Assembly: GCA_020845975.1 (NCBI GenBank)
Contig: JADLET010000084.1
Span: 2,509-66,508, forward strand
Length of the DNA stretch: 64,000 nucleotides
Reading direction: 5' to 3'
Source: Gammaproteobacteria bacterium
GTDB lineage: Bacteria > Pseudomonadota > Gammaproteobacteria > SZUA-140
This document shows positions 1 to 64,000 of the stretch, one piece after another; positions within the stretch are counted from its first letter, which is position 1; the number at the start of each line of letters is the position of its first letter. Made by a program: the position numbers and the translations under genes. Below the pieces are notes generated by a model. It saw only the letters and a list, made by a program, of their open reading frames with translations. It had not been told where the DNA came from and ran no database searches.

Positions 1-144
1 GGCGTCGATTTGCTTGCGGCCGAGCACAAGATTCGCGACGCCCTCGATCAGACCGGCGCGCGTGCGGCTCAGCCGCTCCTTGAGGCGGCCGAAGAATCCC
101 GGCCCCTTGCCGGAAACTTTGTCAGGACTTGTCGATCCAATCAT
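1..144 (-). CDS. ftsY: Signal recognition particle receptor FtsY, 5' fragment (N-terminus only; gene continues beyond window start)
   Basis: Minus-strand translation from ATG near 144 reads MIGSTSPDKVSGKGPGFFGRLKERLSRTRAGLIEGVANLVLGRKQIDA. The GFFGRLKERLSRTR...LGRK motif is the conserved FtsY N-terminal segment. It is not in the ORF track because no stop lies in the window. Confidence 0.55.
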   Translation of the reverse strand, partial: MIGSTSPDKVSGKGPGFFGRLKERLSRTRAGLIEGVANLVLGRKQIDA

Positions 145-208
145 TGAGTTGAATTCGTGTACAATCGGGGAATTTTCACCGCACCCTTTTTACCGGCAGG
201 AGTAACGC

Positions 209-1678
209 GTGACTTCAGGCAGGTATCCTACCACATCGAATATGGCGCAACTAACCCGCGCCGGCCGGCGGCGAGCCGGGATTCTGGCATCCCTTTCCAT
301 GCTGATCACCAGTGCGTTTTTCGCTGGCGTCGGGTATGCGGCGGCAGACGCAACGACGGAACCCGCGAAAACGGTCCACGAGTATACCCTCGGGAACGGG
401 ATGAAAGTGCTGGTAAAGGAAGATCACCGCGCGCCGATCGTGGTCTCGCAGGTCTGGTACAAGGTTGGCAGCAGCTACGAGCACGACGGAATCACCGGCG
501 TCTCGCACGCCCTTGAGCACATGATGTTCAAGGGCACCAGAAAGCATCCGGGTGGCGAATTCTCCCGCATAGTCAGCGAGAACGGCGGACGTGAGAACGC
601 CTTCACCGGCCGCGACTACACCACCTATTTCCAGCAGCTGGAAAAGAGCCGGCTCCCGATCAGCTTCGAGCTGGAGGCCGACCGCATGCGCAACCTTGTC
701 CTTCCGGCGGACGAGTTCGCGAAGGAGCTGAAGGTAGTGCAGGAAGAACGCCGCATGCGCACGGATGACAATCCCGAGGCGCTGACCTACGAACAGTTCT
801 CGGCCGCCGCCTTCGTCAACAGCCCCTATCATCACCCGATCATCGGCTGGATGAATGACCTCGATGCCATGCATATCGACGATCTCCGCGCCTGGTATCG
901 CACCTGGTATGCCCCCAACAATGCCACCCTGGTCGTGGCGGGCGATGTCGATCCGGAAGCGGTTTACAAGCTGGCGCGCAGGCATTTCAGCTCGCTCAAA
1001 CCGAGCCGGATACCGGCGCAGAAACCGCGGCTGGAGATCGCCCAGACCGGTGAACGCCGCATCACTGTGAAGGCGCCGGCCCAGCTTCCCTATCTGGTCA
1101 TGGGCTACAAGGTCCCGGTGCTGCGCACGGCGGAAGACGATGGCGAGATCTACGCGCTGGAGGTGCTGGCCGGGATACTGGACGGCGGGGACAGCGCGCG
1201 CATCTCGACGCGCCTGATCCGGGAACAGCGCATCGCCGCGAGCGCGGGTGCCGGCTACAATCCCTATTCGCGCCTCGATGACCTGTTTATCCTGGATGGC
1301 ACCCCCGCCCAGGGGCACGACGTGGCTGAACTGGAACAGGCGTTGCGCCAGGAAATTCAACGACTCAGCGACGAACCGGTCACCGCGGAGGAACTCGGCC
1401 GCATCAAGACCCAGGTCATCGCCGCGGACGTCTACCAGCGCGACTCGGTCTTCTACCAGGCGATGCAGCTCGGCATGCTCGAGACGGTCGGACTGAACTG
1501 GCGCCTCGCGGATACCTACGTCGAGCGTATCCGCGCTGTCACGGCTGAACAGGTGCAGGCCGTGGCGCGCAAATACCTGGGCCCGGACCGACTGACCGTC
1601 GCCGTGCTGTCCCCCTTGCCGATAGATCCTTCCCGTCCGCCTCCTGCCATGGGCGGCCTCGACAACAATATCCGCTGA
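209..1678 (+). CDS. M16-family zinc metallopeptidase (insulinase/pitrilysin-like, PqqL-type), secreted
   Basis: HALEHMMFKGT inverted zinc-binding HxxEH motif. N-terminal RR-containing signal-like region. Paired with a second M16 gene, which is typical. Confidence 0.85.
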   Translation: MTSGRYPTTSNMAQLTRAGRRRAGILASLSMLITSAFFAGVGYAAADATTEPAKTVHEYTLGNGMKVLVKEDHRAPIVVSQVWYKVGSSYEHDGITGVSHALEHMMFKGTRKHPGGEFSRIVSENGGRENAFTGRDYTTYFQQLEKSRLPISFELEADRMRNLVLPADEFAKELKVVQEERRMRTDDNPEALTYEQFSAAAFVNSPYHHPIIGWMNDLDAMHIDDLRAWYRTWYAPNNATLVVAGDVDPEAVYKLARRHFSSLKPSRIPAQKPRLEIAQTGERRITVKAPAQLPYLVMGYKVPVLRTAEDDGEIYALEVLAGILDGGDSARISTRLIREQRIAASAGAGYNPYSRLDDLFILDGTPAQGHDVAELEQALRQEIQRLSDEPVTAEELGRIKTQVIAADVYQRDSVFYQAMQLGMLETVGLNWRLADTYVERIRAVTAEQVQAVARKYLGPDRLTVAVLSPLPIDPSRPPPAMGGLDNNIR

Positions 1679-1715
1679 CACGTGATCCAGCACCGGCGAC
1701 CATTTATCCGGAGTA

Positions 1716-3077
1716 ATGCCAGCCATGACAGGCCATAGCACGAAATTCGCTCTCTTGATCGTCTTGCCGCGGCGGTTTTCCCGCCTCGCTTTGTGGGCCG
1801 TGTGCCTGGCCTTCATGACCCACGCCGTCGCCGCACCCGAGATTCAGCGCTGGGACACCACGAATGGAGCGCGCGTCTATTTCGTCCAGGCGATGGAACT
1901 GCCGATGGTCGATATCCAGCTGGTATTCGACGCGGGCAGCGCCCGCAACGGAGACAAACCGGGACTCGCCCTGCTGACCAGCGCCCTGCTCGATGACGGG
2001 GCGGGCGATCTCGACGCCGACGCCATTGCGTCGGGATTCGAGAATCTCGGCGCCCAGTTCGGCGCCAGCTCGCTGCGCGACATGGGCTCGGTCACCCTGC
2101 GCAGCCTGAGCGAACCGGCGCACCTGGATCCGGCGCTCGACCTCCTCGCGCGGATCCTGCGCACCCCGGCCTTTCCCGCCGATGCGCTGGAACGCGAGCG
2201 CAATCGCATGCTGATCGCGTTACAGTCACAGGATCAATCCCCGGAGGATATCGCACAAAAGACGTTTTTCCAGGCGGTCTACGGCGACCACCCCTACGCC
2301 GCCGATCCGCTCGGCACGCCGGAATCGCTGCCGGCGCTCACGCGCGGGGATCTCGAGGATTTCTATCAACAGTATTACGTGGCGCGTAACGCGGTGATCG
2401 CCCTGGTCGGCGCGCTGGACCGCGCCGATGCCGAGCGTATCGCCCAGCGCCTCGCCGACGGACTCGCCGAAGGCGGCCGCGCGGCGCCGCTGCCCCCGGT
2501 CACCCCGCTCGCGGAAGCAAGAACGGAACATGTGGAATATCCTTCGTCACAGACCCACGTGCTGGTGGGCGCGGCGGGGATCACGCGCGACGACCCCGAT
2601 TATTTTCCCCTCTACGTCGGCAATCATGTCCTCGGCGGCAGCGGACTCGTATCGCGCATCAGCGCCGAGATTCGCGAGAAGCGCGGGCTTGCCTACAGCG
2701 CCTACAGCTACTTCACCCCCATGCGCGCCGCCGGCCCGTACACCCTTGGCCTGCAGACGCGCGGCGATCAGGCGCAACAGGCCGTGAAAATCCTGGACCA
2801 GACCCTGGGCAATTTCATTCAGGGCGGACCCACCGCAGCGGAACTGACCGCTTCAAAGAAAAACATCACCGGCGGATTCCCGCTGCGCATCGCCAGCAAC
2901 AGCAATATCGCGGGCAACCTCGCCATGATCGGTTTTTATGACCTGCCGCTGGATTATCTCGACCGCTTCAATGAACGCGTCGACGCCGTCACGATCAACC
3001 AGATCCGGGATGCCTACCAGCGGCGCGTGCATGCCAATCAGATGGTAACGGTGACCGTTGGCACCACGGCACCGTAA
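1716..3077 (+). CDS. M16-family peptidase, second (likely non-catalytic) subunit
   Basis: Insulinase-like architecture with signal peptide and no HxxEH motif. Sits immediately downstream of the catalytic M16 gene. Confidence 0.75.
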   Translation: MPAMTGHSTKFALLIVLPRRFSRLALWAVCLAFMTHAVAAPEIQRWDTTNGARVYFVQAMELPMVDIQLVFDAGSARNGDKPGLALLTSALLDDGAGDLDADAIASGFENLGAQFGASSLRDMGSVTLRSLSEPAHLDPALDLLARILRTPAFPADALERERNRMLIALQSQDQSPEDIAQKTFFQAVYGDHPYAADPLGTPESLPALTRGDLEDFYQQYYVARNAVIALVGALDRADAERIAQRLADGLAEGGRAAPLPPVTPLAEARTEHVEYPSSQTHVLVGAAGITRDDPDYFPLYVGNHVLGGSGLVSRISAEIREKRGLAYSAYSYFTPMRAAGPYTLGLQTRGDQAQQAVKILDQTLGNFIQGGPTAAELTASKKNITGGFPLRIASNSNIAGNLAMIGFYDLPLDYLDRFNERVDAVTINQIRDAYQRRVHANQMVTVTVGTTAP

Positions 3078-3663
3078 AACGGCCGGAACGGGGGAGAGCG
3101 GACGGCTGCGCATCATCGGTGGCCAGTGGCGCAGCCGCCGAATCGAATTCGCCACCGTCGCGGGCGTCCGCCCCACGGCTGACCGCATTCGCGAGACCCT
3201 GTTCAACTGGCTGCGTGAAGCGATTCCCGGCGCACGCTGCCTTGATCTCTACGCGGGCAGCGGTGCGCTCGGCTTCGAGGCGCTCTCGCGCGGCGCACGC
3301 AGCGTCGTCTTCGTCGACCAGGACATTCGGGTCGTACAGCAGTTACAGACCAACGCCGCGCTGCTCGGCGCGCAGGGCGCGGAGATCGTCTGGTCGGATG
3401 CGCTGGAATACCTGGCGCAGGGCGGCAGGGACAAATTCGACGTGGTCTTTCTCGACCCGCCCTTCCGCGATGACGTGATCGGAGAACTCTGCCGCAAACT
3501 GGAACACCACGGCCTGCTGGCCAGCCAGGCCTGTATCTACCTGGAATCGGATCAGCACCGCGCCCCGCCTGAACTGCCCGCCAACTGGCGGCTGCTGCAC
3601 GACAAATCCGCCGGACAGGTTGCCTATCGGCTCGCCCGTCGCGACGCCGCGGCCGATCGATAG
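3058..3663 (+). CDS. rsmD: 16S rRNA (guanine966-N2)-methyltransferase RsmD
   Basis: RIIGGQWR...DRIRETLFNWL...LDLYAGSGALGFEALSRGA...FLDPPF motifs. Conserved position between ftsY and coaD. Confidence 0.85.
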   Translation: MAPRHRKTAGTGESGRLRIIGGQWRSRRIEFATVAGVRPTADRIRETLFNWLREAIPGARCLDLYAGSGALGFEALSRGARSVVFVDQDIRVVQQLQTNAALLGAQGAEIVWSDALEYLAQGGRDKFDVVFLDPPFRDDVIGELCRKLEHHGLLASQACIYLESDQHRAPPELPANWRLLHDKSAGQVAYRLARRDAAADR

Positions 3664-3729
3664 GCGCACGCGGCCACGCGTATTTGCTGCTACACTGACG
3701 GACACCGGCCGCAAACCGGCAGAGGAATC

Positions 3730-4209
3730 ATGAAACAGCTCGCCATCTATCCCGGCACCTTCGATCCCATCACCCATGGGCACACCGATCTCGTCGAGCG
3801 TGCCGCCCGTGTGTTCGAGCGCGTCATCGTCGCGGTCGCGGCCAACCCGGTCAAGGCGCCGACCTTCTCGCTCGCGGAACGGATCCGCCTGGCCGAGGCC
3901 GTGCTGGGCGGGATCCAGGGCGTCGAGGTATGCGGCTTCGACCGCCTGCTGGTGGAATTCGCGCGCGAACACCAGGCCTCCATCATCCTGCGCGGACTGC
4001 GCGTGGTCTCGGACTTCGAATATGAATTCCAGCTCGCCGGCATGAACCGCAAGCTGGACCCGGGCATCGAGACCCTGTACCTGATGCCCGCCGAACAATA
4101 CGCCTATATCTCATCCAGCCTGGTCAAGGAAATCGCCTCCCTCGGCGGCGACATCTCCGCCTTCGTGCACGAAGGCGTCATGGCTGCGCTGTACAAAAAG
4201 ATGCGTTAA
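3730..4209 (+). CDS. coaD: Phosphopantetheine adenylyltransferase
   Basis: [25 protein letters not shown] is the canonical CoaD N-terminus with T/HxGH nucleotidyltransferase motif. 159 aa. Confidence 0.95.
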
Positions 4210-4246
4210 GCTTCGTTAATTCGCTCCACTGCCCAATCTGATGTGA

Positions 4247-4513
<267 letters not shown>

Positions 4514-4520
4514 TGCCGGC

Positions 4521-6263
4521 ATGACGCCTCGAACCGCGCCTTCGACCCTGGTCCGCCCCGCCGGAGCGGGGATCGGTGGCGTCGGGCGCGCGCTCCTCGC
4601 CGGCCTGCTTGTTCTCGTCACGGGGACCCATGGCGCCTTCGCGCAGGCCGCTGACACACAAACCCCGTCCGCGGCCGCAGTCGCCTCCGCCCACCCGCTT
4701 GCCACCCGGGCGGGTCATGACATCCTGCAGGCGGGAGGTAATGCCTTCGATGCCGCGGTGGCGGTTGGCGCGATGCTGGCGGTGGTGGAACCGACCGGCT
4801 CCGGACTCGGCGGCGGCGGCTTCTGGCTGCTGCACCGCGCCGCGGACGGTCGGGAAATCATGCTCGATGGCCGCGAACGCGCACCGCTCGACGCGCATGC
4901 GGATATGTACCTGGACACAGACGGCGCGGTAATCCCTGCCGCGTCGATCAACGGCGCGCTGGCGTCGGCCATCCCCGGCACACCGGCCGCCCTGGCGCAC
5001 CTGGCCAGTCAGTACGGACGCCTGCCGCTGGCGCGCAGCCTCGCCCCCGCCATCCACGCCGCCCGCGAGGGGTTCCCCGTCGACGCGCATTATCTTCAAC
5101 TGGCGCGCTTCCGACTGGAGGCGCTGCGCCGTTCACCCGCCGCCGCGGCCATCTTCCTCGATCAGGGTGATCTGCCGAAAGAAGGTTACATCCTGCGGCA
5201 GCCTGATCTGGCGCGGGCGCTGGAGTCGATCGCCGGGCACGGGCATGCGGGTTTCTATGCAGGCCCGTTGGCCCAGGACCTCGTCGATGGCGTGCGTGCG
5301 GCGGGGGGCATCTGGAGCCTGCGCGACCTCGCCGGCTACCGTGTCGTCGAACGCGAACCGGTGCGAGGCGAATATCGCGGCATACGCATCACCACGGCCG
5401 CGCCCCCGTCCTCCGGCGGCATCGCGCTCGTCACCATGCTGAACATCCTCGCCGGTTATCCCCTCGAGGACCTCGCCGCGCCCGACCGCGCGCACCTCGT
5501 CATCGAGGCCATGCGCCGTGCCTACCGCGACCGCGCCGTCTACCTCGGCGACCCGGACTTCACGGAGGTCCCGATGGAAGTATTGCTGTCTCCGGCCTAC
5601 GCGGCCGGCCTGCGCAACGCCATCCGCCCCGATCGCGCCACGCCGAGCGCGATGCTCCCCGGTGTCGCGGCCGATGCGACGGGCACGGACACCACCCACT
5701 TCTCGATCCTGGATCGCGCCGGCAATCGCGTGGCCGCGACGCTGTCGATCAATCTCCCCTTCGGGGCCGCCTTCATGCCGCCCGGCACCGGGATCCTGCT
5801 CAACAACGAAATGGATGATTTCTCCATCAAGCCGGGCGTGGGCAATTCCTATGGCCTGGTCGGCGCGCAGCCCAATGCCATCGCACCGGGCAAGCGGCCG
5901 CTTTCGAGCATGACGCCGACCTTCCTCGACGATGGCCGCCGGATCGCGATCCTCGGCACGCCGGGAGGCAGCCGCATCATTACCATGGTACTGCTGGCCG
6001 CACTCGACTTTCAGCGTGGCGCCCCACCGCGGGAATGGGTGGGGTTGCGGCGTTATCACCACCAGTATCTGCCGGATGTCGTGAGCTACGAACCGGGCAC
6101 ATTCAGCGCGGACGAGACAGCGGCCCTGGCCGCGCGCGGGCATACGCTCGAGGAACGCACACGTCCTTACGGCAACATGCAGGCGATCCTGTGGGACCGC
6201 GCGGACAATCGCGTCAGCGCCGCGAGCGATCCACGCGGTGGTGGCACGGCCGAAACTCGCTGA
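4521..6263 (+). CDS. ggt: Gamma-glutamyltranspeptidase
   Basis: Signal peptide. TTHFSILD catalytic threonine region and GGSRIIT motif. 580 aa. Confidence 0.9.
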   Translation: MTPRTAPSTLVRPAGAGIGGVGRALLAGLLVLVTGTHGAFAQAADTQTPSAAAVASAHPLATRAGHDILQAGGNAFDAAVAVGAMLAVVEPTGSGLGGGGFWLLHRAADGREIMLDGRERAPLDAHADMYLDTDGAVIPAASINGALASAIPGTPAALAHLASQYGRLPLARSLAPAIHAAREGFPVDAHYLQLARFRLEALRRSPAAAAIFLDQGDLPKEGYILRQPDLARALESIAGHGHAGFYAGPLAQDLVDGVRAAGGIWSLRDLAGYRVVEREPVRGEYRGIRITTAAPPSSGGIALVTMLNILAGYPLEDLAAPDRAHLVIEAMRRAYRDRAVYLGDPDFTEVPMEVLLSPAYAAGLRNAIRPDRATPSAMLPGVAADATGTDTTHFSILDRAGNRVAATLSINLPFGAAFMPPGTGILLNNEMDDFSIKPGVGNSYGLVGAQPNAIAPGKRPLSSMTPTFLDDGRRIAILGTPGGSRIITMVLLAALDFQRGAPPREWVGLRRYHHQYLPDVVSYEPGTFSADETAALAARGHTLEERTRPYGNMQAILWDRADNRVSAASDPRGGGTAETR

Positions 6264-6293
6264 GTACCGCGCCGCGACCCGGCCCCGACCGCC

Positions 6294-7067
6294 TTACAGC
6301 TCGCAGTCGTAGTCGATGGTCAGCGGAGCGTGATCGGAAAAGCGCTCGTCCTTGTAGATGGACACCATCCTGACCCGATCCTTCAGTCCGGGCGTGATTA
6401 CCTGGTAGTCGATGCGCCAGCCGACGTTCTTGGCCCAGGCCTGACCGCGATTGGACCACCAGGTGTACTGGTCCGCCTCCTGATTGACGACACGGAAGGC
6501 GTCGACGAAACCGAGCGGCACGAACAACTGGTCCATCCAGGCGCGCTCCTCGGGAAGAAAGCCGGAGTTCTTCTGATTGCCGCGCCAGTTCTTGATGTCC
6601 AGTTTTGTATGCGCGATGTTCCAGTCGCCGCAGATGACATACTCGCGTTTCCCGCAGCGAAATTCCTTGAGCACCGGGGTGAAGCGTTCCAGAAAATCGA
6701 ACTTCACCGCCTGGCGGTCCTCACTGCTGGAACCCGACGGAAGATACAGCGAGATCACACTGAGCGAACCGAAATCCGCCTGGATGAAACGCCCCTCCCG
6801 ATCCATGTCCGGCCAGCCGAGCCCCATCGTGACCTGGTCGGGCTCGCGCCGGCAATAGAGCGCCACGCCGCTGTAACCCTTCTTCTCCGCATCGTGATAA
6901 TAGGCGAAGTAACCGGCCGGCCTCAGCAACTCATCGTTCAGCTGATGCTCCTGCGACTTGGTCTCCTGCAGACACACCACATCGGCGCCCTGTCGCGCGA
7001 GCCACGGGAAGAAACCCTTGCGGGCAGCCGAGCGTATGCCATTGGCGTTCAGGCTGATGATGCGCAT
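6294..7067 (-). CDS. xthA: Exodeoxyribonuclease III
   Basis: MRIISLNANGIR N-terminus and C-terminal SDHAPL motif. Start re-placed on the internal ATG preceded by AGGGA (8 nt). The ORF-track start at 7100 is a GTG. Confidence 0.85.
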   Translation of the reverse strand: MRIISLNANGIRSAARKGFFPWLARQGADVVCLQETKSQEHQLNDELLRPAGYFAYYHDAEKKGYSGVALYCRREPDQVTMGLGWPDMDREGRFIQADFGSLSVISLYLPSGSSSEDRQAVKFDFLERFTPVLKEFRCGKREYVICGDWNIAHTKLDIKNWRGNQKNSGFLPEERAWMDQLFVPLGFVDAFRVVNQEADQYTWWSNRGQAWAKNVGWRIDYQVITPGLKDRVRMVSIYKDERFSDHAPLTIDYDCEL

Positions 7068-7163
7068 CAATGCCATCCCTTGCTTGTCTGTCGAAGGCAC
7101 CGATGATACTGGAGCCGACGCGCGGCGTGAATTTGGAAGGCGCGGGAATTTTCCATGGATTGC

Positions 7164-7196
7164 TTGACATCTGAAAATTTCATCTCACACTAGACC
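7164..7196 (+). promoter_or_regulatory. Putative sigma70-like promoter for the leader transcript (TTGACA at 7164-7169 with a weak -10); orientation ambiguous
   Basis: Perfect TTGACA hexamer in the AT-richer stretch ttgcTTGACAtctgaaaatttcatctcacactagacc. The -10 is poor. It could equally be read on the minus strand as an xthA promoter. Confidence 0.25.
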
Positions 7197-7693
7197 GATC
7201 AGCGCTCCACGCAGAAGGGAGCAGAGGGGGATGAAACGGTCGCGCTCCGCCGTCAAGCACCCGCACGCACTGGACTGGTCCGGTCCCGGCTCGACTGCCG
7301 TGGCGACGAGGATGCGGTCCCGGGTTCCGCTTCTCCCCGGATACGGCGACACCGCCGTCATCACCGCCCTCTATCCGCTCTCCCATACACCATCGCGTAC
7401 ATGGTCCGGCCGCACCCCGGGCGCATGACGTCACCCGCGTTTCTCCCCGGGCAAGGATGTCCATCGGGGAAACCGGCGCGGTCCGGCGGGTCTCCGCCGG
7501 ACCGCACCGTAATCCCGCCAGTCAGGCGGGATGCAGGCAAGACACCGGTCGCACCGCCATGGAAGCGGTCGCCCGTCCGCAATCCGCAGCATATCCGGCC
7601 ATGGCACAAACGGGATGCCGACAACCTGCGACACGTAACAGACAGCGGTCATCCTCACGCACGCACGCAACGGCCGGATAACGGTACGACATG

Positions 7694-7722
7694 AAAAAAA
7701 GCGGCCTGAATGCCGCTTTTTC
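7694..7722 (+). terminator. Intrinsic (rho-independent) terminator, bidirectional shape, 43 nt upstream of the parA-like start codon
   Basis: aaaaaaaGCGGCctgaatGCCGCttttt: GC stem, 6-nt loop, A-tract before and T-tract after. Confidence 0.7.
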
Positions 7723-7764
7723 ATGCCCATAAATGCCGTCGTCACGGGTGGAGGGACACGACAC

Positions 7765-8892
7765 ATGATCACGATCGCCATCGCCAATCAAAAGGGGGGA
7801 TGCGGCAAAACCACCGCCGCCATCAATCTGGCCGCCGCGCTGGGACGCAATGGCCATCGCGTACTGCTGGTCGACACCGATCCCCAGGGCCATGCCTCGC
7901 TGGGACTGGGACAACACTGCGGCAATCTGAACGGATTGTACGAGGTATTCATCCAGGAAGCAGAGCTCAGCGAGGTCATCATCCCCGCGGTAGCGCCCGG
8001 AGTCGATCTGGTGCCGTCGACCATCTCGCTCGCCGCCATCGAACACCTGCTGGCGGATCTGCCCCGCCGCGAGCGCCAGCTCGCGCAGCATCTGGACAGC
8101 CTGCCCCTGAACTACGACTTCGCCATCATCGACTGCCCGCCCACGCTCGGCCTGCTCTCATTCAATGCCTTGCGCGCCGCGGACCTGGTGCTGATACCGG
8201 TGGAGATGAGCGTGTTCGCGCTGGACGGGGTGGACCGCCTGCGTGACACCATCGAACTGCTGGCGGAAAAATACGAACTCGACATACCGGTACGCATACT
8301 GCCCAATCTGGTTGATCACCGCACCCGCTTCACGCAGGACACGCTGCATCGCCTGAAGGAGCGCTTCGGCGAGGAGATCCTCCCGGTGAGCATTCACTAT
8401 ACCGTGCGACTGAAGGAGGCCGCGGCGCGCGGCATACCCATCATCGATCACCAGCCCGGCTCGGTGGCGAGCGACAATTATCTCGCCCTGGCGGCGGAGA
8501 TCCTCCGCTTCAATGCGCAGACCATGCCTCGCGCACAGTCCGCGCGCGCTCCGTACGACGTCCCCCTTCCCGTCAGCCGCACTGTGGAAGAGCCGGATGA
8601 CGCGGATTACCGGCGGGACGTCAGCATGATCTTCCACGGACCCGCCGGGATCGATATCCAGATCGCCGGCGACTTCAACGGCTGGGCGCCCGATCAGGGG
8701 GTGGTGACGGAACGTCATGACGACATGCTGATCAAGACCCTGCATGTCGGTCCAGGACGCTATCAATACCGCCTGATCGTCAACGGGGAATGGCGCGCCG
8801 ACCCCACCAACCCGCGCTTCGAGACCAATGAATACGGCGAGATCAATTCCGTGCTCGAAGTGGAGGACATCCCGCACCTCGTCCCCGCATGA
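7765..8892 (+). CDS. ParA/MinD-family (deviant Walker A) ATPase fused to a C-terminal AMPK-beta glycogen-binding-like (CBM48/E-set) domain
   Basis: Start placed at the ATG giving MITIAIANQKGGCGKTT (KGGxGKT deviant Walker A), with GGAGGG SD 9 nt upstream. The ORF-track ATG at 7723 lies inside the terminator T-tract. The C-terminal ~90 aa VSMIFHGPAGIDIQIAGDFNGWAPD...GPGRYQYRLIVNGEWRADPTNPRF...NSVLEV matches the AMPK1_CBM/CBM48 consensus (F.W.G..V.L.GSFNNW...G.HQYKF.VDG.W..DP..P). Confidence 0.8.
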   Translation: MITIAIANQKGGCGKTTAAINLAAALGRNGHRVLLVDTDPQGHASLGLGQHCGNLNGLYEVFIQEAELSEVIIPAVAPGVDLVPSTISLAAIEHLLADLPRRERQLAQHLDSLPLNYDFAIIDCPPTLGLLSFNALRAADLVLIPVEMSVFALDGVDRLRDTIELLAEKYELDIPVRILPNLVDHRTRFTQDTLHRLKERFGEEILPVSIHYTVRLKEAAARGIPIIDHQPGSVASDNYLALAAEILRFNAQTMPRAQSARAPYDVPLPVSRTVEEPDDADYRRDVSMIFHGPAGIDIQIAGDFNGWAPDQGVVTERHDDMLIKTLHVGPGRYQYRLIVNGEWRADPTNPRFETNEYGEINSVLEVEDIPHLVPA

Positions 8893-9602
8893 TACGCCGC
8901 CCGGAGGACACCGGACCGAAGGAGCGGCTGCAGAGCATCAGTCGCCATTTCCTCGATGAGGGACATTCCCCCCGCTGCATTGCCGTGCTCGGCGTTGCTG
9001 AAAACCCTCATGCCATCCCCATCGATGGCCTGGCCCGCGCACTGGCCGGACGCGGCATCGCGGTCGCCGTCACGGACACGGCCGCGAAACTGCTTGTGCA
9101 TGTTTGCCAGGAACCTGGCGGCATCAGACCCGCCACTGACATCGCGCCATTGTCCAGAGGCCGCGACGACACGCTGGCCAGGCCGCGCCGCGGAGCGCCT
9201 CCCGAATTGATGCTCATCACGACCCCACCGACGGATGCCCGGACCTGCTCCCTGATATTGCTGGCCGTTCCGGCGCAGGCACATGGCATGCGCTCCGCCT
9301 ATCGCAGACTCAAGGGTCTGGCGCGACTCAATCCCATGCCCGCGATCGGAATCACACTGACCGATGCCCGCACATGCGACGAGGCGGCCGCCGGTTTCGC
9401 CCGCTTCGCATCCGCGGCCAGGCGCTTTCTCGGCATCGGGGTCACCAGTTACTCGTACCTCGCCGCCGGCCGGACACGCGGTGAAGACGAGGCATCACTC
9501 AACGATATCGCACGCCTGCTGCTGGCCGATCTGCGCCGCGCGGACCAGGCTGATCAGCTGATGAAATCGCCGGACCAGGAGGCGCCATGGGTATGCGGAT
9601 AA
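8889..9602 (+). CDS. Hypothetical protein with a degenerate ParA/MinD-like fold lacking a P-loop (candidate partner of the upstream ATPase)
   Basis: ATGA start/stop overlap with the upstream gene. Secondary-structure-like pattern CIAVLGV...GIAVAVTDTA...ELMLITTPP...LILLAVP...GITLTDA resembles the ParA core but has no GxxGxGK[ST]. Confidence 0.55.
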   Translation: MIRRPEDTGPKERLQSISRHFLDEGHSPRCIAVLGVAENPHAIPIDGLARALAGRGIAVAVTDTAAKLLVHVCQEPGGIRPATDIAPLSRGRDDTLARPRRGAPPELMLITTPPTDARTCSLILLAVPAQAHGMRSAYRRLKGLARLNPMPAIGITLTDARTCDEAAAGFARFASAARRFLGIGVTSYSYLAAGRTRGEDEASLNDIARLLLADLRRADQADQLMKSPDQEAPWVCG

Positions 9603-10162
9603 AAACCCTCACACTGACATCCGGACAGATCCTGCGTGAACTGATCGTGGATGCCTTGCCGCAAATCCTCGGGGAGGATTTCTCGATCGTCAGCGCTGAC
9701 CTCCCGTTCGATGGCAGCCTGATGCTGTGCCTGGATGCGAAACGACATCCGGCGCTGGTGGCCTTCGATGCCCGCGACAGTGGTCGCGCGCTGCTGGCGG
9801 CTCTGCGTGCCGTGGAAAGACTGGGAGACAACCGCGGCATGCTGTTTCGTCTCTATCCCGCGCTGTTCCCGGACAATGGCCGCCACTTCCCTGAGAACGA
9901 ACTTCGCCTCGTACTGCTCGCACCGGAAGCGCCCCCGGGCACGGCGTATCTTGCCCGCGCCTTTCCGGCCCTGAGTGCTTATACCTTTCGCATCCTGGAG
10001 ATCGACGGAAACCTCGGGCTGCTGGTCGATCCGGCCGCGACCGACACCGGGCGCATCGAGGACGGGGTTCCGCCGGAGACGCCATGCGCGCCGTTCCGCT
10101 GCGGCCTCGACCCCGGGCAGGCGCTCAGCGCACAGGAGGAGCGTCACTTCGCGGACGCCTGA
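9587..10162 (+). CDS. Hypothetical protein (third gene of the ParA-like operon)
   Basis: Overlaps the stop of the previous gene by 16 nt. No recognisable motif. High-GC codon usage consistent with host. Confidence 0.5.
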   Translation: MGMRIKTLTLTSGQILRELIVDALPQILGEDFSIVSADLPFDGSLMLCLDAKRHPALVAFDARDSGRALLAALRAVERLGDNRGMLFRLYPALFPDNGRHFPENELRLVLLAPEAPPGTAYLARAFPALSAYTFRILEIDGNLGLLVDPAATDTGRIEDGVPPETPCAPFRCGLDPGQALSAQEERHFADA

Positions 10163-10229
10163 GGTCGCCGGTTCCCCCGCCGGCGCCAGCCGGCTAGAAT
10201 AGCGCGGACACGCAAGCCAGGAGCCGTCA

Positions 10230-10883
10230 ATGCAGGACTATCAGCAGGCCTTTCTCGACTTCGCCATCGCCCGCGGCGTGCTGCGCTTCGGCGAGTTCAC
10301 CCTAAAGTCGGGGCGCCTGAGCCCGTATTTCTTCAACAGCGGACTGTTCGATGACGGCGACGCCATCGCCGAACTGGGGCGCTACTACGCGGCCGCGATC
10401 CGCGCTTCCGGCATCGCCTTCGACATGCTGTACGGCCCGGCCTACAAGGGCATCCCGCTGGTCGTCGCCACCGCGATCGCGCTCAGCGACCGCCACGGCG
10501 TCAACGTCCCCTACGCCTTCAACCGCAAGGAGGCCAAGGACCACGGCGAGGGCGGCATCATCGTCGGCCGCGCGCTCACGGGCCGCGTGCTGATCATCGA
10601 CGACGTGATCTCCGCCGGCACCTCGGTGCGCGAATCGGTGGACATCATCCACCACGCCGGCGCGACCGTGGCCGGCGTCGCCATCTCACTCGACCGCCAG
10701 GAACGCGGCAAGAACGCGCAGTCCGCCATCCAGGAGGTCGAGGCGCAGTTCGGCATCAAGGTCGCCAGCATCGCCAACCTCGACACGCTGATCCGCTATA
10801 TATCAAAGCGCGCCGATCTCGGGCCAGTGCTGGAACGCATCGAGGATTATAGGAAACAATACGGCGCAAAAGGCGCAGCCTGA
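10230..10883 (+). CDS. pyrE: Orotate phosphoribosyltransferase
   Basis: [36 protein letters not shown] and the PRPP-binding [13 protein letters not shown] motif. 217 aa. Confidence 0.95.
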
Positions 10884-10891
10884 AGAAATCA

Positions 10892-10899
10892 ATAGTAGC
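10892..10899. repeat. 8-bp direct repeat ATAGTAGC, left copy, at the left edge of the low-GC insertion
   Basis: Identical 8-mer found again at 11965-11972 at the right GC transition. Candidate target-site duplication. Confidence 0.35.
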
Positions 10900-11056
10900 C
10901 CAGATGAAGGCGCAGAGCGCCGGAATCCGGGAGCATCTATCTAAGACAATCCCCGGATTCCGCTACGCTTCATCCAGGCTACGCTTGCTGTCATTGTCCA
11001 AGGCCAGCAGTTCGATCCCACACAAAGTTGGCCTCGCAAGAAACACTCAACCCAAC

Positions 11057-11476
11057 CTAGGCCTGTTTCAGCGACACTCCATCCGGAATGTAATGCACAT
11101 TGCTTTGGAATTGCTCCCGCCAGCTCCAAAGGTATTCGGTTAGTTTCTGAACTCGGTTTTTACTTAGACAATTCACAGACTGGTCTTGAGTTATGAATTG
11201 AAATAGCTCTTGACCAACATCCTCTCGGCACCACATTGAAAATTTCGTGAGTTCATTTAGTTCTCGATAATTGATTGCCAACGTCATTGGCTCGAATTTT
11301 ATTCTGCTCAGAGCATGGACAATTGCAGTCCGTTCGTAAGAAACACCTAATCTTACACACATCTGCTCGGCCACGTCTGCCCCTGCAAGCCCTTTCTCCC
11401 ACGCCTTATCCGCATTAACACACAGGTACATTAGAAATGCAGACCATTCTCCTGATACTTCAATTTGTCGGCCCAT
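11057..11476 (-). CDS. Hypothetical protein B of the low-GC two-gene cassette (139 aa)
   Basis: ~40% GC. Start placed at the ATG with GAGGAGG SD 10 nt upstream; the ORF-track first codon is TTG. The SD overlaps the stop codon of upstream gene A. No recognisable domain. Confidence 0.6.
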   Translation of the reverse strand: MGRQIEVSGEWSAFLMYLCVNADKAWEKGLAGADVAEQMCVRLGVSYERTAIVHALSRIKFEPMTLAINYRELNELTKFSMWCREDVGQELFQFITQDQSVNCLSKNRVQKLTEYLWSWREQFQSNVHYIPDGVSLKQA

Positions 11477-11491
11477 AACTTCCAAGCCTCC

Positions 11492-11884
11492 TCAAATTGT
11501 GGCATTGAAATATTGCTTCAAGCTTGTGTTAATCCCACCAGACGCATACGTAACAATATGAGTTGACGTGTCAACTGATACAAATTTAATTCCCGGGTGG
11601 TGTCTATCTTCGTATGTGCCGGGGTTATTGTAGATCTCCTGCATAACAGAAACTGGCATTAGATAATACACGGCGGCACTTCCACAAACCCATAGCTCGT
11701 AGTCAGCGGATAACGTGTTTGGATTGATATTGAACTTGTATTTTTCTGGAGCGCGCGAACTCTGAGAACAGAACCGAACATGAACTATGGAACCTTTAAT
11801 CTTATATTTGGCTTTTCCAAGGAAAGAAATATCTGACCCATTTGCAATCACCGATAATGCAGATTTCTTTTCTGCAGTGCTCAT
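11492..11884 (-). CDS. Hypothetical protein A of the low-GC two-gene cassette (130 aa)
   Basis: ATG with AGGA 8 nt upstream (aaaaggaaaacgccATG). AT-rich codon usage unlike the host. No recognisable domain. Confidence 0.6.
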   Translation of the reverse strand: MSTAEKKSALSVIANGSDISFLGKAKYKIKGSIVHVRFCSQSSRAPEKYKFNINPNTLSADYELWVCGSAAVYYLMPVSVMQEIYNNPGTYEDRHHPGIKFVSVDTSTHIVTYASGGINTSLKQYFNATI

Positions 11885-11964
11885 GGCGTTTTCCTTTTCA
11901 AATGATAATTCAACGTAATTAGAATTCGACAGCCTTGACGTATAAATCTACCAATCTAATTCAT

Positions 11965-11972
11965 ATAGTAGC
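11965..11972. repeat. 8-bp direct repeat ATAGTAGC, right copy, at the right edge of the low-GC insertion
   Basis: Same 8-mer as 10892-10899. Lies 5 nt upstream of the tauE stop codon region. Confidence 0.35.
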
Positions 11973-11976
11973 GCCA

Positions 11977-12732
11977 TCACCCAACCACCAGCTTCACCCC
12001 CACCAGCAGCGTCACCACCTCGAACGCACGCTTGATCATTTGGTTACCCTGCGCGATCGCGATGTGCGCGCCGAGGTAGCCGCCGATCAGTGAACCGAGC
12101 AGCAGCGCGGGCAGCCAGTCCCAGCGTACCGCCGCCTGCAGGCCGAGGGCGAGCGCGCCGGCGCCGTTCCAGAACAGGCCGACCAGGATCAGCGTATAGG
12201 CGACCGCGCGCTTGTAGTCGAAGCCGAACCAGCGGATCAGCCACAGGGTCGCGAACAACCCGGTCCCGGAGGACAGCGATCCGTTGACGACCCCGATCAG
12301 GAACAGGCATGCCCCGCCGATCATGAATCCGCGCCGGTCGCGATGTCGCGGCTGGTGTTCCTGACCGAGGCCCGGCTTGAGCCAGGAATAGATCCCCAGC
12401 CCCAGGGTAAGCAGGCCGAGCGTGACCTGGGCCGCGCGATCGGGGACCAGCAGGATCAGGCGCGCGCCCAGCACCACCCCGGGCAGGCCGGCGACCAGCA
12501 TGAAGCCGGCGAAGCGCCGCTCCACCCCGCCTGCCTTCAGATATCGCAGGGTCGCGCCGATACCCAAGGCAACCGTTGCTATCTTGTGCGTTGCGAGCGC
12601 CGTGCCGAAAGGCAGGCCAAGAAAGATCAGCACAGGCAGCTGGATCAGCCCGGCCCCACCCCCGGACAGGGCCGAGAACATGTTCGCCACGAGTGATATG
12701 GCAAACAGGATCAACTGGCTCAACCAGTCCAT
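11977..12732 (-). CDS. TauE/SafE (TSUP) family sulfite/anion exporter-type permease
   Basis: Poly-TM protein with duplicated halves and GxGGG-like motif (SALSGGGAGLIQLPVLIF). 251 aa. Confidence 0.8.
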   Translation of the reverse strand: MDWLSQLILFAISLVANMFSALSGGGAGLIQLPVLIFLGLPFGTALATHKIATVALGIGATLRYLKAGGVERRFAGFMLVAGLPGVVLGARLILLVPDRAAQVTLGLLTLGLGIYSWLKPGLGQEHQPRHRDRRGFMIGGACLFLIGVVNGSLSSGTGLFATLWLIRWFGFDYKRAVAYTLILVGLFWNGAGALALGLQAAVRWDWLPALLLGSLIGGYLGAHIAIAQGNQMIKRAFEVVTLLVGVKLVVG

Positions 12733-13462
12733 GGCGCATACTCACACGAAGTCATCGCATCATCCGCTCACCACCGGGCCATCCCTCCACGGTGTTCCCC
12801 GGCGGCCGGCCTCGAGTATACCCCGGCGGTTACGTGCGGCGTCGATCCTCTTGTGTCTGGGCCTGGCCGCGGTGGACGCCGACAGCGCCACCTATAAATG
12901 GACTGACGAACAGGGCCGCATGCATTACGGAGACACGATTCCCCCGGCGGATATCCATCACCCCTACGAGCAACTGGACAAACAGGGTCTGGTGAACAAC
13001 CGGGTCGATGCCGCTCTGAGTCCGAAAGAGCGCGCCGAACAGCGTCAGCGCGCGCAGGAAGAGGCGACGGCGCAGGAAGAGGCGCGCCGGAACGCGATCC
13101 GCGATCAGTATCTGATTGAAACCTACCAGACCAGGGACCAGGTTGAGGCCGATTACGACGCCAAGCTGGCCAGCATCGACTCCTCCATCACCCTTGCCAT
13201 CTCGGTTCTGGAAAAGCTGACCACCCGGCACGGCGCGCTCGTCCGCCGGGCGGCGGAACATGAACGCGGCGGCGAGGTGACGCCAAAACTCGAACAGGAA
13301 ATCCGCGACATCGACCAGCAGATGGAACACCAGCGTGACTACATCGAGGCACGCCGCAGCGAACGCCTGGCACTCGAGGAAACCGCCGGACAGGATATCG
13401 CGCGCTTCGAACAGCTGCAGGCCGAGCTGCGGCTCGAGGCAGCGCGCAACCGGGAACCCTGA
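12731..13462 (+). CDS. DUF4124-domain periplasmic protein with coiled-coil C-terminal region; start uncertain
   Basis: ATYKWTDEQGRMHYGDTIPP matches the DUF4124 signature (KW.DE.G..HY.D.PP). A signal-like RRLRAASILLCLGLAAVDA precedes it, but no in-frame start codon lies just upstream. The nearest ATG (12731) gives a 54-aa non-signal N-terminus and overlaps the tauE start as CATG. Confidence 0.5.
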   Translation: MAHTHTKSSHHPLTTGPSLHGVPRRPASSIPRRLRAASILLCLGLAAVDADSATYKWTDEQGRMHYGDTIPPADIHHPYEQLDKQGLVNNRVDAALSPKERAEQRQRAQEEATAQEEARRNAIRDQYLIETYQTRDQVEADYDAKLASIDSSITLAISVLEKLTTRHGALVRRAAEHERGGEVTPKLEQEIRDIDQQMEHQRDYIEARRSERLALEETAGQDIARFEQLQAELRLEAARNREP

Positions 13463-13478
13463 CTCGCCGCGGCCTCAG

Positions 13479-13563
13479 AAATTTTGGGTCAGAGTAAAAA
13501 CTCGCCAAGGTTCGAAGTCGAAGCGCGGAACAGTGGCAGAGTTTTTACTCTGACCCCAAATTC
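13479..13563. terminator. Long inverted repeat/hairpin between the convergent DUF4124 gene and argB; likely bidirectional terminator
   Basis: Arms aaattttGGGTCAGAGTAAAAACTC (13479-13503) and GAGTTTTTACTCTGACCCcaaatt (13540-13563) with a ~36-nt loop. Confidence 0.5.
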
Positions 13564-13564
13564 C
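13523..13564. repeat. 42-nt direct repeat copy 1 (gcgcggaacagtggcagagtttttactctgaccccaaattcc), in the argB 3' region
   Basis: Identical 42-mer recurs at 14495-14536, 27 nt upstream of the argB start. Confidence 0.7.
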
Positions 13565-13574
13565 CCCAAATTCC

Positions 13575-14483
<909 letters not shown>

Positions 14484-14494
14484 CTATGCGGTCA

Positions 14495-14536
14495 GGCGGC
14501 GCGGAACAGTGGCAGAGTTTTTACTCTGACCCCAAA
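14495..14536. repeat. 42-nt direct repeat copy 2, in the argB 5' leader/promoter region
   Basis: Exact copy of 13523-13564. Contains the small palindrome cagagtttttactctg. Confidence 0.7.
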
Positions 14537-14608
14537 TTCCAGTCGAGCAAAGCGGCGCGCCTGCGCAAATATTAAACCAAGGCGCGCCGCACGCGCAAAA
14601 GACGGGGC

Positions 14609-16042
14609 TCAGAACGGCAGCACCAGCGTCGAATCGATCGCCAGCAGAGCGCGCCGGAACACCTCCTGCACGCGCTTCAGAGCGGCGGCATCGTCCGCCT
14701 CGAAGCGGATGATCAGGCAGGGCGTCGTATTGGACGCGCGCACCAGGCCCCAGCCGTCGGCGAAATCCGCCCGCAGGCCGTCGATGATCGACACCTGCGC
14801 GTCCGGGAAGCGGGTCGTGGCGAGAAACTTCTCCATGAACACATGATGCATCCCTTCGGCGAAGTCGACCCTCAGCTCCGGCGTCGCTACCGCATCCGGC
14901 AGCGCAGCGAAAACCTCGGTGGCGGAACGCGGGTCGGCCGCCAGGATCTCGAGCAGGCGCGCCGCGGTATACAACGCGTCGTCGAAACCGTACCAGCGCT
15001 CCTTGAAGAAGATGTGCCCGCTCATCTCGCCGGCGAGCGGCGCCCCGGTCTCCTTCATCTTGGCCTTGACGAGCGAATGGCCGGTGCGCCACATGAGCGG
15101 ACGGCCGCCGTGTTCCTCGATCACGCGCGCGAGATGACGCGAGCATTTGACGTCGAAGATGATCTCGGCGCCGGGATTGCGCCCGAGCACGTCGATGGCG
15201 TACAGCATCATCTGCCGGTCGGGCCAGATCACGCGCCCGGTGGCGTCGATCACGCCGAGGCGGTCACCGTCTCCATCGAAGGCCAGACCAAGATCCGCCT
15301 TGCGCTCCTTGACGGCCTGGATCAGGTCTTCGAGATTCTCCGGCTGGCTCGGATCCGGATGATGATTCGGAAAATGGCCATCGACCTCGCAGAACAGCTC
15401 GACCGGCACGCAGCCGAGGGCACGCAACAGGTCCGGCGCCACGGCGCCGGCCACCCCGTTGCCGCAATCGACCACCAGTTTCAGCGGGCGCTTGAGCCGG
15501 ACGTCGCCGGCGACACGCCGGATGTAATCCTCGCTGATGTCATGCGTGCGGTACCCGCCCTCCTGCGCCGCGCTGACCAGATCGCCGGATTCGATGCGCT
15601 GGCGCAGGCGCTGGATGCCCTCTCCCGCCAGGGTCTCGCCACCGATCATGATCTTGAACCCATTGTACTCGGGAGGATTGTGACTGCCCGTCACCATTAC
15701 GCCGGTACCCGTCTTGAGCGCGTGCGTGGCGTAATACAGCAGCGGAGTCGGCGCCAGCCCGATGTCGATCACGTTGATCCCGGTGGAGCGGATGCCGCGG
15801 GCGAGCGCGGCGAGGAAACCGGGACCGGACAGTCGTCCATCGCGTGCCACCACGGCGGCGTTCAGGCCGCGATCATGCGCCTCGCTGCCGATGGCTCTGC
15901 CTATGGCGTACACGACATCGTCGGTGAGCGTCTGCCCAACGATGCCGCGAATATCATAGGCCTTGAAGATTGAAGCGGACAGCACCGGCAATTCACTCAC
16001 CTGAATACCGCCCTCGCCTCCCGTTGTTTTTTCCCGCCCCAT
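14609..16042 (-). CDS. algC: Phosphomannomutase/phosphoglucomutase (AlgC/ManB-type) catalytic region
   Basis: LSASIFKAYDIRGIVGQTL...TGSHNPPEYNGFKI...DGDGDR...VRASNTTP are the classic alpha-D-phosphohexomutase motifs. Internal ATG (MGREKTT...) has GGAGG 6 nt upstream. Synteny dut-algC-argB matches Pseudomonas. Confidence 0.85.
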   Translation of the reverse strand: MGREKTTGGEGGIQVSELPVLSASIFKAYDIRGIVGQTLTDDVVYAIGRAIGSEAHDRGLNAAVVARDGRLSGPGFLAALARGIRSTGINVIDIGLAPTPLLYYATHALKTGTGVMVTGSHNPPEYNGFKIMIGGETLAGEGIQRLRQRIESGDLVSAAQEGGYRTHDISEDYIRRVAGDVRLKRPLKLVVDCGNGVAGAVAPDLLRALGCVPVELFCEVDGHFPNHHPDPSQPENLEDLIQAVKERKADLGLAFDGDGDRLGVIDATGRVIWPDRQMMLYAIDVLGRNPGAEIIFDVKCSRHLARVIEEHGGRPLMWRTGHSLVKAKMKETGAPLAGEMSGHIFFKERWYGFDDALYTAARLLEILAADPRSATEVFAALPDAVATPELRVDFAEGMHHVFMEKFLATTRFPDAQVSIIDGLRADFADGWGLVRASNTTPCLIIRFEADDAAALKRVQEVFRRALLAIDSTLVLPF

Positions 16043-17041
16043 CGTTGTTCCTCCACCTTCTCTGTCTTCCGGCGGACGACCCGCCGTAATACGTTCAATC
16101 ATCGGCGCAAGTTCGCGCAGGGCCACCGGATAGCGGTCCAGCGCGGCATCGAGCCGCCATACATCATACGCCGCATGCTCGAGCGTGCGCAGATCACGCC
16201 TGAGCACGCGCGCCAGCAACGCGAATCCGCCGTAAATCGCCAGCGCTACCAGCGCCAGTGCCGCAGCCGCGGCGATCAGCAGTGCTGACTGCCCGGCCGG
16301 CTGCCTGGCGGGCAGCGGCCAGTAGCTGAGACGCCAGCGCGTACCCTCCAGAGAGATCTCTCGCGGCGCCGCCTGTCGGCCCGGCTGCCCCGGCGTGCGC
16401 GCGAGCACGAGCACACTTCCATCACCCAGCGCCTGTTGCAACTCCGCGTATCCCGCCGCCAGGCTCAGGTCCCGTAAGGGAGCCTGGATCTGATCAACAT
16501 CGAACGACACCAGCAGGTTTCCCGCCAGCGGACGTTCTCCCGCGGACGGACGCACCGCCACCACAACGTCGAAATGCTGCTCCGGGCTCTGGAACAGATG
16601 GACCTCGAGCGGTGGCGAGTTACCCACCTCCATTTGCGCGATCAGCTCGAGGTCAGCGAACCCGAGCTGGGGAAAAGCACCCGCCGGCGGCAATTCACGT
16701 CCGGAGACAGTCAGAACAACCCGGGTGGCGCCGGGGATCAGTCGGGCAATCGCCTGTTCGCGCGCGCGCAACTCCAGCACATCATCATCCTGCACAACCC
16801 GCAGGGTCTCCGTTTCCTCGGCGAAGACCTGCACCTGGCGACGCAGGCCTTCCAGCCTGGATGTCAGCGTTTGCTGCAGGGACGCGGCCTCGGCGGCGGC
16901 AGTGCGTACCTGCTGCTCGGCCAGTGTGCGGGACATGCCGTCGATGGCGACCCAGACCGTCACGCCCACGGCCAGCGCGGATACCGCGAACAGACCCACG
17001 CCGCAGCGGGCAAGGCTGATCCGTGAACCGGTCTCAGACAT
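16043..17041 (-). CDS. In-frame N-terminal extension of the algC ORF: two-TM membrane domain with ~220-aa periplasmic loop (no stop codon before the algC start)
   Basis: Continuous stop-free frame of 333 codons ahead of the AlgC core. TM1 LFAVSALAVGVTVWVAI and TM2 ALLIAAAAALALVALAIYGGFALLA. Either a genuine fusion or an upstream gene reading through. Confidence 0.45.
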
Positions 17042-17115
17042 ACCGATTCCACTCGTCTGTCGCGCGCATACGCGCCTCGTTACCCATACAGAATGACGCT
17101 ATGTGGGACGCGAAT

Positions 17116-17571
17116 TCAATGACGGCCGGAATGACCGAAGCCGCCGTCTCCGCGATCACTGCGATCGAATTCATCCACGATCTCGAATTTCGCCTTCACG
17201 ACCGGCACGAACATCATCTGCGCAATGCGCTCACCGACGGCGATGGAAAACGGCTCCCGGCCACGATTCCAGCACGATACGAACACCTGCCCCTGATAAT
17301 CGGAGTCAATCAGACCGACCAGATTGCCCAGCACGATGCCGTGCTTGTGTCCCAGACCGGAGCGCGGCAACAGCACGGCGGCGACGCTGCCGTCGCCGAT
17401 ATGGATCGCGAGGCCGGTCGGGATCAGGTGCGTCTCACCCGGACGAATCTCCAGCGGAGCATCGAGACAGGCGCGCAGGTCCATCCCCGCCGCGCCTGCG
17501 GTCATGTATTCCGGCAGGGGGAATTCCGTACCCAGCCGGGAATCAAGAATCTTGAGCTGCACCTTGTGCAT
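17116..17571 (-). CDS. dut: dUTP diphosphatase
   Basis: [36 protein letters not shown] parallels E. coli Dut. 151 aa. Confidence 0.95.
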
Positions 17572-18754
17572 GATATCTCTCCGCTATCAATCTGATGATG
17601 TCGTACCCCAGCTTGCGCTTGGAGGCGCGCGGCAGGTCCGCCTGCCCGCCGTTCCAGAACAGGGTCACCTCGTTTTCGTCACTCTCGAAGCCGGTATCTT
17701 CCCGTCCGACCAGGTTGGCGACCACCATATCCAGTCTTTTGCCCTGCAGTTTCGCGATGGCATTGCGCGCAAGATCTTCCGTCTCCGCGGCAAAGCCCAC
17801 CATATACGGCGCGACAGGCAGGGCCGCGATCTCACTCACGATGTCAGGAGTCCGTTCCATCTCGAGCGTTAGCGCCATATCATCCTTCTTGAGCTTGCGC
17901 GGGGAAGGCTGGCGCGGGCGATAGTCCGCCACCGCCGCCGCCGCGATAAAGATATCGCAGCCAGCCAGATTGAGCGCGCAGTGCCGCATCTCTTCGGCCG
18001 TGGCGGCCTCGACGCGGCGCACACCCGCCACCAGCGGCTGTTCGACCGGCCCGCTGATCAGGGTCACGCGCGCACCCGCCGCCGCGGCGGCATTCGCCAG
18101 CGCATAGCCCATCTTTCCCGAGCTGCGGTTGGACACAAACCGCGCCGGGTCGATCGGTTCGCGCGTCGGGCCGGCCGTCACCACCACCGACAGGCCCTGC
18201 AGCGGACCAGTCCCCAACAGATTCGCCGTCAGCGCGGTCAGCTCTTCTGGCTCCAGCATGCGTCCCGCGCCGTTCTCACCACAGGCCTGATCACCGACAC
18301 CGGGACCGAACAGCCGCACGCCGCGCCGCTCCAGCGTCGCGATATTGGCGCGCGTAGCCGGGTGATCCCACATCGCGTGGTTCATCGCCGGGGCCAGCGC
18401 CAGCGGCGCAGCAGTAGCGAGACACAGGGTGGACAGCAGATCATCGGCGAGACCCGCGGCGAGCTTGGCGATCAGGTGGGCAGAGGCCGGGGCGATCAGG
18501 ACGAGGTCCGCCCAGCGCGCCAACTCGATATGCCCCATGACCGTCTCGTCCTCGGGATCGAGGTGACGGGTATGCACGCGACGGCCGGACACTGCCTGCA
18601 AGGTCAGGGCGGTGATGAACTCGGCGCCGGCCCGTGTCAGGACCACCTCCACCTCGGCGCCCTCGGCACGCAGCCGCCGCACCAGGTCGGGCGCCTTGTA
18701 GGCGGCAATGCTGCCGCTGACCCCGAGAAGAATCTTTTTGTTTGCCAGACGCAT
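17543..18754 (-). CDS. coaBC: Bifunctional phosphopantothenoylcysteine decarboxylase/phosphopantothenate-cysteine ligase
   Basis: N-terminal flavoprotein [23 protein letters not shown] plus C-terminal CoaB domain. 403 aa. Overlaps the dut start by 29 nt. Confidence 0.9.
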
Positions 18755-18899
18755 ACCGTGCCGCTAAGCTTGAAATCCGGTCCGGGTACAGCGCTCCCGG
18801 GGCCCCATAAGATAGCATTTAATCGCCACGGGCGCGCGGGAACCCCGTCGCAGGATGCGGCGGCCGCCCATCTTTCCAAGACGACAAGGAGTGTCGATC

Positions 18900-19571
18900 A
18901 TGGCGATCTCTCATTGGCCCGCGGCGGAACGGCCGCGCGAAAAGCTGTGCCTGCGCGGCCCGGCCAGCCTGTCCGATGCCGAACTGCTGGCCATCTTCCT
19001 GCGTACCGGCGTGCGCGGCAGGACGGCGGTGGATATCGCGCGCGAACTGTTGCACGAATATGGAAGCCTGCGCGCGCTGTGCGAGGCGGACCGCGCGCGT
19101 TTCTGTCAGGGCGCCGGCCTCGGTCCCGCCAAATATGTCCAGCTGCAGGCCGCGCTGGAACTCGGCCGCCGCCATCTGCACGAGACCCTGACGCGCGGCG
19201 ACGCGCTGAGCAACCCCGGGGATACCCGCAACTACCTGACCGCCCGGCTTCGCGACCACCCCCATGAGGTCTTCGCCTGCCTGTTCCTGGACACGCGCCA
19301 CCGGGTGATTGCCTTCGAGGAGCTGTTCCGCGGCACCATTGACGGGGCGAGCGTACACCCGCGCGAGATCGTGAAGCGCGCCCTGGCGCACAACGCCGCC
19401 GCGCTCATCCTGGCCCACAATCACCCCTCCGGCGTGGCCGAACCGAGCCAGTCCGATCTGCGCTTGACCGAGCGCCTGCGCGACGCCCTCCGGCTGGTGG
19501 ACATCCGGGTGATCGATCATGTCGTGATCGGTGATGGCCAGAGCGCCTCGTTCGCGGAAATGGGCCTGTGA
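18900..19571 (+). CDS. radC: RadC-family (JAB/MPN domain) protein
   Basis: ERPREKL...[11 protein letters not shown]...HNHPSG JAMM-like motif. Start at the ATG with AAGGAG 9 nt upstream; the ORF-track ATG at 18855 lacks an SD. Confidence 0.85.
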
Positions 19572-19702
19572 TAGAGGACTCGCCAGAAATTTAAGCTATT
19601 GATATAAAAGATAAACAAATAACCCGCGTGACAATGCACTTGTGGTTGGCTGCGCGATTTGATATAAAGCTCCGTTTCCGTCATTCATCGGGAGATGATG
19701 CA

Positions 19703-19939
19703 ATGTCCAGGGTTTGCCAGATTACCGGGAAACGGCCGATCGTCGGCAATAACGTTTCTCATGCCAACAACAAGACCAGGCGCCGTTTTCTGCCCAATCT
19801 GCAGACGCACCGCTTCTGGGTCGAAAACGAGAAGCGCTGGGTCAAGCTGCGCGTCAGTACCCAGGGCATGCGCATCATCGACAAGCAGGGCATCGATAAC
19901 GTCCTTGCCGATATCCGCGGCCGCGGCGTCAAGGTTTAA
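19703..19939 (+). CDS. rpmB: 50S ribosomal protein L28
   Basis: [34 protein letters not shown] is the canonical L28 sequence. GGAG SD upstream. 78 aa. Confidence 0.95.
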
Positions 19940-19950
19940 GGGGCACGACC

Positions 19951-20106
19951 ATGCGTGAAAAGATCAAGCTCGCCTCCTCCGCCGGTACGGGGCACTTCTA
20001 TACCACGACCAAGAACAAGCGCACCATGCCGGACAAGTTGGAGATCAAGAAATTTGATCCCGTCGTGCGCAAGCACGTCGTCTACAAGGAAACCAAGCTG
20101 AAGTAG
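19951..20106 (+). CDS. rpmG: 50S ribosomal protein L33
   Basis: Translates to [51 protein letters not shown] (51 aa). Below the ORF-track length cutoff. Immediately follows rpmB. Confidence 0.9.
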
Positions 20107-20128
20107 CCGTTCTCCTTCCACGGGCATA

Positions 20129-20157
20129 AAAAAACCCGCCTTAAGCGGGTTTTTTTA
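20129..20157. terminator. Bidirectional intrinsic terminator shared by rpmBG (+) and the desaturase gene (-)
   Basis: aaaaaaaCCCGCcttaaGCGGGttttttt. Confidence 0.85.
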
Positions 20158-20175
20158 TGCTTCTCCGCCCGACGT

Positions 20176-21357
20176 TTATGCCGGCGCCGGCTGCATCGAA
20201 TAACTGCGCAGGACGCGGACGAAATCCTGCAGGGCGTTGATACCCGAGGCCTCGGCCTGACGACACCACTCCTGCAGGGCCTGCAGCAGGTGTTCGTTGG
20301 AATCCGCCGAGCTGCGCCAGATGGCCTGCAGGCGCTGTTTAAACCGGTACACCGTCTCCAGTTTCTGGCTGTCACTCAGAATAGATTCCAGCTGGCGCTG
20401 CGACTGCTCGTCGATCAGCGACTCGTCACGCATCAGCAGTCGGCGCGCCTTGCGCAGCAGGGGTCGCGCCGTACTGGCCGCGTGGCGCATCTCATCGCGG
20501 TACACGCGCCGCAAGACATCACGACCATAACGGGACATGACCTGGAAGCGGTTGCTGATGATCGCGACCAGCGTATCCATGTCCGCGACAGACTTGTGCG
20601 GATCAAGCCGCGGCCGGGAGGCGAGCTTGCGCACCCGCGCAAGACGGAACAGGCTCAGCAGGCGGATGTACAACCAGCCAATGTCGAATTCCCACCATTT
20701 GGAGGACAGTCTGGCCGATGAGGCAAAGGTGTGGTGATTATTGTGCAGCTCCTCGCCGCCGATCAGGATGCCCCAGGGCACGATGTTGGTCGAGGCGTCG
20801 GGCACTTCGTAGTTGCGATAACCCCACCAGTGACCGATGCCGTTGATGACCCCGGCGGCGAACAAGGGAATCCACAACATCTGGATACCCCATACCGCCA
20901 CTCCGGCGAAACCGAACAGGAGCACATCGGCCAGGAACATCACGCCGATCCCGAACACGCTGTGCGGGGTATAGAGCCTGCGCTCGATCCAGTCGTTCGG
21001 GGTACCGTGGCCATATTTCACCAGGGTCTCGCGGTCCGCCGTCGCGGTCTTGTACAGCTCGGCCCCCTCCAGCAGCACCTTCCTGATGCCGCGCACCTGC
21101 GGACTGTGCGGATCTTCCGCGGTCTCACACTTGGCGTGGTGCTTGCGATGGACGGCGACCCACTCCTTCGTCACCATACCGGTGGTCAACCACAACCAGA
21201 AGCGGAAGAAATGGCTGACCAGGGGATGCAACTCCAACGCCCGGTGGGCCTGGTGGCGATGCAGATAGATCGTGACGGCCGCAATGGTGACGTGCGTCAG
21301 AACCAGCGCTGCCAGCAGCGACTGCCAAAGAGAGAAACCGGTGATTCCATTCATCAT
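20176..21357 (-). CDS. Membrane fatty-acid (acyl-lipid/acyl-CoA) desaturase
   Basis: Three His boxes: HRHQAH, HRKHHAK and HNNHHTF, with TM segments. Start placed at the ATGATG with GGAGG upstream. Confidence 0.8.
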   Translation of the reverse strand: MMNGITGFSLWQSLLAALVLTHVTIAAVTIYLHRHQAHRALELHPLVSHFFRFWLWLTTGMVTKEWVAVHRKHHAKCETAEDPHSPQVRGIRKVLLEGAELYKTATADRETLVKYGHGTPNDWIERRLYTPHSVFGIGVMFLADVLLFGFAGVAVWGIQMLWIPLFAAGVINGIGHWWGYRNYEVPDASTNIVPWGILIGGEELHNNHHTFASSARLSSKWWEFDIGWLYIRLLSLFRLARVRKLASRPRLDPHKSVADMDTLVAIISNRFQVMSRYGRDVLRRVYRDEMRHAASTARPLLRKARRLLMRDESLIDEQSQRQLESILSDSQKLETVYRFKQRLQAIWRSSADSNEHLLQALQEWCRQAEASGINALQDFVRVLRSYSMQPAPA

Positions 21358-21500
21358 GCGGACACGAACCTCCTGCCTTGAATGATCGTGGCAGAGGGCC
21401 ACCGCCTAAAGGATCCTCTGCACCGTCTTTCTGGATTATATGGGCGAGGATATCCTCTTTCACCCCCCCTTGCACATGGACAACGGACGCACGGCGCCTG

Positions 21501-22724
21501 TCAGGTACGATATTCCGCGTTGATGCGCACGTAATCGTATGAAAAATCACAGGTCCAGACACAGGCCCGTGCCTGGCCGCGCGCGAGCTCTATCCGAATC
21601 GTGATCTCGCTGCGCTGCATGACCTCGCGCCCCCGTTCCTCGGTGTAGTCCGGAGCCCGCCCGCCGCCGCGCACGATGCACACCTCGTCGAGATAGACAG
21701 AAACTGCATCGACGTCGAGATCGGAAAGCCCGCTGCGACCCACAGCGGCGAGTATTCGCCCCCAGTTGGGGTCGCTGGCAAAAAAGGCGGTCTTCACCAG
21801 GGGTGAGAGCGCCACGGCGTTCGCAACGGCGCGGCATTCCTCCGGATCCCTGCCTTGCACCACCTCGACGGTGATGAATTTGGTCACCCCCTCCGCGTCG
21901 CGCACGATCGCCTGCGCGAGTTCCGCGCATACCCCGGCGACTGCGTCACGCAGTAGCGGGTAATGAGCATCCTGATCCGAGACCAGCGGCGGCGCGGATG
22001 AGGCTCCAGTAGCGATCAGAACGCAGGCATCATTGGTGGAGGTATCGCCATCGACCGTAATGCTGTTGAACGAGACATCGACCGCTTCCAGCAGACAGCT
22101 CTGGAGCAACTCGGGCCGCACGCGGGCATCAGTGGCAATAAAGGCCAGCATGGTGGCCATATTGGGATGAATCATGCCGGCGCCCTTCGCGATGCCGGTG
22201 ATCGTCACGGTGTGTCCGGCAATCTGCACGCTGCGCGAGACGCCCTTGGGCACGGTATCTGTGGTCATGATACCGGTAGCGGCTTCGTTCCAGCCGTCCG
22301 CCCGCAACGCCGCGCGCGCCGCCGGGATGCCTGTCACGATCCTGTCGACGGGGAGCGGTTCACCGATTACCCCCGTCGAAAACGGCAGCACCTCGGCGGG
22401 ATCACAGCCGGCCTGCGCGGCCAGGGCGGAGCAGCATTCCTCGGCCCCGCGCAGGCCGGCTGCGCCGGTGCCGGCGTTGGCATTGCCGGTATTGATCAAC
22501 AGGTAACGCGGCATGCGCAGCGCCAGATTCCGGCGCGCGACAGTCACTGGCGCGGCACAGAAGGCATTACGGGTAAATACTGCGGCGCAATCGCTGCCGG
22601 ACTCGATTTCGATGACGACCAGATCGAGCCGACCCGCCTTGCGGACACCCGCCGCGGTCGCGCCGACCCGAATGCCTCTCACCGCCAGCAGCGGCGGCAA
22701 TGTGCCAGACAACCCTACAGCCAT
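21501..22724 (-). CDS. argJ: Bifunctional ornithine acetyltransferase/N-acetylglutamate synthase
   Basis: ATMLAFIATDARV (autoprocessing Thr region) and TVDGDTSTNDA motifs. 407 aa. Confidence 0.9.
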   Translation of the reverse strand: MAVGLSGTLPPLLAVRGIRVGATAAGVRKAGRLDLVVIEIESGSDCAAVFTRNAFCAAPVTVARRNLALRMPRYLLINTGNANAGTGAAGLRGAEECCSALAAQAGCDPAEVLPFSTGVIGEPLPVDRIVTGIPAARAALRADGWNEAATGIMTTDTVPKGVSRSVQIAGHTVTITGIAKGAGMIHPNMATMLAFIATDARVRPELLQSCLLEAVDVSFNSITVDGDTSTNDACVLIATGASSAPPLVSDQDAHYPLLRDAVAGVCAELAQAIVRDAEGVTKFITVEVVQGRDPEECRAVANAVALSPLVKTAFFASDPNWGRILAAVGRSGLSDLDVDAVSVYLDEVCIVRGGGRAPDYTEERGREVMQRSEITIRIELARGQARACVWTCDFSYDYVRINAEYRT

Positions 22725-22826
22725 GATCGGATCACCGGTATCAATTTGAGCGAGGGGAAGGACAGACGATAGAGAAAGCGGAACGGATATTCAAGCCGAC
22801 GCCGCACAAATCGCGGCGACGTCGCG

Positions 22827-25544
<2,718 letters not shown>

Positions 25545-25597
25545 TTAGCGGTGACGGGAAATTGAATGAGACAAACCACCGCCCGGTGCGCGGCAGC

Positions 25598-26521
25598 CTA
25601 CTTGGCCGCGTAAACGAATTTCGCGGGATCTACCACGCGGCCGTTCTTGAGAACTTCAAAATGAACATGGGGTCCTGTCGAGCGTCCGGTCGATCCCATC
25701 AGCGCTAGACTCTGCCCCTTTGTGACAACATCCCCGACCTTCACCAGATTTTCCCGGTTATGGGCGTAGCGCGTAATATAACCGTTGCCGTGATTGATTT
25801 CCACCATCATGCCGTAGCCGTAACGTTCCGCAGCCCAGGTCACCAGACCCGAAGCGACAGCCTGAATCTCCGTGCCATCCTTACCGGCGAAATCGATGCC
25901 CTTGTGGAACTCGCGCCGCCCGGTGAAGGGGTCCGTTCGCATACCGAAATAGGATGAGATCCATCCTCCCTGGATCGGGCGTCCCGTCGGCAGAATCCTG
26001 GCCTCGAGACTGCGATTCATGAAGAAGGATTCCAGCACCCGTAGCTGCTGTTCGCGGTTGTCCATCTGCTCCGCCAGATCATCCAGCGATTTCATGAAGC
26101 TGGGGGCATCGATCTCCTGCGCCAGTTCGATATCGGCCTGCGGACCGCCCTGGGCAGGCGGCGCGTTGAAATCGAATTCGGCCTTGTCGAGCTTGGCCAC
26201 CTCGACGAGGCGCTGCCCCAATGCGTTGATGCGTACGGACTGGGCCTGCAGATGCCCCAGACGGGTTGCCAGCGCATCCACTTCCTCACGCGCCTGCTCC
26301 GAGGCACGACTGATCTGTTCACGGTACTGCACCAGCTCCTGTGCCCATTCCCCGGGAATCAGCGCGTTGTGCGCCTGGGACTTGCCCAGATATACGCCTG
26401 CGAGTACGGCCATGATCGGAACCAGGACCAGGACGCCGACCAGGGCCGCGACCATTCTCCAGCCTTCCAGTTGAATAGAGGCCGGTTTCCCCGCACGCTT
26501 GGTAAATACGATAATATTCAT
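25598..26521 (-). CDS. M23 (LytM) family murein endopeptidase with N-terminal TM and coiled coil
   Basis: HKGIDFAG...NHGNGYITRYAHN...GSTGRSTGPHVHFEV zinc-binding motifs. Confidence 0.85.
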   Translation of the reverse strand: MNIIVFTKRAGKPASIQLEGWRMVAALVGVLVLVPIMAVLAGVYLGKSQAHNALIPGEWAQELVQYREQISRASEQAREEVDALATRLGHLQAQSVRINALGQRLVEVAKLDKAEFDFNAPPAQGGPQADIELAQEIDAPSFMKSLDDLAEQMDNREQQLRVLESFFMNRSLEARILPTGRPIQGGWISSYFGMRTDPFTGRREFHKGIDFAGKDGTEIQAVASGLVTWAAERYGYGMMVEINHGNGYITRYAHNRENLVKVGDVVTKGQSLALMGSTGRSTGPHVHFEVLKNGRVVDPAKFVYAAK

Positions 26522-26576
26522 TTCGTATGCAACCTCATCAGCAAACCCGCCTCGCGGGCATTATCAGGCGCATGCC

Positions 26577-27050
26577 ATGAAAACCACGCCTCCCGGCCGT
26601 CCTGACCCAGGCAAATCCTGCGCGACCCTGCTGAACCGGGCCAGCGGAGAATTCGGATACCTTATAGAACACAGCAAACGACTGGAGCGCATGTCCCGCA
26701 TGCTGCTGAACCGGCTCCCGCCCTCGTTCCAGCAACACTGCCGGGTCGCCGGAATCACGCAGCAAACCCTGATCCTGCACGCGGACTCTCCGGCATGGGC
26801 GACAAAACTACGTTATTATTGCCCGCAATTACCTGCCGATCTGTGTCAGTTGCCGGATTTCAGGCAACTGACCGATATCCGCATCAAGGTGATACCGCCA
26901 GAGTTTCTGCAAACATCACGCCAGACGAGCCCGCCTGTACGGCGATCATTGCCTCCATCAGCCGCGCGCCTGTTGCGCGACGTGGCTGCCACAACCTCGA
27001 ATGCGCCACTCAGGGATGCGCTGCTACGCCTGGCAACCCGAGGAAAATAA
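26577..27050 (+). CDS. DUF721 (DciA-like) protein
   Basis: Position between lpxC and secA as in Pseudomonas. Weak similarity pattern to DUF721 proteins. Start could also be 26499. Confidence 0.5.
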   Translation: MKTTPPGRPDPGKSCATLLNRASGEFGYLIEHSKRLERMSRMLLNRLPPSFQQHCRVAGITQQTLILHADSPAWATKLRYYCPQLPADLCQLPDFRQLTDIRIKVIPPEFLQTSRQTSPPVRRSLPPSAARLLRDVAATTSNAPLRDALLRLATRGK

Positions 27051-27108
27051 ATTTCTAATTAAAAAACAGGAGACTAACGTGCCTCATGGGCGAGGCGGTC
27101 ACTCCGGA

Positions 27109-28020
27109 TCAGCCTGCTGACACCGGCTGCATATAAGAAATCGGCGCCGGCTGATCTCCCTGAAATGTCACCAGCTCCCATGATTCGCGATCAGCCATCA
27201 ATCTGCGCAGGAGCATATTATTCAGGGCATGCCCCGATTTGAAGCCGCTGAAGGCACCGATCAGGCTATGACCGAGCAAATAAAGGTCGCCGATTGCATC
27301 GAGAACCTTGTGCTTGACGAACTCGTCCTCATAACGCAGGCCGTCCTCATTCAGAACCCGGTAGTCGTCGACTACCACGGCATTGTTCAGGCTGCCGCCC
27401 AGAACGAGGTTCATCTCGCGGAGGCGCTCGTAGTCGCGCATGAAACCGAAGGTGCGCGCGCGGCTGATCTCCTTGACGAAGGACGTCGTCGAAAAATCGA
27501 TGCAGGCCTCTTTGTTCCGGCCACGAAAGGCGGGGTGATTGAAGTCGATGGAGAAGGAAACCTTGAACCCCTCGAAAGGGTCGAAGCGCGCCCATTTGTC
27601 ACCGTCCACCACCTCGACGGTACGCTTGATCCGGATAAAGCGCTTGGGTGCGTTTTGCTCTTCAATGCCGGCCGACTGGATCAGAAACACGAACGGACCC
27701 GCGCTGCCGTCCATGATCGGCACCTCGGGTGCGCTGAGATCCACATAGGCATTGTCGATGACGAGCCCGGCGAAGGCGGACAGGAGATGTTCCACCGTGG
27801 AGATGCGCACATCTCCTTTGACCAGGGTAGTGGAGAGGGTGGTTTCTCCGACATGCTCTTCGCGCGCCGGAATCTCGACGGGCTCATCGAGATCAACTCT
27901 TCGAAAGATGATGCCGGAATCCGGGGCGGCGGGACGCAGCGTGAGAAAGATCTTTTTTCCGGTATGTAGACCGACTCCCGTGGCCCGTATGACGTTTTTC
28001 AACGTACGCTGTTTTAACAT
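27109..28020 (-). CDS. lpxC: UDP-3-O-acyl-N-acetylglucosamine deacetylase
   Basis: [31 protein letters not shown] is the canonical LpxC N-terminus. Start placed at MLKQ; the ORF-track start is 14 codons upstream. Confidence 0.93.
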
Positions 28021-28201
28021 CAACCCTTGTCCCTGATCACACCGCGGGTACCTTACCCGCAAATTTTCGGCGACTATAGCACAGCACCATACGCCTGCCT
28101 AGAAATTACCGCAATGCTTATCGGCCGCGCCGGCACATCCTGTATCAACAGGATCTGATCGTCCGAGCGGCCGATTGCCTGACTACCAGGTTATCGCCAC
28201 A

Positions 28202-29377
28202 TCAGTCAGCCTGACGCCGCAGGAATGCCGGGATATCCAGATAGTCCATATTGGTTGTGCCATCCTTGAGCATAACCGCCTCGTCAATGGCGCGGCTGCG
28301 GGTGAACGCCGGCCGGTCCAGCGGGGCATAATCGACATCGCCGCTCGCCTTGCGTACAGGCTCAACCACCTTCTCCACCACCTTGAGCTGGATCTCCTCC
28401 GGCTTCTGCACCCGCTCCTGGGGCAGTCCCAGCCCGGTCGCCACCACGGTAACCCGCAGTTCGTCGCCCATCTCGGGATCAATCACCGTCCCTACCACCA
28501 CGGTAGCGTTTTCCGAGGCAAACGATTTGATGGTATTGCCGACCTCCTCAAATTCGCCGATCGACATATTCATTCCGGCCGTGACGTTGACGAGGATGCC
28601 GCGCGCGCCCTGCAGATCGATATCCTCCAGCAGCGGACTGGCGATCGCCGCCTCGGCCGCTTCGCGCGCGCGGTTCTCTCCGCGGTGACTGCCCGAACCC
28701 ATCATGGCCATGCCCATCTCCGACATCACGGTGCGCACATCGGCGAAGTCGACATTGATCAGGCCGGGGCGCGTGATGAGGTCGGCAATACCCTGCACAG
28801 CGCCGAGCAGGACGTTGTTGGCGGCCTTGAAGGCATCCAGCAGCGTCACCGACTTGCCGAGCACGGAAAGCAGCTTCTCATTCGGGATCGTGATCAGCGA
28901 ATCCACATACTGGCTCAACTGACGAATACCCTCCTCGGCGATCATGGCCCGCTTGCGTCCCTCGAACGAGAAGGGCTTGGTCACCACGGCCACAGTCAGG
29001 ATTCCCATCTCGCGCGCGGTCTGCGCCACGACCGGGACGCCGCCGGTACCGGTGCCGCCACCCATGCCCGCGGTGATGAAGACCATGTCGGCGCCCTGCA
29101 ACACCTCGATGATCCGGTCGCGATCCTCCAGCGCAGCCTGACGTCCGATATCCGGATTGGCCCCGGCGCCCAGCCCCTTGGTGATACCCGTGCCGAGTTG
29201 CAGCGTGATGCGCGCGGACGAGGCCTTCAACGCCTGGGCATCCGTGTTTGCACAGATGAAATCGACGCCCTCGATCTGCGCCGACACCATATGCTCGACG
29301 GCGTTGCCGCCGCCCCCTCCCACGCCGATAACCTTGATCACGGCGTTTTGACTGTAGGAATCCATCAGCTCGAACAT
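28202..29377 (-). CDS. ftsZ: Cell division GTPase FtsZ
   Basis: [10 protein letters not shown] tubulin signature; NTDAQAL. 391 aa. Confidence 0.97.
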
Positions 29378-29422
29378 AGTTATTATCTCCTTTTCTAAAT
29401 TAAATTCTTTCCGTCATTCACT

Positions 29423-30661
29423 TCAGAAATTGCCCTGAAACCAGCCCTTCATCCTGCCCCACACCCCTTTGACCCCGTTGCTCACACGCACCGGCGCCTT
29501 CCTGCCGCCGTAACGCTGTTGATGCCCGTACAGCAGCAGGCCCACGCCGGTGGCGTAAATCGGATTGCGCACCACGTCGACAAGGCCGCTTACTTTCTGC
29601 GGCAGACCCAGTCGAACGGGCGTATGGAAAACTTCCTCGGCAAGTTCGATCACGCCTTCCATCTTCGCGCTGCCGCCAGTCAGCACCACGCCTGAGGCAA
29701 TCAGGTTCTCGAAACCGGAACGGCGCAGCTCCGCCTGGACCAGCGTGAACAGTTCGTCGTAGCGCGGCTCAACCACCTCGGCCAGTGTCTGCCGGGCCAG
29801 GCGGCGCGGCTTGCGCTCGCCGACCCCGGGCACCTCAATGGTCTCGTTCGGATTGGCCAGCTGGGTAAGCGCGCAGCCGTATTTGATCTTGATCTCCTCG
29901 GCGTACTGCGTCGGCGTGCGCAGCGCAACGGCGATGTCGTTGGTAACCTGATCGCCTGCGATCGGGATCACCGCGGTATGGCGGATGGAGCCGTCGGTAA
30001 AGACCGCGATATCGGTAGTGCCTCCGCCGATATCCACCAGACATACACCCAGCCCTTTCTCGTCATCGGTCAACACCGCGTAGCTCGACGCGAGCTGTTC
30101 CAGGATGATGTCATCGACCTCCAGACCACAGCGGCGTACGCACTTGATGATGTTCTGCGCCGCACTGACCGCACCGGTCACAATGTGCACCTTGGCCTCC
30201 AGGCGCACACCGGACATGCCGACCGGCTCCATGATGCCTTCCTGGTTGTCGATGATGAATTCCTGCGGCAGGATATGCAGCATCTTCTGGTCGGCGGGAA
30301 TCGCGACAGCGCGCGCGGCATCGATCACGCGCTCGACATCTCCCGGCGCGACCTCCTCGTCGCGGATCGCCACGATACCGTGGGAATTGATGCTGCGGAT
30401 GTGGCTGCCGGCGATGCCGGTGTATACCGAATGGATCTCGCAGCCCGCCATCAGCTCGGCCTCTTCCACCGCGCGCTGTATGGACTGCACAGTGGACTCA
30501 ATGTTGACGACGACCCCCTTCTTCAGGCCGCGCGAGGGATGCGAACCGATCCCGATGATCTCGATCTCGTCGTTTTCGGTCACCTCGCACACGATCGCCA
30601 CGACCTTCGAGGTGCCGATATCCAGTCCAACGATCAGATCTTTTCCGTCTCTCTTAGGCAT
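29423..30661 (-). CDS. ftsA: Cell division protein FtsA
   Basis: Actin-like ATPase. LIVGLDIGTSKV...DIGGGTTD. 412 aa. Confidence 0.95.
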   Translation of the reverse strand: MPKRDGKDLIVGLDIGTSKVVAIVCEVTENDEIEIIGIGSHPSRGLKKGVVVNIESTVQSIQRAVEEAELMAGCEIHSVYTGIAGSHIRSINSHGIVAIRDEEVAPGDVERVIDAARAVAIPADQKMLHILPQEFIIDNQEGIMEPVGMSGVRLEAKVHIVTGAVSAAQNIIKCVRRCGLEVDDIILEQLASSYAVLTDDEKGLGVCLVDIGGGTTDIAVFTDGSIRHTAVIPIAGDQVTNDIAVALRTPTQYAEEIKIKYGCALTQLANPNETIEVPGVGERKPRRLARQTLAEVVEPRYDELFTLVQAELRRSGFENLIASGVVLTGGSAKMEGVIELAEEVFHTPVRLGLPQKVSGLVDVVRNPIYATGVGLLLYGHQQRYGGRKAPVRVSNGVKGVWGRMKGWFQGNF

Positions 30662-31522
30662 CTATGCTTTGTCTCCAGTATTCTTCGCGACCGGCCGGCG
30701 GGCCGCGTCGCTGCCGGTCAGGCGCCATTTCACGGCGAAGCCGTTGGTGTAGCGCAGATCTACTTCCTCCACGTCGGCGACACGCCCCGCGAGCCCTCCG
30801 GGATAGAACCGCGCGAAACGCTCGAGCTGCCGCTCACTGTCCTTGCGCCCCAGGGTCAGTCGCATACCGTTGTCGAGCGTCAGCCGCCAGGATCGCCGCG
30901 CGTCCATGCTCAGGCTCGTTATCGCGATACCTTGCGAAGCGAGTGGCTCGCTCATCCTTACATAGGCGCCCATGACCTGTGCCGACGTGCGTGTCGGACC
31001 TGCCAGCAGGGGCAGCTTCGCCGCCTCCGCGTCCAGTTCCGCGGGGTGGAATACCTGACCGGCCGGATTGACCAATCCTCCCTCCTGCCAGCGGGCCACC
31101 GCGCGCTCTTCCGTCACAGTGACCTGAAGGACATCCGGCCACATGCGCCGCACCGAGGCGCGCTCCACCCAGGGCAATTCTTCCAGCGCCTGCTTGATCA
31201 CCTTCACATCAGTCTCGAAAAATCCCGCCGCGGCATACGGCGCGACAATCGCCGACAGCTCCGGAGCGGTAACATGAGCGAAGCTCCCTTCCACGCGCAG
31301 TACTTTGAAGGGAAACCTGGTGCGCTCCATCAGGGCCACGCTTCCCCACAGGGTGTATGCCGCGAATACCACCGCCAGTCCGGCGAATCCGGCCAGTCCC
31401 CGGCGCAGATTTTGATGACGCCACAGACCCTTCCATGCGCGCGTGCGCTGACGGCGCCTTTTCAAGAGACCTCCGTCGCGGACGCCGGCGGTAAATCGAG
31501 TGTCTCTTCGAGAATGCGCCAT
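30662..31522 (-). CDS. ftsQ: Cell division protein FtsQ (start uncertain)
   Basis: Single TM (LAGFAGLAVVFAAYTLWG) followed by a POTRA-like region, between ddl and ftsA. The first in-frame ATG after the ddl region is at 31522 and overlaps the ddl 3' end by ~60 nt. The longer ORF-track start is unlikely. Confidence 0.7.
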   Translation of the reverse strand: MAHSRRDTRFTAGVRDGGLLKRRRQRTRAWKGLWRHQNLRRGLAGFAGLAVVFAAYTLWGSVALMERTRFPFKVLRVEGSFAHVTAPELSAIVAPYAAAGFFETDVKVIKQALEELPWVERASVRRMWPDVLQVTVTEERAVARWQEGGLVNPAGQVFHPAELDAEAAKLPLLAGPTRTSAQVMGAYVRMSEPLASQGIAITSLSMDARRSWRLTLDNGMRLTLGRKDSERQLERFARFYPGGLAGRVADVEEVDLRYTNGFAVKWRLTGSDAARRPVAKNTGDKA

Positions 31523-32451
31523 ACCAGCTCCGCGAAGTCGATCCCCTCGGCACGGGCGGCCATCGGCATTAACGAATGTGAGGTCATCCCGGGCACCAGG
31601 TTCGCCTCGAGCAGCCACGGCTCGTTGCGGGCATCCATGAGAAAATCGATGCGGCCCCAGCCACGCGCGCCGAGCAGATCGAAGGCCCGCAGGCACAGAG
31701 CGCGGACGCGCTCCTCCACCGCGGCGGAAAGACCGCTGGGACAGACATAACGCGTTTCGTCGGAGAGATACTTGGCGCGATAATCGTAGAACTCGCCATC
31801 TGGCTCGATACGGATCGTCGGCAGGGCGCGCCGGCCCAGGATCGCACAGGTAAACTCCGGATTGCCCGCACCGCAGGAAATGAATTTCTCCGCCATCACG
31901 GTCCGACCCGTATCACCGCGCGCGAGCGCGAACGCGGCCTTGATCTGGCTGGCGTCCTTCACCTTCGTGATGCCGACGCTGGAGCCCTCCTCCGAAGGCT
32001 TGACGATAAACGGGTAGCCCAGATCTCCCGCCGCGGAGCGCAGATCCCTTTCCGTCTCGACGAGACGATAATCCGGGGTCGGCAGACCTTCCGACCGCCA
32101 CATCCGCTTCGAACGCAGCTTGTCCATCGCCAGCGCCGATGCGAGCATACCGCTGCCGGTGCAGCGCAGACCGATAAGCTCCAGCACCGCCTGCAGGGTA
32201 CCGTCTTCACCCATGGTGCCGTGCATCACATTAAATGCGCGATCGAAGCCCTCGCGCTTCAGTCCGAACAGGCGCTCGCGATCGGGATCGACGCCATGCG
32301 CATCCACGCCGCGTCCGCGCAGGGCGTCGAGCACGGCCCGGCCACTCCACAGCGACACCTCGCGCTCCGCCGACCACCCGCCCATCAGCACACAAACCCG
32401 ACCGAACACGACCGGATCGCTCACGCGAAGGGTGTTCACGCGCTCAATCAT
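31462..32451 (-). CDS. ddl: D-alanine--D-alanine ligase
   Basis: VLMGGWSAEREVSLWSG and ATP-grasp motifs. Start placed at MIERV...; it overlaps the murB stop by 8 nt. Confidence 0.9.
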   Translation of the reverse strand: MIERVNTLRVSDPVVFGRVCVLMGGWSAEREVSLWSGRAVLDALRGRGVDAHGVDPDRERLFGLKREGFDRAFNVMHGTMGEDGTLQAVLELIGLRCTGSGMLASALAMDKLRSKRMWRSEGLPTPDYRLVETERDLRSAAGDLGYPFIVKPSEEGSSVGITKVKDASQIKAAFALARGDTGRTVMAEKFISCGAGNPEFTCAILGRRALPTIRIEPDGEFYDYRAKYLSDETRYVCPSGLSAAVEERVRALCLRAFDLLGARGWGRIDFLMDARNEPWLLEANLVPGMTSHSLMPMAARAEGIDFAELVWRILEETLDLPPASATEVS

Positions 32452-33385
32452 GGCCACCCTCCACCACCGACACGGGCTCGCCAACGATCCGCACCTCCGG
32501 CACCAGACGCACGCCCTGCAGCCGCTCGACGGTGTCGCGCACATGCAGGATCAGGGACTCGATGTCGGCGGCAGTGGCCGCGCCGTCATTAACGATGAAA
32601 TTGGCGTGCTTGCGCGACACCTCTGCCCCGCCGATGCGCGTCCCCTTGAGACCGCAGGCCTCGATCAGTCGTCCGGCGTAGTCGCCGGGCGGATTGCGGA
32701 ACACGGAGCCGCAGCTCGGCTGCCCCATCGGTTGCAGGTCAGTGCGGCGGGCAAGCAGTTCCTTAATCCGCGCGCGCGCCACTTCGGCATCGCCGGACTG
32801 CAGCCTCAGCTGCGCGGCGACAAACCATTCGCCAGCGGGCCCCTGCACGCTGCGATATCCAACCTCGTACTGATCAGGCGTGCGCCGGGTGATCTTGCCA
32901 CTCCGATCGATCGTATCGACGGATTGCACCAGGGACCAGGTCTCGCCGCCGAAGGCCCCTGCATTCATCGCGAGCGCGCCGCCCATGGCCCCGGGAATGC
33001 CAATCAGGAATTCTGTCCCGACCAGACCCGCATTCGCGCAATAGCGCGCCACCTTGGCGCATGGCGCGCCGGCGCCAACCTGCACGACCTCACCGTCCAT
33101 GAGGGTGATGTCGTCGAGCGCGGCGTTGGTGGCAATGACACTGCCGCGGATCCCGCCGTCGCGCACCAGCAGGTTGCTGCCGAGACCAATCAACATCACC
33201 GCTTCGTCCGCCGGCAATCCACCCATATAGCGCGCCAGATCATCAAGATCCGCGGGCTCGTAAAAATGGTCCGCCGAACCGCCCACGCGCCACGAGGTAT
33301 GGCGCGCCATGGACTCGCCGCGGCACAGGACGCCGCGTAGCGCCGGCGCATCGTGCCGTGACAGGGATGACTCGTCCAGCGCCAT
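32444..33385 (-). CDS. murB: UDP-N-acetylenolpyruvoylglucosamine reductase
   Basis: FAD-binding MurB pattern (WRVGGSADHFYEP..., GLGSNLLV). Start ATG shares the TGATG junction with the murC stop. Confidence 0.9.
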   Translation of the reverse strand: MALDESSLSRHDAPALRGVLCRGESMARHTSWRVGGSADHFYEPADLDDLARYMGGLPADEAVMLIGLGSNLLVRDGGIRGSVIATNAALDDITLMDGEVVQVGAGAPCAKVARYCANAGLVGTEFLIGIPGAMGGALAMNAGAFGGETWSLVQSVDTIDRSGKITRRTPDQYEVGYRSVQGPAGEWFVAAQLRLQSGDAEVARARIKELLARRTDLQPMGQPSCGSVFRNPPGDYAGRLIEACGLKGTRIGGAEVSRKHANFIVNDGAATAADIESLILHVRDTVERLQGVRLVPEVRIVGEPVSVVEGGHD

Positions 33386-34845
33386 CACACCACACCTCCC
33401 GCGCGCAATTGCTCGGACAGCCGCCCCGCCAGCGCCCCGATGTCGCCGGCGCCCATGGTCAGCAGAATGTCGCCCTCGACCAGCGTCGCCTGCAGCACGC
33501 GAGCAAGCTCCACACCGTCCCGCACGAACACTGGCTCGATTCGGCCACGCGCACGGACTGCGCGGCACAATGTGCGCGCATCGATACCCGGGATCGGCTC
33601 CTCGCCGGCAGCGTATACCTCCAGCATGAGCAGCTCGTCGGACTCCGACAACACGGAACTGAAATCCTCGAACAGGTCGCGCGTGCGGGAATAGCGATGC
33701 GGCTGGAATACCAGCACCAGGCGCCGCCCTGGCCAGCCGTCCCGGATCGCCTGTATCACCGCCTGGATCTCGCGTGGATGATGGCCGTAGTCGTCGATCA
33801 TCATGATGCGGCCACCCGGGGCCGTGATCTCGCCATAGGACTGGAAACGCCGCCCGATCCCCTGGAATCCCTGCAATCCGCTCAGCACAGCCGCGTCTGA
33901 TACGCCGAGTTCGCCCGCCACCGCCATCGCCGCGAGCGCGTTCAGTACGTTATGGCGTCCGGCCAGGTTAAGTCGAACCTCGAGCGGCGCCAGGCCACCG
34001 GGACGACTGACAGTGAAGCAGGATGTGGATCCCGCATGAACAACGTCTCCGGCGCGGAAATCCGCCTGCTCCGACATGCCATACGTGATCAGCGGGCGCG
34101 AGATCCCGGGCAACATCCCGCGAATCACGGGATCATCGACGCAGACGACCGCCAGACCATAAAACGGCAGGTTGTGCAGAAAGTCGGTGAAGGCCTGGCG
34201 CAGCTGCGCGAAATCGCCGTGGTAGGTCTCCATATGATCCGCATCGATATTGGTGACCACGGCCAGCAGCGGTTGCAGATGCAGGAAAGATGCGTCGCTC
34301 TCGTCGGCCTCGGCAACCAGGTAATTGCTTCCGCCGAGGCGGGCATTGGTGCCGGCGCTGTTGAGCCGTCCACCGATCACGAAGGTCGGATCGAGCCCGC
34401 CTTCCGCCAGCAGGCTGGCGATCAGACTGGTCACAGTGGTCTTGCCGTGAGTCCCGGCAACCGCCACGCCGTAACGGAAGCGCATCAGCTCGGCAAGCAT
34501 GGCGGCACGCGGCACGATCGGGATACGACGCTGCTGTGCCGCGACGATCTCCGGATTGGCGTCTCCGACGGCGCTTGATCTGACCACCACGTCGCAGTCT
34601 TCGATCAGCCCGGCATCATGGCCGATCACGATCCGGATGCCGCAGTCCCGCAGGCGTCGGGTGGCGGCATTGTCGGACAGGTCCGAACCCGACACCGTGT
34701 AACCCAGGTTGTACAGCACCTCCGCGATGCCATTCATCCCTGAGCCCCCGATCCCGACGAAATGGATATGGCGCACCCGACCCATGCGCACCGCGGGTTG
34801 CGTGCCGGAACCCGTCGCCATGCCGCTTGCGTTCGACTTAACCAC
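33385..34845 (-). CDS. murC: UDP-N-acetylmuramate--L-alanine ligase
   Basis: [22 protein letters not shown], same pattern as E. coli MurC. 486 aa. Confidence 0.95.
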
Positions 34846-35932
34846 GGGCCGCCTCCAGGCAGAGGCGGGCCACCTGCCGCGCCGACTCCGGCTGTGCCAG
34901 CCGACGCGCGGCCTGCGCCAGCCGCAGGATCTCGTCGCGCCCGTCGCTGGCGGCGGCGCGGCAAATTGCGCCCAGCAGCTCAGTCAACCGCTCCTCCAGC
35001 CGGGAATCCTGCGTAAGCAGCATGCCCGCGCCCGCATCGACCAGATAGGCGGCGTTGCGGGTCTGATGATCGTCTGCCGCGTGCGGAAAGGGCACCAGGA
35101 TCGCGCCTATCCCCGCAGCAGTCAGCTCGGCGATGGTCAGTGCGCCGGCCCGGCAGACCACCAGGTCCGCCCATGCGTAGGCCGCCGCCATATCGTCGAT
35201 GAAGGCCTGCACCTCGGCCTGAACGTCGAGGGCCGCATAGCTCCGCGCGACCACCGCGTCCTGCGCGCGTCCACTCTGATGACGGATCTGCGGGCGCTCC
35301 GCCGCGGACAGCGTCGCGATCACGCGCGGGACAGTCTCGTTCAGCGCTTGCGCGCCCTGACTGCCGCCCAGCACAAGCAGGCGCAGCGGACCCGTGCGAG
35401 CGCGCATACGCTCGGCGGGCTCGGGCAGCGCGGCGATCTCATCGCGCACAGGATTGCCGATCAGTTGTGGATGCAACCGTGCGGGCAGCGCCCCGGGAAA
35501 CGCCACCATGCAGCGGTCGGCAAGCATGGAAAGCCAGCGATTGGTCAGCCCGGCGACCGCGTTCTGTTCATGCACCAGCAAGGGCTTGCGCAACAGCCAG
35601 GTCACCAGACCGCCCGGACCAGCCGCAAAACCGCCCATACCGAGCACCGCCATCGGCCGGAAACGCAGGATGATCCGCAGGGACTGCAGCATCGCCCACG
35701 CCAGCCGGAACGGCAGTGACAGCCAGCGCAACAGCCCTTTCCCGCGCAGTCCGCCAATGGCGACGGTCGCGAGCTCGAAACCGGCGCGAGGCACAACCTC
35801 CGCTTCCAGGCCGGTCCGCGTGCCGAGCCAGAGGATGTCTGCGCCCTCGGAGCGCAGCTCGCGCGCCACAGCGATCGCGGGGAAGACATGCCCCCCGGTC
35901 CCGCCTGCCATGATCAGGATACGCGCCGCCAC
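34838..35932 (-). CDS. murG: UDP-N-acetylglucosamine--N-acetylmuramyl-(pentapeptide) pyrophosphoryl-undecaprenol GlcNAc transferase
   Basis: [24 protein letters not shown]. Likely GTG start just after the ftsW stop; the ORF-track ATG at 36037 would overlap ftsW by ~100 nt. Confidence 0.85.
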
Positions 35933-35933
35933 G

Positions 35934-37112
35934 TCAGTATGCCCCCACGTGACGCTGCAGGACGCGACGCGACTCGAGATCGATCCGGAGCAGCAGTCCC
36001 ATGGAAATACATGCGGCCAGCATGCTGCTGCCGCCATAGCTCATCAACGGAAGCGTGAGCCCCTTGGTGGGCAGCAGCCCCATGTTCACGGCGATGTTGG
36101 TATAGGCCTGCAGGCCGAACCACAGGCCGAGCCCGCTGGCCAGGTAGGCCGCGAACGGTTTGCCGGCCTGCTCTGCGCGGCGCGCGATCATGAAGCTCTT
36201 GGCCACGATGAAGGTAAACAACGCGATCACCGCGACCGAACCCGCAAGGCCGAGCTCCTCGGCAATCACCGCAAACAGGAAATCAGTGTGCGCCTCCGGC
36301 AGATAGAACAGCTTCTGGATGGAGCCGCCCAGGCCGACACCGAACCATTCGCCGCGCCCGAACGCGATCAGGGCCTGGGTAAGCTGGAAACCGCTGGCGA
36401 AGGGATCGGCCCACGGATTCAGGAAGGCGGTGACGCGCGCCATGCGATATGGCGACGAAACCGCGAGCACGGCCAGGGCGCACAACACGAATACCAGCAG
36501 CACGCCGAACTGCCAGATGCGCACGCCGCCCAGCAGCATCATGCCCATCGCTGTACCCATGAGCACCGCTGCAGCCCCGAAATCGGGCTCCGCCAGCAAT
36601 AACACACACAGCACTGCGAGCACGGCCATCGGCTTGGCGAATCCGCGCACCGCGTTGCGCACCTCGTCGCCGCGCCGCACCAGGTAGCCGGCGAGATAAA
36701 TGAACGTGAACAGCTTGGCGAATTCCGACGGTTGCACCCTCGCAACGCCAAGCGACAGCCAGCGCGTACTGCCGTTGACCTCCCGGCCGACTCCGGGCAT
36801 CAGCACCAGGATCAACAGCGCGAAGGCGGCGATGAGCAGCTTGCCGCTATGCCGTTCGAGGAACTCCAGCGACAGGGATGCGTAGATGAGAAACCCCGCC
36901 AATGCGCTTACACCAATATAGGCAATCTGATGCATCAGATAGTAGCTCGGCTGACCCAGCTCGCGCTCGGCGACGCCAAAGGAGGCGGAGGCCATCATCA
37001 CCAGGCCGAAACCGAGGGTGATCATCACTGCGTAGAGCAAGCCCATATCAACGCCCGGAGAATCGTCTCCCCGCACGGCGCGCTGTCCATGTGCAAGCAA
37101 CCGCGCGATCAT
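35934..37112 (-). CDS. ftsW: Peptidoglycan glycosyltransferase FtsW (SEDS family)
   Basis: 10-TM SEDS pattern. Position between murD and murG. 392 aa. Confidence 0.93.
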   Translation of the reverse strand: MIARLLAHGQRAVRGDDSPGVDMGLLYAVMITLGFGLVMMASASFGVAERELGQPSYYLMHQIAYIGVSALAGFLIYASLSLEFLERHSGKLLIAAFALLILVLMPGVGREVNGSTRWLSLGVARVQPSEFAKLFTFIYLAGYLVRRGDEVRNAVRGFAKPMAVLAVLCVLLLAEPDFGAAAVLMGTAMGMMLLGGVRIWQFGVLLVFVLCALAVLAVSSPYRMARVTAFLNPWADPFASGFQLTQALIAFGRGEWFGVGLGGSIQKLFYLPEAHTDFLFAVIAEELGLAGSVAVIALFTFIVAKSFMIARRAEQAGKPFAAYLASGLGLWFGLQAYTNIAVNMGLLPTKGLTLPLMSYGGSSMLAACISMGLLLRIDLESRRVLQRHVGAY

Positions 37113-38521
37113 GGGTCCAGCTCCTCGAAGGCGGCCACGAAGCGACGACCGCGATCCTCGTAACCGTTGAACATATCGAAGCTCGCGCAGGCGGGCGACA
37201 ACAGCACACTGTCCCCGGGTCGCGCCAGGGCGGCGGCGCGCACGACGGCCTCGCGCATGTCACCCGCATAATGAATCGAGGCGACGTTGTGCAGCGCTGC
37301 CTCAATCAGAGGCGCATCGCGGCCCATCAGTACCACGGCGCGCGCCTTGGTGGCGGCCAGATCGCGCAACGGGGAGAAATCCTGCCCCTTGCCAAGTCCG
37401 CCGGCGATCAGCACCACACGGCCGGGCAGACCGCCCAACGCCGCCAGGGTAGCCCCGACATTGGTTCCCTTCGAGTCGTTGTACCAGCGTACCCCGCGTC
37501 GTTCGCCGATCAACTGCATGCGGTGAGGCAGACCGGTGAAAGTGCGTAACGCGGCAAGCATTCCGCCGCGGGCGAGGCCAGCGGCCTCACCCAGCGCGAG
37601 CGCGGCCAGCGCGTTGAGCGCATTGTGACTGCCGCGCAGACCGAGGTCGTCCATCGCGATCAGGCGCTCACTTCCTAGCGCCAGCCAGGTCTGCCCTGCG
37701 GCATCGACCAGACCGTATTCTCCGTCTTCGGGGACGCCGGCGCCGAAGCTCCTGACGCTCCGCGGCGCCGGGATGCATCCGCTGAGGCTGGGATCGTCGC
37801 GATTGACGACCACTATGCCTTCGCCGGCGTAGATCCGCAGCTTGGCATCCAGATAGGCCTGCATATCGGGATAGCGATCGAGATGATCCGGGCTCAGATT
37901 CAGTATCACTGCGGCGCGCGGATTCAGGCTCTCGGTGGTCTCCAGCTGGAAACTCGACAGCTCAAGCACATAAAGCTCCGGCGGCGATGCCTGCAGCAGA
38001 TCGAGCGCCGGCGTGCCGATGTTTCCGCCCACGCGCACATCACGGCCATCCGCCTGCGCCATGGCGCCGACCAGGGCGGTCACCGTGCTCTTGCCGTTGG
38101 AACCGGTAATGGCCAGCACCGGCGCGTCCGCGCAGCGCGCGAACAGCTCGATATCACCCAGGATGGGAATGCCTCGCTCGCGGGCGCGGCGCAGACAGGG
38201 CTCATCCAGAGACACGCCCGGACTGAGCAGGATGCGTGCGCAGCGCTCCAGCGCCGGCGCGGAGAACTCTCCCAGATGCAGGGGTACATCCGCCAGCTCG
38301 CGCCGGGCGGCCTCAATACCGGGCGGCTCCGCGCGGCTGTCCGTGATCTCGACCGACAGGCCGAGGTCGCGCAGCAGACGCGCGCATGACAGGCCCGTGA
38401 GACCAAGCCCGACCACCAGGGTTACGCCGTCGAAACCGAGCCGCGCGCACAATGACCGGCGCCACTCCGGATCGGAGCGCATCATGACGGGAAGATCGCG
38501 TTTGACAGACTGTGCGTTCAT
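37109..38521 (-). CDS. murD: UDP-N-acetylmuramoylalanine--D-glutamate ligase
   Basis: Mur ligase motifs (ITGSNGKST). Start at MNAQ..., overlapping the mraY stop as TGATG. Confidence 0.9.
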   Translation of the reverse strand: MNAQSVKRDLPVMMRSDPEWRRSLCARLGFDGVTLVVGLGLTGLSCARLLRDLGLSVEITDSRAEPPGIEAARRELADVPLHLGEFSAPALERCARILLSPGVSLDEPCLRRARERGIPILGDIELFARCADAPVLAITGSNGKSTVTALVGAMAQADGRDVRVGGNIGTPALDLLQASPPELYVLELSSFQLETTESLNPRAAVILNLSPDHLDRYPDMQAYLDAKLRIYAGEGIVVVNRDDPSLSGCIPAPRSVRSFGAGVPEDGEYGLVDAAGQTWLALGSERLIAMDDLGLRGSHNALNALAALALGEAAGLARGGMLAALRTFTGLPHRMQLIGERRGVRWYNDSKGTNVGATLAALGGLPGRVVLIAGGLGKGQDFSPLRDLAATKARAVVLMGRDAPLIEAALHNVASIHYAGDMREAVVRAAALARPGDSVLLSPACASFDMFNGYEDRGRRFVAAFEELDP

Positions 38522-39603
38522 CAACGTATCTTCAGACTGGCCAGACCGATCAATACCAGGATGACCGTGATAATCCAGAAGCGCACGATTACCCGCGGCT
38601 CCGGCCATCCCTTCAACTCGAAATGGTGATGCAGTGGCGCCATCCGGAATATGCGCCGCCCGGTCAGCTTGTAGGAGGCCACCTGCATGATGACCGACAG
38701 CGTCTCCATCACGAACACACCGCCCATAATTATCAGCACTACCTCCTGACGCACAACGACGGCAAGCATGCCGAGCGCCGCGCCAAGCGCCAGGGCGCCG
38801 ATGTCGCCCATGAACACCTGGGCGGGATGGGTGTTGAACCAGAGAAAGCCGAGTCCGGCGCCTACTATCGCGCCACAGAACACCACCATCTCGCCCACGC
38901 CGGGGACATAGGGTATGCCGAGATATTCCGAAAAACGCGCATGCCCGGTGGCATAGGCGATGATGCCGAGCGCGCCCGCGACCAGCACCGCGGGCAGAAT
39001 GGCGAGGCCATCCAGACCGTCGGTGAGATTTACCGCATTACTGGTGCCGACGATGACGAAATAGGACAGCGGAATAAACCACCAGCCCAGATCAAGGGAG
39101 ACGTCCTTGAAAAAAGGCATGATGAAGCGCGTCTCGATCGGAGACACCGCACTGTTGAACAGATAGACCGAGGCGGCGATGCCAATCAGCGATTGCCAGA
39201 AAAACTTCTGGCGAGCGGACAGCCCCTTGGAATTCTTCAGGATAAGTTTCTTGTAGTCGTCCACCCCGCCCACGATCCCGAACAGCAGGGTCACGGCCAG
39301 CACCAGCCAGACATACCGGCTCGACAGGTCGCCCCACAACAGGGTGCTGACGCCAATCGCCACCAGGATCATCGCACCGCCCATGGTCGGCGTGCCAGCC
39401 TTGCTGAGGTGACTCTGCGGACCGTCGGTGCGCACCATCTGCCCGATCTGGTAGTGGGCCAGCTTGCGGATGATCACTGGCCCGACCACAAAGGATATCA
39501 GCAATGCCGTCAGCACTCCGAGGATCGAGCGCAGGGTGAGATAACGGAATACGCCGAATCCGCTGTAGATCTGTGTCAGGTAATCGGTCAGATAGAGCAG
39601 CAT
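38521..39603 (-). CDS. mraY: Phospho-N-acetylmuramoyl-pentapeptide transferase
   Basis: [29 protein letters not shown] parallels E. coli MraY. 360 aa from the internal start. Confidence 0.93.
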
Positions 39604-39604
39604 T

Positions 39605-41059
39605 TCAGCCCCCCAGCCCTGCCTGTCGCGCCGGCGCCGGACCGCTCGAACCGCCGCCCGCCGCCTCGTCGGCAACCGTAATGGCGTCGACCACATGCTC
39701 CATGCGCGTGCTGCGCGAGCCCTTGACGAGCACGGTGACCGGCGTGGGTGTGAGGGCGGCAAGATCCGCCTGCAGGGCCGCAATCAGCGTGGCCTGATCT
39801 GGATAGTGGCCGGCGCCCTTGCCAAAGGCGCCGGCAACGGTGCGCGCCAGTTCGCCGACCGCATAGACACGGGAAACTCCGATCGCGCGCGCCTGACGCC
39901 CAACCTGTTCGTGCAGCGCCTGACCGGCGTTGCCGAGCTCGCCCATATCGCCCAGCACCAGTATCTTCTCGCCGTCGGCGCCACCCACCGCCAGCACCTC
40001 CAGCGCCGCCTTCACCGAGCCCGGGTTCGCGTTATAGGTATCATCAATGACACGCGCCCCGTGGATACCGCGCCTGAGCTGCAGGCGCCGTTCGACCGCG
40101 CGCATGGACTCGAGCCCGAAGGCGATGTCCGCAACTCCCAGTCCTGCGGCATGTGCCGCCGCCGCCGCGGCCAGTGCGTTCATCACGTTGTGGCGGCCGG
40201 ACAGACTGAGCTCGACCGCCGCCTCGCCCCCCGGCGTGATCAGCGTGAAGGAGCAGCCAAGGACTGCATTGAGGTGCAGGTCACGCGCCGTCACGTCGGC
40301 GGGATAACGCAGGCCGAAGCTGACGATGCGATGCGGCGCGGCCATGACCCGCCATAACCCCTCGCGTGGATCATCGGCGTTGATCACAGCGCAACCGTCC
40401 GGACCCAGTCCGGAGAAAATCTCGCCCTTGGCGCGCGCCACACCGGCGATATCGCCGAATCCCGCCAGGTGGGCGGGCGCGGCGTTGGTGATAAGCGCGA
40501 CCGTGGGACGCGCGAGACGTGTGAGATATTCGATATCCCCGGGCTGATTCGCGCCCATCTCGATCACTGCGCCGCGATGCTCGCGCCGCAGATTGAACAA
40601 CGTGAGCGGGACGCCGATGTCGTTATTCAAATTACCGTGCGTACTGAGCGCGCTCCCCCGCGTGGCCAGAATGGCGGCCAGCATCCCCTTGACCGTGGTC
40701 TTGCCGTTGCTGCCGGTCACTGCGATGAGTGGTATGGGAAAGCGCTCACGCCAGGCGGAGGCGAGCCGGCCCAGTGCGAACCGGGTATCTGCGACGCACA
40801 CAACGGGCAACGCGGTGGCGACATCGCGATGCACCAGCGCGGCGACCGCGCCGCGCGCCGCCGCGGCGGCGAGATACTCGTGCGCGTCGAAGTTGCGTCC
40901 CTGCAAGGCAATGAACAGGGCGCCCGCTCCCAGCGTACGGGTATCGGTGCCGACCGTATCGAAACGCCGGTCCGCGCCGCGCAGCTCACCATCGACCAGC
41001 AGCGCCAGCTCGCTCAGCGTCATGCCGCCCTCGAGCGCCACGTCATGCAACACGGTCAT
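39605..41059 (-). CDS. murF: UDP-N-acetylmuramoyl-tripeptide--D-alanyl-D-alanine ligase
   Basis: Mur ligase domains ([11 protein letters not shown]). Dcw position. Confidence 0.93.
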
Positions 41060-42591
41060 ATCGTCTCCTCCAGCAGGCGGCGCACCTGATCGCGATCGCT
41101 GAATGGGAGACGCTCATCACCCACCTGCTGATAATCCTCATGCCCTTTGCCGGCAACCAGGATGACGTCTTCGGGCCGGGCGGACCCGATGGCGTGCCGC
41201 AGCGCGGCCGCGCGATCAGGGATGCGCGCCACATCCTCCGCGCGCTCGACACCCGCCAGGATCTCTTCGATGATCGCCTGCGGAGACTCATGGCGGGGAT
41301 TGTCGCTTGTCACGACGACGTGATCGGCATAGTGCGCGGCCGCCGCGCCCATTAGCGGACGCTTGCCTCGGTCACGATCGCCGCCGCAGCCGAACACGCA
41401 CCACAGCCGACCCGCGCTATGAGGGCGCAGGGTTTGCAGCGCCTGCTTCAGTGCATCGGGGGTATGCGCGTAATCGACGATCACCAGGGGTCCCGATCCG
41501 TTGGCGCGCTCGAACCGCTCCATGCGCCCCGGCACCGCGCCCAGATTCTCAAGGCGCGCCAGCGCCTCATCGAACGGCAGTTCCATCAACAGCAGCATCG
41601 CGAGCACCGCGAGCAGATTGCTGACATTGAAATCACCGAGCAGGGCGGTATGCAGCGCGCCTTCGCCCCAGCTCGAGCGGATGCGCAACTCCATGCCGGA
41701 GAGGTCTCGCCGGGCCACGGCCCCGCGCACGTAACGCACCCCATCCACGCGGCCGATCCCTTCGCCCAGACCATAGCTCACCCCGACGATCGGGCGCGCA
41801 AGCCCGGCCTGCAGCTCACGCCCGAAGGGATCATCCTCATTGATCACCGCATAACTGAGGCCCGGGACCAGAAACAATTTCTGCTTGGCGAACGCGTACG
41901 CGGTCAGATCACCGTGATAATCGAGATGGTCGCGGGTGAGATTGGTGAAGATTGCCGCATCAAAAGCCACCCCTCGCACGCGCTCCTGCTCCAGCGCATG
42001 CGAGGAGACTTCCATCACGACGCGGCGAATCCCCGCGGCGCGCATGACGGCGAGTTCCGCCTGCAGAGTCACGGCATCCGGCGTGGTGTAGGCGCCCGGA
42101 CGAAGTGCTCCGTAGGCGCCATAGCCGAGCGTGCCGATCACGCCGCAGGGGGCCCCGTCCCTGAGCAGCGCCTGCGCCAGGTAATGACAAACGGAGGTCT
42201 TGCCATTGGTGCCGGTAATGCCGATCACGAGCATGTCGCGCGATGGATCCTCATAGAAGCGCGCGGCGATGACCCCGAGTTGACGTCCGAGGCCGGCGAT
42301 ACCCACCAGCGGCACCCCGCACTGCTCCATCATCGACAGGCTGACGCGCGCGTCCGGCTCGTAGACGACGGCGCGGGCGCCCGCGCGCACGGCGGCATCG
42401 ATATACTCCGCGCCGTGAGTGCGTCCGCCGGAACAGGCCAAAAACAGATCTCCGGGCACTATCCGCCGGCTGTCCGTCTCCAGCCCCGCGATCTCGGGAT
42501 CATTTCCCGCGTCCACGGCGACAAGGCCCTGCAGCAATGTGCTCAGCCGCTGCGGTCTGGGATTCACGGCGAGATTTCGCACGGACATCAC
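41056..42591 (-). CDS. murE: UDP-N-acetylmuramoyl-L-alanyl-D-glutamate--2,6-diaminopimelate ligase
   Basis: ITGTNGKTS; DNPR motif. ATGA overlap with ftsI. Confidence 0.93.
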   Translation of the reverse strand: MMSVRNLAVNPRPQRLSTLLQGLVAVDAGNDPEIAGLETDSRRIVPGDLFLACSGGRTHGAEYIDAAVRAGARAVVYEPDARVSLSMMEQCGVPLVGIAGLGRQLGVIAARFYEDPSRDMLVIGITGTNGKTSVCHYLAQALLRDGAPCGVIGTLGYGAYGALRPGAYTTPDAVTLQAELAVMRAAGIRRVVMEVSSHALEQERVRGVAFDAAIFTNLTRDHLDYHGDLTAYAFAKQKLFLVPGLSYAVINEDDPFGRELQAGLARPIVGVSYGLGEGIGRVDGVRYVRGAVARRDLSGMELRIRSSWGEGALHTALLGDFNVSNLLAVLAMLLLMELPFDEALARLENLGAVPGRMERFERANGSGPLVIVDYAHTPDALKQALQTLRPHSAGRLWCVFGCGGDRDRGKRPLMGAAAAHYADHVVVTSDNPRHESPQAIIEEILAGVERAEDVARIPDRAAALRHAIGSARPEDVILVAGKGHEDYQQVGDERLPFSDRDQVRRLLEETI

Positions 42592-44381
42592 ATCACCCCC
42601 TGGTCGCCGGCCAGCACCGGACGCGCATGCGATTCGGCCACAGTACTCACGGGGACATCCGCATCACGACTGCTTGCCTGACCGGGGCGGCCCGCGTCCG
42701 CACGCCATTGGCGAGGCAGCTCATCCGGCAGTGTACCCAGCATGCGCAGGGCGCCCGTCATGACACGCGAAAACACGGGGGCCGCCACGAGCCCGCCATA
42801 ATATTCATCCCCCTGCGGATCATTGATCATGACGACCATGGCAAGGCGGGGGTTGCTCGCCGGCGCGAGCCCGGCGAACACCGCGACATAATGTTTATCC
42901 GAATAACCCTCGGACCCCAGTTTCTGCACTGTGCCCGTCTTGCCCGCGACACGATAACCCGCCACCTTGGCGAGATTGGCTGTGCCTTGTTCCGAGACCA
43001 CGGTCTCCATCATGCGGGTAATCTCGGCCGCGGTCCGCTCGCTCATGATCTCCCGCGTCTCGACCGAGCCCGTGACCGGAACAAAGGAAACTGGCTTCAA
43101 CCGCCCTTTGTCACCGAGCACCGTGTAGGCCAGCCCCAGTTGCAGCGGGGTGACCGAAAGTCCGTAACCGAAGGACAGCGTGGCCCGCTCGATCTCCTTC
43201 CAGCCGCGATAGTCGGCCAGCAGGCCGGTAACCTCACCGGGGAAGCCGCCCCCGGTCGGCTGCCCGAAGCCCACCCCGGAAAACATCTTCCACATCTGCG
43301 CCGGCTCAATGGCGAGCGCGATCTTGCTCACGCCCACGTTGCTGGATTTCTCAATGACCGTGGTGACGTCTATATAGCCATAGTTGGAAGCGTCCCGTAC
43401 CAGATGCCGGCCAATCTTGTAATAACCCGGGGTGGTATCAATATACGTGCCGGGCCGGTACCTGCCGGTCTCCAGGGCCGCGGCAACAGTGAACGGTTTG
43501 ACCGTAGATCCCGGTTCGAACAGATCGGTGACGGCGCGGTTGCGCAGCAGTTCACCACGCATGCCTTCGCGGTTGTTCGGGTTGTAGGATGGCAGGTTGG
43601 CCATTGCCAGGACCTCGCCCGTCGCCACATCGAGCACGACCGCAGAGCCGGAATGCGCATGATGGAGCTGCACCGCGGCCTTCAGCTCACGGTAGGCGAG
43701 ATACTGGATACGATTGTCGATGCTGAGGGCGAGATCCTTGCCCGGATCAGGCTCCTTGATGCCGGCCACGTTCTCGACCACGCGCCCCAGACGGTCCTTC
43801 AGCACCCACTTCGACCCCGAGTCTCCACGCAGCCAATTGTCATAGGCAAGCTCCATGCCTTCCTGTCCGGCGTCATCGACGTTGGTGACGCCCACCAAAT
43901 GGGCCGCCACCTCGCCCAGCGGGTAATAACGACGGTACTCGCGCTGGAGTGAAATCCCGGGGATCTCCAGCGCCATTACCCGCTGCGCCAGCTCCGGGTC
44001 GATACGCCGCTTGAGATAGACGAATTCACGATCGGCGCGCTGCATGATGCGGTCGCGCAACTCCGCCACATCCATGCCGAGCAGGCGCGCCAGCGGACGC
44101 CAGCCCTCACGATCGAGTTTGAGTTCCTTCGGATTGGCCCACACCGAGTCCACAGGCGTGCTGATCGCAAGCGGTTCGCCGCTGCGGTCGGTGATCATTC
44201 CGCGATGCGCCGGCAGTGCGAGCGCGCGCAGATGGCGGGCATCGCCCTGATCCTGCAGAAACTCCCTGTTCATCACTTGCAGGTTGACCGCGCGCCAGAC
44301 GAGTGCGAGCACGATGGCGCCGAGCAACAGCACCAACGCGATCAGGCGCATCGGATAGGCCATAGGCGCGCTGCGGCTCAT
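42588..44381 (-). CDS. ftsI: Peptidoglycan D,D-transpeptidase FtsI (PBP3)
   Basis: N-terminal TM and dimerisation domain plus transpeptidase domain (STVKP, SSN, KTG). Confidence 0.95.
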   Translation of the reverse strand: MSRSAPMAYPMRLIALVLLLGAIVLALVWRAVNLQVMNREFLQDQGDARHLRALALPAHRGMITDRSGEPLAISTPVDSVWANPKELKLDREGWRPLARLLGMDVAELRDRIMQRADREFVYLKRRIDPELAQRVMALEIPGISLQREYRRYYPLGEVAAHLVGVTNVDDAGQEGMELAYDNWLRGDSGSKWVLKDRLGRVVENVAGIKEPDPGKDLALSIDNRIQYLAYRELKAAVQLHHAHSGSAVVLDVATGEVLAMANLPSYNPNNREGMRGELLRNRAVTDLFEPGSTVKPFTVAAALETGRYRPGTYIDTTPGYYKIGRHLVRDASNYGYIDVTTVIEKSSNVGVSKIALAIEPAQMWKMFSGVGFGQPTGGGFPGEVTGLLADYRGWKEIERATLSFGYGLSVTPLQLGLAYTVLGDKGRLKPVSFVPVTGSVETREIMSERTAAEITRMMETVVSEQGTANLAKVAGYRVAGKTGTVQKLGSEGYSDKHYVAVFAGLAPASNPRLAMVVMINDPQGDEYYGGLVAAPVFSRVMTGALRMLGTLPDELPRQWRADAGRPGQASSRDADVPVSTVAESHARPVLAGDQGVM

Positions 44382-44650
44382 GGCGCCAGGATCACGATGG
44401 TGTCGGCAGGCGGCACCGTCATTCCCAGCCGCTGGCGCGCGATCAGCTCAACACGGGTCGGTGTAGCCCAGGTTGCCTGCTCGAGCATCAGTTGTCCCCA
44501 CTCGATGTTCAGGTTATCCCGCTGCCCCTTCAATGCCTCCAGCTCCACGAACAGCTGGCGGCTGCGATGTTTGGTGTAGACGGCGCCCAGGGCCGACGCC
44601 AGGACGGCTACGGCCAGCAACGCGATCAAGCCCTGCCGGATACGCGTCAT
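44378..44650 (-). CDS. ftsL: Cell division protein FtsL
   Basis: 90-aa bitopic protein with TM and leucine-zipper-like region, between rsmH and ftsI. Confidence 0.85.
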   Translation of the reverse strand: MTRIRQGLIALLAVAVLASALGAVYTKHRSRQLFVELEALKGQRDNLNIEWGQLMLEQATWATPTRVELIARQRLGMTVPPADTIVILAP

Positions 44651-45588
44651 TGCAGTCGTTCCGCCACCCGCAACACCGCGCTGCGCGCGCGCGGATTTTC
44701 CGCCACTTCCTCCGCGCCGGGATGAATGGCGCCAGCCACCGGCCGCAGACGCGGCTGGAGCATGGCCTCCGGCACCGGCAGCCCGACCGGGTAGGGATCG
44801 CCGCGCGACTCATCACGAATGAACCGCTTCACCATGCGATCCTCGAGCGAATGAAAGCTGATGACCGCGAGCCGGCCGCCGGGAGCGAGCAGCGGGATCA
44901 ACCGGTCGAGGCACTGGCGCAGATCCTCAAGTTCGTGATTGACCTGGATCCGGATGGCCTGGAATGTGCGCGTAGCAGGATCCTTGCCCGGCTCCCACGC
45001 GGGATTGGCCGCTGCGACGATCGCGCTCAGCCGGCCGGTGGTATCGATCGGATGGAGGCGACGCTCCGCGAGGATCGCGCGCGCAATGCGCGCCGCGAAA
45101 CGTTCTTCACCGTATTCACGCAAGACCCGGATGAGTTCCTGCTCGGACACGCGCGCGAGCCACTCGGCAGCACTCTCGCCGGAGGCGGGATCCATGCGCA
45201 TGTCGAGCGGTCCATCATGGCGAAAGCTGAAGCCACGGCGGGGGTCGTCGATCTGGGCGGAGGAAACCCCCAGATCCATCAGGATGCCGGTCACCCGGCC
45301 GCCCACTCCCCGCTCTTCCGCAGCCTTGGCCGCGCCGGCGTAGGAGCCCTGGATTATTGTCACGCGATGATCCTGGCCAAGCCGTTCCCGCGCCACCCGG
45401 ATCGCCGCGGGATCCTTGTCCATGACGAGCAGGCGACCACCCGCATCCAAACGCGCAAGGATTGCGGAAGCATGCCCACCCCGCCCGAAAGTCAGATCCA
45501 TGTACACCCCGTCGGATATGACAGCCAGGGCGTCGATCACCTCGGCAAGCAATACCGGCCGATGCGAGTACTCGTCTACCGCCGCCAT
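44647..45588 (-). CDS. rsmH: 16S rRNA m4C1402 methyltransferase RsmH (MraW)
   Basis: HRPVLLAEVIDAL...DLTFGRGGHA. Start placed at the ATG right after the mraZ stop; the ORF-track start would overlap mraZ by 95 nt. Confidence 0.9.
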   Translation of the reverse strand: MAAVDEYSHRPVLLAEVIDALAVISDGVYMDLTFGRGGHASAILARLDAGGRLLVMDKDPAAIRVARERLGQDHRVTIIQGSYAGAAKAAEERGVGGRVTGILMDLGVSSAQIDDPRRGFSFRHDGPLDMRMDPASGESAAEWLARVSEQELIRVLREYGEERFAARIARAILAERRLHPIDTTGRLSAIVAAANPAWEPGKDPATRTFQAIRIQVNHELEDLRQCLDRLIPLLAPGGRLAVISFHSLEDRMVKRFIRDESRGDPYPVGLPVPEAMLQPRLRPVAGAIHPGAEEVAENPRARSAVLRVAERLQ

Positions 45589-45589
45589 G

Positions 45590-46066
45590 TCATAGGGAGA
45601 ACGATCGCAATTGCTCCGACAGAGGTTGCTCATGTTCGTTACGGGCCAATAGTTTCGCGCGAAATTCATCCCAGGTTTGCTCATCCCACAGCTCGAACTT
45701 GTTGCCCTGACCGATCAGACAAATGCGCTTTTCCAGCCGTGCCACGCCGCGCAGCGCTGGCGGCAGCAGGATGCGACCATGACCGTCCATCTCACAGTCG
45801 GAGGCGTACCCGAGCAACAGGCGCTGCAACTGCCGGGTCTGCAGATCAAGATTCGGCAGGCTGATCAGGGCCTGCTGGATCTTTTCCCACTCCGGAAGCG
45901 GATACAGCAGCAGACAGGGGTCACTGTCGACCGTGATCACAACCCGTCCCTGACAGTATTCCGACAGGATCGAGCGGTACCTGGTCGGGATGACGATCCG
46001 GCCCTTGGCATCCAGACTCAATACGTTGACCCCGCGAAACGAGCCAGGCTCCCTCTCCGCGCCCAT
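45590..46066 (-). CDS. mraZ: Transcriptional regulator MraZ
   Basis: FRGVNVLSLDAKGRIVIPTRYR duplicated-SpoVT/AbrB pattern, as in E. coli MFRGATLVNLDSKGR. Confidence 0.9.
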   Translation of the reverse strand: MGAEREPGSFRGVNVLSLDAKGRIVIPTRYRSILSEYCQGRVVITVDSDPCLLLYPLPEWEKIQQALISLPNLDLQTRQLQRLLLGYASDCEMDGHGRILLPPALRGVARLEKRICLIGQGNKFELWDEQTWDEFRAKLLARNEHEQPLSEQLRSFSL

Positions 46067-46068
46067 AT

Positions 46069-46093
46069 TCCACCACGCCCCACAATTTCCCAC
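46069..46093 (-). promoter_or_regulatory. MraZ operator: three direct GTGG(G/A) repeats at 10-bp periodicity in the mraZ 5' UTR
   Basis: Minus strand reads GTGGGaaattGTGGGgcgtgGTGGAat-ATG. This matches the described MraZ binding-repeat architecture (TGGGN x3 with 5-nt spacers). Confidence 0.55.
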
Positions 46094-46101
46094 TTCGTGA
46101 C

Positions 46102-46129
46102 ACTATATACCGCGCAAATCCACTGTCAA
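46102..46129 (-). promoter_or_regulatory. Pmra: near-consensus sigma70 promoter for the dcw cluster (-35 TTGACA, 16-nt spacer, -10 TATAGT)
   Basis: Minus strand reads cTTGACAgtggatttgcgcggtaTATAGTgtcacg. The transcript would start just upstream of the MraZ repeats. Confidence 0.6.
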
Positions 46130-46401
46130 GCCGAAAACATCCCCTCGGATTAACAATTTTCTCTCTATCTCACAGTAACTTAGAGAAGTGGATGGATAGC
46201 CGCGGAGGACCATCATCCAGTGAAAACATGACAAATCATTGAGTTGCCCAGAAATCGTGCAGTGCTTTCTAAGCAAAGGGACTCTGGACCGCCATCAAGT
46301 CAGTCAATAGCAGGTGCTGGAGGGGGCAAAAGAGGTCAGGACAACAACGCCAGGCAGCCACGGAATCACAGACCGCGGGTAACGGCGTCACATATAAAAA
46401 T

Positions 46402-46768
46402 TGAGGTGGGAGCCGGCCTGTAAGCCGGGTTCTGTCGTGGACAGTCATTCATCTGGGACACGCGTTACCGCGCGCCTCAAGCGACCTACCCGGGAACAGT
46501 GCGGGCCGCACCAATGTTCCCCTATTTGGTCTTGCTCCGGATGGGGTTTACACTGCCACTGGTGTTACCACCAGCGCGGTGCGCTCTTACCGCACCATTT
46601 CACCCTTACCCGCCACCTCACGGCGGCAGGCGGTATATTTTCTGTTGCACTGGCCGTCGGCTCACGCCGCCCAGGCGTTACCTGGCATCCCGCCCTATGG
46701 AGCCCGGACTTTCCTCCTCCTCCTGCCGCTTGAGGCGACAGGGAAAGCGACTGTCCGGCCGACTCCCG
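46402..46768 (-). ncRNA. rnpB: RNase P RNA (bacterial type A, M1 RNA homologue)
   Basis: The reverse complement contains the universally conserved blocks GGAAAGTCCGGGCTCCATAGGGC, AGGTAACGCCTGG, CAGTGCAACAGAAA, GGGTGAAA.GGTGCGGTAAGAGCGCACC and CCCGGGTAGG.CGCTTGAG, aligned to E. coli M1 RNA. P1 pairs GGAGTCGGCC with GGCCGGCTCC. Confidence 0.9.
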
Positions 46769-46773
46769 CGCCA

Positions 46774-46802
46774 AAGATACAGGTACAGGCGTGCGACCAC
46801 AA
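46774..46802 (-). promoter_or_regulatory. Putative rnpB promoter (-35 TTGTGG, 17-nt spacer, -10 TATCTT, 7 nt to the predicted +1)
   Basis: Spacing places the TSS at the predicted P1 5' end (~46766). Confidence 0.35.
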
Positions 46803-46827
46803 GCTAGGCGTCGCGCGCCTTGCCGGG

Positions 46828-47673
46828 TCAGCCCCCCCGCAGGCGCAGGGCCGCCTCGTAGAGGCGGTTCCGGCTCAAGCCGGTCAGCTTCGCCGCCAGC
46901 GCCACCGCCTGCTTGAGTGGCAGCTCCTCCAGCAGTAACTTCAGGACATCATCGGTCTGCTGCGCGTCATCCTCGCCAACTGTCTCCGCACCACGCACCA
47001 CGATAACGATCTCGCCCTTCTGCTGCATGGGATCATCGCGAACCCAGTCGAGCAGCGCCCCCAGACGAGTCAGATGCGAGGTTTCATAGAGCTTTGACAG
47101 CTCCCGCACGTAGGTCGCCTCCCGGTTCGCGCCGAACACCTGCGTCATCGCTTCCAGCGTATCGATCACGCGATGCGGGGCCTCGAAAAACACCAGGGTC
47201 CGGCTTTCATGACGCAGGGATTCCAGCCTGTGCTGGCGCGCCGCCGACCTGGATGGCAGGAATCCCTCGAACACAAAACGCTCGGCCGATTGTCCGGAGA
47301 TGGACAAGGCCGCGATCGCCGCGCTCGGACCGGGGATCGACACCACACGGCAATGGGCCTCGTGGGCCGCGCGAACCAGGCGATAGCCGGGATCGCTTAC
47401 AACCGGGGTGCCGGCATCGCTCACCAGGGCAAGCGCCTGACCCGCGCGCATACGCTCGATCAGCTGCTCCACCTGGGCGCGCTCATTGTGCTCGTGTAGC
47501 GCAACGACGGTCTTTTCGATGCCGAAGTGGCGCAGCAACTGCCGGCTGTGGCGGGTATCCTCGGCCGCGATCATGTCTACGCCGGACAGGACCTCGAGCG
47601 CGCGCGGGCTCATGTCGCCGAGATTGCCAATGGGCGTTGCCACCACATACAGCGCGCCTTCAACAAGTGACAC
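46828..47673 (-). CDS. rsmI: 16S rRNA 2'-O-ribose C1402 methyltransferase RsmI
   Basis: LYVVATPIGNLGDMSPRALEVL tetrapyrrole-methylase-like N-terminus. Divergent from lpoA as in E. coli yraL-yraM. Confidence 0.9.
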   Translation of the reverse strand: MSLVEGALYVVATPIGNLGDMSPRALEVLSGVDMIAAEDTRHSRQLLRHFGIEKTVVALHEHNERAQVEQLIERMRAGQALALVSDAGTPVVSDPGYRLVRAAHEAHCRVVSIPGPSAAIAALSISGQSAERFVFEGFLPSRSAARQHRLESLRHESRTLVFFEAPHRVIDTLEAMTQVFGANREATYVRELSKLYETSHLTRLGALLDWVRDDPMQQKGEIVIVVRGAETVGEDDAQQTDDVLKLLLEELPLKQAVALAAKLTGLSRNRLYEAALRLRGG

Positions 47674-47733
47674 TATCCGTCCTCATCGAGATACTGGAGA
47701 CCCCTATACGTCCGAACCGCCACGCAGATCGCA

Positions 47734-49599
47734 ATGCGCCGACCTCCCACCCTGCACCGCCTCGCACCCGCGATCATAGCACTCGTGATCACCGGATGCG
47801 CCCTGGATGCGCAGAAGAGCGGTATCCGCTCGAGCGAACACGAGGCGCTGCAACGGGCTCAACGCGCTGAACAGAGCGGCGACTATGAAACAGCTGCGCG
47901 GGAATACACCGCGCTCGCGGCGCAGTTCTCGGAACTGAAGCGCCCGGCCTATATGCTGCGCGCGGCCGGGATATTACTGCGTGGCAATCACATAGATCAG
48001 GCCCGCCGGGTGCTCGCCGGGATCGACATTGGCACGCTCAATCCCCATCAACGCGTGCAACACAGGGTTGTCGCGGCGCGCATCGCGCTGGCGGACAACA
48101 AGCCGCAGGCGGCGCTGGATCTCCTGCGGGAAGACCCTCCCGCCGACACCCCTGCCGCGGTGCGATCCGATCTGCACGAACTGCGCGCCGATGGCTACCA
48201 GCGTCTGGGCAAGCTGGTCGAATCCGCCTATCAACGTGTCCTGCGCGAATCCTTCATCGATACCTCCGAACAGGAAGCCCTGGACCGCAACCGGCAGACC
48301 ATCTGGCAGACACTCCTCCGCCTGCCCGCAGAAAGCCTGACGAAGATCAGAACCGAAGCGGCACCGGACGCGTTCAGCGGATGGGTGCAATTGGCCAGGA
48401 TCGCCAAAGCACCCTCCCCGGACGATATCGCCACGCAGATCGACCGCTGGCGCACGCTCTACCCGGAGCATCCCGCCGCGCCGGAAATCGTCGACCTGGT
48501 GCTGGCGCGCGGACAACAGCAAGTTCAGCGCCCTACCCGGATTGCCTTGCTGCTGCCACTGAGCAGCGGGATAAAAGAACTCGCACAGGCGCTGCGCGAC
48601 GGTTTTTTCGCCGCACACTACCAGCGCGGAAATACGGACTACACGCCGGTCATCCGCGTCTACGACTCTGGCCAAGAGCCGGATTCCGCCGCCGCTGCCT
48701 ACAGTCAGGCGGTCGCAGACGGCAGCGACTTCGTTGTCGGCCCGCTGATCAAGCAGTCCGTAAACCGTATCGCCCGCAACGGACGTCTCCCGGTCCCTTC
48801 CCTGACCCTGAATTACAGCGACACGGAGCGCCTGGCGAGCGACCATCTCTACCAGTTCGGTCTGGCACCGGAAGATGAGGCGCGCCAGGTGTCGGAGCGG
48901 GCCTGGCTCGACGGGCACAACCACGCCCTCGCCATTGCGCCCGAAGGCGAATGGGGAGACCGGGTACTGCAATCCTTCACCGACGACTGGACACAACACG
49001 GCGGTGTGTTACTCGAGACACAGCGCTATCCGGCGGACAACAACGATTTTTCCGCCCAGATCGAACCCCTGCTCGACCTGGACGAAAGCATGCGCCGACG
49101 CCAGGCCCTGGAAAAGGTCCTGCAATCGACGGTGAAGTTCGAGCCGCGGCGACGCCAGGATGCGGATGTCATTTTCATGGCGGCCTTCCCGCGCCAGGGC
49201 CGCCTGATTCGTCCTCAGCTTAAATTTCACTATGCCGGCGATCTGCCCGTATACAGCACCTCGCACGTGTTTTCCGGCGTACGCAATCAGAACGCGGACC
49301 GCGACATGGACGATGTAATCTTCTGCGACATCCCCTGGGTGCTCACCGAAGACAGCGGTAACGCCCTCAAGGCCCGAGTCGCCCGGCTCTGGCCCGAGAG
49401 CTTCCAGCAATACACCCGCTTCTATGCCCTGGGCATCGATGCCTACAATATCATTCCGTATCTCAACAACCTCAGACAGTTCCGTTACGAGCAATACAGC
49501 GGGGAGACGGGCCTGCTCCAGCTCGGCGATACCAATCGCGTGTTCCGGCAGCTGCAGTGGGCGCGCTTCAGCAACGGGCTGCCGCGGCCCTACAATTAG
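47734..49599 (+). CDS. lpoA: Penicillin-binding protein activator LpoA (lipoprotein)
   Basis: Lipobox LVITGCALD, TPR-like N-terminus, periplasmic-binding-protein-like C-terminus. yraM position. Confidence 0.8.
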   Translation: MRRPPTLHRLAPAIIALVITGCALDAQKSGIRSSEHEALQRAQRAEQSGDYETAAREYTALAAQFSELKRPAYMLRAAGILLRGNHIDQARRVLAGIDIGTLNPHQRVQHRVVAARIALADNKPQAALDLLREDPPADTPAAVRSDLHELRADGYQRLGKLVESAYQRVLRESFIDTSEQEALDRNRQTIWQTLLRLPAESLTKIRTEAAPDAFSGWVQLARIAKAPSPDDIATQIDRWRTLYPEHPAAPEIVDLVLARGQQQVQRPTRIALLLPLSSGIKELAQALRDGFFAAHYQRGNTDYTPVIRVYDSGQEPDSAAAAYSQAVADGSDFVVGPLIKQSVNRIARNGRLPVPSLTLNYSDTERLASDHLYQFGLAPEDEARQVSERAWLDGHNHALAIAPEGEWGDRVLQSFTDDWTQHGGVLLETQRYPADNNDFSAQIEPLLDLDESMRRRQALEKVLQSTVKFEPRRRQDADVIFMAAFPRQGRLIRPQLKFHYAGDLPVYSTSHVFSGVRNQNADRDMDDVIFCDIPWVLTEDSGNALKARVARLWPESFQQYTRFYALGIDAYNIIPYLNNLRQFRYEQYSGETGLLQLGDTNRVFRQLQWARFSNGLPRPYN

Positions 49600-49604
49600 T
49601 CCCG

Positions 49605-49994
49605 ATGACACGCACCCGCATCGCTGGCGGCGGTTCCGATGCGCACGCGCTCGGACGCATGGCCGAGGAGACCGCCTGCCGCTTCCTGCTCAGCCGCGGG
49701 CTGACCCTGCTCGAACGCAATTTCCGCCATCGTCACCTGGAAATAGACCTGATCATGCAGGAAAAAACCTGTATCGTATTCGTCGAGGTACGTTGCCGCA
49801 GCAGCAACCGATTTGGCAGCGCGCTGGAAAGCGTGGACAGGAGAAAGCAGGAAAAGCTGATCGCCGCAGCCCAGCACTACCTGCTGAGCCACGCGCGCGC
49901 GGCAAAACATTCCGCCCGTTTCGATGTCATATCCGTCACACCTGATGCTCGCGAGGCGGACATCGAATGGATCAGGGACGCATTCGGCGCCTGA
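49605..49994 (+). CDS. yraN: UPF0102 family protein YraN (predicted endonuclease fold)
   Basis: ETACRFLLSRGLTLLERNFRHRHLEIDLIM...VFVEVRCR pattern as in E. coli YraN. Start at the ATG 6 nt after the lpoA stop. Confidence 0.8.
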   Translation: MTRTRIAGGGSDAHALGRMAEETACRFLLSRGLTLLERNFRHRHLEIDLIMQEKTCIVFVEVRCRSSNRFGSALESVDRRKQEKLIAAAQHYLLSHARAAKHSARFDVISVTPDAREADIEWIRDAFGA

Positions 49995-50033
49995 AGGACG
50001 CCACGGGATTCAAGTCAGGAGGATCGCATTACC

Positions 50034-50612
50034 ATGACACGCAACTGGTTGGCCCTGGCGCTGGCGGCGCTTGCCCTCGTCCCGTGCACCGGCTGTGTCG
50101 CGCCGGTACTGGTGGCCGGCGCGGCGGCAGGGGCCACTTTCGCCACCGACAAACGCACAACTGGCGCTGCGCTCGACGATCAGGCGATCGAATTGAAGGC
50201 CGGTGGGGAGATCAACTCGGACGACACGCTCAAGGATGCGCATATCTCCATCACCAGCTACAACCGCGTCGTCCTGCTGACCGGACAGATCCCGGCGGAG
50301 GAACTGCGAGGCCGGGTGATCGCCCACCTCAACACTGTCGACAAGGTGCGATCGATTCACGACGCCTTGGCCGTCGGTCCGGCCATCAGCATGAAACAGC
50401 GCGGCATCGACTCACTGACCACGGCCAAGGTGAAAAGCCGGTTGCTCGGCGAACAGGGCCTGCCCTCCGTCCATATCAAAGTGGTGACCGAAAACAACGT
50501 GGTCTATCTCATGGGCATGGCCAGGCGCAATGATGCCCAGTACGTCGCCCGCATCGTCCAGCAGGTCGATGGCGTCGACGGCGTCGTGCTCGTCATCGAG
50601 TATCTCGATTAA
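50034..50612 (+). CDS. dolP: BON-domain outer-membrane lipoprotein DolP (YraP)
   Basis: Lipobox LVPCTGC and two BON domains. Follows yraN; diaA is absent. Confidence 0.8.
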   Translation: MTRNWLALALAALALVPCTGCVAPVLVAGAAAGATFATDKRTTGAALDDQAIELKAGGEINSDDTLKDAHISITSYNRVVLLTGQIPAEELRGRVIAHLNTVDKVRSIHDALAVGPAISMKQRGIDSLTTAKVKSRLLGEQGLPSVHIKVVTENNVVYLMGMARRNDAQYVARIVQQVDGVDGVVLVIEYLD

Positions 50613-50620
50613 AGGGGACG

Positions 50621-52009
50621 ATGTCTCCGGAGTTCATCAGCGCACTGGCCCGGATCGTCGGGGACCGCAACGTCCTGCAGGATCCCGCCGATTGCTGGCC
50701 CTACGGCTATGACAACAGCCGTCGCCACCACCCGCCCGAGGCCGTCGCCTTCGCCACTGCCCATGAGCAGGTGCGCGACATCCTGCGCCTGTGCAATCAC
50801 GAGGGCGTCCCGATAGTGGCGCGCGGACGTGGCACCGGCACCACGGGAGCCACGGTGCCGACGCGCGGTGGCCTGGTGCTGTCGCTGGAACGCATGAACC
50901 GCATACTGCGTGTCGCACCCGAGGATCGCCTGATCGTGGTCGAGCCCGGCGTGACTAATCAGGAGGTGCAGGACGCCGCAGCCGCCGTCGGCTTTTTCTG
51001 GCCGCCGGACCCCACCAGCGCGGCCTTCTGCACCATCGGCGGCAATCTGGCATACAACTCGGCCGGACCGCGCAGCGTCAAGTACGGCACGCCGCGCGAG
51101 AACGCGCTTGGCCTGCGTGCTGTCACCGGCGCCGGCGCCGAAATCCGGACCGGGGTTTTTACCAGCAAGGGTGTAGTGGGCTATGACCTGACTCGGCTCC
51201 TGATCGGATCGGAAGGCACGCTCGCCGTGATCACCGAAGCGACCCTGAAGCTGACCCCGCTCGCCGAGGCGCGCCGAACCATGCAGGCCGTATACGATTC
51301 CATTCACGCGGCGGCGCAGGCCGTCTCACGCATCATGGCGCAGCCAGTCACGCCCTGCGCGCTCGAGTTCATCGATGCGCGCGCCATCGAAATGATCCGC
51401 GATTACTCCAGTGCTGAGCTACCCGCCGGGGCCGGGGCCATGCTGATGATCGAGACAGATGGACCCGCGGTAGCGATGGACGCCGCCGTCGACGCCATGA
51501 GGGCCGCCTGCACCCTTCCGGGCCTGGTCGCCTTCACGGCAGCGGCGAACCCGGCGGAGACAGCGGCGCTGTGGGCAACCCGCAAGGCGCTGTCTCCCGC
51601 CCTGCGCAAGGTGGCTCCCAAGAAAATCAACGAGGATGTGGTAGTGCCGGTGTCACGCATCCCGCAGCTCATCAGCGGCCTGGAGCAGCTATCCGCCGAG
51701 TTTGGCGTGACCATCGTCAATTTCGGCCATGCCGGCAACGGCAACATCCACGTCAACTTGCTCGTCGATCCGGATGATGCCCGCCAGATGGATCAGGCGC
51801 ATGCCTGCCTGTCGCGGGTATTCGATCTGGTGCTGGAACTCGACGGCACGCTTTCAGGTGAGCACGGCGTGGGCCTGGAGAAGCGCGATTACATCGGTCG
51901 TGAGATCGAACCGGCCACACTGGATCTCATGCGACGCCTGAAACGGGAATTCGATCCGCAAGGCATTCTCAATCCGGACAAGATGTTTCCCTTGATGGGT
52001 GATGGGTGA
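50621..52009 (+). CDS. FAD-linked oxidase (glycolate oxidase subunit GlcD / D-lactate dehydrogenase-like)
   Basis: FAD-binding PCMH domain (RGRGTGTTGA) and C-terminal FAD-oxidase_C domain. 462 aa. Confidence 0.75.
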   Translation: MSPEFISALARIVGDRNVLQDPADCWPYGYDNSRRHHPPEAVAFATAHEQVRDILRLCNHEGVPIVARGRGTGTTGATVPTRGGLVLSLERMNRILRVAPEDRLIVVEPGVTNQEVQDAAAAVGFFWPPDPTSAAFCTIGGNLAYNSAGPRSVKYGTPRENALGLRAVTGAGAEIRTGVFTSKGVVGYDLTRLLIGSEGTLAVITEATLKLTPLAEARRTMQAVYDSIHAAAQAVSRIMAQPVTPCALEFIDARAIEMIRDYSSAELPAGAGAMLMIETDGPAVAMDAAVDAMRAACTLPGLVAFTAAANPAETAALWATRKALSPALRKVAPKKINEDVVVPVSRIPQLISGLEQLSAEFGVTIVNFGHAGNGNIHVNLLVDPDDARQMDQAHACLSRVFDLVLELDGTLSGEHGVGLEKRDYIGREIEPATLDLMRRLKREFDPQGILNPDKMFPLMGDG

Positions 52010-52087
52010 TGGGTGATACAGAAAGTGGGGCCTGTCCATTGAGAATCAGTCAATACCCCGGTTACTCTCTATTTTTACGCATTCCCC

Positions 52088-52498
52088 TCATTTGACTACC
52101 TGCAGCCGTGGTTTGCCCGGCTTGTTAGGCGCGCCGGACGGCGGTTGCGGAGACGACGGAGGCGGGACCTCACCGCCACTTTCCTCCTGCCCGAACACCA
52201 TGCCCTTGCCGTTCTCTTTCGCGTAGATCGCCAGCACGGCAGGCACCGGGATGACGATCTCATGGCCGCGTCCGCCAAAGCGCGCCTGAAACATGATCCA
52301 CTCGTTGTCCTGATGATAGTCGCTCACGGCGCGCGCGCTGATATTCAGGATAATCTTGCTGTTCTCGACATATTGCGCCGGCACACGCACCCCCGGGAAG
52401 ACTGCATTCACCAGCAGGTGCGGCGTCAGTCCGTTATCGACGATCCATTGATGGATCGCGCGCAGGATGTAGGGCCGACTGGAGGTCATGGTGGTCAT
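52088..52498 (-). CDS. sspB: ClpXP adaptor SspB
   Basis: SRPYILRAIHQWIVDNGLTPHLLVNA parallels the E. coli SspB N-terminus. Disordered P/S-rich C-terminal tail. Confidence 0.85.
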   Translation of the reverse strand: MTTMTSSRPYILRAIHQWIVDNGLTPHLLVNAVFPGVRVPAQYVENSKIILNISARAVSDYHQDNEWIMFQARFGGRGHEIVIPVPAVLAIYAKENGKGMVFGQEESGGEVPPPSSPQPPSGAPNKPGKPRLQVVK

Positions 52499-52530
52499 AG
52501 GGAACGGGGGTGCACAGAGATGAGATCGTC

Positions 52531-53157
52531 TTATTTGACGAATTCCTGCTCAACCTCGGTCAGGCTGGACCGGAAGGCGTCCCGCTTGAAAATACGCTCC
52601 GCATAACGCTGGACAGATTTCGCCTGCGCAGGTATCTCCACACCGTAATGCGACAGACGCCACAGCATGGGACCCATGCTGCATTCGATCAGCCCGAACT
52701 CGTCACTCATGAAATAGGGTTTTTTCATCAGCATCGGCGCCAGCATGGTAAGGTCGTCGCGCAGGGCCTTGCGCGCCTTCTCGGACTTGTCCCGGTCGCC
52801 CCCGGTAAGATCCGCGATCATGCTGTACCAATCCACATCGATCCGGTGCAGCATCATGCGGGTACGCGCGCGCGACACTGGATCCACCGGCATCAACGGG
52901 GGATGAGGGAAGCGCTCATCGAGATACTCCATGATGATCAGCGAATCGTAGAGCACGAGGTCGCGATCGACCAGCGTGGGGACGGTGTTGTACGCGTTGA
53001 TGTCGATCAGATCTTCCGGTGGATTATTGATGTCGACGTCTACGACATCGGCGGTAATACCCTTTTCGGAGAGAACAATGCGGACGCGGTGACTGAGCGG
53101 ACAATCAGCCCGCGAGTAGAGAGTCATCACGGGCCTGCGCGCGGCTGATATCGCCAT
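52531..53157 (-). CDS. sspA: Stringent starvation protein A (GST-like)
   Basis: MTLYSRADCPLSHRVRIVLSEKGI thioredoxin-like N-terminus. sspA-sspB operon arrangement. Confidence 0.9.
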   Translation of the reverse strand: MAISAARRPVMTLYSRADCPLSHRVRIVLSEKGITADVVDVDINNPPEDLIDINAYNTVPTLVDRDLVLYDSLIIMEYLDERFPHPPLMPVDPVSRARTRMMLHRIDVDWYSMIADLTGGDRDKSEKARKALRDDLTMLAPMLMKKPYFMSDEFGLIECSMGPMLWRLSHYGVEIPAQAKSVQRYAERIFKRDAFRSSLTEVEQEFVK

Positions 53158-53289
53158 TAAGATGGATCTCCCCAGTATGATTTACGCGGTGGGACCGACT
53201 GGCCAAATATAGCATATCCGCCAGATGGCCGTCACAAAGCTGACGGCTGCGCATGAATCCTCCCCGCGGGAACACCCGCCGTCCCGCGG

Positions 53290-54060
53290 CTAGAAACCGC
53301 GCGCCGCGCGTATCCGTTCGTAGGCCTTGCGGATTTCATGCGTCTTCTCGCTCGCCAGCTTCATCATCTCCTCCGGCAGCCCCTTTGCCACCAGTTTGTC
53401 GGGGTGATGCTGATTCACCAGGCGCCGATAGGCGCGCTTGATCTCGTCGTCATTCGCGTCAGGAGACACATCGAGAACTGCGTAGGCGCGGGCAAAAGCA
53501 TCCCCGTGCGCGCCGTCCCCGCGCGGATGCCGACCGTAGGCGCCGTTCACCATTGCATCAAGATGCGCGAACTGATCCGGCGAAATGCCAAGACGTGAAC
53601 AGATATGCAGCAGAATGGCCCGCTCCGCCGGGTGCAGCACGCCATCGACATAGGCCGCCTGCAGCAGGATCTCGATGAACATTCGCAGCAGCAGGCGACT
53701 GCGATGGCATTCGCGCCTGAACTGATCAAGCACTTCGTCGAGCGCGAAGCCGGGGTCCTTGCCCTGCCGGTACAGGTTTTTCGCCAGGGTGCGCAGCTCA
53801 TCCCCAAGCTGCATCTGCGCCATGACCGCCTCGGCGAGGCGGATCTCATCCTGCGTGACCCTACCGTCCGCCTTGGCCAGGTGCCCCAGCACGGAGAAAG
53901 TCGCGGTGAAGAACGCGGTTTGTGTCCGCTCGCGAACGCTGGGGGAGCCGCCCCGATGGGCGTCTATGGTATGACCCAGCGCCGCCCCGACCAAGGCACC
54001 AAGCGGGCCGCCAAGCACAAAACCGAAACGTCCGCCCAGGAGCTTGCCCCACCAGCTCAT
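53290..54060 (-). CDS. djlA: Co-chaperone DjlA (TM + TerB-like + C-terminal J domain)
   Basis: N-terminal TM. C-terminal DANDDEIKRAYRRLVNQHHPDK J-domain with HPD. Confidence 0.85.
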   Translation of the reverse strand: MSWWGKLLGGRFGFVLGGPLGALVGAALGHTIDAHRGGSPSVRERTQTAFFTATFSVLGHLAKADGRVTQDEIRLAEAVMAQMQLGDELRTLAKNLYRQGKDPGFALDEVLDQFRRECHRSRLLLRMFIEILLQAAYVDGVLHPAERAILLHICSRLGISPDQFAHLDAMVNGAYGRHPRGDGAHGDAFARAYAVLDVSPDANDDEIKRAYRRLVNQHHPDKLVAKGLPEEMMKLASEKTHEIRKAYERIRAARGF

Positions 54061-54136
54061 AATGCCATCTCGCGCGCCACGCGGTTAAACGGCAGACAAG
54101 TGGAGCCGGTGTTATCGGACAGCATGCATATCCCCA

Positions 54137-55075
54137 TCAACCTGCGCGAGACCCTGCGTCCGCCTCTTGACCGGGCGGATGCCACAATGTGGCCGCCTCC
54201 TCCAGCACAAACGACTTGAACGCCTGGGCCACGGGCGAAAAGCGCTTGCCCGCCCGGTGGACGATATACCACTGACGCATGATCGGAAAGCCCTCGACGT
54301 CGAGCACGGCGAGCCGTCTGGTCTCGAGCTCGAGCTCGAGGGTATGTATCGATACGATCCCCAGCCCCAGGCCTGCCTGCACCGCCTGCTGCACGGCCTC
54401 GTTGCTGCGCATCTCCATTCCCGTCCTGAGGCGCACGCCCTTCTCCGCGAAGAAGCGCTCCATCGCAATGCGCGTGCCTGATGCAGGTTCGCGCACGACG
54501 AAGGTCTCGCTCTGAAGATCGGTCAGCGGGATACGCCTGCGGTTGACGAACGCATGCCCCGTCGCGGCAATAACCACCAGCGGATTGTCCATGAACTGTT
54601 CAGCGACCAGATCCAGTTCTTCCGGTGGCTTCCCCATGATCACCAGATCCGTTTCGTTATTCTCCAGATCGTTCAGCAGTCCCTCTCGATTGGTGACATC
54701 AAGACTGACCGCGAGATGCTCCACCCGCTGACTGAAGGTCGCAATGAGACGGGTGGCGAAATAGTTCGCGGTGCTCGCGACTGCCAGCTTGAGATGTCCG
54801 CGCTGCATGCCCTTCATTTGCTCCAGCACCGAGCTCGTGTCGTCGAGCTGCTGCTGGATTACGCGACTGCATTGGTATACCTCCTGTCCTGCTTCGGTCA
54901 GATGGATACCCCGCCCCAATTGCTCGAACAGACGCAGCCCGACGTTCCCCTCCAGCTGCTTGATCTGCATGGAGACTGCAGGCTGCGAGAGGTGAAGATC
55001 CTCCGCCGCCCGGGTGTAGCTCATATGACGCGCGACGGAGGCGAAGACCTTGAGCTGTCGGAGGGTCACATGCAT
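54137..55075 (-). CDS. cbbR: LysR-type transcriptional regulator CbbR
   Basis: HTH MHVTLRQLKVFASVARHMSYTRAAEDLHLSQPAVSMQIKQLE. Divergent from cbbL. Start placed at MHVT; the ORF-track start is 73 codons upstream in the intergenic region. Confidence 0.85.
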   Translation of the reverse strand: MHVTLRQLKVFASVARHMSYTRAAEDLHLSQPAVSMQIKQLEGNVGLRLFEQLGRGIHLTEAGQEVYQCSRVIQQQLDDTSSVLEQMKGMQRGHLKLAVASTANYFATRLIATFSQRVEHLAVSLDVTNREGLLNDLENNETDLVIMGKPPEELDLVAEQFMDNPLVVIAATGHAFVNRRRIPLTDLQSETFVVREPASGTRIAMERFFAEKGVRLRTGMEMRSNEAVQQAVQAGLGLGIVSIHTLELELETRRLAVLDVEGFPIMRQWYIVHRAGKRFSPVAQAFKSFVLEEAATLWHPPGQEADAGSRAG

Positions 55076-55110
55076 GGCATAAATATATAATTTTTTACTT
55101 ATGCTATCAA

Positions 55111-55123
55111 TCAATATTATTGA
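55111..55123. promoter_or_regulatory. LysR-type T-N11-A palindrome (TCAATattATTGA) in the cbbR-cbbL intergenic region; candidate CbbR operator
   Basis: Perfect inverted repeat in the AT-rich divergent promoter region. Confidence 0.5.
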
Positions 55124-55327
55124 TTTTTCATTATGTGTCTGATCACCAATAATCATCCCCACCAGACGGCAGGATGTGGGTGCCAGCCGACTGGAGAAGA
55201 TGCAGGCACTCATAACTCGAACGCGCGGGCATCCCTTAATGCGGGGATCCAGCCGGGGATGGACAAGCAGCGATCCGGTCGCGCCAAGCGGCACAACAAC
55301 ATCAACTTGCTCTCAGGAGAACTGGCC

Positions 55328-56749
55328 ATGGCAGTGAAAACCTACAAGGCGGGAGTTAAGGATTACCGCGAAACCTACTGGATGCCGGAATACACCCCGG
55401 CCGATACCGACTTACTTGCCTGCTTCAAGATTACCCCGCAGGCCGGCGTGCCGCGCGAAGAGGCGGCCGCGGCCGTTGCCGCCGAGAGTTCCACCGGCAC
55501 CTGGACCACGGTGTGGACTGATCTGCTCACCGACCTCGACTACTACAAGGGCCGCGCCTACGCCATTGAGGACGTGCCGGGCGACGATACCTGCTTCTAC
55601 GCCTTCATCGCCTACCCCATCGACCTGTTCGAGGAAGGATCGGTCGTCAACGTATTCACCTCGCTGGTCGGCAACGTGTTCGGCTTCAAGGCCGTGCGCG
55701 CGCTGCGCCTGGAGGACGTGCGCTTCCCGATCGCCTATGTGAAGACCTGTGGCGGTCCGCCCAACGGCATCCAGGTCGAGCGCGACATCATGAACAAGTA
55801 CGGTCGTCCCCTGCTCGGCTGCACCATCAAGCCGAAGCTCGGACTGTCGGCCAAGAACTACGGCCGCGCCGTCTATGAGTGCCTGCGCGGCGGCCTGGAC
55901 TTCACCAAGGATGATGAGAACGTCAACTCCCAGCCGTTCATGCGCTGGCGCCAGCGTTTCGATTTCGTCATGGAGGCGATCCACAAGTCCGAGAAGGAAA
56001 CCGGCGAGCGCAAGGGACATTACCTAAACGTCACGGCGCCGACCCCGGAAGAGATGTACAAACGCGCGGAATACGCCAAGGAATTGGGCGCGCCGATCAT
56101 CATGCACGACTACATCACCGGCGGCTTCTGCGCCAACACGGGCCTCGCCAACTGGTGCCGTGACAACGGCATGCTGCTGCACATCCATCGCGCCATGCAT
56201 GCCGTGCTCGACCGCAATCCGCACCACGGCATCCATTTCCGCGTGCTGGCCAAGATCCTGCGCCTGTCCGGCGGAGACCATCTGCACACCGGCACCGTGG
56301 TCGGCAAGCTCGAAGGCGACCGCGAGGCGACCCTGGGCTGGATCGACCTGCTGCGTGACCGCTACATCAAGGAAGACCGCAGCCGCGGCATCTTCTTCGA
56401 TCAGGACTGGGGTTCCATGCCAGGCGTCTTCGCAGTAGCCTCCGGCGGCATCCATGTCTGGCACATGCCGGCACTGGTCACCATCTTCGGCAACGACTCG
56501 GTGCTCCAGTTCGGCGGCGGGACCCTGGGCCATCCGTGGGGTAATGCCGCAGGCGCAGCGGCCAACCGCGTCGCGCTCGAGGCCTGCGTCGAAGCCCGCA
56601 ACCAGGGCCGTGCACTGGAAAAGGAAGGCAAGGAAATCCTGACCACCGCCGCCAAGAGCAGCCCCGAGCTGAAAATGGCGCTGGAGACCTGGAAGGAGAT
56701 CAAATTCGAATTCGATACCGTGGACAAGCTGGACGTGGCGCACAAGTAA
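55328..56749 (+). CDS. cbbL: RuBisCO large subunit, form IA
   Basis: [24 protein letters not shown]...[11 protein letters not shown]...HIHRAMHAV are green-type form I signatures. AGGAGA SD. 473 aa. Confidence 0.97.
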
Positions 56750-56848
56750 GACATGTAAGGAGCGAGGGGTGTGGAGATAGGCGTTAAACCTATCCGCTTC
56801 ACACCTCACGCCTAACGCCTCACCTAAATTACGGTTAAGGAGCGTGCA

Positions 56849-57205
56849 ATGAGCGATATGCAGGATTACAAATCGAGTCTGACCGACTTCTCGAGCCGCA
56901 AGTTCGAGACCTTCTCCTATCTGCCGGAGATGAGCAAGGAGAACATCCGCAAGCAGGTGGAGTACATCGTGAAGCAGGGCTGGAATCCCGCCATCGAGCA
57001 CAGCGAGCCGGAGAACGCCTTCGATCACTACTGGTACATGTGGAAACTGCCGATGTTCGGCGAGACCAACGTCGACCAGATTCTCGCCGAGGCCGATGCC
57101 TGCCACAAGGCGCACCCCGGGAACCATGTGCGCCTGGTCGGCTATGACAACTACGCCCAGTCGCAGGGGACCTCGATGGTGATTTACCGTGGGCCGATGA
57201 ACTGA
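56849..57205 (+). CDS. cbbS: RuBisCO small subunit
   Basis: [33 protein letters not shown]. 118 aa. AAGGAG SD. Confidence 0.95.
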
Positions 57206-57234
57206 TCCCGCAGCGGGTTATGCTGTAGCCAGCA

Positions 57235-57269
57235 CCCCCTGCCCGGGATCGCCGCGCAGGGGTTTTTTT
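57235..57269 (+). terminator. Intrinsic terminator/attenuator between cbbS and cbbQ
   Basis: CCCCTGCccgggatcgccgcGCAGGGGttttttt. Confidence 0.6.
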
Positions 57270-57354
57270 GATGTGGAGAAAAGCGCACAGCCGGCATAAA
57301 CATTGCCCGTTCCCGGCTTCGCCCTTTCCTCTTTAGCCTTGGCCGGAGTGAGAC

Positions 57355-58167
57355 ATGATGAACAAGACTGACAGCGCGCAGTTTCAGGTAAGGAAGGAAC
57401 CCTATTATCTTCCCGTCCATGACGAGGTCGGGCTGTTCGAGGCGGCCTATGCCGCCCGCATGCCGATCATGCTCAAGGGCCCGACCGGCTGCGGCAAGAC
57501 TCGCTTTGTCGAGCATATGGCCTGGAAGCTCGGACGCCCGCTTATCACCGTGGCATGCAACGAGGATATGACCGCCTCAGACCTGGTTGGCCGCTTTCTG
57601 CTCGATGTGAACGGCACACGCTGGCAGGACGGACCGCTCACCACGGCCGCACGCATCGGCGCGATTTGTTACCTCGACGAGGTCGTCGAGGCGCGCCAGG
57701 ACACCACCGTGGTGATTCATCCCCTGACCGACCATCGCCGGACCCTGCCGCTCGACAAGAAGGGCGAGCTGGTCGAGGCGCATCCGGACTTCCATCTGGT
57801 GATCTCCTACAATCCGGGTTATCAGAGCCTGATGAAGGATCTGAAGCAATCAACCAAGCAGCGTTTCGGCGCGCTCGATTTCAGCTATCCCGCCGCCGAG
57901 ATCGAAACCCGTATCGTCCAGCATGAAACCGGCATCGATGGAGCGGTGGCCGGCAAGCTGGTACAGATCGCCCAGCGCGCGCGCAATCTCAAGGGTCACG
58001 GACTCGACGAAGGCATCTCGACCCGCCTGCTGGTTTATGCCGGCCAGCTGATTATCAAGGGCATCGATCCGGTGGCCGCCTGCCGCATGGCGCTGGTACG
58101 ACCGCTCACCGATGACCCCGACATGCGCGATACGCTGGATGCCGCGGTGCATACCTTTTTCAGCTGA
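57355..58167 (+). CDS. cbbQ: RuBisCO activase component CbbQ (MoxR-type AAA+ ATPase)
   Basis: Walker [11 protein letters not shown]. Typical CbbQ length 270 aa. Position after cbbLS. Confidence 0.92.
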
Positions 58168-58201
58168 ACATAGCGCAGGAATACTACGCCCCTGAGCTGA
58201 C

Positions 58202-60532
58202 ATGAACATCAATCTCGACGAATATCGCGCGACACTGATCCGGACAGCGCCGGAACTGACCGCCACCCTCGACGGGATCTTCCACGATGCCGCACGCGTG
58301 ATGTCGGCCACCGGCCTCAAGACCTATCTCGACGGCGCGCGCGGCCTCTGCGGACTCGGCCGCGGTCCGGAGCTCGTCGTCACCTATCTGGAAGAAATGC
58401 CGGCGGTGGTACAAGAGTGTGGCGAGGACATCATTCCGGATTGCGTCAATGCCGCGCTCAAGCTCTCCTCCATGACCTCAGGCGAGGTCATCGCGCTGTT
58501 ATTCGCCAGCCTGCCAACCGCGGCGCTCCGCCTGGGTGATCCCGAACTGCTGCGCAGCTATCTCGCGCTGATCCACCAGATTTCCGCCAAGGCCCCGCGC
58601 GGACTGCGCCCCCTGCTCGGCCACATCGATGAACTGCTCTCCAAATTGACCTTGAGCGGACTGCGGCGCTGGGCCAGTTTCGGCGCACAGGCCTACCGGC
58701 AGGACCTGCGCACACTCGCGGACTACTTCAGCCTTGCCACCGAGGACAGCCGCGCCGTGCTGCAGCAGGAACGGCGCGGCACGCTGTTCGTCGCCAGCCA
58801 GCGCAAACTCAATTTCTACCTGCGCGCCCTGTGGGGACGCGACTTCCAGCTGCGCCCGACAGCGGCGGACCACTCTGACTTCCGCCCCTACATCGAGGCT
58901 CGCACCCTGCACTTGCCCGATGCCGTCGACGACGCGGGCGAGATCAGCGGACTGGAACTCTATCGCGCGACCGCGGCGCATATGGCAGCGCATATCAGCT
59001 ATACCGACGGACCGCTGAGCGCGGAACAGCTCAGCCCGGCGCAGATGTTCTTCATCGGCCTGCTGGAAGATGCACGGGTTGAATACTGCGCGGCACGAGA
59101 GTTTCCCGGCTTGCTCAAACTGTGGCGCGCTCTGCACATCTCCCGACCCGAGCAGCCCGCCGGGCATCCGGCCCTCAACGAACTGGAGTGGCTGGCCCTG
59201 TGCCTGCTCGACGCCGACGCTCGCAGCGGAGACGCCGAAATCGACTCATTCGCAGCGCGTTTCCACGCAAGCGTGCAGGCCCGACCGCGCGACACGCGGC
59301 TGTCCTGGGAACAGGGTCTTGAGCTGTATCACCTGTTCGCCGCGCGTCGCGCGGTCCCCGCGCTGCGCATCCTTCAGGGTATTCGCCTGCCCTACCGGGA
59401 TGACAATCGCTATTGCTGGAGCTTTGAGGAATTCTCCTGGTCGGACGCCGAGCACATCGGCACTACCCAGCGCCAGCTGCGCCGCAATGTCTCGCTGATG
59501 GAAATGGTGAACGAGGTGGACTGCGAGCTGGCGGGAGACGACGCCCGGGAGATCTGGTCGCTCGCCAGCGAATTTTTCCGCGACGGCGACCCCGCGGGCA
59601 TCAGCATCAACCAGATGGAAGGCCGCGAGCCGGTCTCGGACCCGTTCCATTACCACGAATGGGATTACCAGGTGCAACTGCACCGGCCGAATTGGGCCAC
59701 CGTATATGAGCGGCGTCCGGCCACGGGCGATCCGGACAGCATCGAGCGGATCCTGCGTGAACACAAGCCGATTGCCTCACGCATCCGCCAGATCGTCGAT
59801 CTGCTGCGCCCCGCCGGGATCACACGCCAGCGCAAGCTGGAAGACGGCGACGAGATCGACGTCAATGCGGCCGTCGAGGCGATGGTCAATCTCCGCCTTG
59901 GCCTGTCACCCGACCCGCGCATCACCCTGCGCAACGTGCTCAATACGCGCGACTTGTGCGTGTTGCTGCTGCTCGACCTGTCGGAATCGACCAATGAAAT
60001 GGCGGCGGGTTCCGGCAAGTCGGTGCTGGCGCTGACACGCGAAGCCAGCACCCTGATGGCTACCGCCATCGAAGGCATTGGAGACCCGTTTGCGATGCAC
60101 GGCTTCGCCTCGGACGGACGCCATGATGTACGCTACTTCCGTTTCAAGGACTTCAACCAGCCGTTCGACGATGCGGCCAAGGCCCGCCTCGCAGGCATGC
60201 GCGGCGGACTGTCCACGCGTATGGGCACGGCCCTGCGCCATGCCGGCCGCCATCTGTCGCAGCAGTCACAGAGGCGCAAACTGATACTGCTGGTCACCGA
60301 CGGAGAACCCGCCGACGTCGACGAGCGCGATCCGCAACATCTCCGCTTTGACGCCCGCAAGGCTGTCGAGGAATTGCACACCCGAGGCATCATCACCTAC
60401 TGCCTGTCGCTGGACCCTCAGGCGGATGGCTACGTACGCCGCATCTTCGGAGAGAGCCACTACACCGTGATCGATCATGTGCGGCGCCTGCCGGAGAAAC
60501 TGCCCGCTCTGTTCGCAAGCCTCACCGGCTGA
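58202..60532 (+). CDS. cbbO: RuBisCO activase adaptor CbbO (VWA-domain protein)
   Basis: 776 aa. C-terminal VWA with MIDAS (LLLDLSEST...TDGEP). Follows cbbQ. Confidence 0.9.
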   Translation: MNINLDEYRATLIRTAPELTATLDGIFHDAARVMSATGLKTYLDGARGLCGLGRGPELVVTYLEEMPAVVQECGEDIIPDCVNAALKLSSMTSGEVIALLFASLPTAALRLGDPELLRSYLALIHQISAKAPRGLRPLLGHIDELLSKLTLSGLRRWASFGAQAYRQDLRTLADYFSLATEDSRAVLQQERRGTLFVASQRKLNFYLRALWGRDFQLRPTAADHSDFRPYIEARTLHLPDAVDDAGEISGLELYRATAAHMAAHISYTDGPLSAEQLSPAQMFFIGLLEDARVEYCAAREFPGLLKLWRALHISRPEQPAGHPALNELEWLALCLLDADARSGDAEIDSFAARFHASVQARPRDTRLSWEQGLELYHLFAARRAVPALRILQGIRLPYRDDNRYCWSFEEFSWSDAEHIGTTQRQLRRNVSLMEMVNEVDCELAGDDAREIWSLASEFFRDGDPAGISINQMEGREPVSDPFHYHEWDYQVQLHRPNWATVYERRPATGDPDSIERILREHKPIASRIRQIVDLLRPAGITRQRKLEDGDEIDVNAAVEAMVNLRLGLSPDPRITLRNVLNTRDLCVLLLLDLSESTNEMAAGSGKSVLALTREASTLMATAIEGIGDPFAMHGFASDGRHDVRYFRFKDFNQPFDDAAKARLAGMRGGLSTRMGTALRHAGRHLSQQSQRRKLILLVTDGEPADVDERDPQHLRFDARKAVEELHTRGIITYCLSLDPQADGYVRRIFGESHYTVIDHVRRLPEKLPALFASLTG

Positions 60533-60665
60533 ACCCGTATCGCTGTCACCGGGCGTGGATTCTGCTAAACTTGGCCCACGAATCGGTTATTACCGCGATA
60601 CCGCCAAACCCGCCTGAGGGCGGGACGCCGCGTGAACCCTGACACCCACCCGTTACCGGAACGGC

Positions 60666-61898
60666 ATGAACCCTATCGACATCCGCCCCGCCGCGGACAA
60701 CGAGCCGCTATACACGCTCGAACACTGCGGACGACGCATCACCCTGCTCGGCACGGCGCACATATCGCAGGCCAGCGCCGAAAAAGTGCGCGAACTGATC
60801 GAGAGCTGTGAATACGATGCGGTGGCGATCGAGCTGTGCCCCAGCCGGTACAATGCCATCGTCAATCCCGACGCGCTCGCCAAGATGGATCTGTTCGAGG
60901 TCATCCACACGCGCAAGGTTCTGATGGTCGCGGCGAACCTGGCGCTCGGGGCCTTTCAGCAACGCATGGCGGAACAACTCGATATCACACCCGGAGCAGA
61001 GATGCGGGCGGCGATCGACTGCGCCCGCACCCATCACCTGCCCGTGCTGCTCATCGACCGTGAGATCGCTGTCACACTGAAGCGTTGCTATCACGGCGTG
61101 CCCTGTTGGCAGCGCGTCCAGCTGCTGTCCGGACTGTTGACCAGCGCCATCGTTCCGCGCAAGGTCACCACGGAAGAGATCGAGCGCCTGAAGGAAGGCG
61201 ACATGCTGGAATCGGCGTTTACCCAGTTCGCCGAACAGGCGCGGGGCCTGTACCGTGGACTGATCGATGAACGTGACAGTTACATGGCGGCGCGCATCAT
61301 CAGCGAATCCGACAGCGGCGCCCATCGCAACCTGCTTGCCGTGGTTGGCGCCGGGCACCTGAAAGGAATCCGGCGCTACCTGGACGATTACCGCGACCAT
61401 CCTCCTGCGGAAACGCTCGCCGGCGTCATCGCGAAACTCGATGAAATGCCCGCGCCGAGCCGCTGGCCTGCGCTGATCTCATGGCTGGTCGTCGCACTGA
61501 TCCTCGGTGGCTTCGCCGTGGGTTTTACTCAAGACACCGCGATCGGCTGGGGCATGATCACCGACTGGATCATGATCACCGGCGGACTGGCGGCGCTCGG
61601 CACACTGCTGGCGGGAGGCCATCTGCTGACCGTGGGCAGCGCGTTTCTCGCCGCGCCGCTGACGACGCTGAACCCGCTGATTGGAGTGGGCATGATCACG
61701 GCGGCGGTCGAGGCCTGGCTGCGCCGGCCGAGTATCGGCGACTTCTCGCGCCTGCGCGCGGACGTCTCCCGCCTGAAGGGATGGTGGTACAACCGCGTCG
61801 CGCGTACCCTGCTGGTATTCCTGTTCAGCTCTCTCGGCGCCGCTGCGGGGACCTATCTCGCCGGCGTGATGATCTTCCGACAGCTCACGCAACACTGA
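60666..61898 (+). CDS. TraB/GumN-family protein with C-terminal TM region
   Basis: N-terminal ITLLGTAHIS TraB motif region. C-terminal hydrophobic segments. Confidence 0.6.
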   Translation: MNPIDIRPAADNEPLYTLEHCGRRITLLGTAHISQASAEKVRELIESCEYDAVAIELCPSRYNAIVNPDALAKMDLFEVIHTRKVLMVAANLALGAFQQRMAEQLDITPGAEMRAAIDCARTHHLPVLLIDREIAVTLKRCYHGVPCWQRVQLLSGLLTSAIVPRKVTTEEIERLKEGDMLESAFTQFAEQARGLYRGLIDERDSYMAARIISESDSGAHRNLLAVVGAGHLKGIRRYLDDYRDHPPAETLAGVIAKLDEMPAPSRWPALISWLVVALILGGFAVGFTQDTAIGWGMITDWIMITGGLAALGTLLAGGHLLTVGSAFLAAPLTTLNPLIGVGMITAAVEAWLRRPSIGDFSRLRADVSRLKGWWYNRVARTLLVFLFSSLGAAAGTYLAGVMIFRQLTQH

Positions 61899-61911
61899 GC
61901 GCGGCGGCGGG

Positions 61912-62733
61912 TCAATCCACGCAGGGACCGTTCTGCAGGATGGGTTCGCCGTGAGGGCGCCCGAAACAGAACATCAGCAGGCTTTCCTCCCATGCCTCCA
62001 CATGGACGGCGCCCGGGTCCTCCATGAAACAGGCCTCTCCGACATCGAGCCCGCGCCCATTGACGGCGGCGGATCCCTCCGCGACATAGATGAAGCCACG
62101 ATATCCCTCCGTAACCTGGGCACGGTGAACGGCGCCGGGTTCGAGGTGCACGGCGAGATATTCGACGGGGGTATGCAGCCGCAACGGAGAACCCTTGCCG
62201 GCGATCTCGACCGCGTGCCCGCCCGAAAAACGGTGCACCGGAAGACTGTCCACATCCACCTGCTGGTAATCCGGCGTGATTGCCTTGAGCCGCTGCGGCA
62301 GATTGATCCACAACTGGATGCCACGCACCGTGGCGCGGCCCACCGGCTGCTCGGAATGTGTGATGCCCTGTCCCGCGGTAAAACGCTGCGCCCCGCCCGC
62401 CACCACCGTGGAATGGTTGCCCAGATTATCTTCATGACGCATCGCGCCCGTGAAGACATAGGTGATCGCCTCGAACCCCCGGTGGGAATGCCCAGGAAAT
62501 CCTGTCTCCGGGCTGATGATGAAATGATCCCAGAAGACGAAGGGGTCGTAATTATGCCAGCCCGCCACCGGCATCAGGCGTTGTACGTCCACGCCCGCCC
62601 CTTCCTTCATCTCGACTGCGCGTCGAACCGTCATCGGCACCGCGGCGGGCGCGCCACCGGCTCGCGCGCCGGGTGCGGAGGGCGCGCCACCCTGGCCCCC
62701 GCCCGTCCCTTCCGGTCTGCCATCCCAGCTCAT
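61912..62733 (-). CDS. Pirin-family cupin protein
   Basis: GFPGHSHRGFEAITYVFTG cupin metal-binding motif and duplicated cupin halves. Confidence 0.8.
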   Translation of the reverse strand: MSWDGRPEGTGGGQGGAPSAPGARAGGAPAAVPMTVRRAVEMKEGAGVDVQRLMPVAGWHNYDPFVFWDHFIISPETGFPGHSHRGFEAITYVFTGAMRHEDNLGNHSTVVAGGAQRFTAGQGITHSEQPVGRATVRGIQLWINLPQRLKAITPDYQQVDVDSLPVHRFSGGHAVEIAGKGSPLRLHTPVEYLAVHLEPGAVHRAQVTEGYRGFIYVAEGSAAVNGRGLDVGEACFMEDPGAVHVEAWEESLLMFCFGRPHGEPILQNGPCVD

Positions 62734-63057
62734 ACAGGGCGCACTTCCAAGACACAGACAACAGCATGGTGCTCTGCTATAGGCAGCAGGGCGCCCGCGC
62801 CAATGTCATGCCTCACGAACAGGCTTCCGATCATTTTACGAAGAACCGGTGGCCGTCCCGCATAATACGGGATCATTTCCATGGGAACCTCCGTCAGCTG
62901 TGGCGCTATGATATCGTGGCTTATTATCCACGCTTTGTCCCGTGTTGGCAGCGAATTTATCTATAGTACCGGGATCTCGGCGGGAGTGGGTTACCCGGTA
63001 GCCAGCTGGCCGGACCAGCCCTGTTATCCACATGATCAAACTCGGAATCGCTGACAG

Positions 63058-63810
63058 ATGAAGACATTGATGCCCCGAATGGGAATCCTGCTCCTGCTGC
63101 TGAGTCCCGCCGTGCCTGCCGTGGCCGCCTGCGACGATCCTCCCGCCCGGGACGTGATCTGGATCAACTGTGACAAGCAGGGCGCGGACCTCAGCGATGC
63201 CGATCTGCGCGGCGCGATCCTCACACGCAGCAATCTGGAAGGCGCCAGGCTGAGCCGTGCGCAATTGTCCGGCGCTGAATTCAATTTCGCCAACCTGCGC
63301 GCGGCACACCTCGACGGCACGCGCCTCGACAAGGCCCGCTTCGTGAACGCGAACCTGAGCGGGGCCAATCTCGACAGCGCCATCCTCGACGGAAGCTCCT
63401 TCGACCGCGCGATCCTGACAAACGCCAATCTCGACGGAAGCCAGATCCGTACGAGCTCCTTCTATCAGACGGACCTGCGCGACGCCACTCTGCGCGGCGC
63501 CGTTTTACTGAAGGCCAATCTCAGCCAGGCCGATCTCAGTGGCGCGGACCTTAGCGGCGCGGATCTCACCGGCGCCACGCTGGCGCAGGCGTCCCTGGAG
63601 GAAACTCTGCTGCGCAAGACCCTGCTGCGAGGGGCGAATCTGGAAAAGGCGAACCTGCTCGGCGCGGACCTCAGCGGCGCCGATCTCACCGGGGCCAGTC
63701 TCGTCAACGCGGAGCTGTCCACAACGATTCTCGAGGGCGCGGTGTTCGACGATGCGCAATGGACCAACCGGCGCCGCTGCCGCCCCGGATCAGTGGGCGA
63801 GTGCCGCTGA
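63058..63810 (+). CDS. Pentapeptide-repeat lipoprotein
   Basis: Lipobox PAVAAC, then ~35 tandem A(D/N)LSGA-type pentapeptide repeats. Confidence 0.85.
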   Translation: MKTLMPRMGILLLLLSPAVPAVAACDDPPARDVIWINCDKQGADLSDADLRGAILTRSNLEGARLSRAQLSGAEFNFANLRAAHLDGTRLDKARFVNANLSGANLDSAILDGSSFDRAILTNANLDGSQIRTSSFYQTDLRDATLRGAVLLKANLSQADLSGADLSGADLTGATLAQASLEETLLRKTLLRGANLEKANLLGADLSGADLTGASLVNAELSTTILEGAVFDDAQWTNRRRCRPGSVGECR

Positions 63811-63816
63811 GCATGT

Positions 63817-64000
63817 TCAGGACAGTATGGGCGGCAACTGCACGCTCAGCTTCTGCTTTTCGGCGACCGCCGGGCCGATAAGGGCGAACCCCAGTAACGC
63901 GCCGTCAGGCGCGAGAAACCGCGCCTGCACCCCGCCTTCGACGGCCTCCTCCCGCCATGTCCCCGCCGCAGACGGCGGGGCGGGCGACACCACGGCCGGA
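63817..64000 (-). CDS. 3' fragment of an unidentified minus-strand CDS continuing beyond the window end
   Basis: Stop-free minus-strand frame running from the window end to TGA at ~63817, convergent with the pentapeptide gene. No assignable function. Confidence 0.3.
   Translation of the reverse strand, partial: PAVVSPAPPSAAGTWREEAVEGGVQARFLAPDGALLGFALIGPAVAEKQKLSVQLPPILS

Follow-up and report, generated by a model that had tools for sequence, protein, structure and literature searches.

Two small genes in an AT-rich islet between tauE and pyrE of a gammaproteobacterium and their relatives in integron cassettes

Introduction

Integron cassettes carry toxin-antitoxin (TA) and defence genes (Kieffer et al., bioRxiv 10.1101/2024.07.02.601719), and phage-defence systems of chromosomal integrons are cited in 10.64898/2026.03.17.712381. 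The two-gene TA cassettes of chromosomal integrons are small, co-oriented, cassette-derived pairs whose reading frames overlap or abut. Integron-borne phage-defence cassettes are compact, attC-bounded genes of previously unknown function.

Several nucleases are also relevant to the locus described here, such as the intron-encoded homing endonuclease I-Ssp6803I, the BisI family (NhoI and the N-terminal domain of Eco15I), R.PvuII, the archaeal Hjc resolvases, and MepB. The PD-(D/E)XK motif consists of an Asp at the start of strand 2, (D/E/Q)xK on strand 3 and, usually, a Glu on helix 1.

The window, i.e., the whole 64-kb stretch of DNA that was analysed, contains an AT-rich islet with two small adjacent genes, here called A and B, which a preliminary description had proposed as a candidate TA or phage-defence pair. 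Most probably, A and B do not form a system. The reading to which we give about an even chance is that the islet consists of two independent integron-cassette genes, fused and fixed.

The islet and its genes

The features of the locus are collected in Table 1. The two small co-oriented genes of the preliminary description were recovered with the same boundaries, and the exact proteins are already deposited, under the name "hypothetical", for a Gammaproteobacteria metagenome-assembled genome (IT488_06230 and IT488_06225). A TTG codon 9 nt upstream of the B ATG is an alternative start that would give a protein of 142 aa.

Table 1. Positions in the window of the genes, edges and flanks of the islet
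Feature	Position	Strand	Description
pyrE-like phosphoribosyltransferase flank	10230..10883	+	PF00156; convergent with B; also flanks A-B in the P0123 contig
Imperfect palindrome (REP-like)	10893..10982	.	between convergent pyrE and B, outside the islet proper
Islet	11027..11976		0.95 kb; holds A and B between tauE and pyrE
B 3' segment	11027..11056	-	GTTGGGT at 11056-11050, then RYYYAAC-like GGCCAAC at 11033-11027
Gene B	11476..11057	-	ATG start; 139 aa
A-B junction	11477..11491	-	GGAGG at 11491-11487, right after the A TGA and 10 nt upstream of the B ATG
Gene A	11884..11492	-	ATG start; 130 aa; TGA stop at 11494-11492
AT-rich leader	11885..11976	-	GC 0.35; tauE stop to A ATG; GTTGAAT at 11914-11908
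tauE/safE flank	11977..12732	-	PF01925, E = 3.7e-43; GC3 0.86; same orientation as A, directly upstream

The islet is foreign DNA, as had been proposed. Its GC content (0.426) is below that of the window as a whole (0.633), of pyrE (0.656) and of tauE (0.665), and the GC3 values of A (0.405) and B (0.436) are about half those of pyrE (0.885) and tauE (0.861). A and B are real genes and not chance ORFs, since both have homologues, confident structure models (AlphaFold pLDDT 93 for A and 91 for B) and dN/dS values below 1 (0.59 and 0.26, respectively) in the comparison with L042, the closest relative. That neither could be assigned to a named family was confirmed by zero matches of A and B in Pfam, NCBIfam, PADLOC, and PHROGs; scans with the whole families added one weak match to PDDEXK_5, described below.

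The genes found around the islet in the window are those for the pyrE-like enzyme, TauE, a DUF4124 protein, an amino-acid kinase, a ParA-like ATPase and an ExoIII-like enzyme. This neighbourhood is a housekeeping one and not a defence island.

Gene A in integron cassettes and between core genes

A word-seeded search gave 179 clusters of A homologues, nearly all of about 130 aa, with identities of 52-100% and none of them named. About 38 A loci were fetched, approximately 28 of them distinct. Taking one genome per species gave 26 loci, which cover Gamma-, Beta-, and Alphaproteobacteria, Planctomycetota, Verrucomicrobiota, Thermodesulfobacteriota, Acidobacteriota, Dehalococcoidia (Chloroflexota), Clostridia, Chthonomonadaceae, and one Methanoperedenaceae archaeon.

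In 13 distinct loci an attC site (RYYYAAC...GTTRRRY) directly follows the A stop codon, as read by eye in the sequences (for instance L001, L005, L010, L013, L014, L016-18, L020, L022, L023, and L026), and a strict structural detector confirms the site after A in L001, L010, L017, L020, and L026. The A gene of L001 is the third cassette of an array and has attC on both sides; the divergent recombinase of this locus is an integron integrase (TIGR02249, 486 bits versus a cut-off of 265). The cassette start G/TTGGGC, located 25 nt upstream of the A ATG, is common to five loci. The A family has all that defines an integron gene cassette, that is, an ORF, the G/TTRRRY boundary and a downstream attC, with arrays by intI. 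The A gene of L013, 77% identical to that of the window, carries attC right at its stop and is not accompanied by B.

Other copies of A are solitary inserts of lower GC between core genes, and insertion between conserved genes was found in at least eight loci. For instance, two alphaproteobacteria have the order gatA-(GIY-YIG)-A-gatB, and other arrangements are prs-A-pth, rpoN-A, A-guaA, and nrdA-A. Altogether, about 25 distinct loci have A on its own, with neither B nor any constant neighbour at the locus level. Because of these solitary loci, L013 among them, A appears to be tolerated without B and hence would not be a toxin that depends on it.

Inserts of this kind, spread over many phyla and in two cases next to a GIY-YIG gene in gatA/gatB, would also be accounted for if A were a free-standing selfish homing-type endonuclease that recognises a conserved target in empty sites by well conserved housekeeping genes and cuts there, B being a hitch-hiker and the cassettes a second vehicle. 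Related bacteria would then acquire the low-GC islet at one and the same position through repair from the donor copy, which agrees with the diverged A-B versions held by the tauE/pyrE site, with their GC3 still at about 0.4, with the silent divergence of A, which does not reach that of the flank, and with the structural resemblance of A to I-Ssp6803I and the weak PDDEXK_5 match described below. However, zero relatives of A or B were detected in viral contigs, phage genomes and 72,556 plasmids, and the phage and viral collections are where free-standing homing endonuclease genes abound. Moreover, identities above 50% across phyla are atypical for homing endonucleases, the canonical catalytic residues are not evident in A, and the dS of B equals that of the flank, which fits plain vertical descent. 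We regard this explanation as improbable, the least likely of those considered here.

Predicted fold and candidate active site of A

The predicted structure of A contains the core alpha-beta-beta-beta-alpha-beta arrangement of the restriction-endonuclease-like fold, i.e., that of the PD-(D/E)XK type. Its best structural match is I-Ssp6803I (PDB 2OST, 13% identity), which places A beside a known homing-endonuclease structural family. The I-Ssp6803I family is classified as Pfam PF11645 (PDDEXK_5); one of 41 members of the A family matches this profile weakly (E = 0.064), and the A protein of the window gives no match at E values up to 10 and does not reach the Pfam gathering threshold. Unlike I-Ssp6803I, A is not intron-encoded, and the canonical acidic/Lys motif is unrecognisable in it. 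Sequence searches of the PDB with profiles gave chance matches only, and the alignment of A to the verified PvuII sequence with hhalign was not significant (probability 0.1%).

With respect to the active site, the strand that by topology should bear (D/E)xK reads E63-L-W65 in the A family alignment, its Trp being invariant; the Trp would occupy the position of the Lys of R.PvuII, archaeal Hjc resolvases, and MepB. The preceding strand has no conserved Asp in this alignment, and N52 and N54 are invariant there. K50, D61, and D93 are conserved and E5 is mostly so. The BisI family has WD/AD...Q-x-K where A has N...E-x-W, and no sequence similarity between them is detectable. A canonical catalytic signature is thus not evident, and the nuclease activity of A is inferred from the modelled fold.

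The preliminary description had pointed out an "H..K..D" pattern near the C-terminus of A as vaguely PLD- or nuclease-like. The nuclease-like part of this suggestion agrees with the predicted fold and the PLD part had to be abandoned. The spacing of the PLD motif is HxK(x)4D, whereas the residues of A are H96-x3-K100-x4-D105; position 100 can be K or R, D105 is not invariant, and the fold is of another type.

A may also be no nuclease at all. It could be a nucleic-acid binder that has kept the nuclease scaffold but lost catalysis, for instance a regulator or a protein that reads a DNA or RNA feature, or else a metal-independent RNase acting through conserved His, Lys, Arg, and Tyr. The invariant residues of the family, mainly K26, H35, R37, N52, N54, N56, Y74, Y91, and W65, point in this direction, and so do the replacement of (D/E)xK by E63-L-W65 and the basic character of the proteins (pI 9.1 for A, family median 9.2). 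Nevertheless, we consider this quite unlikely, since the conservation of E63, D93, and D61, together with K50 on the neighbouring strand, would allow a non-canonical metal site.

A different possibility, which we consider less likely than not and which overlaps with the reading of the islet as two fused cassette genes, is that A is a solitary restriction-like defence enzyme, e.g., a cutter of modified DNA as in the BisI family, and that B is unrelated cargo. An enzyme of this type would spare its host even if no methyltransferase or antitoxin were present, and A is always solitary at its other loci. In addition, integron cassettes encode small defence genes, and in L045 a cassette neighbouring the B module encodes a ThsB-like TIR protein. 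However, PADLOC gives no match, the PD...QxK motif of BisI is missing from A, the copies at housekeeping loci lie outside defence islands, and conservation as high as that of A is unusual among restriction enzymes.

Taken as a family, A is a new, unannotated and widely transferred group within both the PD-(D/E)XK superfamily and the integron cassette genes. A broader reading, fairly unlikely in our opinion, would make A a cross-phylum family of small PD-(D/E)XK proteins with a non-canonical site that act as autonomous defence or homing nucleases, and B a plug-in module of new fold. A would then have spread both by integron cassettes and by insertion between core chromosomal genes in bacteria and in one archaeon.

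Gene B and its partners

The B family is rare. Its homologues form 17 clusters, and a metagenome scan yielded just one further locus. B is mildly acidic (pI 5.7) and predicted to be an alpha/beta protein. Sequence and fold searches of the PDB with B found no relative, and on the basis of its confident model B is regarded as an orphan fold in an unannotated rare family. Residues 36-55 look like a helix-turn-helix by eye only, and no tool result gave this assignment support.

B is always the last gene, normally of cassettes with two or three genes, and has never been seen without a co-oriented gene upstream, although its partners vary. Elsewhere it trails at least four unrelated upstream partners, none of which resembles A. 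The cleanest arrangements are those of L052 and L054, which are two-gene cassettes of the form attC, p164/165, B, attC, with an ATGA overlap between the genes; p164/165 has an acidic tail and only a weak match to DUF7669. In L045-L050, p93, p162 and B lie in this order between two attC sites, and a ThsB-TIR/8xMP cassette comes next. A TPR-like protein of 156-161 aa is encoded directly upstream of B in L040, L041, and L051, a Sel1 protein in L039, and genes for 94-aa and 196-aa proteins in the P0128 contig, where they lie beside an RHS toxin gene. B modules are bounded by attC before and after in L045-L047, L050, L052, and L054, and the B family thus also belongs to the integron cassette genes. 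PADLOC returned no matches for A, B, three homologues of each, or the partners of B.

In being compact, attC-bounded genes, the A and B families resemble the integron-borne phage-defence cassettes. They differ from them in that neither was found in the 72,556 plasmids or recognised by PADLOC, and in that the copy in the window has no attC. Both families are mobile and travel on integron cassettes, which are well known as a source of TA and defence genes.

The ancestral partner of B would be the 165-aa protein, p165. The survival of B without p165 in at least three contexts makes it more likely that B is the non-toxic half of the original module (a regulator, an antitoxin-like protein or an effector) than that it is a toxin.

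The A-B junction and the history of the pair

On the minus strand the junction reads ATT TGA GGAGG CTTGGAAGTT ATG, so that the stop codon of A overlaps the GAGGAGG of B and lies 15 nt from its ATG. L042 keeps this layout (TAAGGAGG...ATG). The arrangement had been interpreted as classic translational coupling and, as a layout, it is confirmed; as a sign of partnership it is not, since it is probably the scar of a deletion.

This interpretation is based on the resemblance of the sequence before the B ATG to the 3' end of p165, the usual partner of B. About 18 nt upstream of the ATG in the window, GGAGGCTTGGAAGTT, align to the last p165 codons of L054, GGGGAGGGACTTGAAGATAT, and also to a p165 remnant in L039; this homology covers just 18-20 nt at roughly 70% identity. 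In L045, the interval between the p162 stop and B still contains about 50 nt that clearly correspond to the 3' end of p165. Furthermore, in the cassette copies of A the R'' box of attC begins exactly where the junction of the window begins (TGA followed by GGCCCAAC). The junction is probably the native ribosome-binding segment of B plus a deletion scar.

The ancestral state would then have been two neighbouring cassettes, one with A and the other with p165-B. A deletion would have removed the attC of A together with p165, leaving B, with its own ribosome-binding segment, after the A stop codon. We infer this deletion history from a short stretch of homology. A itself would be a homo-oligomeric nucleic-acid endonuclease or binder that does no harm to the host in the absence of a partner, acting as a restriction-like enzyme with specificity for a modification or a site, or else as a selfish nuclease of the homing type. 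If the islet is indeed made of two fused cassette genes, a role of A in solitary defence is somewhat favoured over homing.

The adjacency of A and B was found only in the window, L042-44 and the P0123 contig, in all cases at the tauE/pyrE locus and, outside the window, in close relatives; when all fetched A loci were searched with B by tblastn, only the window and L042-44 matched. In L042-44 the order is tauE-A-B, and A and B are 90% and 86% identical, respectively, to those of the window; in the P0123 contig the pair lies beside a convergent pyrE, with identities of 78% and 62%. The proposal of a pair, which by its own terms would fall if A and B never co-occurred elsewhere, essentially falls on this point, since the combination is confined to one orthologous locus.

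Compared with L042, the nucleotide identity of the tauE end (0.897) is close to that of B (0.905), and A reaches 0.939. The corresponding dS values are higher for the tauE fragment (0.284) and B (0.255) than for A (0.091), all of them from small numbers. Since the dS of B matches that of the tauE fragment, B looks vertically co-inherited with the flank. The silent divergence of A is threefold below that of B, again on small numbers, and this low value, together with a GC3 of about 0.4 that has not shifted towards that of the host in an apparently long residence, hints that the pair was refreshed horizontally and not simply inherited by vertical descent. Purifying selection has maintained A and B in three or more diverged lineages, and a functional partnership acquired after the fusion would also fit.

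These observations bear on the proposal that A and B are a true TA or abortive-infection module, in which A would be a PD-(D/E)XK toxin and B a coupled antitoxin or immunity protein that binds it. The nuclease fold of A, the classic toxin/immunity look of neighbours of which one is basic and the other acidic, the tight coupling kept in L042, retention of the pair, with dN/dS below 1, in three or more lineages and an ancestry in cassettes, where TA pairs are common, would all be in line with such a module. The p165-B unit native to B, with its ATGA overlap and its attC boundaries, also has the look of the TA cassettes of chromosomal integrons. However, every other A locus examined, including the 77%-identical L013, lacks B, and B follows unrelated partners elsewhere. 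TA families are expected to co-occur across unrelated genomes or loci, and the toxin should never be found without its antitoxin; A and B co-occur at one orthologous locus and are not co-inherited beyond it, while at the locus level A is solitary and B persists without p165. Neither of them resembles a known toxin or antitoxin family or matches a defence profile. A dedicated TA or defence pair is therefore not sustained, A being mostly alone, B having other partners, PADLOC being blank and the neighbourhood being a housekeeping one, and we judge the two-gene module to be unlikely.

Edges of the islet

The GTTGAAT of the leader fits GTTRRRY and lies 30 nt upstream of the A ATG, and the proximal leader, GAAAAGGAAAACGCC, is common to the window and to L013, a bona fide cassette copy. 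A 36-nt leader segment (~11901-11936) is missing from L042. At the other end, similarity to L042 stops immediately past the GGCCAAC that follows B, with an identity of 0.60 in the 30-nt segment and 0.37 beyond it. The distance of GGCCAAC from the B stop is similar to that of R'' in the attC located after B in L045 and L054. Judged by its sequence, the B 3' segment is probably a truncated remnant of the attC of B that retains R'' only.

The attC calls were made by a direct test of fold energy and geometry. Positions 10880-12010 contain no attC-like fold, the best values being -0.09 to -0.15 versus -0.17 to -0.34 kcal/mol/nt for ten genuine sites, and in the candidate over the B 3' end the ends remain unpaired in the fold. 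Five strict attC-like matches were obtained in the window (12298-12363, 33073-33131, 35218-35345 on both strands, and 40798-40898), none of them in the islet. The 64-kb window contains no attC array and no integron integrase (tblastn with the L001 IntI, best E-value 1.1). Since there is no attC fold in the islet and neither intI nor an attC array in the window, the islet is a dead, fixed cassette fragment that can no longer be mobilised. An intact cassette inserted at a secondary GTT site was considered and rejected, as no foldable attC precedes the GTTGGGT after the B stop.

No sigma-70-like promoter and no terminator were found on the minus strand of the leader between tauE and A, and a very stable hairpin is present after B. 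Read-through from tauE is possible on these grounds, and a tauE-A-B transcript is plausible. The hairpin region, which includes the imperfect palindrome with inverted repeats I1 and I3, folds with -75.8 kcal/mol over 177 nt (z = -4.7) and is likely to be a bidirectional terminator; the exact palindrome 11-mer is not enriched in the window.

Biological meaning

If the history proposed here is true, a stop codon within a Shine-Dalgarno sequence in an AT-rich islet can be a scar left when cassettes fused and not the mark of a functional TA or defence pair, which calls for caution when such arrangements are interpreted. B has no fold relative in the PDB and pairs promiscuously, and it is hence worth studying. 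The strongly conserved 130-aa A family, with its nuclease fold, is a candidate for a defence enzyme reduced to one small gene, or for a selfish chromosomal endonuclease; if the latter were true, chromosomal "intronless homing" by A outside phages would be unusual. The main interest of the locus lies in the extreme conservation of A, its solitary lifestyle and the atypical residues of its active site.

Boundaries of the islet

The low-GC islet that holds genes A and B is accompanied by a direct repeat of 8 nt, GGTTGGGT, present on the minus strand at 11986-11979 (the 3' end of tauE, immediately ahead of the islet) and at 11057-11050, where the second copy overlaps the stop codon of B. This repeat includes GTTRRRY, the integron core-site consensus, and the pair could represent a target duplication or microhomology. 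In the comparison with L042, the closest relative locus with the tauE-A-B arrangement, the direct repeat is not conserved.

Cassette-derived DNA located outside intact integrons repeatedly ends exactly past the R'' box of attC (GCCCAAC|), as detailed in the table. In canonical integron recombination, by contrast, the crossover point is the G|TT of the R' box.

Features of the window and of related loci
Feature	Locus	Coordinates	Strand	Remarks
REP-like hairpin, nested inverted repeats	window	10893-10982		between convergent pyrE and B; ~90 nt, near-perfect
RNase P RNA, bacterial class A	window	46405-46766	minus	346 bits
GIY-YIG gene and A homologue	L028	5639-6384		between gatA and gatB
GIY-YIG gene and A homologue	L033	~5700-6390		between gatA and gatB
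A homologue, N-terminal 44 codons	L024	4668-4799		directly after an attC
A homologue, remainder	L024	6001-6279
End past R'' box	L003 vs L002	5393+
End past R'' box	L019	6393+
End past R'' box	L024	6282+
End past R'' box	window	11027

Divergence of gene A and its homologues

With respect to L042, the dS of A (11492-11884) is 0.09, whereas those of B and the tauE fragment are 0.26 and 0.28, respectively; synonymous changes are thus about three times fewer in A, dN being similar, although all these values derive from small counts. The low dS hints either that A has recently been replaced or has undergone gene conversion, or that its silent sites are under constraint. A 36-nt piece of the A leader (window 11901-11936), containing ATTACGTTGAAT, is missing in L042. 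This segment lies between copies of a short repeat, TACGT(C/T), an arrangement suggestive of slippage or of a small duplication.

In two different alphaproteobacterial MAGs (L028 and L033), the gatA/gatB interval holds an A homologue together with a small gene for a GIY-YIG nuclease, and gatB starts 3-4 nt past the end of the A homologue. At L024 (4556-6282) the A homologue is apparently split, and its presence in two parts suggests that about 1.2 kb has been inserted within the gene.

Other elements of the window

The 177-nt fold spanning the pyrE/B hairpin has -75.8 kcal/mol (z = -4.7). The hairpin core 11-mer, CGGAATCCGGG, is not enriched across the window (5 matches vs 3.4 expected). The whole 64-kb window contains no tRNA genes. 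At 7723-8892, a ParA/MinD-like ATPase (AAA_31, CbiA) carries a fused C-terminal AMPK1_CBM glycogen-binding domain, an unusual pairing within one protein.

Cassettes at loci of the B family

Sites of the attC type are typically 57-140 nt long. The cassettes of L054, a B locus, are instead set apart by extremely short attC-like sites, GCCCTAACGCAGCGTTAGGC, at 651-686 and 1128-1154, which span roughly 20 nt, the R'' and R' boxes being nearly contiguous. At L045, another B locus, the cassette past the B module (1402-2607) holds two genes, the first for a ThsB-like TIR protein of 129 aa and the second for an 8xMP membrane protein of 266 aa; together they look like a candidate defence pair carried by an integron cassette.

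Follow-up and report, generated by a model that had tools for sequence, protein, structure and literature searches.

The algC gene of the window (the whole 64,000-nucleotide stretch of DNA analyzed) very probably encodes a genuine long-form, membrane-anchored phosphomannomutase/phosphoglucomutase (PMM/PGM) of the AlgC type, as Qian, Fei and Galperin (2019) use the term. These authors described a "long, membrane-bound AlgC" family in eight gammaproteobacterial orders (bioRxiv 10.1101/589796); the window gene is an ordinary member of that family, and the finding is thus already known. The original prediction that fusion of a mutase to a sensor-like membrane domain would be unusual is overturned by this publication, while the extended algC annotations it mentioned for Pseudomonas proved real, as 868-aa ORFs are present in PAO1/PA14 (bioRxiv 10.1101/589796).

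The ORF listing confirms the single uninterrupted 810-codon frame with an ATG start that had been proposed. The ATG occupies positions 17039-17041 and the stop 14609-14611. The minus-strand location of the frame had been left unstated in the earlier description. The gene, its parts and its neighbors are as follows, in the direction of transcription.

17543..18754, minus strand: coaBC (Flavoprotein and DFP domains, Pfam)
17116..17571, minus strand: dut (dUTPase), the upstream neighbor (Pfam dUTPase, E = 7e-37)
14609..17041, minus strand: full long-form algC ORF, 810 codons plus stop (ORF listing)
16943..17011, minus strand: TM1, about residues 11-33 (hydropathy; continuous helix 10-74 in the models)
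16286..16942, minus strand: sensor domain of predicted dCache fold in the periplasm, approximately residues 34-252
16211..16285, minus strand: TM2, about residues 253-277 (hydropathy; helix 251-297 in the models)
16082..16210, minus strand: two juxtamembrane helices on the cytoplasmic side, approximately residues 278-320 (models)
15977..16081, minus strand: flexible linker, approximately residues 321-355 (pLDDT under 50 at 325-348)
16050..16054, minus strand: internal Shine-Dalgarno (SD) sequence GGAGG, separated from the downstream internal ATG by 7 nt
16040..16042, minus strand: internal ATG (Met334, codon 334), from which a soluble PMM/PGM of 477 aa may be translated
14612..15976, minus strand: four-domain alpha-D-phosphohexomutase core, residues 356-810, PGM_PMM_I-IV (Pfam)
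15674..15691, minus strand: catalytic phosphoserine loop TGSHNP, residues 451-456 (invariant columns)
13575..14468, minus strand: argB-type amino-acid kinase, the downstream neighbor (Pfam AA_kinase, E = 2e-45)

The identity of the C-terminal enzyme is well defined. Pfam PGM_PMM_I, II, III and IV matched residues 358-797 (E = 3e-35, 2e-30, 2e-23 and 2e-13, respectively), and T451 to P456 of the TGSHNP loop, whose serine is the established catalytic phosphoserine of the family, were invariant across 65 fused homologs. The core was modeled by AlphaFold2 with pLDDT mostly above 90, and its best solved relative was P. aeruginosa PMM/PGM 1K35 (E = 2.8e-182). The best NCBIfam match was the PgmG equivalog (NF046027), at 515 bits and under its 600-bit cut-off; judged by these scores, the core is AlgC-like and not a PgmG equivalog. 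The short cytoplasmic XanA/ManB-type PMM/PGMs, such as Xanthomonas citri XanA (PDB 5BMN), share the four-domain fold and the catalytic loop but have no membrane module and are more distant from the core (226 bits against XanA, 610 bits against P. aeruginosa AlgC), and their gene neighborhood differs, with xanB/cpsB (bioRxiv 10.1101/589796).

The predicted 333-codon membrane/periplasmic extension is likewise borne out. Kyte-Doolittle hydropathy revealed exactly two hydrophobic segments, at about residues 11-33 and 253-277, bounding a periplasmic loop of about 220 residues that is also seen in the AlphaFold2 models, and the short, positively charged N-terminus before TM1 is predicted to be cytoplasmic. 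The N-terminal part was modeled at a pLDDT of 77.6 and the full-length protein at 87.5; the linker, with pLDDT below 50 at 325-348, separates two confidently modeled modules and holds "IQVSEL", a remnant of the family linker motif. Structure comparison of the models supports a dCache fold for the periplasmic domain, with KinD and DctB as its nearest relatives, in agreement with the sensor-like character originally proposed. Across the family, E146, G174, Q203 and W236 of the sensor domain are invariant and H148, H156 and E200 near-invariant, as is D283 of the juxtamembrane segment; every family-invariant residue is present in the extension of the window.

The fold assignment was made by structure because a profile search of PDB sequences with the broad module alignment returned noise alone (no E below 0.1). 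Pfam yielded no match within residues 1-333 of the window protein, and no NCBIfam threshold was reached by the module sequence. Against Pfam dCache_1 (PF02743), the window module had no match even at E up to 1; 10 of 22 homologous modules were matched (best E = 3e-5), with scores on module relatives of 20-28 bits, under the gathering score of 45 bits. Although residues 278-320 are modeled as a helix-turn-helix shape, HAMP was rejected as an identity for the juxtamembrane helices, as no profile match was found in the window module or the 22 homologs at E up to 1. Word-indexed protein searches were uninformative, retrieving one fragment with the 333-aa extension and two matches with the 22-sequence module profile, probably owing to index saturation by Ala/Leu-rich words; module homologs were therefore gathered by an exhaustive HMMER search together with a full-length protein query. 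The dCache sensors known from histidine kinases and chemoreceptors (KinD 4JGO, DctB 3BY9/2ZBB, PctA, Mlp37 and DvhD 9RC2) share the fold of the modeled window module at a sequence identity of 8-15%: a long N-terminal helix, two framing TM helices and a pair of alpha/beta modules, one membrane-distal and the other membrane-proximal and reduced. Their output is a kinase, MCP or cyclase, whereas that of the window protein is a monomeric metabolic enzyme.

The features of long AlgC proteins are thus found together in the window: PGM_PMM_I-IV with the catalytic loop, a two-TM periplasmic domain of predicted dCache fold, a flexible linker, the coaBC-dut-algC(-argB) cluster, and module homology to recognized members. 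The order coaBC-dut-algC-argB, all on the minus strand, forms a cluster conserved in the window and its relatives; coaBC and dut overlap by 29 nt, and 74 nt separate dut from the algC ATG. By BLASTP, the module matched long PMMs from Nitrosococcus oceani and N. wardiae over about 250 residues (E = 9e-18 and 1e-16); N. halophilus and N. watsonii, other species of the same genus, are listed with long PMMs in Table S3 of bioRxiv 10.1101/589796. Le2152 of Lysobacter enzymogenes (772 aa), by its published description, has the same order of TM, periplasmic dCache of about 200 aa, TM, linker and four-domain PMM, resides in the same coaBC-dut-algC-argB cluster, and has a sensor with the same closest structural relatives, KinD and DctB. 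The window linker differs in comprising about 25-35 disordered residues that are less Pro-rich and carry a partial motif, in contrast to about 55 Pro-rich residues in Le2152, and in containing a conserved internal SD-ATG. Furthermore, the window host is an uncultured gammaproteobacterium, known here from sequence alone. P. aeruginosa AlgC (PA5322), to whose PAO1 extension the window module can be likened by published description only, is an 868-aa genomic ORF studied as a 463-aa enzyme (PDB 1K35 and others); it carries a dCache extension at its N-terminus, and translation of the active short form begins at Met392, inside the frame (bioRxiv 10.1101/589796).

That long AlgC genes may also yield a shorter product has been suggested before (bioRxiv 10.1101/589796), and the window offers a candidate start for one. 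The original prediction that translation from the internal ATG, with its strong GGAGG, could yield the core by itself is favored by comparison: the ATG is conserved in all five lineages examined (window, L001, L002, L019 and L020), a purine-rich SD is common to them with exact GGAGG in four, and this ATG is the sole start in the module-less close relative L003. Of the 317 ATGs that lie internally and in frame in the window's genes, just 3 have an SD of such strength, and the full-length protein query retrieved relatives annotated at exactly 477 aa. Synonymous-site conservation near the internal start was slightly raised (0.62 against a mean of about 0.46 in 30-codon bins) and was given no weight. 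No sigma-70-like promoter matching the consensus was detected inside the ORF, in a search limited to this promoter type; the short form of P. aeruginosa AlgC, in contrast, is tied to internal AlgR-dependent promoters. Two products are thus probable, a full-length membrane-tethered enzyme from the ATG at 17041 and a soluble 477-aa enzyme from 16042, with the internal GGAGG-ATG falling mid-linker within the disordered stretch. As a family-wide property, an internal Met was rejected; it occurs in 43 of 132 fused forms, so dual expression would be lineage-specific at best. The internal SD-ATG seems, from these alignments, specific to the window's lineage and seems to go beyond what Qian, Fei and Galperin (2019) described.

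By hydropathy, Pfam and the models, the long protein consists of a cytoplasmic N-terminus, TM1, periplasmic dCache-fold domain, TM2, two short cytoplasmic helices, a disordered linker of about 25 residues and a complete PMM/PGM. In the preferred reading, the periplasmic domain would bind a small ligand, and binding would alter mutase activity, oligomeric state or merely membrane localization and so adjust how much mannose-1-P and glucose-1-P is available for envelope polysaccharides. Control of PMM by envelope signals has already been proposed in bioRxiv 10.1101/589796, where it was also pointed out that PMM/PGMs act as monomers, with no obvious route for dimer-based Cache signaling. It is possible, though in our view rather unlikely, that the sensor module is instead an autonomous unit whose fusion to PMM is incidental, of the Rosetta-stone type, and that it operates through protein-protein contacts and not by allostery in cis. 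Its partner would then be a PMM in trans or another protein, and in the window the enzyme that matters would largely be the soluble form of 477 aa; on gene identity this alternative agrees with the preferred reading and departs from it only on mechanism.

The states of the module in relatives bear on this alternative. In 12 species-level genomes, mostly Thiohalomonadaceae, the interval from dut to argB is occupied by a module-only gene of 325-449 aa with its own stop and is too small for a PMM domain as well; these came from 15 loci in a genome scan with the module-only alignment, which is biased toward module-only genomes, and 12 of 15 is not a frequency estimate. Such genes evolve under purifying selection (dN/dS 0.04-0.35), align as homologs with the fused modules across 361 columns (hhalign probability 100%, E = 1.5e-73), and retain the invariant E..H..H, E..Q and W residues as well as a conserved acidic C-terminal motif, F-M-x-x-D-S-x-x-V-E-E-L. 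In addition, module and PMM are separate genes with a stop/start overlap (ATGA) at L016, and PMM-only loci occur in the same synteny (L003 and L023). Some module relatives are fused to GGDEF, a classical signaling output, which also speaks for the preferred reading. The module, found alone, split or GGDEF-fused elsewhere, looks in sequence comparison like an autonomous unit, which seems to extend the account of Qian, Fei and Galperin (2019). Nevertheless, most full-length homologs are fused, the window linker retains only the motif remnant, and a Western blot showed that Lysobacter produces the full-length protein, whose gene is needed for twitching motility (bioRxiv 10.1101/589796).

A related suggestion, which we advance tentatively, is that the TM-dCache-TM-linker module is a self-sufficient protein whose link to PMM is functional and not necessarily covalent. 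The module would then recruit or bind a partner in trans via its cytoplasmic tail instead of signaling conformationally into an attached enzyme, and the conserved internal SD-ATG would be a device for making both partners from one gene. We found no description of this reading in Qian et al. or in the literature searched.

A further alternative holds that only the short 477-aa enzyme is made and that the 999 nt upstream are an untranslated leader or a decaying, stop-less sensor relic. The module is deleted or interrupted in several close relatives, including by a nonsense codon at L022, and is thus dispensable in the clade; this spectrum of intact, nonsense-cut and deleted sensors also seems, from the loci compared, to go beyond Qian, Fei and Galperin (2019). 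In the same direction, GC3 is lower in the extension (0.74) than in the core (0.84), dN/dS is raised (0.35-0.42 against 0.12-0.13), and the long start has no recognizable SD, whereas the internal start has a strong one. However, argB and coaBC likewise have no obvious SD, so its lack says little in this genome. A dN/dS of 0.35-0.42 is far under 1 at a dS of about 0.4-0.5 and shows purifying selection on the extension, although the constraint is about threefold weaker there than in the core. The frame is intact in five lineages, with no frame-breaking indels over 333 codons, and the position of the long start is conserved as ATG, ATG and GTG. With all family-invariant residues retained and a confident AlphaFold model, production of the short enzyme alone is quite improbable.

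The database search suggested for the extension was informative when run with the full protein: 108 of its 119 best homologs, at 780-908 aa, carry the same extension. That the extension is real coding sequence follows from this conservation (unbroken frame, dN/dS below 1, invariant residues) and from the confident AlphaFold fold. The original argument that a stop-free run of this length is improbable by chance holds as a calculation (P of about 1.4e-4 from base composition alone; dinucleotide shuffles of the 999-nt extension had a mean of 7.5 in-frame stops, and 0 of 5000 were stop-free) but is weak evidence by itself, given that 48 stretches of 333 codons or more lack a stop within the window. 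ORF length alone is weak evidence for a coding extension in DNA of 63% GC, and as proof of coding it was rejected as insufficient, since a 376-codon antisense ORF (14843..15973, plus strand) lies inside the PMM core of algC itself. An assembly or sequencing artefact, such as an indel masking a stop between two genes, found no support beyond the source being a metagenome-assembled genome, a type that can carry indels, and is already effectively refuted: NCBI nr contains the identical 810-aa protein (P0002) recorded on two contigs, and four other assemblies retain the same continuous frame through the junction, aligning codon for codon.

For the window gene itself, little is at stake; it should be annotated at its full 810 aa with the internal start remarked. 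Automated gene callers still start late in some genomes with an intact frame, as at L001 (477 aa, from the internal ATG) and L002 (601 aa), two close relatives whose calls count against the long form. More broadly, the fused, split, sensor-only, enzyme-only and nonsense variants constitute a comparative set for distinguishing action of the sensor in cis from action in trans. Long AlgC joins a putative sensor to an enzyme that acts as a checkpoint in supplying precursors of alginate, LPS and exopolysaccharide.

The long algC gene of the window is real, was read correctly in the original prediction and has an architecture that is already known, because its protein shows every testable defining feature of long AlgC, the membrane-anchored PMM/PGM family that Qian, Fei and Galperin reported in 2019 (bioRxiv 10.1101/589796). 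Members of that family combine a periplasmic dCache domain, whose nearest relatives are KinD and DctB, with two transmembrane segments (TM), a flexible linker and a PMM domain; across eight gammaproteobacterial orders they are encoded in coaBC-dut-algC-argB clusters. The window gene likewise has coaBC, dut and argB as neighbours, and its protein divides into an extension, or module (residues 1-333), and an enzymatic core.

Features of the window algC gene and its protein
14609..17041, minus strand: long algC ORF, a single frame of 810 codons with an ATG start
16040-16042, minus strand: internal ATG, codon 334 (Met334), in frame with the long ORF
16050-16054, minus strand: GGAGG, 7 nt 5' of the internal ATG, from the sequence
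Residues 11-33 and 253-277, minus strand: exactly two hydrophobic stretches, enclosing ~220 residues (hydropathy)
Residues 358-797, minus strand: PGM/PMM, four phosphohexomutase domains (Pfam)
Residues 10-74: helix, TM1 running on into the periplasm (AlphaFold2)
To residue ~242: alpha/beta domain (AlphaFold2)
Residues 251-297: helix, TM2 and its cytoplasmic extension (AlphaFold2)
Residues 309-320: helix (AlphaFold2)
Residues 325-348: disordered stretch, followed by the enzyme (AlphaFold2)

The ORF listing and the sequence bear out all coordinates of the original prediction, on the minus strand, including the internal ATG at 16042 with its strong GGAGG Shine-Dalgarno (SD) sequence at 7-nt spacing. 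The anticipated two-TM protein with a ~220-aa periplasmic loop is recovered both by hydropathy and in the AlphaFold2 models (pLDDT 77.6 for the module with 22 homologous modules; 87.5 for the full length with 65 homologues). Pfam matched nothing within residues 1-333, and the top NCBIfam match, PgmG, scored under its cut-off. The closest solved relative of the core is P. aeruginosa AlgC (1K35, 610 bits), with Xanthomonas XanA far behind (226 bits). When only the extension served as query, exhaustive HMMER searching recovered 301 cluster representatives with E <= 1e-3. Among the 119 best homologues of the full protein, 108, including Nitrosococcus oceani and N. wardiae, are 780-908 aa long with a PMM domain beginning beyond residue 300, so the same in-frame extension is the rule; together with its publication for eight orders, this overturns the view that a mutase-membrane sensor fusion is unusual. 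Nitrosococcus long PMMs appear in Table S3 of Qian et al., and the window and N. oceani modules match at E = 9e-18. The extended algC annotations in Pseudomonas-type genomes mentioned in the original prediction correspond to 868-aa ORFs of P. aeruginosa PAO1 and PA14, which for a long time were shortened to 463 aa; the same study reports loss of the extension in some pseudomonads, an RNA-seq hint of a second, shorter product, and full-length Le2152 in Lysobacter (Western blot), where twitching motility needs the gene. In the literature searched, no later paper on module function was found. The coaBC/dut overlap of 29 nt (17543-17571, minus strand), also present in relatives, would fit a co-translated cluster 5' of algC. 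Elsewhere, the window carries a class A bacterial RNase P RNA (46405-46766, minus strand; Rfam RF00010, 345.7 bits), and ARAGORN found no tRNA genes in the whole 64 kb.

The extension had been considered coding partly because so long a stop-free run seemed improbable by chance. Dinucleotide shuffles of its 999 nt agree (mean 7.5 in-frame stops; 0/5000 stop-free), but length itself is a poor argument in DNA of 63% GC, since the window holds 48 stop-free runs that reach 333 codons or more, and since an antisense ORF of 376 codons (14843-15973, plus strand), which almost certainly just reflects high GC, falls wholly within the PMM core. The comparative evidence from sequence is decisive. Besides the window, four further assemblies that cover the whole 5' region (L001, L002, L019 and L020) have an unbroken frame, and their full-length proteins share 78-85% identity with the window protein. 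When the window, L001 and L002 were compared with one another, dN/dS was 0.35-0.42 for the extension versus 0.12-0.13 for the core (dS ~0.4-0.5), which supplies the conservation and coding signal on which the original prediction depended. GC by codon position follows a coding-type pattern, and NCBI nr holds an identical 810-aa protein, a MAG gammaproteobacterial PMM/PGM. Public annotations call the start late despite intact long frames in L001 (L001:4001-5434, at the internal ATG, 477 aa) and L002 (L002:4001-5806, 601 aa), leaving 700-1080 nt seemingly non-coding 3' of dut; the long start in L001 is GTG, not ATG.

The module also occurs outside the fusion. Many relatives are proteins of 330-450 aa without PMM motifs, ending in a conserved acidic tail, F-M-x-x-D-S-x-x-V-E-E-L. 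A genome scan with an alignment of module-only proteins (A2) returned 15 loci, 12 of them module-only, which is not a frequency because this query favours such genomes.

Module-only genes
L004-L014 and L017 (e.g. L005:4501-5754, L009:4474-5628, L011:4333-5571): 325-449 aa, every gene closed by a separate stop codon, between dut and argB

These 12 loci share the order coaBC-dut-module-argB and encode no PMM domain there, given that only 39-182 nt or an overlap precedes argB. The 12 hosts are species-level genomes, mostly of Thiohalomonadaceae (one Thiohalomonas denitrificans MAG and several Thiohalomonadaceae MAGs), with other gammaproteobacterial MAGs. Module-only genes have dN/dS of 0.04-0.35, match fused modules in hhalign (probability 100%, E = 1.5e-73), are covered by no NCBIfam model and go unmentioned in Qian et al. 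L015 and L018 are fused. L016 carries a split long AlgC: at L016:5700-5760, the TGA that ends the module ORF (P0123, 410 aa) and the ATG that opens a distinct PMM ORF share the sequence ATGA, preceded by a purine-rich stretch. Such an overlap usually marks translational coupling, which suggests that the two polypeptides are coupled in this way. Seven further relatives (P0148, P0157, P0205, P0241, P0250, P0255 and P0258; phmmer E 9e-18 to 4e-9 against the window module) carry a GGDEF (diguanylate cyclase) domain in place of PMM, which supports a signalling role. The conserved acidic motif, [LM][FY]Mx(1,2)DSxxVEEL, ends the cytoplasmic linker in module-only proteins and many fused forms (A2, columns ~415-432) and may serve in docking; the window retains only IQVSEL (residues 345-351, ~15989-16009, minus strand), 3' of the internal Met.

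For the window AlgC, the analysis establishes the architecture, fold and topology as well as the synteny and the pattern of selection. As a proposed mechanism, a periplasmic ligand would bind the dCache domain, with conserved E146/H148/H156 and E200/Q203/W236 as candidate pocket residues, and the mutase would be modulated or localised in response. Since PMM/PGMs are monomeric (Qian et al. 2019), a route from ligand binding to the mutase is not evident, and a protein-protein mechanism in trans, instead of cis allostery, becomes a serious alternative given that split and module-only forms exist.

In the full-length model, Met334 falls midway along the disordered linker. The internal ATG is kept in 5/5 fused lineages (window, L001, L002, L019, L020) and GGAGG is exact in 4/5, with the caveat that it overlaps Glu-Gly/Ala-Gly-Gly codons. 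Among the putative genes of the window, only 3/317 internal in-frame ATGs have a comparable SD; none was found at the start of the long ORF. L003 (82% core identity) has lost the module by deletion, and 43 nt beyond dut a 477-aa algC begins at the same ATG (L003:3958-4003). Conservation of the ATG and SD, the rarity of such an SD and the sole start in L003 make a soluble 477-aa enzyme from the long gene plausible. An internal Met as a family-wide trait was rejected: only 43/132 fused homologues have one <=35 residues 5' of the PMM domain.

Relatives compared for module state all share the RadC, coaBC, dut, algC, argB, DUF4124 and TauE neighbourhood.

Module state in the window's clade
Window, L001, L002, L019, L020: intact fusion
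L022:244-246: in-frame stop just 5' of TM2; the long algC is collinear apart from this stop
L003, L023, P0118 contig: module absent
P0008 contig: dut-algC gap of only 246 nt remaining

The module-losing relatives (L003, L023 and the P0118 and P0008 contigs) have 72-87% core identity to the window, and dut overlaps the short algC in L023 (L023:1597-1625) and the P0118 contig. The L022 stop is probably a genuine nonsense allele, not a read error, because P0122, a metagenomic fragment of independent origin, terminates at that residue too. These loss and stop states, together with the raised dN/dS of the extension, suggest relaxed constraint on the module in this clade, and the internal start would safeguard the enzyme.
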